Assembly: GCA_951406725.2 (NCBI GenBank)
Contig: OX597818.1
Span: 93,062,001 to 93,126,000, forward strand
Length of the DNA stretch: 64,000 bases
Direction: 5' to 3'
From: Octopus vulgaris
Lineage: Eukaryota
Shown here: piece after piece, positions 1 to 64,000 of the stretch
How positions within the stretch are numbered: the stretch's first letter is position 1
How the letters are laid out: each line of letters starts with the position of its first letter
Position numbers and translations under genes: made by a program
The notes under the pieces: generated by a model
What the model saw: only the letters and a program-made list of their open reading frames with translations
What the model was told of the DNA's origin: nothing
Database searches by the model: none

Positions 1-501
1 TGGTTGAACACAAGTATTTGGTATTCTAGACAGTTGGGTTTTCTCTCCAACGTTTAACCAGCCCCCTCAATATCCCATACACCTGCTGTAACAGAGCTGA
101 TAGGTGGGGTGGGTGGGGGGGGGGGGTCACTCAAGGAAAGCTGCAGATTTTCAAGTAAAGTAGACAGATATGACACCATGATGTGATAAATTTAAAATTA
201 CAACAGGATCTTAAGTCTGGAAAACTTCCAAAAATAGCAACACGCAAACACCAGGTGATATGTATTAAATACAGATCAGAAAAAGAGAGAGGAGAAAAAC
301 GGACAGATTTGCCATTTTTATTTTACTCCTCACAGAACTAACACCATGCTGGAGCACTCTCTTCGAAGGTTTTAGTCAATCATAGCAACCTTAGTTCTTA
401 TTTCAGGCGTTCATCACTATTTGCCAGTTATGGAAGATAAGAACATAAAGGAACAATAATACATACAGAAAAACATATATATGTCAAATTATTCAATATA
501 T

Positions 502-897
502 AGGCATAGGAGTGGCTGTGTGGTAAGTAGCTTGCTTGCAAACCACATGGTTCTGGGTTCAGTCCCACTGCGTGGCACCTTGGGCAAGTGTCTTCTGCTA
601 TAGCCTCGGGCTGACCAAAGCCTTGTGAGTGGATTTGGTAGACAGAAACTGAAAGAAGCCTATCGTATATATGTATATATACGTATATATGTGTGTGTGT
701 CTGTGTTTGTCCCCCCCAACATCGCTTGACAACCAATGCTGGTGTGTTTACGTCCCCATAACTTAGCAGTTCAGCAAAAGAGACTGATAGAATAAGCACT
801 AGGCTTGCAAAGAATAAGTCATGCAGTCAATTTGCTCGACTAAAGGCAGTGCTCCAGCATGGCCACAGTCAAATGACTGAAACAAGTAAAAGAGTAT
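502..897 (+). mobile_element. tRNA-derived SINE (family A, octopus-type) with internal (TA)/(TG) microsatellite
   Basis: tRNA-like head (GGAGTGGCTGTGTGGTAAG...GGGTTCAGTCCC, A/B boxes). Related copies at 17580-18067(-), 24080-24730(+) and 33380-34045(-). Confidence 0.85.
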
Positions 898-1080
898 AAG
901 CAAAACTTTTACCAATATAATATAAGTGTCATCAAAAAACCAGATGTTGCACTTTCTATCTAAGATGCACTGTGTTAAAAAACAATATATTTCAGAGCTA
1001 GGTGAAACGAAATCACCACCTAAGTCACTACAAGTGTGATTTAGAAAGTAATACAAATAAAAACTGCATTTCTGACTCAC

Positions 1081-1135
1081 CCTCGTATTTCACCATAGTG
1101 TACTCCTGACGCTTGTGAAACAAAATCAAATCAGC
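1081..1135 (-). CDS. possible internal exon (ADLILFHKRQEYTMVKYE-G) of the minus-strand gene
   Basis: Good donor G|GTGAGT at 1080, weak acceptor acag| at 1136, open in phase 0 and so compatible with the 12064-12111 exon. Only loosely PH-like. Confidence 0.25.
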
Positions 1136-1777
1136 CTGTCTGATATATACAGTGATAATGTATCAACTATACACTGATTTGCAAAGGCACAACATAAACA
1201 GAATAAAATTTCAATTTAGATGAAAACTGGACATGCGTTGTGTGTAAAGACAGGTTTCCACACAGTTTTTATCAGACAGTTCCCCACAAAAATACTATGT
1301 AGTGGAATTTAACTTGGTAGTGAAGCAAACTTCTTCATTACACACCTATGTTTGAATCTAGATTTGATTACATTTCTGTTCAATACAAATATCAAGTAAA
1401 TAAGAGAAAATGATCAATGGTTATGCAGTTGACTACAGTTAGCAAGATTTAATCTGGGAAACAAAAGGCATCTAGACTGCCTGGGAAAATTGAGCCAGAG
1501 AAAGTGAAGTAGTTCCAAGTGATATAGATGATATTATCTATGTGGTGTAATGGGGTATGTATAAAACATCATTTTAACATCTGCATTTCTATACCTGCAT
1601 GGATCAGATGGAAGTTATTGAAGCAGATTTCCTATGGCTGGACACACTTGCTTATTACCGACACTTGTTTCCAAACAAAGTAACATCTTCCTATGGCCAG
1701 ATATATTTTCATAATATTGAAAATGATCGGCACTATTTCTATCAGTGACACTTGTTAACAACTACTATATTTTCTTA

Positions 1778-2008
1778 TTTCTTTACTACCCACAAGGGGC
1801 TACACACAGAGGGGACAACCAAGGACAGACAAACGGATTAAGTCGATTACATCAACCCCAGTGTGTAACTGGTACTTATTTAATCAACCCCGAAAGGATG
1901 AAAGGCAAAGTCGACCTCAGAAGGATTTGAACTCAGAATGTAACAGCAGACAAAATATCGCTAAGCATTTCGCCCGGTGTGCTAACGATTCTGCCACCTC
2001 ACTGCCTT
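1778..2008 (-). mobile_element. tRNA-derived SINE (family B)
   Basis: Core GTCGACTTTGCCTTTCATCCTTTCGGGGT...AAGTACCAG on the minus strand, shared with 18291-18707, 30767-31130 and 33075-33292. Confidence 0.85.
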
Positions 2009-4524
2009 AACTACTATATTTTCTGGCATAAAAGTCCAAATTTTCAGACCAAAATAAGTCAATTTATACACAAATACAACTCTGGAGGACTAAAAATTCC
2101 ATGTGAAATGAAGCAAGATTTGGAAAGATAGCAACAATATTTAGATGTTTACACTATATATTAGCAACTTGTAAGCTGGAAAACCATGGATATGCACACA
2201 CACACACACTTGATGGATTTCTTTTAGTTTCCATCTACCAAATCCACTCACAAGGCTTTGAACAACCTTGGTCTATAATGGAGCACACTTGCTCAAAGTA
2301 CAACACAGTGGAGCTTAATCTGAAATTACCAGGCTAGGAAGTGAACTTCTCAACCACACAGCCTCGCCTGTACCTAAATATATGTTATCATCAGGTGAAA
2401 ATCAACTCCACTACAGGCTGATGGAAATGTGCAACTGACAGCTTACAGTCAAATAGTCAGAAAGATTTTAAAATGGCAACCGAGCTCTTTGAGTATCAAT
2501 GACATTCATTTCCTGAGGAGGAGATGAATGCCACCAGGGTAACCAAAGCCAATGAAACACTTAAAAAGTTATACAAATATTCAGTTCTGGAGGTTCTGTG
2601 GTATATAAAAAGTCAAAGATCACAAGGGGTAGAAAAGATTAGTAAAAAGAAGTTCAACAGTAAAAAAGCCATGGGAGCAACTTGATATAGTATTTGCCAC
2701 TTCTCATAGTGATTTTCAATTTTTTAGTCTGCAAAAGATTATAGACCAAACAGCCTGATATATACATTGTATATCAGTGAAGAAAGTTTACAATGTAAGA
2801 CAAAGTTCTAGCTGACTACTGATATCATGCACAAATACATAGTGTGCAAGTATGTGTGCGTGCATGCATGTGTACATATGTGTAAAATAGTGCTGATAGT
2901 GAGTGTAAAATAGTGCCTTACATAAATGAGTAAAGCTGATAGAGTTGAAAAGAAAACCATATTGTCAGTGCATCAATTAGGGGTCAAGTTCACACTGTAT
3001 AGAGGCTTGAACTTTGTACTGCCAGTTACAGAAATGATTTCACAATCAATCTCAGTATTGTCATTTCCTGAAGTACAGAACAAGTCCATTATGAACTTGT
3101 TTCCATCCATGGCCCACAGACACAACTGTAGACACTATGGCCCATGAGACCTAGAAACAGCAGCCTATTTTCTAAAATCATAGCTTCCTGTCTTAAAGAA
3201 AGGAAGGACACACTAGATAATGCTGCCTTAGATATAAAGAAAGGATGATCATGAATGAAATACCTTTGATTATAATTCAAATACTATTAACATGTGACCT
3301 CCAAAGTCTCAATGTTTATCTATGTCTACTACATGTAGAGTTATAAATCCATTTCACAAACACTAGGATATCACTAATACACTGCAATGTATTCTCAATC
3401 TAGCCTCTACTTCAGAAATACACCCCAGCTACCCTTTACGTTTGACCCCCATCGGTGACCTTTAAATAGAAAAGCTTTGATTTCTGTTTACAAAACAACT
3501 CATCTTTCTTCTTATGTCAACACTTTCAGTTCTTACTCCCAACCCGACCCACTGAGATGGAGAGGAGGGGAGTGCTTGCAAAACAAACAGCAAAACCACA
3601 GTCATGGAAGATGCAGAAACAGTAAACAATAGCAATTACACACCAGATATACACCGTTACAGACAATAGAAAGAGAGAATACACATACAGAGCCGAAAAG
3701 CTTTGAATTCATATACACATACAGATAAACACAGCTGACTCACAAAACGTGCATAGATTTTAAAACATGAAACAACCTAAAAGAAATTTAGTAGAGATGA
3801 AAATAGATAAATGGAAAAACAAAAAGTACCATGTATATACAATCTATGTTATGTGTAAATATACAATCTATGTTATGTGTAAATGTGTATATAAGGCCCA
3901 AAGAGCCAGCTCAGAAGTGGGGATGTGGTCAGAGCAGATTCACAATAACACCTTTTACAAAGCTGTCATACACACCTCAAAAGAGGTTAGTCTCATATTA
4001 AAGAATATCATCACCATAGGCAAGCTGTTAAAGACCAGATCTTTAGTAGGTTTATACATCTCCCATCGCGGGACAAACATCCAGTTTCCAGGCTAACTTA
4101 GAACCTTCCCATCACACTACATTTTACATGGACCTTAGCCATCACACACAAGCTAGTATGATCTGATAGCTTGAACTATGTTTTCACAAATTGCTTTAGC
4201 TTTCTATGTAGTCACAAGCAGTCAGACATCCTCTCAATTCTCCCACCAACAACTCAGTAGATCACCAAGGGTGACAGTTGGGGTGGAGACAGACAGAGAA
4301 AGAAAGAGAGGGGGTGCTGCACCAGCTATGAGCTAATACTTATTTTCAACCTAGTAGACTGGAGCAACATGAAATGATGTGCCTTGCTCAAGGATACAAT
4401 GTACTAACTTGTCTAAGAATCAAAATCATAAATTTATAAGCTTGCCTAACAGGCAGGACACAACTCTCAGTCTGTCTTTAACAAACCTTTATCTATCCAA
4501 GCACCATCCAAATTGTGGCCGAAG

Positions 4525-4798
4525 CCAGTGCCGCCTCGACTGGCTTCCGTGCAGGTGGCACGTAAAATGCACCACTCCGACCGTGGCCGATGCCAGCCTC
4601 GCCTGGCACCAGTGCAGGTGGCACGTAAAAAGCACCCACTACACTCTCGGAGTGGTTGGCATTATGAAGGGCATCCAGCTGTAGAAACTTTGCCGGATAA
4701 GACCGAAGCCTGGTGCAGCCTTCTGGCTTCCCAGATCCCCGGTCGAACCGTCCAACCCATGCTAGCATGGAGAACGGACATTAAACGATGATGATGAT
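4525..4798 (+). mobile_element. 3' part of a SINE/LINE-tail element ending in (GAT)n
   Basis: Internal duplication of GTGCAGGTGGCACGTAAAA. Ends GGACATTAAACGATGATGATGA. CpG-rich relative to its flanks. Confidence 0.6.
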
Positions 4799-5649
4799 TC
4801 AGAAATATGTATCTATACACATGCAGAATTTATTCTTCTCTTTCAACTTGATGTCAGTAACAAAGAGCAATCAACTACTCTGACTAAAATTATCCATTGT
4901 TCTAAATTCATCTTCTGCCTCTACCATCCCTGAACTCCTTAAGGTCATCTTTCTCAGCTCACTTTCTTCTGGATTACTACACACAACAATGCACAACTTA
5001 TTTTGGCTATTGCACAAACTCTGCACTCAAACACCTCATACCAGATTTGTACCACTGCCATAAATAGAGACTACAAAACCATTCTCCAATGGGAAATGTA
5101 ACACAATTCTCTTCCATCCTCACCAACAAACAATAGCAACACTTACCAAGGAAAACAGTATTGTACCCATCTAGTCATGAACAGACAACCAAACAAAATC
5201 ATTATAAATGCAAGTCTCCACAAACAATATCTCAGTAATTTTATCTATTTGAATGGCATCACAAAGTCTAAACATTTTACATTCATTTTTACAATCTTGC
5301 TTGAATCAGATGGAATTTCCTGAGGCAGCTGGACACCATTCCAATCATCAAATCCTACCTATTTTCAGATAATGATTTTTTTACAGAAGACCCAAAATAA
5401 ATAGCATCACATGACAGTGATGCTTGTTTACAACTATTACATGACATCAAAGCAAGGGTACACACATACACACACACACGTATGCAACAGGCTTCTTCAA
5501 ACCTCTGTCTACCAAATCCACTTACAGGGCTTTGGTTGACAGAGGGTTATAGTAGAAGATGTTAGCCTAAGGTGCCACATTATGAGATAATATTTATATT
5601 TTTTTTATATCAGAATCAGGAAATACTTCAAATTTGATTAGTTGCTGAC

Positions 5650-6107
5650 TGTATACAAAGCTTCCAACCCATGGTAGAGTACTGTTCTTGGTCTCAAGAA
5701 TTTGTCTTATGAAGAAAGGCTGAAGACGCTCGACCTTTATTCTCTAGAAAAACAACGACGCCATGGTGATCTCATTCTTGCTCACAACATCATAAGCGGA
5801 AAGTGTAACCTCTCGAAAGAGCTGGTCTTCACTCCTGCTCCAGAGCGTCGGCTGGGGGTCATTCCGAAAAGCTCTATCTGCGACGATTTCATCTCAATCG
5901 AAGGAGAGGGGGCTTTCTCCGTCCGGGTTGCGGATCCGTGGAATAAGCTGCCAGACGAGATGGTGAAGATGCCGACGACCGCTCGGTTCAAAGTCTCCCT
6001 TGACAACAAGTGGCCTGAACTCTTTACCTGAACACCATCCTGTACATAACTCCATGTCCCCTACATGGCCTTGCTTTTTGAGCCAAAGAATTAACTAACT
6101 AACTAAC
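5650..6107 (+). mobile_element. CR1/L2-clade LINE 3' end (C-terminal RT-associated region plus tail)
   Basis: ORF 5702-6031 contains SYEERLKTLDLYSLEKQRRHGDLI...FSVRVADPWNKLP, the typical CR1-group C-terminus. (TAAC)n tail at about 6092-6107. Confidence 0.85.
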
Positions 6108-8798
6108 ATATATCTGGGGAAATACTGCTGCTGCACAAACATCCTTGACCACATCAAAAGGATCAGCAGACTGATTGACAAGGATTTCCTCACCATTACT
6201 TTGCAACCAGTAGCTGTTCATACATGCTGTTTCTTCTCTCTGCTCTTCCATTGATATTAAAATGACACCTGGACAAGCTATAAGAACATTCACAACTCAC
6301 AGTAAACAATGTGCTCCAACACCACCATCATCAACAACAACCAGGCATCCCTTGAATTCTGAATCTCTATAATTCATTTGCCTATCCACCATTCCCAACA
6401 GGCATCAGAGCTACATATGTTCAAACTCAGCATCAACTACATCTGTCTCAGTCACGGGAACTACCCATCATCCACATCATTTTTAACACACACTTTTCCA
6501 TGCTTGCGCAACCGGATGTTCTTCCGGTCAGCAACCATTACCTGTTTTCATGCAAGACAATACTTTTCCATAGTAATACAGGTTTATATAGAATAACAGG
6601 AAATGAAGGACCTTGCTTGTATGATGGTGATGTTCAACATAAAGACAAGGAAACACTCACACGCAATATACACATAGATTTATGCACTTTCAGTTTCCAA
6701 CTATCAAGTCTACTGACAAAGATTTGGTCAACATCAAAACCACACAAAAAGACACTTGCCCAGGCTTCCACACAGTAGGACTGAACCCAAAAACCACATA
6801 GTTAGGAAAGTGAACTGCTTAACATCACAACCATATCTGACTAATTAATAGAATGAAAACTTAATTACCAAAGGGATTTCTTTCAGTTGCCAATTTCATT
6901 TCTTATTAATACTCATATTCCAATTTATGAAATTTTTATGATTTCAAAGAAAAAAAACTATCTCAGATATTATTCTTGCCATATGTAAAATATTGTTTAA
7001 TAGGTTACACAGTAGATCTTTACATAGAGAGCTACTGGGACTATTCACCAACATAGTATATGTGTCTATGTATATAAGTGTGTGTTGTGAGCAAGTGTTT
7101 CAACAATTTTTTAATAAACTTACTAAATCAGGTTGGATTAGGTTTCTACTAAACTGTAAAATGAATCGTCTGGTAAGAGCTAGAGAAAGAGAGAGAGAGA
7201 ACAGAGGTAGAATTGTGTGGGGGGAGAGGTGGAGAAAGTTGTTGCTTGGCTATGACTATCTTGACTTTTTCTTAGGCACAGTGCCCCCACAACCACATTA
7301 TCCAAAGTGACCTTTTCTATGAAAATAAGATGGGCTTTGGAGATTTGGCTTCTGTTCTATTGGCTAGTTAGAAAAAAATTTTGAAATGAAGGACAGTAAA
7401 GGAAGATAAAACAGGGGGAAAAGATGGACAGGGCTTCGTTAAAAATTTTGGACTATCAGCCAGTAATAGTGCTTCTTACAAAAACAAAAAAAGGCAAAAA
7501 TTAGTGTCAGATCTAAAGTTTGACCTGGTTTTTAAGGTCAAGTTTTTCGACAGAGTTTGTGACATCATTTGAAAGATAAAGCCAGAAGAAAAACATTGTC
7601 TTTTTCAAGGAAGATTTGTCAAATAGGATGCTTCATCATAATTGTAACAAAAACATACTACTACTCGAGATGGCAGGATCTTAGGACGTACTTGACTCAC
7701 ATATATCTAGTACATCTTTGCAAGCTATCCAAGCTATCAAAAGGATCCCCTATATCAGTGGCTTTCAACTGTTCCTTGATCTCAACACCCTATCTTCTTC
7801 GTATGATAAAGTGTAACATCCCTGTTTTAGTCCAACCAACCAAGAAAAATATAAGCGCCAGAGGGAACTTCACGATGCTATTAACTACTGTTTAGGACAG
7901 TCAAGAGTGTCTCAAACACCTTAGTGAGAAACTACTTGGGCTTTGCAGTCGGATCTCCCAGATATACTGGATAGCATAATCCAAAATACAAGGCTGATCT
8001 GGGGCCCTTTGTGAGTGGATGTCGGAATATCAATTTCAGTTTCCGAAAGTTCTTGTATATCTAGCCAGGACAAAAAAAAAAGTCTATATATAAGTTGTAA
8101 GGCTGAAGTATTTCACCGCTGACCGCTTACAAAAAAAAAAAAGTCACACATCCACTTCGATAGATGAGAACTTAAAAGACAACCGTGTAGTTAAGGTAAT
8201 TTATATTTATCGCATGACCTCTGGAGCAGGTTAGCATCAACAATAGCGAGTCTTTGAGCCCTTGAAGACAAAACAGAAAATTGCGTGTGGTAGTTATGTA
8301 ACAGTTAAATACTAAATACTTATTAAATTGTACAGAACGCCAGACTAAGGAAAAAGAGTATATCTGAAGAAGCGGAGAAAAAAAGAGGAAAGAATGTTTC
8401 TATGTATGATCTCTCAAATACACACGGCAATTTGTAAATATAAGCTTGTCTACATGTGTACACAGAAAGACGTGTGTGTTTGTGTGAAAAGACATCATAT
8501 ATTTGTTTCAACGTGTGATCTAAGATATAAACACAGCAACATGTATGTGAATATAAGTTCGCACACATGTATACCACAGACGTGAGTACGTGCATGATAG
8601 AAAGTGTGTGAATGTGTGCGTGTGGGGGAGCCCACACGCACACACATAGCATGTGTTTCTAAGTGCGATCTGAGACACAACAGATTTGCGAATACAGGTT
8701 TGTCTACGTACCTGAGTAACGTCTCACATATACACACAGCAACATGTATGTATGTATGTACGTTTCTCAGCGTGGGTACAGTAAAATAAATGCGAACA

Positions 8799-8910
8799 TA
8801 GATTTGCTTACATGTGTAGACAAACATACACGAAGACTTCCATACACAACAGCAAGATTTGCTTACATGTGTAGACATACATACACGAAGACCTCCATAC
8901 ACAACAGCAA
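8799..8910. repeat. ~55-bp tandem duplication within a degenerate CA-rich minisatellite region (8390-8960)
   Basis: AGATTTGCTTACATGTGTAGAC(A/T)ACATACACGAAGAC(T/C)TCCATACACAACAGCA occurs twice in tandem. Confidence 0.8.
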
Positions 8911-9033
8911 TACAGGTTTGTCAACATGTATACGCCTGACATAAGAGATATCTTTGACATACTCTCAAACACCTAGCAATCTATGTTAATATTGGTTTGT
9001 CTATAGGTGCACACATACAGTAGAATATAAATG

Positions 9034-9121
<88 letters not shown>

Positions 9122-9261
9122 GAAAGATTGCCTATATATATATATATATATATATAAAGTTTTAACTCCCGGTAATAGGTATAAAACAATGTGTAAAAAA
9201 CGAATATGAAAACTAAATTTGCAAAAACCAACGCAGTAGAGAGGACCGGGAGTTAAACTGA

Positions 9262-9296
<35 letters not shown>

Positions 9297-10785
9297 CACG
9301 CGCATACCGACACATTTGTGTGCCTATAAACATACATACAACGCTGATAAGTTTTAACTTTGGCACAAAGCCACACAAATTACATCAACAACAAACGAGG
9401 CAAAAGCCAACAGTAAAACTAACCATATGCGTGGCTACGTGATATCTTAAATTTATAACCCAAGATAAATGTCAGTTCGACTGGCTAAAATTGTTAAGAA
9501 TTTCACTGTATTAATATATTTTCGAAAACAAAAATACAAAGTGACGGTCACTGTATGTGGGTGATGAAACATTGTGTATATTTATTTAAAAAGTGAAGAT
9601 CTATGTTAATTGTATATTTTAGCTAGTAACACTAGTTTCTTTCTACATGTTTTATTAAATAACCGGTATGTCAAGGAGGTATAATGATTATCAGCGAGAA
9701 AACATGTAGTGTTTAAAATACACGTTACCTGTTACATCTATACACACATATATTACAAATACACACATGTATACAGGTAGATAGATAGATGGTGGAAAGT
9801 GAAGGAAGAATAATTAGTGTAGTGCCCCCGCCTACCCGACTTTGTTTACACGTTACTTTATGAAAAATAAAATGTTTTTCTTTAAACGAAATTTTGCAAT
9901 GATTCGTCTTGGAGGGTGTAGATTACAATTACATTGATAGAATTTAGAGAAAAAGTAATTTTATTAGTTTTTTTTTTAATGAATTTCGGATCATTTGTTC
10001 CACACGACCTGACTGCGCATTTTTCAGGAAGATATGAGGAAACAAAATCGAAACTGTAGTTAGCCCCATTATATATATTTATATATATTCTCTCACTCAC
10101 ACACACAAACACTGAGGGGTTTCTGCGTTATTGAGAACCGTATACCATCGTGAATTATTTATCTTGAATCCAACTTTGATTCTGGTGATGACAGTATATG
10201 CATGTTGTAGGTATTTTATTCATTGTTAATCGATGCTTTTCTCTGTTTTCTCTCACGAAAACAATGACGAAGAAGAGTGAGGAGAAATAAACAAAAATAA
10301 TAAAATGACACATACACACACAAACCCATGTCAGCATGGAAAATGGACGTTAAATGATGATGACACACATAGGTAGTGTGTGTGTGGTTTTTTTCTGTTT
10401 TTTGCTTTTATACACACAGGTAAAATTGTTGATACTGTACATGTACAATAACCCCGGAACAAAACACCTCATAGGAACGGTATTCTGAACAACTGAATTT
10501 ACAAATAAATTACCTATATAAGTGTGCACACCACCACTGACTTTGTTCCATAACTTTTCAAAATAAAAAATTTCATTAAAATGCATCCATTTTCCCAAAA
10601 GTTATGAGGAAACAAACTGTGGAAGGAAGACGGTACACTCACTGGAGTAGCTATGCACACACACATACATACATACATATATATATATATAGATATATAT
10701 ATATATATACAATTTTTAATCTTCGGATTTTTTAAATATGTTAAGCAACTGGTTTTAATTGATTAACATCAATTTCTACCCTTAT

Positions 10786-10833
<48 letters not shown>

Positions 10834-12063
10834 ATACATACGTGTGTATATATGTGTGCGTGTGTATAGACTGTGTGTGTATATATATATATATATATAT
10901 AGACATGTGTGTATGTGTATATAGACATATGTGTGCGTATATATACATACATACATATATACACACACAAAATACATTTAAGAATGTATAGGAGCGTGTG
11001 AATGTGTACATACACAGTCTCCGACCAATGTCAATATATTTCAAAATACGACGCTAACCAAAACAAAAAAAAAAAAACAGAAATCCAGCGTATATATAAT
11101 AAGTGATTCAAATAAGATGCACAAAGGTCTGGAATTTTGAGTGGGGAATCTAGTTACAACTATCAATTCTAGAAGTTTGTCTGGTACTTAATGTTGTAGA
11201 CCCCCGAAAGAATCTAGAACAAAACTGGCCACGGCGAGATTTGAAACTAGAAAGTAAACAGCTTACAGTTTATTTTGCATTTATTTCCGACTTTAACGAC
11301 TTTGTCAACCCACATCCTTTTGGATATAATTATTCTTAATATCATCACTATAAAATAAAGTACCAAGCAAATACTGGGGTCAATGGTATCAACTAATTGC
11401 AGGCATTGTACCTCTATTAAAAACCATTAACATTATTATATCACTACGATCAGGATCGCTGGCTTTGTGTATATCACATCAGTAACAATGTATTTTATAT
11501 CCCTTATGTCACAGACTATTATATATTCAGTAAGAATATGAAGATAAACTAAGATGCCAGCGGTGTCTTCTAATATAATCCCATTCAAATTTTGGATGCC
11601 GTCTGGGAATGTTAGACTTTCGTGTGCGCTTTCTTACCACTACCCAGTTCAACTTTCTATTATATACAACTGTATAAATTAATGAGAAATATAACCAGAA
11701 ACCGCGGTACGCATATATATATATATACATATATATATATAAACACCAATAAAAGAGATAAGAATGCGTTTATAATTAATTGGGCGGGCGAAGTAAAATG
11801 CTTATGTAACGAAATTACCAATTGTTGAATACTAAAATTATTCTATTATTTATCAGACATCAATTACTATCATAATTACACTTTGAACAATTTTTTGTAT
11901 TTTAGCCATGAGCTGGCAAGCAATGTTTATATATTGTTTTTTTATGGGCTAAAGAGAATATACATACGCATATATATCACATATATTAATACATGTATAT
12001 AAATGATGGTGAATGTACTTATCTGTGCGTAAAATGAAAGAAAAAAAAAAAGACAAGGCTTAC

Positions 12064-12111
12064 CTGCTTCAAGAGATAGCCAGTCTTGAGACAATGGTTT
12101 TCCGTGTCCAT
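12064..12111 (-). CDS. first coding exon of a probable PH-domain (pleckstrin-like) protein: MDTENHCLKTGYLLKQ
   Basis: ATG at 12111-12109, 16 codons, then a strong phase-0 donor CAG|GTAAGC at 12063. LKTGYLLKQ matches the PH-domain beta-1 pattern (lKeGyLxKqG). Unique, non-repetitive context. Confidence 0.65.
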
Positions 12112-12969
12112 AGCACTTTGCTTATGGAACTAGAATAGTATGGATTGTTTACTGGGGTCTTGCCAAAAGTCTACAAGCTTCACTAGTAACTCTACTTGTC
12201 TGTTAGTCATTTCCTGCACCAAAAAGCAGGCAAAAGCAGTAAGTAAACCTGGTGAGAGCTGAACGTTTCTGTGTACAGGTTTAGAGGACAGGCAGGCAGG
12301 CAGCCAGCCAGCCAAGCAATTAGTTAACGCTATCTCCTAGATTCGCTTTAAACTATGGACTAGTAATAATAACGTGTTGTGTACTGCGATTAAGTATAGT
12401 CTTTGTTGAAAGTTATAATATATGAGTATGTGTATGTTACTGGTGTATATATGAGCGGCTTTCTGTTTCACGTGAATGCTTGTTCATATATATATGTGTG
12501 TGCGCGCGCGCTTTTCTATGTTTTACGTAAATGTCTATCTTCGTGTGTGTGTGTGTGTACTATGTATGTATGTATGTATGTATGGGAACCTTTCTACGTG
12601 TATGACACGCGCGTGTCTATGACTATTGTTTTTATGCGTGTCTTTCTATAACAGCTGTAATTTTTTTGTTGGTATTTGTTTGCTTCTATCTGTAATACTG
12701 GTGTACGCTATTTACGCTGGTCTCCGTGTATCTTTATACGTGCTTCGTTAGTATTATTTACAGTACGTTTGTGTGCTTCTACCTATATATATATATAGAT
12801 ATTATATATACGGTATGAGTGCATGTATCTGCACGTTAATATTATGCATCAACATATTGAGTTGTTTATATGTATGAGTGAGTGTGTATACCTCATGGCG
12901 TGCTTATGCGTATGAGTGTTAGTATATGGGTAACTACCTATGTGTCAGTTATTTCGTACTACTGACACC

Positions 12970-14222
12970 GCTACCAACTTTATCACTCTCATACCTTCTC
13001 TTTCCTGAACGCTTCTTAAACTCTATCTCTCTCTCTCTCTGTTTGTTTTCCCTTTTCTTCTGTTGCCACTCTCATACTTTCTCCTACAACACGGTCCCCT
13101 CTTTCTCTCTCTATCTATGTTTTCTTGCGCATCTTTGCTTTTACTCCCACTGCGTCTCTTTCTCTCATACTGTGTCTCTCAGCGCGCGCTCTCTATCTCT
13201 TCTCTCTGTTTTTCTTATCCTATCACAGTTCTCTCTTACTCCCAAACGTCTCTTTCTCATATCCTCTTCGTCGCGCGCTCCTCTCGCTCCCTCTCTCTCT
13301 CTCTCTTCCTCTCTCTCTCTCGCAGTTTTTCGTATTCTATCGCTATTTTCACCTTTCATCCACTCTTTCTGTTTCACTGTTTTTCTTTCTCACTCTCTCT
13401 GTCTTACCTATTCTTTCTCATCCCCTCCCACCGATACAATCTCTACTAATTTACTTTTACTCCTATTGCTACTATTCTCTCTCTCTCTCTCTCTTTTCTT
13501 TTCTCTATATTACACTTTTTCTCACTCACACCACTACCAAATCCACTCTATCTTACTTGTTCTCGCTCTGTTTCCTCCCACCTCTTCTCATACTATTACC
13601 CTGCCTCCCACTATGACTCTTTCTCTCTTTCCTTATATCTCCCTTGAAACTTCTTTTTTCTCTGTGAACTTTTTTACCCGACTGTTTTTCTTCTTTTCTC
13701 ATTCTCTTTCGTTTTATCAACCATTTACTCACTTGCTACCTTTTACTTTTTCATCTTGACTCCTCCTCCTTGTTTTTCAGTCTACACAAAGAAACTTCTT
13801 GACACTTACGCATAACTTCCCAGATAATCTCAATTCATTCATCCATTCTGTTTTCTCTCTTTTTCTTATTATATCGATTCACTTTCTCATCCATTTTTCT
13901 TTCTCGCGAATCAAAATTCACGCTCTCTTGCCTTTTTCTCCCTGTCTTTCGCTCTCATCATTTATCCTTCTTCAAGTACTATGTATCCCTCTTTCTCACT
14001 TTATCTTTCTTACCTTCTCAGTCTATTCCTTACTTTTTTATTCTATTTACCTCGTTCTTCTTCATCTTCTTTTCTCATTACTATTCTTTGTCTAAGTTAT
14101 TCCCTTTCTCTACCCGTATCTTTCTTTTCCTTTCCTCCTCTCACTATTTTACCCTTTCTCTATTTTGCTCTTCGTTTCTCTCTTTTACACTCTCTCATCG
14201 CCATTCCTTCTTCGTTTACCTC

Positions 14223-14259
<37 letters not shown>

Positions 14260-14275
14260 TTACATCGTCTTGTTT
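12970..14275. repeat. ~1.3-kb low-complexity polypyrimidine (CT-rich) tract ending in (TCTA)n
   Basis: Strong C/T strand bias throughout. The L/S/F-rich ORFs here are compositional artefacts. Confidence 0.9.
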
Positions 14276-14519
14276 TCTAGAATTCTGCCAAAAGAGGTTG
14301 TCGTATTTATGGCCTTAAAAACTCAGATCGTCTTTGTTTTAGCTATTACAATCTCGTTTTATTATTTTTTGTAACTCTGTTGTAATGTATCTCGGACTAC
14401 ATTAACCAATGTTTCTTGTTTTTTAGAGTGATTTTGATGAAAACTTTACTGTTTATTGTGACGAATTGAGATCAAATATTTATTTATAAATCGTGCTTAA
14501 TGGTAATTGATGTAAAAGA

Positions 14520-15052
14520 TGTATATTGGACGAACACGAAAACAAAAATTTGCGCCAACGAACCGATTATAAAGAAATTTGCGGGGAATTTTTTTCCGAA
14601 GGAGTGGGGAGAGGACTTTCGAAGAGAAAGAAAGTCATAAATTATTTTTTTGTTTGTGTGTAATGAAATAAAGTTTGAAAGTAAAATTTTTAGATTCATT
14701 TATTTTTCGTTTGAGTAACAGAAAATGTTTTAGAAAAGATCACACGTATCATGGTGAGAGAAACAAATTTCATAAAAAGAGTGTTGAATATGGTTTCCCT
14801 AAGGAAAAAAAGTTAAGAGCGATTTAGCAGTTGTTGTTAGCACAACTCACGACCATCTGATACCTTACTTGTTTGTTTAATATTTTCGGTTAATTACTAC
14901 AAGTTTTCTCGGTCACCAATAAGCAAGTTAACAAGCCTAATGGGGATAGAAAGAAAGTCTTCTCCTCACCCCTTCGGAAAAACTTTTTCTCCACAAATTT
15001 CTTTATAATCGGTTCGTTGACGCTAACTTTTGTTCTTATATTCGTTTAATAC
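14520..15052. mobile_element. MITE with ~100-bp imperfect terminal inverted repeats
   Basis: CAACGAACCGATTATAAAGAAATTTG...TTCCGAAGG (14540-14620) is mirrored by CCTTCGGAAAA...CAAATTTCTTTATAATCGGTTCGTTG (14953-15037). Confidence 0.8.
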
Positions 15053-16122
15053 ACTTTTTTTTTACACCTAGTACACTACCTGTTTGTTTGTTTTTTTGTT
15101 TTTGTGGCCGGATGTTGAAGTAAACATTAACCGCGCTTAATCCTCTGGACAATTCTCCTCCCTGAATAGCAGCTTGCGTAAAATTCAAATCAATTATAAC
15201 CCAACTCATCATATTTAACAAGAACACAACCCACACATCTTATTACTCGGCGAAACACAGATTTATTACCTTTATCTTTAGCCCATCTGTGTTTGTACAT
15301 ACACAGATTTCCCTATTCCACTCTTCCTGCCATTCACCTCTCTATAATCATGGTCGTTAGAGCTTCGGGCAGAATCTTATATTTGGAGATGGTAAAGAGC
15401 TCTTCTACTCTAGGTACAAGGCCTGAAATTTTGGGGAGCGGGGTTGTGGATTAGATCGACGCCAGTACGCAACTGGTACTTAATTTATCGACCTCCAAAG
15501 GATGAAAGGCAAAGTCGACCTCGACGGAATTTGGATTCAGAACGTAGCGCTATGCATTCCAAACCTCTTTCTCCTAGTTCAAATCCCGCCGACGTCAATT
15601 TTACTAACATCATTTCGGGGTCGATAAAAAATCCAAGTAGGTATTTTAGCTAAACTGTAAAGACATCAGACAGAATGACTTGCGGCATTTGTTCCAACTT
15701 TATGTTTTGAGTTCAAATTCCGCCCAGTTTAACACCCGTCGCCTGGTTTAGCACCACCACCAGGTACCTTTGTTACCTTTAGTGAAAGTTATTCTGTTGC
15801 AAGCATATGGGTCAGGTTTCTATTTAGATGATATCTTCCACTTTTCTTCTCACCAATCTCAGATGCCCTTATAACAGGTCATGTGTATTGCCTTCCTTCC
15901 TTCCTACAAAAAATAAAAATCAGCGACAAAGACTTTCATCTATTTTGTCTCTACGCCTTCCTACTGTTCTCATTACCAACTCATATTTCTGACTTATGCA
16001 CAAACTTAATCTCCAAAGACTCTTTAGTTTCTTTACCATCTCCAAATATAAGCTTTACCAAACTACCACCATTTCCGTGCTCATAAAATCGTACTTCCAT
16101 TTATGCTCGTCTCTAAGGGGGG

Positions 16123-16139
16123 TGCACCAGATGGCGCTG
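16123..16139 (+). promoter_or_regulatory. CTCF-like motif
   Basis: TGCACCAGATGGCGCTG matches the CTCF core CCASYAGRKGGCRS closely. It may derive from a LINE relic. Confidence 0.35.
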
Positions 16140-16430
16140 ACCCTTCACTATTCAGTGGTGTACTCTCAGATTTACGGTGATACACTTATTTCGAAACTCC
16201 ACTTTAGCATAATTACACATTAATACCCAGCCAGGCACCGAAGTCTGACGACAGGCTTGCTTCCACTGCTTGATCAAGACTAACTTACCACGCACCCATA
16301 AAATGTACAACAGCACTTCTGAACTTTGTGGTACTTCAAGTCAACTAAATGGTTGTGTATCCGCTAGCTTTATTCTATCTCTGATAGCAAATGTGTTTGC
16401 AGTGACGGTTCGTGTATAGGCACTGCGAAA

Positions 16431-16448
16431 CTGCAGCGCCCCCTGTTT
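16431..16448 (-). promoter_or_regulatory. CTCF-like motif (convergent with 16123)
   Basis: Minus strand reads AAACAGGGGGCGCTGCAG. Confidence 0.35.
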
Positions 16449-17481
16449 CCACTCGATATTATCGATAACATTCAATATAATGAGTCCTCTTCTCTTTAAT
16501 TCTTTCTTTATACTTGTACATTATAAAATATTAAAACTTAATGTTGTTATGTAATCATCACAACAAACATGAACAATCAACGTTGCCCATTGTCTCCCTT
16601 GATACAAGGACATTCAGCAAGTTTCCCGCCACAACAAATACCTTGTACAACAACGGCAGTCTAATAAAGTATCTGGTATCGTTAACACGTTTTTTCAGTC
16701 TCTCTCATTTTCTTAATCTTTCATGCTAAGTACTCACTACTTCCTTTAATACTCAATACATTATATATATATATATAACAACAACAAATGTCAGTAGCCA
16801 TGCCCTAGTTTATGAAAGAAATATAAAAAATCCTTGTAGAGAACTGTGCGTTTCACAGTTCCAGCGACGCGGTGTTTGGCTGCTGTCCGCATACTCACAT
16901 GTTCGAGTTTGGAAGCTCTTGCTAGGGAAAGAGAGCTATGTCGTTGGTGTGCTGGTGAAAGATGGTGTTTCTTTTTATCACCGCGTGTGTTGTGCTTAAA
17001 AGCGTGTTTATATTCTTGAATGTGATAACGTGTAGAATTAGATTATTTTCCTGCTTCCACTGTTGCCGCCAGGATTTGAAAAATAGGGCAGATTCGCCAC
17101 CCCTTATTTTGTAATTTAGGAGGGATTTTTGAAAAACAAGGGGGAATTCGCGGCGGTGTTCAGTGAACAAATTAAACACACTACCAGGCAGTGGTTAAAA
17201 CGCGAACCGATCGAGTTTATGTATAAATCTTCTTTTTATATGTTTGTTTCCTTTTACACAATATTAAACAACGGCTAAACATTTTCTGAAGCAGCACCCC
17301 CCACTAATCTTATCTACGAGCCGCCACAGTTCATCGCTGACATATCTAAGACACCTACGTAATTGAAACCATCCTATTAATTAGTAACGTGGCATAGTGT
17401 TTGGTCGTCTTTCCATTAAACGTAACAATCACAGCAAGCACTCACACACATACACACACACATACATGCGCACACACACAG

Positions 17482-17522
<41 letters not shown>

Positions 17523-17579
17523 GTGGCCACCCTGTATGGTCCGGATAATTCCGACTACGCTACCCTTTATTAGACAAGT

Positions 17580-17802
17580 TCTCTTTTACTCTTTCACTTG
17601 TTTAAGTCATTTGACTGTGGCCATGCTGGAGCACCGCCTTAAGTCGAGCAAATCGACCCCAGAACTTATTCTTTGTGAGCCTAGTATTTATTCTATCGGT
17701 CTCTTTTGCCAAACCGTTAATTTATGGGGACGTAACCACACCAGCATCGGTTGTCAAGCGATGTTGGGGGGGGGACAAACACAGACACACATATATATAC
17801 AC

Positions 17803-17839
<37 letters not shown>

Positions 17840-18067
17840 CATACATACATGCATGCATACATACATACATACATACATACATACATACATACATACATAC
17901 ATACATACATACATACATACATACATACATACATACATACGACGGGCCCCTTTCAGTTTCCGTCGGCCGAGGCTATAGTAGAAGACACTTGCCCAAGGTG
18001 CCACACAGTGGGACTGAACCCGGAACCATGTGGTTCGTAAGCAAGTTACTTACCACACAGCCACTCC
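17580..18067 (-). mobile_element. SINE family A with expanded (CATA)n
   Basis: Reverse-complement match to 502-897. Confidence 0.85.
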
Positions 18068-18290
18068 AACGTTCGTTCACATTTTTTAACACAACCAGAA
18101 CCGACAACTCAAAATCTTCCACGTGATTCTGATACCGAGCCACACTACAACTGCATAAGCAAAGAACACGGCCCACAACTCATGGAAAAACACACCGACC
18201 CTTACCAACTAGACGATATTCTTCGTGTAGCAGTAGCTCCTATGATTATCATTCGTATGGCAAAAGTTGCTTCCCTTCACCGCACACCAT

Positions 18291-18707
18291 ACCTATTTCT
18301 TTACTACCCACAAGGGGCTAAACACAGAGAGGACAAATAAGGACAGGCAAACGGTTTAAGTTGATTATATCGACCCCAGTGCGTAACTGGTACTTATTTA
18401 ATCGACCCCAAAATGATGAAAGGCAAAGTCGACCTCGGCTGAATTGGAGCTCAGAACCTAGCGGCAGACGAAATACCTATTTCTTTACTAACCACAAGGG
18501 GCTAAACACAGAGAGGACAAACAAGGACAGACAAACGGTTTAAGTTGATTATATCGACCCCAGTGCGTAACTGGTACTTATTTAATCGACCCCAAAATGA
18601 TGAAAGGCAAAGTCGACCTCGCCGGAATTTGAACTCAGACGTAGTGGCAGACGAAATACTGCTAAGTATTTCGCCCGGCGTGCTAACGTTTCTGCCAGCT
18701 CGCCGCC
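18291..18707 (-). mobile_element. SINE family B with ~184-bp internal tandem duplication
   Basis: Two near-identical units beginning ACCTATTTCTTTACTA.CCACAAGGGGCTAAACACAGAG. Confidence 0.9.
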
Positions 18708-18949
18708 TTCCTGCACACCATACCAGTAGCGTAAATAGAATGTATGCCGCTTGGGACAGACCTTAAGTTGGCTATACCCCTCTCCGTCTGGATTCCCTAA
18801 GCCTATACAGGCTCATACAGTAGATCTATAACTGCAGCTCCTGTAAAAGTTTCGCCTGGCGCGGACCGCCCACTTAGCTACACTACTGCATCTTGTAAAC
18901 ACTCCCAATTTCCCGAAATGATCCTTTGCTGAGAGGATTCCCTCTGACT

Positions 18950-19100
18950 CTGTGGAATCCTTCTACCCACTACTTTTCAACAATGACGGCGCAGTAAGCA
19001 ATACTTCTATAGAGAAATCTTCCGCTTTTGCTACGTTTTGCGTCAAACTCAAAATACATTAATTCTTCCTCAAACGTCATCGAAACCTTCCATATTCCAC

Positions 19101-19179
<79 letters not shown>

Positions 19180-20330
19180 TAAATGTTGTGCCTGCGTGTT
19201 GTCCAATTGTTTCATGTTAACGAAGCCACCAGTATTATTTCTGTTAACCTCAAACTGTACGTTCCAGAACTAGCCATTGTCCTTGCCAAATTCTTCAGTT
19301 CCTCTCTAAACGCTTCTGTCCCATTATTAAGAAACATGCTATCCTGTATCATATCCCAAGAGAGACAACGTTTCTGATATTGCCGACTTCTGACTCATCT
19401 CTGTTTTTCGACATCAGTGGCAGACGCCATTAGAAAAACTCATATATATATTTGCAAAGAAGCCTTCACTTTCATCGCGACCTGGCGGTTACCGCCCGTT
19501 GACGAGGGACAACAATCCCGAAACTAGTTCGAGCGTATCACTCAGGCTTGCGAGGAAGGGATGGCCTCCCTTTGCAAATACTCCAAGGACACTGATATTG
19601 TGTCTAAAGCCAGCTAGAGACGAAGATCTCTTGGGGCTATAAAGCTACAGTAACACCCCCTCCCCAATGTGGTTAGCCATGATAAGATGGCTTCTATACT
19701 TTACATTATCGAGCGATTACTGTTTCAATCTCATTCTGAGATTTAATTATCCTTCTTTTACTTTCGACATCTCAAAAATTATGAAAACTGCAGTTAACAA
19801 TCATCTCCAAAACTGAGTGTGTATTCCTCCTCCACGACTTCCAGTACTATTTACGTAAAGCTAGACCTACACGGCACTTACGTCACACACTATGGTCTCG
19901 TACTCTTAAATTGTTCACTTAAAACAATGTCGTAGTATATGTTAACCGTGTCTCGTATGATAACTTCCAAAACTAAGCCACCCACTGCTGGGCTTCCTGT
20001 CTGTTCACACTATCACAGCGTGTGTTGGTAGGACACTCTCGGATGTACACCTTAGTTATATCAATAAACTAAAAAGGTGGACTATGTCTCCCACGCTCTT
20101 CCTCTGCTTTCTACCACTTCCTACAGAAATGATCTTTCTGCTACTTCCTACAGAAATGATCTGCTTTCAGCCACTTCCTACAAAGCATACTATTATCTAG
20201 ATATTGTTCCTCTTTATGCTTCCTGAATTTACCGCGCACTGACGTCACATACACGCAACCTAAACATCACACACCAAGAATGCACTGCAACCAAAGAGAT
20301 ATTTTAAAATATCCGAGAATGGAAACAAAA
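18950..20330 (+). mobile_element. heavily decayed LINE (L2/Jockey/CR1-like RT region)
   Basis: Residual peptides such as LKLYVPELAIVLAKFF (19183 ORF) and ISKIMKTAVNNHL (about 19770) resemble the N-terminal part of an RT. Confidence 0.5.
19493..19535 (+). ncRNA. minimal type I hammerhead-like motif (variant core)
   Basis: cgcccg-UUGACGA-GGGA caacaa UCCC-GAAA-CUAG-UU-cgagcg. Perfect 4-bp stem II, palindromic ACUAGU stem III, stem I 5/6 bp. C3U core change. Confidence 0.55.
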
Positions 20331-20645
20331 TAATCAAGTCTCTTTCAGCAATGCGAATACATTAATTTCACTATACATAACAAGGAAATTATATAGTACC
20401 TCATCACCACATGGACAAATCGCAATTAAAAGCCTCAAAATCGCTTTAACTTCTAGACTTCACAATTTCTGTGAAACTTTCCAAATGACCCAAAGTCCTT
20501 TCCTTGAGGACGGAAAAACTTTTGGCTCTAACAATTGTGAACTCCCTACATAACTCAAGCGAGACTCACAATGAAGTGTTGCTTTCACATCTAAGATGCA
20601 GCTGATGCTACACTCAAAAATATTCAAGACTGTATCCAAAATATA

Positions 20646-21040
20646 TCTTTATATATAAAGCTGAAGTTGTCTGTGTGTGTGGCATGTTTGGTAGCCTTCA
20701 ACTAACACTATCTCCTCCGAGACCCTGCGGTGCAAGTTGACCAAAATTGAGAGTATGATAGAAGGCTTGCTCTTCATTCTGAAGAAGAAAAAATTCAAAT
20801 CGGATCATGTTAACACCAAAAATTATTTACATCAAAAAGGTGCTTTCTTTCTATGAAAGTCCCTATTTTTTAAGATTTTTTGACAGCTGTGTCGCCAGTT
20901 TTCGGTGTATTTCAACCAGAAAAATGTTCACTTAAAGAGAATAACAAGATACATAAGGCAAAATTTTTACTTTTCAAAAATTCCAATTCAAAAGGGTCGA
21001 AAAGAAAATAAACCCGAGCAACGCCGGCCTATACTGCTAG
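20646..21040 (+). mobile_element. complete non-autonomous Helitron
   Basis: A|TC 5' end (TCTTTATATATAAAG), subterminal hairpin CCGAGCAACGCCGG, 3' CTAG|T. Partial reverse copy at 39485-39632. Confidence 0.85.
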
Positions 21041-21059
21041 TATATATATAAATATACAA

Positions 21060-21352
21060 TCGTGTTGATTCGTTGTCTTTCTCTTTGCCTACGTAAAAAA
21101 GTGTGTTACTGTCGTGGAGATTCTTATAGTAGTAGAAAAGGAATTTTTAGCTCCTATTTCTAAATTCGATATGTGGTGAAGCAATTAGCTGACTCCTAAT
21201 TATAATTATGTTTATAATTATAGAATATTTGTATAATATTACATATAAAGGTTATTTTAACGTACCGAGCTACTTGGTAAAATTATCAATTAATTGATTG
21301 ATTAATTAATTAATTTGATTAATTAATTTTACCCTTTTATTATTAATTTGAA

Positions 21353-21356
<4 letters not shown>
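21060..21356. repeat. AT-rich dispersed repeat inserted in (TA)n, related to 57146-57340
   Basis: CCACATA...TAGAAATAG.AGC.AAAAA is shared with 57170-57210 in the opposite orientation. Confidence 0.5.
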
Positions 21357-21392
<36 letters not shown>

Positions 21393-21789
21393 AGCTGATT
21401 ATCAAGAACTCACCAACACAGTTTAATCTCAATGTTACGGATGTCCTGTCTCCTCGCCCTGCCTGTTTTATACAACAGCTTATATCTCTTGAGACGAGCT
21501 AGTTGCATAACATATATCCAAGCCCAATTAGCACACCAGTCACTCCCCATCCACCACAACTACTATATCTCATTACTCCAGCACAGCACTAATCATTGCG
21601 CCAGATCTTTCCTTTCCAGAATGTCATCCCTGGAATTCTTTTTCCTGTGCCTGTTCCCACCACCACCACCACATATACACTCTTTTTTCTACACAAGTTA
21701 AGCATAAACCTCATCTATTTCACCATCCTCGAAATGTTTGCAGAAGTCTCTCGTGTAGCCCTTTCTTCCTGACTAAAGTATAAAAATAT

Positions 21790-22268
21790 GGAATCTCTTC
21801 AGTTTGGCTCACAGATTTATTATTATTATTATTTTTTTAAACTAAACAGCTTGAAACTTCGTATACTGGTGTAATTTCTCCAGCTGAATGCGGTTTACCT
21901 CCAACGTTTTTGACAAAATTTCGTATTTTACAAGTTATTTCGTGGTAAAGTTGTCGTATTTGGGTAATTTTAACCAACCAACGACGTGTATTCAGCCAAA
22001 GAAACTTATTGCTGTTTGCGATAGTAATCGAAGAGCAACAATTTCCGGGTCATCTCTACTACTTCAACTGAATACACGTCGTTGAATGGTTAAAATTACT
22101 CAAATACAACTTTAACACGAAATAACTTCTAAAATACGAAATTTTCTAAAAAATGTTGAGAGTAAACCGTGTTCAGCGTGAGAAATTACACCAGTATATG
22201 AAGTTTCAAACTGTTATAAAAAAAAAATGAAATAAAATTTTAAAATCTAAGCCAAACTGAAAAGATCC
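21790..22268. mobile_element. foldback MITE (~205-bp imperfect inverted arms, ~70-bp spacer)
   Basis: TTCAGTTTGGCT...TTGAAACTTCGTATACTGGTGTAATTTCTC...CAACGACGTGTATTCAG is mirrored by CTGAATACACGTCGTTG...GAGAAATTACACCAGTATATGAAGTTTCAA...AGCCAAACTGAA. Confidence 0.85.
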
Positions 22269-23418
22269 AAAATATGTCCTACCTTATTTCAAGATCATTC
22301 CGGGGAAGGCAATGCGCTGGAACAGTTTCCCATTCTGTACGCTAAGCCCATTCATGGAATCGAGTTCAGAACTACAAGCAAACTAAACATCATAAGATAT
22401 ATTGTGTTTCTCTCAGTGTTGACTATAATGTGACCCAGTAGGGTATGGAAAAAGGAGGATATATGACACAATAAGAGTTATCTTTAAAATAGAGAGGGCG
22501 AAAGAGCAAGCTCAAACTGTATGTGACACACCTTCTACAAGCTCGTCCCGCAATATTTGGGAAGAATGAACATAAGTGTTAACGTCAAGGACATTAGCAA
22601 TGATGTCGACCTCGGGTGAGGAACCACCTTTGTGGCACAATACGAGTAGGTGGTCGACTAAGACCATCATGAACTTATAAATCCTCGTGACTCCGTAAGA
22701 CCAGAAAACAATACCAGAAGGTACCAAGAGGAAGAATTTAAAACTTAGCAGCCAACATAGACAGCCAAACGACAACAAGACCAGCTTAAAGGTTTTCTTC
22801 AAAGAAAAATAAAAGGCCCCGACAACGATATAAAACTACCAAAATATACGAGGAGTTAGTACACCTCCTGTGACAAGGAGACTCTTTCTCTGTGACGGAA
22901 GTACTAATTGTAGTGGAAAGAAGCCCATATCCTGTAAAGAAGAGCCAGCTTCCTCAACGAAAGAAATGAAATTCACAATTCCTCGTAAGATAAAAAAGCT
23001 TTTATAAGGCACTTACACAATAAACACAAGGAATATACAGATGTATTACGAGACGGAAAAGAAATTGTATCACATTTTAAACAGCATAAAAAGACAGAAT
23101 ATTAGCACAAATTTCGGATAGACATTCATTGCTATTATAAGTCAAGGACTCAGAAGATGTGGACTGGCACACGGGAAAACCGGAAACCTGCAGCTTTGAA
23201 CAATACTGGAAGGAAGTGGGTATGAACAAGACCGGAAACGTAAGTTGTACTGATCAATGCAAGAGTGTTTATTTTAATATTTAATATTTAAGTTTATTTT
23301 AATAAAGAGATCGTTTTATTATTATTATTATTATTATAGTGTTTTATCATACTCTTTATTTATTCCAAGTAAATAATTGTCGGAATAATTTTTTAAACTT
23401 ATATAGTGTGGAAAACGT

Positions 23419-23664
23419 GGAGGCGCGTGGTTTAGTGGTTAGGGTGTCAGCACCATGATCGTAAGATTGTGGTTTCGATTCCTGGACCGGGCGACGCGTT
23501 GTGTTCTGTTGCTCCAGTTCACTCAGCTGGCAAAAATGAGTAACGCTGCGATGGACTGGCGTCCCGTCCAGCTGGGGAACACATACGCCATAGAAACCGG
23601 GAAACCGGGTTAATGAGCCTGGCTAGGCGTTACAAGGGCACATTTATTTATTTATTTATTTATA
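23419..23664 (+). mobile_element. tRNA-derived SINE family C, (TTTA)n tail
   Basis: GGAGGCGCGTGG.TTAGTGGTTAGG...GGTTTCGATTCC head. Second copy at 42452-42704. Confidence 0.85.
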
Positions 23665-24256
23665 TTGGATAACGTCTTTACCCTACCCACCCCTGCTTTG
23701 TATAACTTTTCTGTTCCAGTTCAAACATTTTTGTAAGCCCCTGTTCAATGTTTCTTCGAGCCATTGCAGCTTCGAGAAATTGTTGTTGTTGTTATTCATG
23801 ATTTGAGAAATACATCAAGAGTTTCCTACTTTTTGAAACAAGAATCAGGTACATATCATAAAATATGCATAAAATATGTCGAAATGTTTGTAAAAACCTT
23901 CAGAATATTTTACAAGCCCTAGTTTTTTCAATTCGCTGTAACATTCCTGTATCTATCCTAATAAGTAATCTGTCAATATATCTTTACAGAGGTACTTGTG
24001 TTTGATAGACACGTGACTTAACTGCCATAAGGCTTTTAATTCAACATACCATAAGTTTTTAATTCAACATTTCCACCGGCGCAGGCATGACTGCGTGGTT
24101 AAGAAGCTCGCTTTGCAACTAGTTACTTTCTAGCTTAGTCTCACAGTGCAAGTATATATACATACTTCAAGTATAGACCAATGTATTCTACTATAGCCCG
24201 GAGCCGATTAACGCCGAATTAATGAATTTGGTAGACGGAAACTGTGCGGAAGTGTA

Positions 24257-24320
<64 letters not shown>

Positions 24321-25688
24321 TATGTTTCAGCGGTTTAGAGTCCATTGTCAGAAGAAAGGGTAATCAATACTATTGCTCTGGAACTCTGAAGTTTCGCTTG
24401 TATCATAACTTACCTGATGGCTCTGTGAATATAAAAGGCAAAACTCCAGGAGTCCAAGGTTGTAAAAGATTGAATCTTGTGCATGTGAGTGAGCGTGTAT
24501 TTGTGTTTGTGATTGTCAAACCCCACAGTGAAGTAAACCATCCAACACCAGTTGGATGGTTTGTTTCCTTGTGACTTAGTGGTTCGATAAACGGGTTCCG
24601 ATAGAATAAGTACCAGACTTAAAAATAAAAAAAAAAGATACTGGGGTCGATTTGTTCGACTAAAAGCCTTCAAGGCGGTACCCCAACATGGTCGCAGCCC
24701 AATGACTGAAACGGGTAAAAGATAAAAGATATTACAATATAAAGACCCTGAAAATGAGAGATGTCAAGCGTTTAATCTAACCACGAATAAATAAGGTATC
24801 AAAGGAATAGAGGTTTGTAGTCTATTTTTAGCCCTATACTGTACCTTAACTTTCAATGGCCCAGTGCAACTAACAAAACAAAAAGCAGTGTTACATGCAG
24901 TATCAGCAAAATAAAATTTACGAGTGTCATGGTAATTTCCAGCACTGAGATAGTTCTATTCCTACTCTTAATTTCAGCGCTACAATCAAAGATTGGACAG
25001 GAAAAGGAATTCGTGAAAGTAATGAGTAAGCATTACTTTGTATTATTAATACAAAATATTATACACCACTAATCTAATGTCAGTCGTACGATTGGAGAAA
25101 GTAAATCGTGAGCAGAATTCAAATGACTTAAGTTGCATAACTGCGTGCCATAATAAAATTCGTCTTTAAATTCCTACTCTGGATATAATCATATAAAGCT
25201 GATCATGAGAGAAGCATACATTGATCTTTAGCCTGATGCCAAACCTCAAAAGCATTTAGCCTTCTACTTTGTGAGTTATAAGACCAGAGAATAGTTTGAA
25301 AGAAAATTCATGCATTTTTCTTCATTCTCCCACACTATATTTTTCTCTCCCTCTTTCTTTCATATCTCTGACTCTGTTCGGAGATGCAGCGAACACATTT
25401 TCTGCCTCTTTGCGACGCACTTTCTTTTCCTTATTTCTCTTCCCTTTTCACATCAATGAAAGAGAGATAGAACTAAAAGACTTACGAGCACTTACATACC
25501 ATGAGTAATATTGTGAGGTTGTCATTGTTTTTCAACCAATGCCAACCGTCTTTTATTTAGGAATAAAGAGAAGGAAAGTAGCAAGTATGTAAATCGAAGA
25601 AAACATCACACACATATATATATGAGGAAACTAATGTGTAAAGTACTTATCAGCCCGCGTATACACATGTCAGCACGCCCATATGTGC

Positions 25689-25724
<36 letters not shown>

Positions 25725-25821
25725 ATCTGTGTACCCCACACACAAACATATATATACACATACATACACACATATATACTTATACTGTGTGTCAGATATG
25801 TGTGTGTCTCTCTCTTGATAT

Positions 25822-26368
25822 ATATTATATAAAATCCGTTCTGTCTGTGTGTCTTCTAGGATTTCGGGCATCTTCCATCCGATTGCGCTCAAATTTGATA
25901 TGTAGATACCGACGGTATCAGGGGTGTATAAGTCTTGAAAAATTACAAAAATCGATTCCAGGTGAGAATGCGATCGATAAAGCCATTTGTGTCCTGCTTT
26001 TCTTCCGTCAACCTGTACATAACTGCACCTTCCATTTTTTGTTGTTTTTGTACTGCTTAAAAGCACGTTTCTTTCCTGCCAAGCTTACTATTTAAACCAT
26101 GTTTGTGTTCTCCCAGTCAACAGCCTTATCATTACTGGTACTTTAAACTCTTCGGTTGCATATTTGTGTGAATAAAATCGTTTTTCTTTGGAATAGAAAA
26201 AAAGTCTATCTTTATTTCTTCTTTTGCTGGTATCTCAAATTTAGGTTAAATCAGTGTTTCTCAAAGGGGAGGCCTATGGAACGTCAGACAAGTTGTTTTG
26301 AGAAAATTTGGTTTAAATGTATGACAACTCAGCACCGTCCATTGGACGGAGGGCGTTTTGCTCGTATA
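25822..26368 (+). mobile_element. second Helitron-like family, interrupted copy
   Basis: TATTATATAAAATCCGTT...CCGATTGCGCTCAAATTTG (25822-25985) and 26232-26368 match 42712-43099 on the minus strand, whose 5' end is A|TCTATTATATAAAA. Confidence 0.6.
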
Positions 26369-28150
26369 TATATGTATCTGTCACAATTTTTTACTTGGTC
26401 TCTCTCTCTCTTCGTCCTCCTCTCTTTCTTCCTTAATGTGCGTTATGCACCTTTTGGATTCGTTTCTGGGAACATATCCAGAGACTTAACGCATATTGAT
26501 AGAGAGATTACACACCACTATGCCGCACTACAACATGATACCTCTGTACTATATTATACACAACTGCACTAAACAATATCATACTGAGGGAGCCTCTGCA
26601 TGGACACTCGATCTACAGAAAATAGCGGCTAAATCTTCAAATTGCTTTCAGCTACCTTGAAAATGCAAGGATACGTTGGACAATGTAGTCTTAAGAAAGC
26701 TGGAACTTCTTTGGACATCGATGTACTCGATTGATAGATAGTAGCTAAATCTTTAAATTACATCTTTAACATAAAAAGAAATTGAAGGAACCTTAGAAAT
26801 ACAAGCCATCCTCAACTTACGTCAGTGATTGGTTCCAATTCATGCGACTTAACACGAAAAAAACGACGCAACATGAAAACACATTTTAAAAACTTTATTC
26901 GTGTATGTTTCAATATATGGTTCGTACATATTTGCGCATGTATTTTATTTGATTTTTTCACTTCAGTATTGATATTTAGGTCTTTTATTATATAGGAGTT
27001 TTAATTGTTACTTATTTTTCGTTGTTATCCTGCTTTTGTACACGGACTTTTTTCAAATGGACAAAACCCTTTGTAACTTTCGTCCTGTGTTTTGTCCCTT
27101 TATGTTTTAATTGATTTTTGTTAGCCCTTGCGGCCAATAAACGAATTAATTATTATTATTATGAATTTTTATGCTTTTAATTATATTCGCGGAGACCGAC
27201 ATAAAGTAGGATAAATCGACTTAAGTTAAGTTTTTTTCTGTTTTTTTTTTCTCATTAATTTCTTTAAAAAATGGCATGAACTCGTCCTCTCTTCTTTTCT
27301 CTCACAGTTTCTCTACTTTCCTCTCACACGCCACACACACATATACGCCCCCTCTTCTCCTCTCCCCTTTCTCCTTCCCGTCTTTTTGTGTTTCCACTGG
27401 TATTCCATGACTTTTTCTTTCAATCTTTTTGGATTCCTCCTCCTCCTCCTCCTCCTCCTCCTCTCTCTCTCTCTCTCTCCCTCTCTTTCTCTCTGCTATT
27501 TCCCCCCTTTAATCTATCTCTTGTTTCTTTTTCTCTTTCTGCATTTCCCTCTCTTTATCCACTACTATCAATTTTTCCCTACTTTCTTCCTATCCCCCCC
27601 CCCCCTCACTTACACTTATTACTACTCGAATGAACAACTCGAAATGTCGGATATCTTCGCAACTAATATTACACCCAGACGATAACCTAGTACGCTTGAA
27701 TGTTCTGACCCGAACACAGAATTAATATCTGAATGATTTAATTACATTAGATGCTTTTTTTCTTCTTCTTCTAGTCTTTTAATAGTCACCAGCCATTTAT
27801 TAATCCGTCAAAGACTAAATGAAACTGAATTTCTGTTGACTGAATTTCGACTTTTTATATTAAATCTGAAGAAATGCATTAAGTGTATTATAATGTTTAC
27901 TCAGTTTTGTATAGTGAAGGAATGGATGGGTGGGTCAAATATTGTGAAAGATTTACAACCAAAGTAACGAAAAAGATTAACATGAGCAACTGTTGTGGAA
28001 TGAATTATTTTAAAATAACGATAAGGAGCCATTATGTTGTAAGTCATCTGTTAACTTCGCATTTGACGGCCCAGCACAGCAACTAAGTCTCTCACTCTAA
28101 AACTTTATTTATTTATTTATTTATTATCATCATCATCATCATCATCATCA

Positions 28151-28200
<50 letters not shown>

Positions 28201-28761
28201 GAGTGAGAGAGCAGTGCATGCCATCAAAGTGACATTGGGGGTAAAATAAACGAAGCCCAGTATACCCATCATGACCACCCGTCAGATAAGGGTACACTAG
28301 GCACATGCATCACAACCATGTGTGCGCCGCGATATAGTGATCTCATATCAAGACAAACAGCACATGACCTTGCAGCTGGGGCCCAGTTAGAATTTTCTTC
28401 TGGTCGAGTAACCTATCCCGCTCAAAAGGTTATTGAATAAGGATTGTTTAAGGATGTTGAACGAAACACCCATGTTTCCAGAGGTGAATTATCCAAACTC
28501 CGAAGAATCCCTCTCAACACACAGCTATGATGCTCCCCCACTACTTCTGCTCACGATCAGAGATGCACATATCGTCAGCCACTAAGGCACATGCTCAACT
28601 GGTAAAGGTCAAACAACTGATAAGCAAATCTGAGGTATTGAGCAGAATATTTGCTGTAGCCCATCTTTTCTACCAAAACAAAACAATGTACATGATAACA
28701 CTTCCAATCAGTTAAGATCAGAAGCCATGAGAGCCACTGCCTGGTACTGCATCAGAGCATT
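28201..28761. mobile_element. non-coding dispersed element embedded in (ATT)n
   Basis: Unique-looking 560-bp block bounded on both sides by (ATT)n and abutting the R4/Dong-like element. Confidence 0.5.
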
Positions 28762-28780
28762 TATTATTATTATTATTATT

Positions 28781-30264
<1,484 letters not shown>

Positions 30265-30272
30265 CATCATTA

Positions 30273-30346
<74 letters not shown>

Positions 30347-30766
30347 CATCATCATTATTATTATTATTATTTTTACCCCGTATCGCGTCTCCCGAAAGCC
30401 ATCTTCTGAACTGCAAATGGAATATTAATGTCTTGTACAATCTGCTAGGACTACCGTCTCTCGTCTCAAAAACTGACACGCATATTTCTTGTTCGTATGT
30501 GCCCTCTAGCTATCTTTAGTTTCTTGACTCGCTGGCTCCCTGTCAGATTATACCACCGCAGCTTGTGCAGATGGGCCCGAAACGGTTGATTTCCTAGATG
30601 TATATTTTTCCTGTAAGCTTCTTTCCACATCGCACTTGGAAATTTACGGGCTTCAACTTTGATTCTCCGTTCAATTTAGATAAGTCCTATTGTTTACCTG
30701 AACATTTTAGGGTAACTTGTTAGGGTTATATCTACAGGTTTTGTATCGAAATTATAGCCAGCACTA

Positions 30767-31130
30767 GGCGGCGAGCTGGCTGAATCGTTAGCACGCCGGG
30801 GAAAACGCTTAGCGGTATTTCGTCTGCCGTTACGTTCTGAGTTCAAATTCCGCCAAGGTCGACTTTGCCTTTCATCCTTTCGGGGTCGATAAATTAAGTA
30901 CTAGTTACGCATTGGGGTCGATGTAATCGACTTAATCCGTTTGCCTGTCCTTGTTTGTCCTCTCTGTGTTTAGCCCCTTGTGGATAGCTAAGAAATAGGT
31001 ATTTCGTTTATCTTTACGTTCTGAGTTCAAATTCCGCCGAGGTCGATTTTGCCTTTCATCCTTTCGAGGTCGATAAATTAAGTATCAGTTGCGTACTGGA
31101 GTCGATCTAATCGACAGGCCTCCTCCCCAC
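30767..31130 (+). mobile_element. SINE family B with internal duplication
   Basis: GGCGGCGAGCTGGC...GAGTTCAAATTCC head. Core repeated twice. Confidence 0.85.
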
Positions 31131-31271
31131 AATTATACATATATATGTATACATACATCACACATAATGCATACATACATGCATGCATGAGTGCATGCAT
31201 ACATACATACTTACATACATGTATGCATACATACGTACATACATAAATACATACATACATACATACATACA

Positions 31272-31305
<34 letters not shown>

Positions 31306-31479
31306 CATATATGCATACATACATACATACATATATGCATACATACATACCAAGACAGTCCATTAACGTAAGCGTGTTTTCTAGAAATACAGTACATCGC
31401 CACAAGTGACTCATCACGGTGGGACCTATATATTTACCTCCTCACAATAGTAGTCAGGAGTTAAAAAATAATCTTGTAA

Positions 31480-31558
<79 letters not shown>

Positions 31559-31642
31559 TGTGTGCGTGCGTGAGTGCGTGTTACGTTTTAGTGCTTTAAG
31601 GTCCAATGTTAGCAGAAAGAGTAATTAATACTATGAGATTAA

Positions 31643-31770
31643 TAATATTTTAATTTTGGTCAAATCAGAGTGTATCGCTGCTCTAGAACTCTGGAGTTTT
31701 GCTTGTCATACAAGCGAAACTTCAGGAGTCCAGACTTGCAAGAGATTGACTCGACCAAAATAAAAATATC
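31643..31770. mobile_element. short palindromic MITE, related copy at 24370-24480
   Basis: ATTTTGGTC...CTGGAGTTTTGCTTG tcata CAAGCGAAACTTCAG...GACCAAAAT. Confidence 0.6.
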
Positions 31771-32301
31771 ATGTATACAAATTTAGAAGGTTGTTTGCTA
31801 TGGCCAAGAAGAGAGTGACCATTGGTTTCGCAGCTATAAAGCGCTTAGCTGTATAGGCGGTACGTCTGACTTAAATGGCTCGAGGCACATAACCTATCTA
31901 CAACTGGAGGGAGGAAAACGTCATGGTGAGTTAATTTTTTAAGCAAAACATCCGGAACAAAACTCTACTGGCAAAACCTGAGTGAGGTGGGGTTATCCCC
32001 CTTAAATCGGTTCCAGTTATGTCTACGATATCCTGTCAAAGATGTCTGACGATGGCAGCATTTCCCTAGTCAGCAAATGAGAAATTCCATGTTTCTAACA
32101 TGAATTTCCACTGATATGGGCACTTACTAAATATCTCTGTTTTAGAGTTTAAGAAGATCCACGGATCAAGTGAGTTTTCGCTTTGCCCGAGATTTGTTTG
32201 TTATGGCCGGTCAGAAAGTAACCGGTCATAATAAACAGCCTTCTAAACATTATTACTCTAATGTTTTAGAGTGTGCTCCTTTTCGGATACATAAGCTACT
32301 G

Positions 32302-32356
<55 letters not shown>

Positions 32357-32362
32357 CATACA

Positions 32363-32397
<35 letters not shown>

Positions 32398-33841
32398 TTG
32401 TGTGTGTGTGTATGCGCACGCACGCGCGCGCGGTGTGTGTGTGTGAAAACCATATATCTTCTATCTTTGTATTCTGTAAAATATTAACTCGTATCTTAAT
32501 CTATATGCAAGCTACATACGATCTGGGTCAGCCAATGATGCGGTAATGTTCTGACTCTGTCTTAAATATCTTTTAAGTGGCTTGATTATTTAAATCCCCC
32601 AAATCCAAAACAGTTTATAGGATTGAGAGGAAATGATGGTGCGCGCACGGACGGAATAACTTTTTTCACTAGTTAACACTACAATTTTCTGTTGTGGGGA
32701 GGGGTTACAGTGATGTGTACTGTCCATTTTCAGCTAATATCACATTGTGCAACCCTCTACTGGAGCTCCGTACAGCTTCATATAAATCAGATGTGATGAA
32801 GAGCCATTCAGAATTAAGTAAACTCTGCTTTCTCAGTCCTTTCGCCTTTTGTGCATATATGGGTTTTCAACTGCTGTCGACCTAGAACAGTTTGATCGTC
32901 GCCTCGTTTGATGCTCACAATGATGACGGAGAAGTTTTATTGTTCGTGGAAATGACACCACCTTATTACAAGAAATCTTTCCTCCTCTCTTTACTTCAAT
33001 CCTCAAAATCTTGCGGCGGATAGCCTTCCTAGAATTCAAATCAGAAATGTTTAAGTTTGAAAGCTAAACTATTTTGAGTAATTTTGGTTTCAAATTTTGG
33101 CCAGCAAGTTCGAAAGTGGGCGCGAGTCGATTATATCAACCCCAGTGTTCACCTGGTACTTATTTTTATCGACCTCGAAAGAATGAAAGGTAAAGTCGAC
33201 CTCGGCGGAATTCGAGCGCAGAACAAGAAGACGGACGAAATGCCGCTGAGCATTTTGCCCAGCGTGTTAATGATTCTGCCAGCTCGCCGCCTTTATATCG
33301 GGTGATATTGACCAGAGACAATTGCCGCTGATGTAAAATAATACTATACTAGTTGTTTTTTAAAAGTTTTGTGCTTATTCTACCGTCACCTTTTGTCGAA
33401 CCGCTAAGTTACAGAAATGAAAGCAAACATCGGTTGTCGAGCGGAAGGAGGACAAACACAAACATACATACATATATGCAAACATGCATGCATGCATACA
33501 TACATACATACATACATACATACATACATACATACATACATACATACATACATACATACGTACGTACGTAGTACATACATACGTACGTACGTAGTATATA
33601 CATACACACATACATATATGCAAACATACATGAAAACATACATACATAAATTCATACATACATACATATATGCAAACATACTTACATGCAAACATACATA
33701 CATATATACATACATACATACGTACGTACGTACGTAGTACATACATACACACATACATATATGCAAACATACATGAAAACATACATACATACATTCATAC
33801 ATACATACATATATGCAAACATACTTACATGCAAACATACA

Positions 33842-33875
<34 letters not shown>

Positions 33876-34481
33876 CAACCGACGTCCCCACAGTTACCGT
33901 CTATCAAATTCACTAACAAGGCATTAATCGGTCCGAGGTGATAATAGAAGACACTTGCCCCCAAAGCACCGTGTAGTGGGACTGAACCCCAAATAACATA
34001 GCCGCAAAGCGAGTTTCTTAACCAAATCACTCAGCCATGCCTGTGTCTTTGAACATTCTAGAACATCTTGGTACGCTTTCAAAAATACTGGAATTCAACT
34101 GTCTTGAAAGATTGCCCTGATTGCGGCCAATGGCTGTGTATCCACATTTAATCAGATAATTCTCATCCTTCAACTTTTCCTCTAAGACATTATTCCTGTT
34201 GTAAACGTCAACTACGTTCAAATTTATATAATATTCAGTTCTTATCTTTTGACATTTCATCGTTTCATGATTCATACACATAACCAGCATTTAACAAATT
34301 GTACATTATGTATATTATGCTGTGTTATTAATAAACACTGTTGAAGATAACTCTTTCTCTTATTAATTATTCAGCATGTTACATAACGCAACTATAACCT
34401 GACCGAACAGTAAAGGCGCCGTCATGATACACGGCACGTCATAAGCATTTAAATCTAGCTGCGGCCATTCCCCTTCAGATT

Positions 34482-34511
34482 AGACGATAATTGATCTCTG
34501 AGAGAGAGAGA

Positions 34512-34571
<60 letters not shown>

Positions 34572-34631
34572 AGCAGACAGACAGACAGACAGACGATAAT
34601 TGATCTCTGAGAGAGAGAGAGAGAGACAAGC

Positions 34632-34667
<36 letters not shown>

Positions 34668-34679
34668 GATAATTGATCT

Positions 34680-34753
<74 letters not shown>

Positions 34754-34790
34754 AGCAGACAGACAGACAGACAGACAGACAGAAAGACAG
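34482..34790. repeat. compound minisatellite: three units of GACGATAATTGATCTCT-(GA)n-CAAG-(CAGA)n
   Basis: Unit starts visible at about 34483, 34592 and 34665. Confidence 0.9.
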
Positions 34791-35147
34791 AGGTTCGCCT
34801 CCAATACAAAGTTCGGAAGGATGAAAGGTAACGATGACCTCGGCAGGTTTGAACCCAGACAGCGGAGAACCAGCAGAAACACCGAATGTCCGACGCTCTA
34901 ACAACTTTGCCAATTTCTTGTTCTGTATCAAGGATTGGTTGAGTGTGGAACTAGCAGTTCTCCATACCCTCTCTTCGCTCAAGAACGACAACTGTGAACA
35001 ATATACCTTTGATGAATTGATGAATGCAGTTTTGTACAGGGTTGCTCCTATATTTATTATAAATTCCTTATCCCCCCACCTCTCTCTCTCTCTTATTTTC
35101 GTAAACTAGTAAACTATTTCATTTAATATTGCTTTCATTATATCTTG

Positions 35148-35185
<38 letters not shown>

Positions 35186-35197
35186 CACGTATATATA

Positions 35198-35995
35198 CAG
35201 GGTGCGATGGGTAAATTGTCGGCGCATGCGTATTGTTTGCTTTTGATTTTGTCCACTATACAGTATTGTCGGTTCGGTTGGACACCGTCTGTAAGAAAAA
35301 CAGCACCATGATGCAATTCATTCTGCCAGAAATTTGGAATCGGCATACAGGGATGCTTGCCATTCGCGCCGGAAGCTCCAATACGAACATTTCAGCGTGT
35401 TTGGGTGTCAATCTGAGGACATGTACCAAGAGTGATAAAAATCAAACATCTAGTCAATGTCATGGTGTTTGGAGTGATCACTAGTGATGGCGACGTTATC
35501 CTCAATTCATCTTTCCATACAGCCTCAGACTTAACATGGAGACCTACATCAAGTTCCTGCTGGAAGATCCTATGTCTGGCAACAGGACTCTGCACTATGT
35601 CACACAAGCAGGAGAACCCAGTCATGGCTGTCACACAATTTCTGCGACTACATTACCCCTAACATCTGGCCACCTAACTCCCCAGATTGCAACCCCCTTG
35701 ATTATTACGTGTGAGGCACAGTTGAGCGAGAGACCAATTCTTTGTAACACCACAGATGAGCTGAAGGTAAGGATTATGACAGCATTCACCAACTTAAACA
35801 AGGAGACCGTCCAGATGAGTTGCAGGAGATTCCGAAGTCGCGGTTGAAGCCAATGGCGATTTTATTGAATAAATTTACTCTTTAGTATTTCAAGACATTT
35901 AAAAATAATTTTGGTAAATATATCTGTTAAAATGGGATGTCAGTGTTATTTTCATTTTTGCATAATTTAGATGACAGTTTATTCACTGCACCCTG
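35198..35995 (+). mobile_element. Tc1/mariner internal-deletion derivative
   Basis: TA-flanked TIRs CAGGGTGCGATGGGTAAATTGTC / GACAGTTTATTCACTGCACCCTG. Transposase relics VMVFGVITSDG and WPPNSPDCNPLDY. Confidence 0.85.
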
Positions 35996-36211
35996 TATAT
36001 ATATAATTTATTTGTCTTATATGATTATATGTCTATATATGTATGTGCATGTGCGTACATACACATTGAAAAATCACAGTCTTTGTGTACAGCTATTACA
36101 ATAGACATCCGCATAAAGGTACATACATACATACATACATACATACATACATACATACATACATACATACATACATACATACATAAATACATACATACAT
36201 ACATACATACA

Positions 36212-36240
<29 letters not shown>

Positions 36241-36242
<2 letters not shown>

Positions 36243-36898
36243 TCGCATCACACTTTGAAGGCTATGTGCTTGCAATCCAGGAACAGGAGATTGCCAGAAA
36301 GCACCTGGTGAACAAGAGAGGCAGTGACGCCCTTGCAGTCCCTAGGTGCAACCGCATGCGTAGGCTATGTTATGTTTCTGTGGAAGACATTTGATTAGCA
36401 GCTGTCTTGAAATGTCATCAAGATACTACTTCCCTATGCGGCACGATGTTGTTGCTAAAACAATTTACAATGCCATCCACAAAATAGACTGTCCTGAAAT
36501 AAACTTAGAAAATCCCTCCGTTATGGATTACATTCATAAACACCAACTCAAGGAATACTGGTGGAATATGCCCATTAAAACTTCTGTCAAATGTAAGCAT
36601 AACAGGCCGGATATTGTTGTTTGGGACAGAGGGGCAAAGGTATGTACCATCATAGAGGTTAGCTGCCTTGCAGATATAAATATCTCTTTGAAAATCAAAG
36701 AAAAAGAGGATATCGACCGGCTAATTTGTACATTACAAGTGCAATCTGTGAGTGGAACAGTAAAAATATGCAAGACTTTCTCAAGTACCAAATGTGAATT
36801 TTTCTGTGTTAACTACATCCCAAAGATGGAGCCTTGTATCTCTGTTGGAAACCGACCCCCTCCTCAGTGGAAGATCTATAATAATTAAAAAATAGGAG
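36241..36898 (+). mobile_element. R4/Dong-like RLE retrotransposon 3' fragment inserted in (CATA)n
   Basis: EGYVLAIQEQ...RLC...HLISSC, RHDVVAK, HNRPDIVVWD, IIEVSC. (CATA)n on both sides. Confidence 0.8.
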
Positions 36899-36928
36899 AC
36901 ATACATACATTAATGCGTATATACATAC

Positions 36929-36989
<61 letters not shown>

Positions 36990-37009
36990 TTTATAAACAT
37001 ATATATACA

Positions 37010-37057
<48 letters not shown>

Positions 37058-38374
37058 CACACAGAAGCACACACGCAGACACGCGTACACATATACATGT
37101 GTGTGTGCGTGTATGTATAGATATATGTATATGTAGGTATATGTGTATGTAAGTGTATGTTTATATATGTATATGTATATATATATATATTGAGAGAAGG
37201 AGATGAATCAAATTGACTTTTAGTGAATAACTGTTGTTAATTGTTAAATTACAGTTTGCAGTAGAAAATTACCCTTTTCTATAAAGCCTCCTATCAACTA
37301 GTATTGTTCTTGTTCCACTTATACCACCCCTCATTGGAGAATTAAGGGCTTAATCAGACGATGACGATCGGAAGACATTGTAGGTTCTCACTAAATTGTA
37401 CGGAGGAATCATATTTCCGTTACGAGGCGAGGACAGCCTGATAATGAAATACTTGGAGATGTAGAAAGCTGGTAAAGATGAGATAAGTTCTCATGTGAAT
37501 AATTGTCTCTTGTTGATTATTAAATTGTTAATGATTATATTACACAGTCTGCAGAAAACATTTGGCATATTTTATAGAATTGATAAAATCAGAGAAGGGA
37601 ATTAGCACATATCATCTGTAGACCTTTTCCTCTGCAAACTCTACGCTAGGCATTTATACTTAGCTGTTCAATAGCCAAATTTTTCCCTCTTACCCAGGAT
37701 CTCAGTTTCAACAGCCCTTCTGTCTTGTACCATATAGACAGCCCCATTGCCACCAACAACATGCCTTCTCGTCCCTAAGAATGTGAGGATTGCCTGACAA
37801 ACGTTGGGTTCCTCCCCATGGAGGCTTGTGATATCATAGCTGTAGTAACGGTGATCTATCTTGGATTTTGGGCAGTTCGAAATTATGTTACAAACTAAGA
37901 GTTGTCCTAATTGCACGGAGCAGAGGTAAATTTCAGAAACATTGAATTAAAGCTGAAACGGGGTAGAGGGAACACTTCAGATCAAGAAAACTGCCTTCTT
38001 CCTGTCGGCGACAAGATAAAATAAACCCAGTTCAGACAGGAAAGTATTTAGTAGCAAGGAAAGCATCCAAACCAAGCCAAAATCTTGACAGTCACAAACA
38101 CAACAATAAACCCTAATTGCGAATACAATACTTAAATCAAACATGTTGGTCATTTCTCGGTATTTGAAGGGCCATTGGAACAATGCTTCAGTTTTTTTAT
38201 AGTCCGGGCTTCTACCTAAAAACAGCAAAAAGTACATTTGCCATTGTCAAGCTGAAATTAATATATTATAAGCACTCTAAGCAGCGACAATTAAGATTAA
38301 GATGTGTATACTTATATTTAGAACGCTCATATTTACTCGAATGTAGAGAGATGTCTGCGCTAAACGTCATCGAA

Positions 38375-38419
38375 CTGCTAAGCACGTGTTTCAAAGTGAG
38401 TGCGCTTCCTTAGTTACAG
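38375..38419 (-). ncRNA. degenerate minimal hammerhead motif, same family as 39735/40664
   Basis: cuguaa-CUAAGGA-agcgcacucacuuu-GAAA-CACGUG-cu-uagcag. Core mutated, probably inactive. Confidence 0.4.
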
Positions 38420-38486
38420 GTACCACCCAGCCGGAACTTCTGTTCCTTGAAGCAGTGTCTGTCACTGCTTCGTATACTGGTAGAAT

Positions 38487-39481
38487 TTGAAACTTCGTAT
38501 ACTGGTAGAATGTGTCAAAAGAAAACATTATTGTAAACAAAATTGAAAACAAAATTGTAATTTGTAAGTTTATCGTAGTTTAATTCTTCGAATTTTAACC
38601 AATGAAATCTCAGCATTTGAGCTCAATTCATTTGCTGCGTCTAAGTAAACAGCACATACACACGTGTTATTCACCCTTCTCACTTCTGTCTTCGGCATGT
38701 GCTAGAAATAATCGATGAATTTCGTCGCCCAATAAAAATATTAACGATATTTTTTGGACTTTTAAAACATGTTCGTATTCGTTCTGCTTTCGCAGGACTT
38801 CAATTTTTTTTTGCGGTTTCCACGCATTGTCTTGTTATTTCCTATAACGTCATGCCTAACGCACCTCTTACATACTTCACACGCACACACATACACAACA
38901 AACACACACACATACACAACAAAAACACACACACACATACACAAAAACACACACACACATACACAACAAACACACACACACACACACATACACAAAAAAA
39001 TACACACACGCACACACATACACAACAAAAACACACACACACACACAGGTAATCGTTCCGTAAGTCAGGGATGACATTGAAATAAACATGGGAGAAGCCT
39101 TTCGGTAAAAAAAAATAAAGAAAATATTCAAAAAATATCGTTAATATTTTTATTGGGCGACGAAATTCATCGATTTAAGAGATATAGCTGTTATTTCTAG
39201 CACATGCAGAAGACAGAAGACAGAAGACAGAAGTGAGAAGGATGAATAATACGTGTGCGTGTGTGTGTGCTGTTTACTTACACGCAGCAAATGAATTGAG
39301 CTCAAATGCTGGGATTTCATTGGTTAAAATTCGAAGAATTAAACTACGTTAAACTTACAAATTACAATTTTGTTTTCAGTTTTGTTTACATTAATGTTTC
39401 CTTTTGACATATTCTACCAGTATACGAAGTTTCAATTTTTTTAGTAAACTAGAAAATTCCGTCCATCAAAAAGAAAAGATC
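38487..39481. mobile_element. foldback element with ~270-300-bp inverted arms around a CA-rich spacer
   Basis: 38487-38757 is mirrored by 39128-39435. Shares TTGAAACTTCGTATACTGGT with the 21790 element. Confidence 0.85.
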
Positions 39482-39734
39482 TATTTTTTCTTCTACAGAA
39501 GGAAGAGCAAACCTTCTTCTATCATACTCTCAATTTTGGTCAACTTGTGCCGCAGGATCTCGGAGGAGATAGTGTTAGTTGAAGGCTACCAAACCTGCCA
39601 TACACAGACAACTTCAGCTTTATATATATAAATTCCAGCTTGACAAAGCCTCGGCACACGTTACCAAATGTATTTTTTATTGTTTTCATATAGGAACGAA
39701 AGTTTCAAGTCTCTATAAACAACTGAGTTAAAGT

Positions 39735-39779
39735 CTGTCGCCGAGGAAGCACTATCATGTTGAAACACGTGTCTAGCAG
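39735..39779 (+). ncRNA. minimal type I hammerhead motif (PLE-type, palindromic stem III)
   Basis: cugucg-CCGAGGA-AGCA cuauca UGUU-GAAA-CACGUG-UC-uagcag. U4C core variant. Confidence 0.6.
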
Positions 39780-40324
39780 CCCCAGCCCTAGCTGTTTCCC
39801 TTTGCTAGTATGAAGACAAACATGACGGGACTGAAAGAACAGAACAGAAAGTTCAGTTGTTATAGCTTTTATAACATGAATCACTTACCATTTTTTTTTT
39901 TTTTGAAATACAAGTCAAATATTTCACACCAAAATTTACAATAAAAAAAAGATAGGTTTTCTTATGCACCAAGACGACTTTAGAGGACAAAACATTTGTA
40001 GGAAGTGAGGTTGGCACTGGTTGGGTGCCGCACAATCCCTTACATAGTTGTAGAAAGGAAAATAGCGGGAACAAGAATCTCCGAACAAATAACAATAATA
40101 ACTTATTTCGCCGAAATAAGCATTTCATCTCTGGACATCGGTAGCCTGGTCGCCCTGGGGTGGAAACAGCAGAGTCGGTTGAATCACAATTGTGAAGGCA
40201 TTCTTCACAGATTCGCCTAAGTCGCGGATTGCCTACACACGGAGCTTGTCTGGTTGTGTCTAGCTCAGTCGGCGGCAGGAGCGAAGAGAGAGAATAATGG
40301 TCAAACCTTACTTGCTGCTGATGA

Positions 40325-40410
40325 CTGCGCATGCGCATAAGGGACTTTCGGCAGGCCTTCCGGAAGACTAATCCTTGCGCATGCGTGGATGAAAATCCCA
40401 AAATGGCGTC
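40325..40410. promoter_or_regulatory. CpG-rich promoter-like motif cluster (NRF1 x2, ETS, YY1)
   Basis: TGCGCATGCGCA (40326), TTCCGGAAG (40358), TGCGCATGCGT (40376), CAAAATGGCG (40399). Confidence 0.5.
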
Positions 40411-40663
40411 TGGAACCAGGCGTCACTACACATTTTATGTGAAATGCGACAGGATTTGGAAAGATAGTGACGGTTTTTGAACGTTTACATAAGTTTACAT
40501 CATATTCTACGTCGACTTGTATACTGGAAAGCTAGAAAGTGGAGAAGGTAATGCAGCAGAGAGCAATAGGGGCCAGTCTCCACAGCACCATCGGTTACAG
40601 TTCAGACGTCACCAGCTACACCATCAATTGCAGTTCCAAGAATGGTTGGAAAACACGCTGGGG

Positions 40664-40708
40664 CTGCTAGACACGTGTTTCAACATGATAGTGCTTCCTC
40701 GGCGACAG
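40664..40708 (-). ncRNA. identical hammerhead motif in inverted orientation
   Basis: Part of a perfect 58-bp inverted repeat, 39729-39786 / 40657-40714. Confidence 0.6.
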
Positions 40709-41260
40709 ACTTTACTCTCAGTCTCAGAAGCGAACGATGATGAGCCCAGTAACGTAACTAGGTGGTGGGGAGGGTGATGTGGTGGATCACCTCGGGCGGG
40801 ACTGTCGTGAGAGTGACACTTTTGGGCCGGCTATATAAGCCTGTATAGGGGTGGGGTCGGCAAACTCAAGAGCTGCCTCGGATGGAGGAGTCAAGCTACA
40901 CTGGACAACGCCCCATCCTAACAACAATACAACCCAATTATCTCGTGGTTTTAAATGAAGGAAAAGCAAGAAGGCTAACCTACATGAGAGACCATCAAAG
41001 GCAAAAAACAAAACAAAAACAAAGAACGCTAGGAGACAAATTTTAAGAAAAAAGAATGCCCTAATAAAGAAGGTGACACGAAATTTCAAAGTTTGACGAA
41101 ATTAGTTTTTACAGGGCTTCATACAGGAAATAAAGGTTAATGAACAATCTAAAAGATTGACATCAACAATTTCTTCCCACGATTTCACTATGTGTGTCTC
41201 TGTGTATGCACGCATGTGTGTGCGTGTGTGTGAGCATCATATTTATATATTGATAGATAT

Positions 41261-41356
<96 letters not shown>

Positions 41357-41357
<1 letters not shown>

Positions 41358-41632
41358 GAGGCGCAATGGCCTAGTGGTTAGGGCAGCGGACTTGCGGTCG
41401 TAGGATCGCGGTTTCGATTCCCAGACTGGGCGTTGTGAGTGTTTATTGAGCGAAAACACCTAAAGCTCCACGAGGCTCCGGCAGGGAGTGGTGGCGATCC
41501 CTGCTGTACTCTTTCGCCACAACTTTCTCTCACTCTTTCTTCTGTTGGCCTGCTAAAACAATGCGAAGCGCATTGTGACCAGCGATGTGTAACAACATCT
41601 GATGGCCTGGTCGGTCACGGTGATCACGGTGA
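41357..41632 (+). mobile_element. tRNA-derived SINE family D
   Basis: GGAGGCGCAATGGCCTAGTGGTTAG...GGTTTCGATTCCC head. Reverse copy at 44150-44503, partial copy at 48800-49045. Confidence 0.85.
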
Positions 41633-42711
41633 TATATATATTCATATTCATGAATATGCATACACACAGGTACACGCATATACATGTAATACAAAATACA
41701 TAATATCGTTTGTGTGTGTGTGTGTGTGTGTGTATGAAGGCGCGTAGCTTAGTGGTTAGGGTATTCAGCTCAGGATCATAAGGTCGCGAGTTCGATTCCC
41801 GGTGGTGCGTCCTGTCTTTGATATTTCACCATGATCTAGTATATTTCACAGTATATTTCACCATGATCTAGATCATGCAAGTGTCAAAATCACTTGTATC
41901 TGTAATTAAAAAGTCCATCCTTGTCACATTGTGTCTCGCTGAGCTCCTGTGGGGTACTCAGCCACTTGCTAGTTAAACTCACAAGCATACTGTTCTCGGT
42001 TCAATAGAAAACTCTTCGTCGTAACCGAGGGAGGGCCAGTTATGTGAGTGTGTGTATATAAATACTGTATACATACATACATACATACATACATACATAC
42101 ATACATACATACATACATACATACATACATACATACATACATGTGTGTGTATGAATGTATGTATATATGCGTATACAAATAACACATATGTTTTAAAAGC
42201 TGAAAACGAAACTATTTCATCCTGGAACTAAGGTTAACATGAGGTTAGATACAAAGTAAATTTTATAGCCATATAAAGTTTCAACATCTCCCCTTCACTT
42301 TCGTTTTGTATCTAAAACCCTAGTAAAAATAAAGAAATAAGGTAGCTACGCATAAATTAATTCTGATCGCTTCGGCCCACAAGATCCTGAACGAATGTGC
42401 ATAGCAGAATATTGCAAGTTGCATATACAACTGCACATTCTCTAGTAACGTGGAGTCGCGTGGCTTAGTGGTTAGGGCGTCAGCACCATGATCGTAAGAT
42501 TGTGGTTTCGATTCCTGGACCGGGCGACGCGTTGTGTTCTTGAGCAAAACACTTCATTTCACGTTGCTCCAGTCCACTCAGCTGGCAAAAATGAGTAACG
42601 CTGTGATGGACTGGCGTCCCGTCCAGCTGGGGAACACATACGCCATAGAAACCGAGCCCATTAGCCTGGCTAGGCTTTAAAAGGGCGCATTTATTTTATT
42701 TTTTTAATGCT

Positions 42712-43099
42712 GTACGTGCAAACGCCCCCGGTCTAACGGAAGGTGCTGAGTTGTCAAATATTTAAACCAAATTTTCTCAAAACAACTTGCCCGACCGTCC
42801 CATAGGCCTCCCCTCTGAGAAACACTGATTTAACCTAAATTTGAGACACCGTGCATTTTTCTCGCGTACGCGTAGTATCGACTGCAATAGCCGATGTACT
42901 TGCGCGTACAAATGCACGTTCCCACGGCTTTATCGATCGCATTCTCACCTGGAATTGATTTTTGTAAATTTTTCAAGACTTATACACACCCTGATACCGT
43001 CGGTACCTACATATCAAATTTGAGCGCAATCGGATGGAGGATGCCCGAGATCCTAGAAGACACACACACAGACAGACCGAACGGATTTTATATAATAGA
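42712..43099 (-). mobile_element. Helitron-like non-autonomous element (3' end not found)
   Basis: 5' A|TCTATTATATAAAATCCG followed by a (TCTG)/(TG) microsatellite. Homologous to 25822-26368. Confidence 0.6.
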
Positions 43100-43301
43100 T
43101 GATTAACAGTTGAAATTAAAAGAAAAATTTGAAGATGTACCAGTCCCAGTTGGCTACGCCACGAGCAGCCTTCAGTTTATTCTGTCTAAATGGAATTTTC
43201 AGCCCAATATTTATATGCTGCCATTTATAGCTTTTTGGGTGTGCTTCGAGATATATATTCCCAAAAAGAATTATTTTACCTTCTCTTGTACACACGCACA
43301 C

Positions 43302-43332
<31 letters not shown>

Positions 43333-45281
43333 TGTATATGTAAACATACATAAATCCACACACACACTCACACACATATATATATATACAATATACACAT
43401 CTCTCTCTCCCTCTCTTTCTGTGTGTGTGCTTATGTGTGTGATGGGTGGGTGCGATTTACCACTGGTTTCTCAAGTCAAAACCACTACCTCTATTAATAC
43501 TTCCACTCACCACCACAATCACCTCGTCCCCACCCACTCACCACCACCACTACCATCACCATCCATAACCACTTGTAACTTATTAATCCATCCATCTATC
43601 TCTACTAGCTGTGTAACTAGAGAATCTACAGTCTAGAAACTTCTCTTGTTCCAGACATTCTTGGGATGCTTCTGTTCCAAAGTCCTATCTACAAATGGCA
43701 AGAATGTTAAGCTTCGTGGGTGGGGAGATGAGATGGTCCTTTACAAAAAAAAAAACAAAACAAAAAAAACAAGGACCCATGTTGATGTTTTTAGGTAAGG
43801 GTTAGGGAACATGGAGATAGATTTAAGAGGGTAGAAATGATATAATTTTTAAGGGTGTTTCCTGTTTTATTCATATTTTTGTGCTTTTTGTTTTGCTTTA
43901 GTTGTTTTTACAGGAAATTAAATTAGGAGTGTGATACTTAATGAAACAGAAAAGCAATTATCTAAGTTCGTATTTTCCCAGATAAATTAAGTATCTTTGA
44001 AAATAATCAAGAAGTATAGAGTTGTTGTTGTTGTTGTTGTTACTACTTTTATTGTTGCAGCTGCAATAATTTTTGTAGTCGTTGTTGTTTTTATTGTTGT
44101 TGTTGTTGTTGCTGTTGCTGTTGCTGTTGCTGTTGAGGGTAGCGGTATTCGTCCCAGAGTGGGAGAAGTCCGAAACGTGGTCCTTTGCTATTCGTAAGAA
44201 CCCGCAGAAAAGAAAGCAGGTCACCCCCCCCCCCCCCGACACCGAGAGCATCGACGGATGGATGAATGCGCATCCAGGCTCAGCGGTTGCGTAGGAAGTC
44301 AGAGACAAGAAACAGGAAGAAAGAGTGAGAGAAAGTTGGGGCGAAAGAGTACAACATGGGTCGCCACCATCCCCTGCCGGAGCTTCGTGGAGCTTTAGGT
44401 GTTTTCGCTCAATAAACACACACAACGCCCGGTCTGGGAATCGAAACCGTGATCCTCCGACCGCGAGTCCGCTGCACTAACCATTGGGACATTGCGCACC
44501 CACTGCTGTTGTTGCTGTTTCTGTTGTTTGTATTATTGTTGCTAATGACTTTGTAGTTGTTGCTGATGATGCTGTTTAATTCCAGACCACTCCTAATCCG
44601 ACATTTATATGATACTGGCATTAAAGACCCGTCGTTGCCGGATCATAGTGCTAGTGCATGTATATATGTGTATATATATGTGTACATATTACATGTACAT
44701 CTATATATATACATCTACACATAAAATACAAAATACAAAGTTATATCTTGATATCGCTAGTGATAACAATACTCAAAATATATAACAGACTGGAATTGTT
44801 AGCCCGTCTCTTGTAATTTCGATCAATTGTATCTTGTCCTCCCTCTTGTATAGAAGTGTGGCTACAATCCAGCCTACCTCTACTTCGGGGGCATTTAAAA
44901 TTTTTTTCCGGAACGTCCTACGTCCCAGATATAAAGGTAAAAATAAAATATTTCCACTTTGCAAGTTCGAGTCGAGTACTCCTTTGCACGTTCCGTTGAC
45001 TCGAACCTTGCTTCTATTGTGGCGAATTTACCGCCTCTGATTAGATACCTTTCATAGTCGCACCAAGACACTTTTCTAAGGTGCTTTCCTCCCTGTGTTC
45101 AAATCCTCTTTTTTCTCTACATTGTATACTTTATAGACAATAGTCTTTTCTTTAATTTAATTTTTTATTATCCATCTGGACTATTCCATTTCTGCACGCT
45201 AATTTTATTTTTAATTTATTCCCATTCATGTGAAACCACTTATTCAAGTTCAAATCATTGATGCAATTTTATACCAATTGC

Positions 45282-45353
<72 letters not shown>

Positions 45354-45641
45354 TTATTATTATTCTCGTCATCATTGTTATCGTTGTCGTTTTCAATGTT
45401 GTTGTTGCTGCTGCTACTGTTGCTGCTGTTTTTTTTTTATTAATCTTGCTTTTGTAAATAAGAGTTATTATTTTCTTAATATTCCATAATCTTTGTACTT
45501 CCATCTGCTACAAGAACTGTGATTAAGCCCGCATACAACCACACCATTGTACACAGCCTTCTTGAAATACAAGCTATATACAAAGTTGTTGATATCAGAT
45601 ATTGTGAAAAAGAAAAAAAATTTTCTCATGATTTAGTTTCA

Positions 45642-45700
<59 letters not shown>

Positions 45701-46274
45701 GTTCATTATTGTGGTTGTTGTGGGAATTCTTGGTAATAGTAGTAGTGGTGATGGTTGTCGTCGTCGTAGTTGTGGTATTTACTGTGACTTGTGACTTTTT
45801 CACTGAGAGCTACTTAGAATATATTTTCTAGAACTACTTAATAATAAAACATAAACATGTCAGAGTATTTAAACGCCCACTCCTTTCTCGTACTCTAAGA
45901 AAATATATATTTCGTTTCTTTATTTCTCTAATAATTTTTATCATATGTACGCATATTTTGGAAACATATTTTGGTTTGTTTATTTGTAATTCAATATGGC
46001 TACCTCTGGGATTGTAGGAGGAACGATAGCCTCGAAATTAGCTGCAGTGAATACGACCATCCGTTGCCAAAGCTTTGAAAACATAAAACGCATTAATAAA
46101 AAAAAAAAGATAAACAGAAAACAGAATGACAATTAAACAAGCAGACAAGTACCAATATAAACATATAGAATTTGACAAGAATAAATGAAAATATGGCGAA
46201 AATGCAAATTTAAATCAAAACAAATCACCAGCAGCAGCAGCAGCAACACCACCGCCACCACCATCACCACCACC

Positions 46275-46317
<43 letters not shown>

Positions 46318-46365
46318 TCAACAACTGCTGTTGCTGCAAGCCTTAAATAAATACTTGATCCACTC

Positions 46366-46900
46366 AACCCAAGATAAAAGAAAATGCATGGAAAAGATAT
46401 GTTACAAAAGTGAGTACCTCTTTACCCGAAGAATTAATCCATGAAAGAGGTGGTATATCGCTGTTTTTCAAAGAACGGGGACGTTTTCCAACGCCATCAA
46501 AACTATTGGAGAAAGTTCTAGCTGAAGTGTGAAAGAACGTAAATTTCCTCAACCGAAGCACAGCATATTGAATGCGCCTATTCTTTAAGACGGAAACGAA
46601 CAGAAAGTCAATGATAGTACGTCACACTGCAAGCTATAAACTGGTACTGTAGGAGAAGACTCTCAGAATTACGAGGATCTTGGTCAAAGATATTAAGTAA
46701 CGAATGTCGATCGTTGGCTTATTGTCATCTTTGTGCAACAGAAACGGAAAATGGAAAGCGCGAGGGTAAGGGGAAGCAACATGTGGCAAAGTGGGTTAAA
46801 GGGCACGCATAGACCTGGCTATCCTTAAAAACCACGATCAGTACTGGACTATCCTGGAGCTCTGTTCTATTAAGAGGGTGGAGAAGAAATCAGTTGGTGG
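46366..46900 (+). pseudogene. possible IS630/Tc1-like transposase relic
   Basis: Residual peptide FFKERGRFPTPSKLLEKV and a later GKGK-like segment. Stops and frameshifts. Confidence 0.3.
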
Positions 46901-47727
46901 TGCAGAACAGAAATCTCAGTTGCGATGTGTGTTGGTAAATGTCGCCTGAGAGCCTACTAGTTTCATAAGAGGAAATGTATCAATTTTAAAATAAGTTAAT
47001 TTCATACAGCAGCAGAGACTGCAAAATCAAAGTGAAAATCATGGCTACTGCTGCTTCTATCACTGATTCCAGAGAACCACAGATCGCAGTGTCGAGGACG
47101 GCAAGTCTACCACAAAGACTCTGATTGACACTAAAGTTTTTTAAATGTTTCGACTTAATTTTAAATAAAGGAGTTCAGATTTAAAACTATAAGGGAGATA
47201 ACTCGTAACAAAATAAGAGAGGCAACTGAATTAAACAGTTCTGAACATTGCAGTCATGAATGTGGAACCAAGTTGGGACGAGATATTATTTTCGTTTAAA
47301 ATTGATAAATGTTATAAGCACAGGTAAGAAAATAACTTTATTTTTGAAAATGAACGCGAACACAGAAGTCAAATCAGGAATAAATAAGCAGAAATGATCT
47401 TTCATTAAGGAAAGGGGGGAACAAATTCCATCAAAGTCACTCGACCATAGTAGGAACGTCAAATCGACTACAGTGTGATTTGAAATGATCACCCCCCCCC
47501 CACCACCACACGCACTTTTAATGTTTGATAAAATGAACATACACATCAAAACCGGTAATATTTTATAAAAATTATTTAATGTAACAAATATAGAACTACT
47601 TATCCTGTCCAATTAAACAATTAAAGGGGAAAATAAGGTAAAAAGAATCCTTAAAGACACTTCTGTGCTGTTTCCCCTTTTCCTTTTTACCTTTCTCTCA
47701 CCCTCTCTCTCCTTCTCACCCTCTCTT

Positions 47728-47839
<112 letters not shown>

Positions 47840-47946
47840 CATATATATATATGCATGCATATATACATATATACATATATGTACATATATACATATATAT
47901 ACATATATACATATATATACATATATGTATATACATATGCATATAT

Positions 47947-48768
<822 letters not shown>

Positions 48769-49063
48769 GTGTGTGTGTGAGTGTGAGTGAGTGTGTGTGA
48801 AGACGTATGACCTAGTGGTAAGGCGTGTGACACTCACGATCGTGAGATCGAGGTTTCGATTCCCAGACCAGCTGCGCGTTATGTTCCAGTCCACTCAGCC
48901 GTATATGGATAATCCTGCGATCAGTGGGGAATGTTGGCCTGCTCGCTTAGCCAGCGGGGTGGCAACATTCGAAAGCTAAAACGATGCAAAGCACATTGTG
49001 ACCAGCGATGTATAACAACCTCCAATAGTCTGGTCGATCACGTGATACGTGTATGTGTGTGTC

Positions 49064-49103
<40 letters not shown>

Positions 49104-49776
49104 TGTGTCTGTGCGTGTGTGTGTGTTTGTACCCACAACACTGCTTGAGAACCGGTGTTGATGTGTTTACGTCGCCGTAATTTAGCGGTTCAGCAGAAAG
49201 AAATCCCCCAGAGGCTTAAGAAAAATAATTACTGGGGGCGATTCGTTCGACTAAAATTCTGTAAGGCTGTACCACAATATGGCCGCAGTCTTTTGATTGA
49301 AGCAAGTAAAAGATAAAAATGAAAAGTAAAAGTAATAACATAGTCAGAACAGGACTAAACAGAACAGGGGGATACACGTGGGATGGAAGAGTCACTGAAG
49401 ATGTGAAATTGGAAGTAAAATGAAATAAGAACAACAATAAACGAATGAAGGACGAATATACGGTATAGTGCATGTGTTTATTTGGCTATAAGGGAAAAAA
49501 ATGAGTCCCAAAATATAACAAGAATGATATAATTCGTTTTTGGATTTGGCTTGCAAGATTCTTTATGTGAGTTCGTGTGTTGAAGACCATTGAAAATGTT
49601 GCAAGATGCAACGAAAATTTTAGGAAGATAAAAATAAGTGGAAATTTTACCGGTAGGTGTAAAAGAAACTATCTCCAGACACAACAGAATAATGACATAG
49701 TTATTTCCCTTATTGTAGGAGTCGCCTCCCTTAATAGGAAACATTTTCAAACAAGTTCTAAATGAAGTTTTTTATA

Positions 49777-50287
49777 CCGTAAATTTTCGAGTATAATCCG
49801 CCCTTGAGCAGGGGATTTTAGGGGGCTGTAACTCTGAAAAATCTAAACCTTGTGTATAATACGCACCCCTTCTCTAACTTGAGTCAAGGAGGTCTATATA
49901 ATGTCCTTGGTTTGTAAAAATGTATGCGATAACGTCCTTTATTATTATTATTATTATTGTATATATAACATAATGCAAACGTGTAGCTTTTTTGTGCATT
50001 TTGTTTGCAGAAAATAAAGAAATAACAGTAATAACGTTTAATAAATGTTGCTTACTGTGAGTTATAGATAATTCTTTTATGACTTCATTGCTTTCAGGCT
50101 TAGTTTAAGGTATTTTCGCGGCCGACATCATAAAATGCGTCTAAATAAACATTGCCGGACAGCAAATAGAGACTCGGACATTGCTTAAAAAATCATTTTC
50201 ATTTTTAACCTCGTAAATAATACGCAGTAAGGATTTTGACCTTTAAATTTTGTGAAAAAAACGCGCATTATACTCGAGGATTTACGG
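49777..50287. mobile_element. pogo/Tigger-like MITE
   Basis: TIRs CCGTAAATTTTCGAGTATAA / TTATACTCGAGGATTTACGG, with TA at the left flank. Confidence 0.75.
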
Positions 50288-50757
50288 TGTATCAGATTAA
50301 AGATCTTACAACAGTTATATGCTTGGAAAATAATTCTTTCCGATTTAAGAATTAGGTTAGCAATTTTGAAGGCGTGGCACAAATCGATAACCTTAATCTC
50401 CCGTACTTGACTGATGCTTTATTTTATCTATTCTGAAGGAAGGAAAAGCAAAATTAACCTCTGCAGGGTTTGAACTCAGAATGTAAGGAGCCGCAGCAAA
50501 GGCCGGCACTTCACTTTCAGACATTTTTCTGACGCTCGGCCAATTCTACTAGTTTGTTGCCTTATATACTTCTGTGAGGTTAAGAACCTCGCTTTCTAAT
50601 CATGTGGTTTCGAGATCAGTTCCACAGCGTAACACCTTGACCCAAGGTCTTGTGAGTAAATTTCGTAGCTGCAACTGTGTGAAGAATCCCAATGTGTGGA
50701 TCGTTGGCAATTTTTTCCCTCCATCTTCCTTTTCTCTTGGACTCTCCTACGTCTCCT

Positions 50758-50792
50758 GTTTCTGACGAAGTGCTTTGCTCGAAACATAAAAC
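50758..50792 (+). ncRNA. minimal type I hammerhead motif (decayed)
   Basis: GUUU-CUGACGA-a-gugc uuu gcuc-GAAA-CA-UA-AAAC. ACAU is probably a CpG-decayed ACGU palindrome. Confidence 0.5.
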
Positions 50793-51543
50793 TACCTTTC
50801 TTCCCTTTTCTGAGCGTCTGCTAATACTTTGCATGTACCACGACCCCCCGTCCCCCAAGCTTACATCAGATTCCAAAATGCCGTCCCAATAAAAATGTTG
50901 CCCAGAACGGTCCGCTTCCTTCACCCACACCTCCCAGATACATTACTGGGTGGAACTCATTCCGCTTCAGGTTTGACCTCAGCTGATTTCTTCCAAAAAG
51001 AAGGTCAAACTGAAAGAAAGTGGAAGAGAAAGAGTCTGATCAACTTCTGTACAAAGCAAATACTTTATTTATCGATGCTGAAAAGTTAAAATACAAAGTC
51101 GACCTCATTAGAATTTGAACTTAAATTGCAGGGAGGTTTAACGAATACTCCGAATGGAATTATCTCGGTGCTTTAGCAACTCAGCTAAGTTGCCGCGCAC
51201 TTAATAACCCTCATGTCAGATAAAATACCACTCAGGATATTTGAACCAGATAACCCCTCTCATTTGCATAGTTTATCCGCCTTATAAAAGACTAATTTAT
51301 ATCTGTTATCTTTTATCTTTTATTTGTTTCAGCCATTTGACGCGATCATGCTGTAAGTTATAGAGATGTAAACAAACCAACAAGCGGTGTGGGGTGACAA
51401 AGAATCACACACGTGCGCGCGTATGCACACACACACACACACTCACTCACGCACGCACACATGTATGTAAGCATGTATGCATGTATGTATGTATGTATGT
51501 ATGTATGTATGTATGTATGTATGTATGTATGTATGTATGTATG

Positions 51544-52519
51544 TGTAGAACGACCGTGCGAAAGGAGAGGTGACGAATAAATGACTTCTTTAATACATCA
51601 CACGGTCGCTTACAATAAAAGTAAAAATGGATAAATGAGTATGAGTACCAGAAGGAAATAAAAACGATAGAACCGTAGAATGTTAAGAGAAAGGTTTTAT
51701 TTACGTGTTAGCAGAGTGTGTGTCTGTGTGTGCGACATAAGTACATATATAATAATAATAACAATAGACAGGCCGTCATGCATACATAATGTGTATGTGT
51801 GTACAAATAAGGGTGTATGCATGAGATAAAATACAGAGCATAGAAATAGTCTATAACAGGAGGCTAGAAGTTCAGACACAATGAAGATAAATACCAGTTC
51901 GTAGTAAAGTACACAATAGTTGAAGTTCTGTAACAAGAAGTTGTGGCAACAATGCAGAGCCGGTTGAATCACGTGTCGTGTAAGCGGTTGTGGCTACTAT
52001 GCTGTGCCGGTTACTTTATACAGGAAGATCTCGCAGGTTGAGGTTCCTGTTAACCACAGTGAATTAATTCACAAGCAGCGAGGAGTTAAACCTGAGCGAA
52101 TGTTGCTGTGTACGTAGAGATGTTGTTGGCGTCGATAAGATGAAGGCGACGGTGATGGAGATCCTGAATGCCGCTAGACGAAGTGTTGATGTTTCTCTGT
52201 GTTGTTGCGAGTGTAGTCGCTGGAACTGGTTGAGTGCTCTGTGGTCAGTGGTTAGACCTTAGAAGGTCTAGAACCAAAGACGAAATACAGTTTGTTGATC
52301 TAGCTTTTTATAGGAACTAGGAGGCTCCAAACGGAGATTTAGAAGAGTGTGTCACGGGACCTTATCAGAAGGTTGCGATTAGTTGGGTCGCATATTGCCA
52401 CGTAATACAGCAAGAGACAAATTGCGCCAATACCAACCAATCAGAGTAGTGGACACAACAGGGTCCAAGCGACCGAAGGTTAGTTGTTATCTGCTACGTC
52501 CGTATTTATGTTATATATA

Positions 52520-52554
<35 letters not shown>

Positions 52555-52575
52555 ATTTCACCAAGCGTCCGCTAC

Positions 52576-52576
<1 letters not shown>
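51544..52576 (-). mobile_element. solo LTR (Gypsy-like) inserted in the (TATG)n of a family-A SINE
   Basis: TGTAG...CTACA termini, TATG on both sides, CCAAT box (about 52437), minus-strand TATAAAA (about 52312), ATTAAA near the 3' end. SINE halves at about 51310-51540 and 52660-52820. Confidence 0.7.
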
Positions 52577-52606
<30 letters not shown>

Positions 52607-53049
52607 TGTACGTATGTACGTATGTATGTATGTATGTATGTATGTATGTATGTATGCATGTTTTTTACGACAGGCTTCCACACGGTTTCCGTCGACCAGA
52701 ATTCACTCACAAGGCATTAATTGGCTCGAGGCTATAGAAGAAGACACTTGCCCCAAATACTGTGCTGTGGGACTGAACCTGAAACCACATGAGTGCAACG
52801 CCAGCTTCTTAACCACAAAAATAAATTCCTATAGCTCAAAGTCGGATTCAGATAAAGTGAGGCCCTAGACATTTTTCACTTGGAAAGACCGTCTCAATTT
52901 CTCACCTTCATGACTAGAATTATATAAACACCCTAACCAGAGGTTCCTTACATTTTGAGGCACTTATCTTCAGCAAGCCAAACCAATAGGTAAATCCAGT
53001 AATGAGCTCAGTCAGTCTAGTTGTTGTTAAAGAACCATTTGGTGGCTAC

Positions 53050-55286
53050 TAAAGGTATATCAGGTTCTCTGAAGCAGATGTAAAGTTGCTTTTCACTTTG
53101 AAACGTTGTCCCTGTTTGAAGGAGAACTCTGATCTCTCAATTAAATTGACGCATATCCCACTGTTGGGTCTTCCGCATTTTTTTACTGACGGCTTCTGTG
53201 TTGTTGTTGAGCGTATTCGGGCTTGTATTGGGAGACTTTTTATTGATTTGGGTTGTCACTTGCTTTTTATGGTGGTGTGTGTTTGGAGGATTAAGTTCTG
53301 TGGTCCTTTTTTAGCAGGGAATGTTTTGAAGGATGGTGTCGAAGGCTTCATTGTTGAGAGGGTTGTGTGTGGAGATGTATGGTAGGGCTTTTGGTTGTAA
53401 ATCTTTCTTTAATTTGGGATGTCTGAGTTCCTGGATGTTGAGTTGAAGGGCTAGTTGAAAGCATATGTCAATTAGTGAAGGTGGGTAGTTCCTGGTGTTA
53501 GGTGTATCCTTTAGTTCATGTAGTCGTGTGTCTCTGGTGTTTGCATTAGAAACTATAGTACATATCCTTTTTGCTAGGTTGAAGGGAATCATTCTGGTGT
53601 ATCTGGGGCGGCATGAGTTGTACGGTAGATATTGTTTGGAGTCCGTAGGCTTATAGTATATATCTGTTTCTATTACGTTGTTAGATTTCTTAATGAGGAT
53701 GTCGAAGAAGGGAAGTTGTTGCTGGCTATATTCCATCGTGAATTTAATGTTTATGTCAAGTCCATTTATAAGTGCTTGGAATTCTTTAAGTTTCTCTATA
53801 TTTTCATGCCAAAGAATGAAACAGTCATCCAGGTATCTCTTCCAGTTATATTCCACGTAGAGGGAGAATGGGCTGCCGTATTTTTCTAGAACCTTACGAT
53901 AAAGACTAATTTCTAAGACTAATGACTAGGTTAGCAAAGGAGGGGGCCATTCTCGTACCCATCGCAGTCCCTGATTTTTGTCGGTAGAAGTTGTCTAGTT
54001 ATTTTCCAGGATGAATTTTAGCCCTTCTATCACGAATTCTTTTTTGATGCGATGTGGGAGTTCGTTGGCGAAATACTCTAGCCAGAATTGAATTGCATCT
54101 ATTCCTAGGTTGTGAGGGATATTGGAATAGAGGTTGATTACATCGAAGAATACTAGTAGGGTGTTTTTGTTTATTATTTTAGGAAGGTGATTGAGCATAT
54201 CCAGGTCGTCCCTTTTGACATGCTTGAGGAATGGTTTTAAGAAGGTATCTAAAAAGGTCATTAGGAGTAGGGATTTTGATTATTATGTCTGTGGTTATCT
54301 TGCATGCGTTACTTATTTTCTCACTTTTGTGTATCTTGGGAATTCCGTAGAATTGACTGGTTTTACTTTTGAAATTGGTCATATAGTCATATTTTTTGTC
54401 GGTGAGCCCTTCTTTGTATAGGTTTAACATGGATTTTAGGTCTCTCATTACTTTCTGCTGACTGTAGCGTTGGGCCTTTTCATAATATGTTGTATCTTCC
54501 AAAATGGATCGTGTCCATTAAGACAACTGTACTCCCTTTATCTGCCTCTTTGATTGTTATTGTTTTGTCATCTTTTAATTTGTTCAGCTCAGCCCATTCT
54601 TTTTTGCTGAAGTTTGGTTTGTGCTTTTGTTTGTGCATATGTTGATATGGGTAATTCGTGATGTGTTCACAGAAATGATCAAGAGTTTTGTTCTTACCTT
54701 TTGAGGGGGTGTAGTTACTTCTATTTCGGACCAACGATTCGTCCTCGTTGTGTTTGTCGAATAGCTCCTCAGCGAGTCGTAATTTTCTACAGAATTCCGA
54801 GATATCTTCTTTCATTTCATTGTAGTTGGGGTGTTGTGGGGTGGGTGTAAACTTGAGCCCTTTGGAGAGTATATTGATTTGGTTTGCTGTTAGTTCTTTG
54901 TGAGTTAGATTGATAATTTTTATCACTTTTGGTTCCGCCTGCATATTCGGTGCTATCTTGTGTCTCTGTGTTTGCGTATTGGGTCTAAAAAATGAATGCG
55001 GTGGTTGGGACGGTAGCTATTATGTAGTTGTTCCTTGTTGTTGATGGGTACCCTGTTGTGATTTACGGTGTGGGTTCTTGGAACGGTATTGAAAAGTGTG
55101 TCCTGATATCCCACGTTCGGATGAATGTGGTGTTTTAGGAATGTGTCGTTGATAATTATTGCGTGTGGTGCGGGTTTGTTGTGCATGGTTGTTTTGTAGA
55201 TTGTTGGAACGAAAATTTCGTTGGTAACTCCTTATGGGGTGGGGTTGCAACGTCTATTCTGCGGGTAGTAATTTTTCCTTTCTCTT

Positions 55287-55290
<4 letters not shown>
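53050..55290 (-). mobile_element. degenerate Penelope-like element, Neptune-type RT (frameshifted, truncated at the start of GIY-YIG)
   Basis: LSKGLKFTPTP, IKEADKGSTVV, FYGIPKIHK, DVINLYSNIPH, GTAMGTRMAP, WKRYLDDCF, LPFFDI, YYKPTD, then the Cys linker CGRPN...NLIY. Confidence 0.9.
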
Positions 55291-55311
<21 letters not shown>

Positions 55312-55319
<8 letters not shown>

Positions 55320-56045
55320 TGATATAATGAAGGACATTATTGTATACAGTGCTCAGGTGCACAACAAAAAGAGGTCATCAGGTGTAATGTTGGCGGATTT
55401 CAGGAAGCATGGAAGTTTTGAAGGATGTAGTGTGTCGACATCTAACAACTGATGCGGGTAGTTTATTCATGCTTCAGCAATTCTGAGTGTAAAATATGTT
55501 TCCGAAAGTCATGGGTGCTCTGTTGATTTTTGATTTTATAAGCATGTCTGCGAGTGTTGTCATATGAAATTCAAAAAGGTGCCCAAAGTTGTTATTGGAA
55601 AGATGGTGGATAATATTGTGGGTGTCTACCAAGTCAGTTGCCAGACGTCTGAGTTTCAATGCATCTATCCCCAGGGAAGCAAGATGTTCAGAGTATGGTA
55701 GTTGTCTTACGGCGGGTATTCGTTTTGTTGCACGTTTCTGAACAGTTTTCAGGAGATTTATATACTTAGCAATATAGCGGGTCCAGAATGATGATGTAAA
55801 TTCCAAGTGTGGACGTACCATAGTCGTATACAATCTTAAATAGAAAGCCGGAGAGCGGCTAACAAAGTTCTTACTGAGTTTTTCTAGCACCCCGTCAGCT
55901 TTCTTGAAAATCTTAGAGATTTGGTTTGTCCAACGCAGATCGTTGTGTACAATAATGCCCAAATCACGTCCGCTAGAAGACTTCTTGAGATTAGTGTTGC
56001 CGAGGGAGTATGTAAAGGCTGGATTTTTTCCTCCCAAAATGCATG
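55312..56045 (-). mobile_element. CR1/L2-clade LINE 3' fragment
   Basis: RDLGIIV...LRW, LYTTMVRPHLEF, VQKRATKRIP, LPYSEHLASLG...RRLATDL. Confidence 0.85.
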
Positions 56046-56174
56046 GTCTTTATAGTTGGGTAGGCCGCTTTATGGGGTTACCCTGGGTTTCTCGCTCATA
56101 AGGGGTTTAGCTTACGGCGTATTAACTGCTCTGCATCTTGGAGTGTGCTTCTCCTTCGGATTTATGTATTTCTA

Positions 56175-56848
56175 CAAACCCCCCCTTCAACCGTGAGGTC
56201 GCTACACCTGTAGCTAAAATCTTCTTCACTCTCCTACAGAAACACTTCCCCACCCAACATAAGTACTACACTATCCTAAATAAGAACACTATTAGACTCT
56301 CCTACTCTACCACGCCCAATCTAGCCAGGAACCTAGCCAACAACAATGTGAAAAAACTTAATATATCTACTTTTTCCGAGGCCCATCCAACGTCTGATAG
56401 CAATTGCAACTGCCCTGATAAAACCACCTGCCCCCTCAACAACAACTGCCTACAGAGGGACCTAGGATATACATGCGAGGTAAGATCAGGCCCTGATGAT
56501 AAAAGAAAATCCTACATCGGAATGACGTCAAACAGCTTTAAGACCCGTTGGTACGCCCACACACACTCGTTCCGGCGACCGGATAAATCCAACCAAACTA
56601 CCCTCGCCGACCACATCTGGTACCTTAAAAGGAACTCCATCCCCTTCAAGACCAAGTGGAAACTACTACAGAAGGCGCGTTCGTACACAGGAGGCCATAC
56701 CTGCTGTGACCTTTGCATTTCGGAGAGCCTAGAGATCTTGTTCGCCAAAGGCCCTCTTCTTAACAAGATCTCAGAACACTCCCCAAATTGCATGCATAAG
56801 AATTATGCAAACTACAAGAACTATAGACCTACCCGGCAACCAGATTGA
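56175..56848 (+). mobile_element. Penelope-like element C-terminus: thumb/linker plus GIY-YIG endonuclease (Naiad-like)
   Basis: Uninterrupted frame NPPFN...KHFP...SYS..PN, CNC.....CPL...C, GY...YIG, R...H, C.LC..E, LLN. Confidence 0.85.
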
Positions 56849-56929
56849 TGACACCCCACCCACAAACCCCCCCAATCCCACCGTTCCCCTAGCACCCCCG
56901 ATTACCTTTTCTCCTAAGACCTTTCACAT

Positions 56930-57338
56930 ATTGTATGTGTACGCTTGTATATGTGTATCGTATATATGTATAGAAATGTATGGGTATAGTAAGAATATAC
57001 GCATGTATTATGTATGTAAAAATATATATATATATGTATGTGTGTGTGTGTGTGTATATATGTATATATGTGTGTATGCATATGTATGTGTATATGAGTG
57101 TGTGTATATACATATGTGTGTGTATATATAAAATATTATATAATTAGGGCTTAGTAAAATAAATTACTTTGCCACATACTGAACTTCCTAGAAATAGCAG
57201 CCAAAAAAGTTTTTTAGCCATTTCCACTACTTAAAGAAAATTTCTCTCAGACAATGTTTACTCAAAAATAATGGTCCTTTTACATACTGAATACTTGGTG
57301 AAATTGATTAATAACTAATTAACTTCACCCTCAATTGT

Positions 57339-57400
<62 letters not shown>

Positions 57401-57738
57401 ATGTGTGTGTGTGTATATATATATATGTGTGTATATATATATTTATATGTATATATATATGTATATATATGTGTATGTGTGTATGTATATATACATATAT
57501 ATATATATATAAGTGTACGCGAGTATGTCGATGTATATGTAGGTATGTAGAGTTATGTGTATGTGCATGTATGTGTGTGTATATACAGATTGTAGATGGG
57601 TATATATATATATGTGTATATATATATGTATATATGTATATATATGCATGTGTGTGTGTATATATATATATATGTATATGTAGGTATGTAGAGTTATACG
57701 TATGTGCATGTGTATATATATGTATATATATATATATA

Positions 57739-57771
<33 letters not shown>

Positions 57772-57854
57772 ATGTATATATATATATATGTGTGTGTGTG
57801 AGTATGTGTGTATATGTATGTATATATGTATATATGTGTGTATGTCTATGTGTG

Positions 57855-57901
<47 letters not shown>

Positions 57902-57933
57902 GTGAATATGTGTGTGTATATGTACATATATAC

Positions 57934-57986
<53 letters not shown>

Positions 57987-58033
57987 TGTGTAAGTGTGTG
58001 TGTGTGTATGAGTATGTATGTATGTATGCACAC

Positions 58034-58085
<52 letters not shown>

Positions 58086-58172
58086 ATATATGTGTGTATG
58101 TATATGTATGTGTGTGTGTATATATATATGTGTGTGTGTATGTGTGTATATGTATATGTATGTATGTGTATG

Positions 58173-58219
<47 letters not shown>

Positions 58220-58252
58220 ATGTGTATGTGTGTGTATGTATATGTATGTATG

Positions 58253-58307
<55 letters not shown>

Positions 58308-58456
58308 GTGTGTGTGTGTGTATGTATATGTATGTATGTATGTGTGTGTATGTGTATGTGTATATGTACATATACGTGTACGCTCGTGTGTTTATGTATA
58401 TGTAGGTACGTAGAGTTATGTATGTGTGTATGTATATGTACATATGTGTAAGTATG

Positions 58457-58508
<52 letters not shown>

Positions 58509-58987
58509 GTGTGTAAGTTTATATGTATGTATCCGTCTGTATAATAGGTCACTGCACGTATATATACTTAATATTTATTATTTATTTTTTGAGTATGTAT
58601 GTATGTATATGAATAACTGCACGTATATATATTTTATTATTTATTTTTTGAGTATGCATGTAAGTATATGAACATAAGGAGGCGCGTGTGTGTGTGTGTA
58701 TGTGTAAGCATAGGTATAGATATATGTATACTTTTACGCTTGGGTGTACTTATGTGTATATATGGATGCGCGTGTGTGTGTGTGTGTGTGTGTATGGGTA
58801 CGCATGTATATGTGTATGTGTGTGTATGTGTATATGTGTATGTATGTGTGAGTGTGTGCGTTTATGTGTGTGTGTTTGTGTATGTACTTGAGAGGGTATA
58901 TATATATATATGTATATATATATGTATATATATATATATATAGGTATGTATCTGTATGTAGGAGTATATATGTGTGTGTGTGTATGT

Positions 58988-59019
<32 letters not shown>

Positions 59020-59070
59020 TTATTGGTGTATATGTATAGACTAGCATATATGCATACATACACACACGCA

Positions 59071-59124
<54 letters not shown>

Positions 59125-59406
59125 TGCGTGTGTGTATGTATGCATATATGTATGTATGCATGTATATGTGTATGTATATATATGTGTGTAAGTGTGTGCA
59201 TATATGTATATGTAAGTATGTGTGCGCGTATGAGTATGTATGTATGCTTGCACACGTGTATATATATGTGTGTGTGTGTATATATATGGATGCGCGTGCG
59301 TGTGTGCACGTGTATGGGTACGCATGTATATGTGTATGTGCGTGTATGTGTATACGTGTATGTATGTATGTGTGTGCGTATATTTGTATATGTATGTGTG
59401 AGTGTG

Positions 59407-59443
<37 letters not shown>

Positions 59444-59613
59444 TGGGTGTGTGTATGCGTATAAATGCATGTAAGTATGGATGTATGTATGTATGTATAC
59501 GTATGTATGTGTGTATGTGTGTATGTATATATATGTGTGTATATATGTTTGTGTATGTATATATATGTGTATGTATGTGTGTGTATATATATGTGTGTAT
59601 GTGTATGTATGTA

Positions 59614-59651
<38 letters not shown>
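56930..59651. repeat. ~2.7-kb compound (TA)/(TG)/(TATG) microsatellite field with internal higher-order duplications
   Basis: Recurring anchors TAGGTATGTAGAGTTAT and GGATGCGCGTG...GGGTACGCATG. Confidence 0.9.
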
Positions 59652-59659
<8 letters not shown>

Positions 59660-59735
59660 TAAACAGTAAAAATAATTACAGACATGGACAAGAACATGAA
59701 ACGCCACAGAGACGACACAAGAACCACAGGACGGG

Positions 59736-59882
59736 ACATTCGAAGCCCTCAGTCATCAGTCAAGAACCAGATCATCATAGCAATTTCGGCTGATTAATCT
59801 TGAGATTGCTCCGATATGGGCAGCCCGCCACGGGAAATCTAAGCCAAGTGCATTAGATCCCCTGGAAGAAAGCTTCGAATGT
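59736..59882 (-). ncRNA. non-circularly permuted hammerhead-like ribozyme (family 1, copy 1)
   Basis: GGCUG-c-CCAUAUC-gg-AGCAAUC^UCAAGA-uuaau-CAGCC-GAAA-UUGCU-augau-GAUCUGG-u-UCUUGA-CUGAUGA, closed by a 15-bp outer helix. Confidence 0.7.
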
Positions 59883-60513
59883 ATACAACACGAGGACGGA
59901 AAACGAACGAAGTACACGAACAAAAATACAGAATACGTGACAACAATAAGAATACAAAAACGTAAAAACAATAACGGTAAAAATAAAGTATAAAAAATAA
60001 ACAACAAAACAAAACCAGGACGTAGGACAAGGGTCTTTCGACAGGACGAATTGAGCATGGGGCTGGCTTGTGAAGTTGTGCCTAATGGCCACAGGAGACG
60101 AACAAGTACGTGTTGCTTCAGCGGCTGCTGGAACGAAAAGAGCGTTCAACAGCGTCTAGCGGTCACGTGAGAACAAAAGACAAGAGAAAGGGACAGATGA
60201 AAAGAGAGAGAAGGTGGACGAGGGAGGAGAAGAAAGAGACAGATCGAGGGGGCTGGAGGTGAGAGAGATAGAGAAACGTAGAAGGGGGGGGAACGGATGG
60301 AGAGGGAAAGAAAGGAGGGGGAATAAGGGAGAGAGAGAGAGAGAGAAAGAAAGATTAAGAGTCGTATCAATGCTTGAGAAAAAAATATACTTATCGTATA
60401 AGGACAATTGTGGATACGTAGCCGCCGATTATATAGGTAAACAGTAAAAATAATTACAGACATGGACAAGAACATGAAACGCCACAGAGACGACACAAGA
60501 ACCACAGGACGGG

Positions 60514-60660
60514 ACATTCGAAGCCCTCAGTCATCAGTCAAGAACCAGATCATCTTAGCAATTTCGGCTGATTAATCTTGAGATTGCTCCGATATGGGCA
60601 GCCTGCCACGGGAAATCTAAGCCAAGTGCATTAGATCCCCTGGAAGAAAGCTTCGAATGT
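60514..60660 (-). ncRNA. permuted hammerhead-like ribozyme, copy 2
   Basis: Offset +778. All helices and the core retained. Confidence 0.7.
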
Positions 60661-61291
60661 ATACAACACGAGGACGGAAAACGAACGAAGTACACGAACA
60701 AAAATACAGAATACGTGACAACAATAAGAATACAAAAACGTAAAAACAATAACGGTAAAAATAAAGTATAAAAAATAAACAACAAAACAAAACCAGGACG
60801 TAGGACAAGGGTCTTTCGACAGGACGAATTGAGCATGGGGCTGGCTTGTGAAGTTGTGCCTAATGGCCACAGGGAGACGAACAAGTACGTGTTGCTTCAG
60901 CGGCTGCTGGAACGAAAAGAGCGTTCAACAGCGTCTAGCGGTCACGTGAGAACAAAAGACAAGAGAAAGGGACAGATGAAAAGAGAGAGAAGGTGGACGA
61001 GGGAGGAGAAGAAAGAGACAGATCGAGGGGGCTGGAGGTGAGAGAGATAGAGAAACGTAGAAGGGGGGGGAACGGATGGAGAGGGAAAGAAAGGAGGGGG
61101 AATAAGGGAGGAGAGAGAGAGAGAAAGAAAGATTAAGAGTCGTATCAATGCTTGAGAAAAAAATATACTTATCGTATAAGGACAATTGTGGATACGTAGC
61201 CGCCGATTATATAGGTAAACAGTAAAAATAATTACAGACATGGACAAGAACATGAAACGCCACAGAGACGACACAAGAACCACAGGACGGG

Positions 61292-61438
61292 ACATTCGAA
61301 GCCCTCAGTCATCAGTCAAGAACCAGATCATCTTAGCAATTTCGGCTGATTAATCTTGAGATTGCTCCGATATGGGCAGCCCGCCACGGGAAATCTAAGC
61401 CAAGTGCATTAGATCCCCTGGAAGAAAGCTTCGAATGT
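61292..61438 (-). ncRNA. permuted hammerhead-like ribozyme, copy 3
   Basis: Offset +1556. All helices and the core retained. Confidence 0.7.
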
Positions 61439-61744
61439 ATACAACACGAGGACGGAAAACGAACGAAGTACACGAACAAAAATACAGAATACGTGACAAC
61501 AATAAGAATACAAAAACGTAAAAACAATAACGGTAAAAATAAAGTATAAAAAATAAACAACAAAACAAAACCAGGACGTAGGACAAGGGTCTTTCGACAG
61601 GACGAATTGAGCATGGGGCTGGCTTGTGAAGTTGTGCCTAATGGCCACAGGGAGACGAACAAGTACGTGTTGCTTCAGCGGCTGCTGGAACGAAAAGAGC
61701 GTTCAACAGCGTCTAGCGGTCACGTGAGAACAAAAGACAAGAGA

Positions 61745-61978
61745 AAGGATCCTGGCTATGGCAGCATGTCCATTTGTCTGTCTACTAGAAGGCAAGTACT
61801 CATTCCCGCACGCACACTCATTAGCACGTACATTCACCCATTCGTACACTCATACACATACACGTACGCACGCGTTATATTCATACATACAAACATCTAT
61901 ATATGTATATATATATGTATATATATATATATAGGTATGTATCTGTATGTAGGAGTATATATGTGTGTGTGTGTATGT

Positions 61979-62010
<32 letters not shown>

Positions 62011-62254
62011 TTATTGGTGTATATGTATAGACTAGCCTCCTAAAGTGTAGACACGAATCTGTAGGTACGAGTACGTATGTGTATATACGTGAACGTATGT
62101 AGATGTTTGTATGTATGAATATAACGCGTGCGTACGTGTATGTGTATGAGTGTACGAATGGGTGAATGTACGTGCTAATGAGTGTGCGTGCGGGAATGAG
62201 TACTTGCCTTCTAGTAGACAGACAAATGGACATGCTGCCATAGCCAGGATCCTT
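61745..62254. repeat. ~155-bp near-perfect inverted repeat
   Basis: AAGGATCCTGGCTATGGCAGC...CAAACATCTA (61745-61899) is mirrored at 62100-62254. Confidence 0.9.
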
Positions 62255-62334
62255 AGCTCTAGCGATCAAAGATAACAAAAGTAATAAATGAAGATAATAA
62301 AATTAAAATTAGGGAATGGGCCTGTATTGGATTG

Positions 62335-62369
<35 letters not shown>

Positions 62370-62803
62370 ATGTGTATGTGTAGGTATGTATAGGTACACA
62401 TGTGTATGTGTATGTGTATGTATATGTGTATATGTATGTATGTGCACACATGTATATATATGTATGCGTGTATATGTATATATATGTACATGTGTGTATG
62501 TGGGTGTATGTATATATAGGTGTAAATATGTGTATATAGGGAACTAGGTGTGTTGTGTGTGCATGAGTGTATGTGCGTATGAATATATATTTTTCTGTGT
62601 ATATATGTATGTGTGGTCGTGGGTATATATATATATACATGTGTGTATGCGTGCATGCATGGGAGTGAGTGTATGCATATATACGTGTGTGTATGTGTAG
62701 ACAGGTATAGGCATGTGCATGTGTATAAATTTGTATATGTGGGCGGGTGTATGTATGTGTGTATGTAGATATGTATGTATGTGTGTATATATGTATATGT
62801 ATA

Positions 62804-62844
<41 letters not shown>

Positions 62845-63197
62845 ATATATGTGTGTGTAGATACGTATACATGTGTGTATAGGTATAAGTGAGAATCTCC
62901 TTATTTACCTATAACTCTATCTTTTTTTATATATATATATTTTTATATATATATTTTTTATATATATTTTTTATTTTTTATTTATTTATATTTTTTAATT
63001 TTTTTATTTTATTTTTTTATTTTATTTTATTTTTTTATTTTTTTATTTATCTATTCTTTCATCTAACTTACCACTGACTCCTTGACCACTCCCCCAAGTA
63101 TGATATTTTGCGCTATGCCTACCCCCAAAAAAGTCCCCCACCACCACTCCTTTAAACCTGCCTAAATGTATAAATGCTAATACAATTCTTGTTAAAT

Positions 63198-63248
63198 AGC
63201 TTCCTGAAGATTTCTCTTGAATGAAACAGTACTAGTCCTGTAGAAGCT
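63198..63248 (+). ncRNA. type I hammerhead ribozyme
   Basis: AGCUUC-CUGAAGA-uUUCucuuGAAu-GAAA-CAG uacuaguc CUG-UA^GAAGCU. Perfect 6-bp stem I. Confidence 0.8.
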
Positions 63249-63525
63249 CCTTCTATATAATAAATTAATTTTACTCTGCTATGTATTGAGTACCTTACTT
63301 ACTGTGGTTAACCCCGAATCAACCCGGGACCTACATATATATATATATATGTATATATGTGTATATAGGGACTTGTGTGTGCATGTGTGTATGTGGATAT
63401 GTGTGTGTATGTGTGTATGTGTATGTGTGTGTATGTATATATTTTTTTGTGCGTATATGTATGTGTGGTCGTGTGTGTATATATACATGTGTGTGTGTAT
63501 ATATATATGCATATATATGTATATA

Positions 63526-63570
<45 letters not shown>

Positions 63571-63899
63571 GTGTATGTATATATATATGTATATGTATAT
63601 GTGTGTGTGTGTATGTATGTGTGTATGTATATGTGTGTGTGTGTGTGTGTATATATACATATGTGTATATGTATAAGTGAGAATCTCCTTATTTACCTAA
63701 AACTCTATTCTTCTATATATTTTTTTATTCTTTTATTTTTTTATTCTATTATTTATTCTTTTATCTAATTTACCACTGACTCCTTGACCACTCCCCCAAG
63801 TATGATATTTTTGCGCTATGCCTACCCCCAAAAAGTCCCCCACCCTCACCCCTTTAAACCTGCCTAAATGTATAAATGCCAATACAATTCTTGTTAACT

Positions 63900-63950
63900 A
63901 GCTTCCTGATGATTTCTCTTGAATGAAACAGTTCTAGTCCTGTAGAAGCT
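63900..63950 (+). ncRNA. type I hammerhead ribozyme (second copy)
   Basis: AGCUUC-CUGAUGA-uUUCucuuGAAu-GAAA-CAG uucuaguc CUG-UA^GAAGCU. Confidence 0.8.
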
Positions 63951-64000
63951 CCTTCTATATAATAAATTAAAATATATATATATATATATATTTATATACA

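Follow-up and report, generated by a model that had tools for sequence, protein, structure and literature searches.

The window, by which we mean the whole 64,000-nt stretch of Octopus vulgaris DNA analysed here, contains an array of non-coding tandem units with one hammerhead ribozyme per unit, and in this hammerhead the stem II partner has been separated from the conserved CUGAnGA and lies upstream of the cleavage block. We have very little doubt that this split wiring is real. The reading we favour, with somewhat more confidence than doubt, is that of a young non-coding Penelope-type repeat whose hammerhead would cut within the unit and whose 778-nt RNA would then circularise and serve as template for more than one round of copying. 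The insertion of two helices between A9 and G10.1 breaks a stated premise of the current hammerhead classification, and Rfam misses the motif. Full-text literature searches, in which subscription journals were mostly not covered, turned up no account of such a wiring. The split wiring also likely explains why Naiad retroelements appeared to be free of ribozymes. A pile-up of 5' ends that is one base wide and rare in second units bears on the hypothesis, put forward in PMC4209133, that PLE tandems are copied from RNA circles, and the motif, at 145 nt, is of a size that would allow cis and trans action to be told apart directly.

The array and its family

The array occupies 59654-61748, its RNA sense is the minus strand, and it comprises 2.69 head-to-tail units of a 778-nt repeat (778 + 778 + 539 nt), which begin at 59654, 60432 and 61210 and differ pairwise at 1-4 positions. 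Unit 1 (59654..60431, 778 nt) is the 3'-most in the RNA, and its fixed 3' end lies directly against a run of (TA)n; unit 2 (60432..61209, 778 nt) joins it head to tail without a seam; unit 3 (61210..61748, 539 nt) is truncated at its 5' end and retains a complete ribozyme. A doubled unit has no stop-free frame of more than 120 codons, and the unit is non-coding. Tandem Repeats Finder was applied with a period limit of 500, which is below the length of this unit. Four contig sets guessed to be RNA covered 26 of 30 bins, and contigs of this kind are uninformative on ends, strand and circles.

Elsewhere in the genome the unit has many close relatives. Of 2578 candidates, the best 40 are scattered across many contigs and nearly identical in sequence. 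The recent amplification that had been proposed in a preliminary description of this DNA is supported. A 34-mer from the 3' end of the unit has 463 exact copies genome-wide, and many of these sit in arrays of 1.x-2.x units at other loci. Copies of the family share one fixed 3' end against (TA)n, are variably truncated at the 5' end, and in many cases exceed one unit and so form partial tandems. This is the pattern of PLEs, and by it the element is a non-autonomous PLE. Because the pattern recurs genome-wide, with arrays elsewhere, the array is not an assembly artefact, the explanation that the preliminary description had named against itself.

The truncated end of the array is followed by filler DNA (61745..62036), of which 61745-61906 is an inverted copy of 62093-62254 (a 162-nt inverted duplication) and 61895-62036 a direct copy of 58902-59045 (a 144-nt direct duplication beside the insertion); there is also a fold-back at 59029-59164. 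Complex filler of this kind points to integration accompanied by template switching on target DNA. At locus L169, a sister subfamily whose unit measures ~722 nt forms an array of 4.4 units (G000:C1:79498900-79506000), and other sister-subfamily units measure 755, 807 and 855 nt, the ribozyme being better preserved than the spacer. At loci L017, L159 and L164 ribozyme-bearing copies stand in inverted back-to-back pairs, as is typical for PLE insertions.

Several other repeats were seen in the window. Dispersed copies of a common short repeat occur in both orientations (18289-18659, 30766-31115 and 1776-2007), and two CUGAnGA...CGAAA motifs in canonical order, at 50752-50800 on the plus strand and ~54772-54720 on the minus strand, are possibly ordinary type I hammerheads of other repeats. 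An older family-D/E copy, 64-73% identical to family E loci, lies at ~47900-48680 on the minus strand, with its GAAA at ~48113; it too has the split wiring, and its helix Y looks damaged.

A hammerhead with split wiring

The three ribozymes, each running on the minus strand from the 5' strand to the 3' strand of helix Y, lie at 59737..59881, 60515..60659 and 61293..61437, with C17 at 59804 (predicted cut 59804|59803), 60582 and 61360. These cut coordinates, like the linkers of 2 and 5 nt described below, had been given in the preliminary description and were confirmed on the minus strand. Ribozyme 2 has one private change, at 60604 in the linker from Z to stem II, and ribozyme 3 has exactly the sequence that is most frequent in the family among the best 40 of 2578 candidate loci. 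The hammerhead core is present (CUGAnGA, GAAA and UH), and across families only N7 and N17 of it vary.

In ribozyme 1, read along the RNA, the 5' strand of helix Y (59881-59868) is followed by hairpin Z (59865-59828), which ends 2 nt ahead of the displaced 5' strand of stem II (G10.1-10.5, 59825-59821). Next come the 5' strand of helix X (59819-59813), a 2-nt linker, the 5' strand of stem III (59810-59806), U16.1 (59805), C17 and the 5' strand of stem I (59803-59798). A 5-nt linker leads to the 3' strand of stem II (59792-59788), GAAA (59787-59784), the 3' strand of stem III and a further linker of 5 nt. The 3' strand of helix X (59773-59767) pairs with 59819-59813 and completes a segment from X through an unpaired hinge to III (59767..59819), with linkers of 2 and 5 nt, that holds blocks S and G. 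Block C (59753..59765) lacks a stem II strand and is made up of the 3' strand of stem I (59765-59760) and CUGAUGA (59759-59753), and the 3' strand of helix Y (59750-59737) begins 2 nt past A9. The strand order is thus S (III-UC^-I), G (II-GAAA-III) and C (I-CUGAnGA), with the 5' strand of stem II upstream, after hairpin Z, and with helix Y beginning right after A9 in the general form of the motif.

All fetched loci were scanned with a descriptor (2.24 Mb, both strands, overlapping loci counted twice), which returned 243 cores against 0 in five local shuffles. The stem II partner is upstream in 214 of the 243 cores, and none of the 243 has a 4-bp partner within 2 nt after CUGAnGA, as an intact block C would. 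The alternative of a partner directly after CUGAUGA, either in a CUGA/UCAG register or as a 5-nt insertion, was also tried and rejected, as it is absent in family B and from the same set of cores. Five sequence families, namely A (that of the window), B, C, D/E and Naiad, hold all six helices with different letters, and compensatory changes at stems I, II and III were counted by family. Families A and B have GGCUG/CAGCC as stem II, whereas C has GAAGG/CCUUC, E has GAGCA/UGCUC and Naiad has GACAC/GUGUC; G10.1-C11.1 is preserved in all four variants. In each family, the commonest forms extend stem III by 4-5 bp past 15.1-16.1. The strand assignment of the preliminary description, in which the upstream GGCUG was taken for stem II, is therefore right, since the partner lies upstream across families and the pairing is conserved with other sequences in C, D/E and Naiad.

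The junctions from Z to II, from Y to Z and from A9 to Y measure 0/0/0 nt in 16 of the 19 full hits of family C and likewise 0 nt in the majority lines of families B and E; in the window's subfamily they are looser, at ~2 nt (2/0-2/2), and hairpin Z directly adjoins stem II in Naiad as well as in B, C and E. The strict descriptor of Y and Z gave 0 full hits among 8 Naiad cores, the Naiad helix Y containing a mismatch and having been read by eye. From this arrangement we infer that Y and Z form a predicted four-way junction that bridges A9 to G10.1 and replaces the bond between them. What had been described as an internal loop at the base of a rod is in fact a multiloop that also contains hairpin Z and is closed by helix Y. 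The rod formed by X and III is not the predicted nested fold of minimum energy, from which the proposed active fold differs; mean pair probabilities are 0.00 for X, 0.22 for III, 0.15 for II, 0.10 for I and 0.96 for Y. A scan of the unit against Rfam gave no ribozyme match at E<=10, and the matches in the flanks were microsatellite-driven miRNA only.

A footprint of the predicted cut

The hammerhead very probably cleaves in vivo, judging by where genomic copies end. At the predicted cut (N17|1.1), 260 copies end exactly, and 2209 read through; nearly all of the 100 listed cut-ending copies continue into a TA-rich flank. The 8 positions that follow served as a control: they yielded 222 matches, and a hand count of the 100 listed among them found 38 true ends. 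This corresponds to ~10.5 ends per neighbouring position, 25-fold below the cut position, and the contrast points to cleavage in vivo at the site that the preliminary description had predicted. A set of 79 insertions of the window's subfamily was also picked without bias, by their 3' end only; 10 of them end within unit positions 141-150, where 1.5 would be expected (p 3e-6), and 2 within 151-180. The pile-up is likely best read as reverse transcriptase (RT) running off a self-cut 5' end. Among the 40 loci examined that end at the cut, 39 are members of sister subfamilies, with 70-89% identity, and not of the window's own. Of 20 Naiad matches, 2 start at the cut with an ambiguity of 2 nt, both at one locus.

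It is very unlikely that the motif is folded but inactive, with ends placed there by RT stalling or by TA microhomology. Such a reading could draw on family C, in which ~3 of the 100 listed matches end at the cut and there is no clear pile-up, and on the many sampled ends that fall at TA-like bases. Against it, the peak at N17|1.1 is confined to one base and falls off immediately past it, and the next template base is G, so TA microhomology is absent at the cut; the core letters, moreover, have stayed constant in five families save at N7 and N17. At L010, L127 and several of the cut-end and control matches, the copy reaches the cut and then repeats 7-20 nt from just downstream, which suggests that RT re-primes after running off the end of the RNA.

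Folding within one unit or between two

Cleavage probably takes place in cis, that is, within one unit. In the proposed fold, Y and Z would stack, the passages from A9 to Y and from Z to G10.1 would be the exchanging strands of the four-way junction, and the junction would hold A9 beside G10.1 without a bond. Helix X would then fold back alongside III and II over the unpaired hinge and clamp the far ends of stems I and II. The preliminary description had held that linkers of 2 and 5 nt make folding back within one unit look strained, so that the apical loop of one unit may dock into its neighbour. In a crude geometry model (rigid ideal A-form helices, a generic core, distance limits and sterics), however, these linkers permitted cis closure in 6 of 37 starts, in which violations were zero or near zero and X ran roughly antiparallel to II/III, whereas a fully paired rod closed in 0 of 32. 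Closure was obtained in 7/36 starts for family B, 11/36 for family E and 10/35 for a loose control. When Y and Z were added, the window came under threshold in 1 of 23 starts, and the best residuals of a model with explicit linker beads, which was unconverged, were 16 for the window, 11 for the loose control, 38 for Naiad and 82 for the rod.

The stronger argument for cis, in our reading of the alignments, comes from comparison of the hinge. Between X and III it is unpaired in every family, ranges from 1/4 to 8/9 nt among full hits and varies freely in C. An unpaired hinge favours cis because folding back requires one and docking does not. As a further point, PMC10085705 describes SGC ribozymes that have a helix equivalent to X and only 3 nt between I and II, and that cleave during transcription at 0.007-0.19 per min; a term search of the main text of that paper found no concentration test. 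These relatives, with the geometric possibility of cis closure, speak against the proposal that the ribozyme fires only in tandem transcripts.

Two readings involve a partner molecule. In one, which we consider improbable, the X-III rod is straight, its apical loop enters the Y/Z/X multiloop of another unit, and two copies are obligatory. The linkers of the window are indeed among the shortest of the five families and gave fewer cis solutions than the long-linker families (6/37 vs 11/36 starts); its subfamily can form an extended alternative rod in the minimum-energy fold, PMC10085705 notes that the crystal structure places X at a large distance from the end of stem III, and dimer-dependent hammerheads are known from newt and axolotl repeats and from PLEs. 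The known dimers need a partner, however, because their stem III is missing or has 1-2 bp (PMC4209133), and with 4-5 bp here the precedent does not carry over, although the preliminary description had relied on it. Obligatory docking would also have permitted a fully paired rod, which no family has, and distances and sterics leave room for closure in cis. The same wiring occurs once in the 3' end of Naiad consensus sequences of ~4 kb, one of them annotated 'no pLTR', and forming 6+5 bp between two closed loops should be no easier in trans. Equally improbable is a four-strand hammerhead in which a four-way junction completes the core and assembly takes place only between two units; if it existed, it would sense RNA copy number and allow release of the 778-nt circle from tandem insertions alone. 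Slightly less probable still is a facultative domain swap, in which the RNA cuts in cis and also forms faster, swapped dimers when it is in tandem or concentrated, with the window's short-linker subfamily shifted towards that state. The short hinge and looser junction of this subfamily would suit a swap, and axolotl retrozymes are described as cutting weakly alone and better as dimers, but a short hinge is present in family B and in Naiad too.

From monomer to array

If cleavage is in cis, as we prefer, two successive cut sites would release a monomer, and the cut positions place the predicted 778-nt cut-to-cut monomers at 59804..60581 and 60582-61359 on the minus strand. Helices II, III, X and Y would still clamp the ends of the monomer together, a state that should favour ligation. 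A PLE endonuclease/RT would then use an internal TATA for priming, 150 nt downstream of the cut. With a cut linear RNA as template, RT would run off at the cut and leave 150-nt inserts, and on a circle it would continue and generate arrays. Since priming would be at a fixed TATA 150 nt 3' of the cut, a cut linear monomer would give only 150 nt, and copies longer than this imply that the junction of the template was intact.

An RNA circle as the template of the arrays is, on the pattern of their ends, the somewhat better-favoured possibility. In the sample of 79 insertions, 12 of the 74 first passes stopped at positions 121-150; for second passes the figure was 1 of 17, and the single third pass also stopped there. 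Among 40 loci with exact-cut ends, 1 (L250) had its end in the second unit, compared with ~20% expected at equal stop chance (p 0.002); if second passes make up only 10%, 1/40 is not significant (p 0.08). Because partly cut linear multimers predict equal stops in later units, the scarcity of second-unit stops favours the circle for most arrays. Units within one array share a haplotype, the three of the window included, and five variants are confined to one sampled locus; this fits a circle and would also fit tandem parents. The proposal of reverse transcription round a circle, made in the preliminary description, thus survives in weaker form, in that the stops support it and the shared haplotypes do not distinguish it from copying of tandem parents.

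A less likely course is that the ribozyme cuts in cis and the arrays nevertheless arise without any circle, either by the copying of linear tandem transcripts that are uncut or only partly cut, or by template jumps of RT. The second-unit stop at L250 is a true one, so that linear multimers were copied too; the arrays at L081 and L092 end 9-19 nt before a later cut, and the copies at L010 and L127 re-copy a few bases after reaching the cut. As a general account of the arrays, however, copying from linear RNA has to contend with second-unit stops below the equal-chance expectation, with the 2209 seamless junctions and with the lack of mixed haplotypes within arrays. We therefore retain the circle as the preferred template.

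Comparison with known systems

It is the ribozyme wiring that connects the family with Naiads. Naiad PLEs target (TA)n (Craig et al. 2021, PMC8557442); that paper reports no canonical hammerhead for Naiads and marks Ovul 'HHR_half_core', and the Naiad_Obim and Naiad_Ovul consensus 3' ends that it provides carry the split wiring. A 20-nt motif of the Octopus Naiad consensus has 212 genomic matches, and 1 of 20 fetched loci with this motif has an RT remnant upstream on the same strand. No intact Naiad ORF was found among the fetched loci, nor any sequence link from the unit to an intact Naiad. Unlike Naiads, the unit of the window has no RT or EN, and its link to them is the shared wiring. None of 30 GIY-YIG loci resembles the unit; the two loci with a family-C ribozyme that were checked closely (L174 and L187) have it on the opposite strand. 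A young PLE with intact 781-aa frames was seen at L177, L182 and L234-L236 and was called Neptune-type from the described linker; its 3' end has only a degenerate hammerhead-like motif in canonical order and several short internal repeats. The element of the window is probably a retrozyme-like parasite of PLEs with a probably active hammerhead.

Hammerheads of types I-III have a circularly permuted order and no core pseudoknot, and the motif of the window departs from them in its S-G-C order and in having no Rfam match. Minimal dimer-acting hammerheads are reportedly the subject of Lunse et al. 2017. Such hammerheads in PLEs, as described in PMC4209133, lie near the 3' repeat of the element and occur in partial tandems, as in the window, but they lack a stable stem III and need a partner to form one, whereas the stem III of the present motif, with 4-5 bp, takes part in a pseudoknot.

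The closest counterpart in fold is the type-SGC hammerhead HRIMA-1 (Eckert et al. 2023, PMC10085705), with which the motif shares the S-G-C order and a short I-II linker, helix X being the counterpart of the SGC 'I' helix that joins the other strands of I and II. Unlike in type-SGC, block C is broken and the 5' strand of stem II lies upstream, with Y and Z bridging A9 to G10.1, a break that PMC10085705 assumes to be impossible; X, moreover, is tied to stem III on both strands, and the host is an animal retroelement. In genomic organisation the array resembles the metazoan non-LTR retrozymes (PMC7229834; Li et al. 2026, bioRxiv 10.64898/2026.07.22.740005), which are likewise non-coding tandems with one hammerhead per unit and for which dependence on PLEs, monomer release and circles are described or proposed, the circle of the window being predicted. 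Those retrozymes carry a type I hammerhead in an RNA of ~170-400 nt, whereas the unit of the window is 778 nt with a rewired ribozyme. The element thus resembles both the type-SGC hammerhead and the non-LTR retrozyme, yet it fails a defining feature of each.
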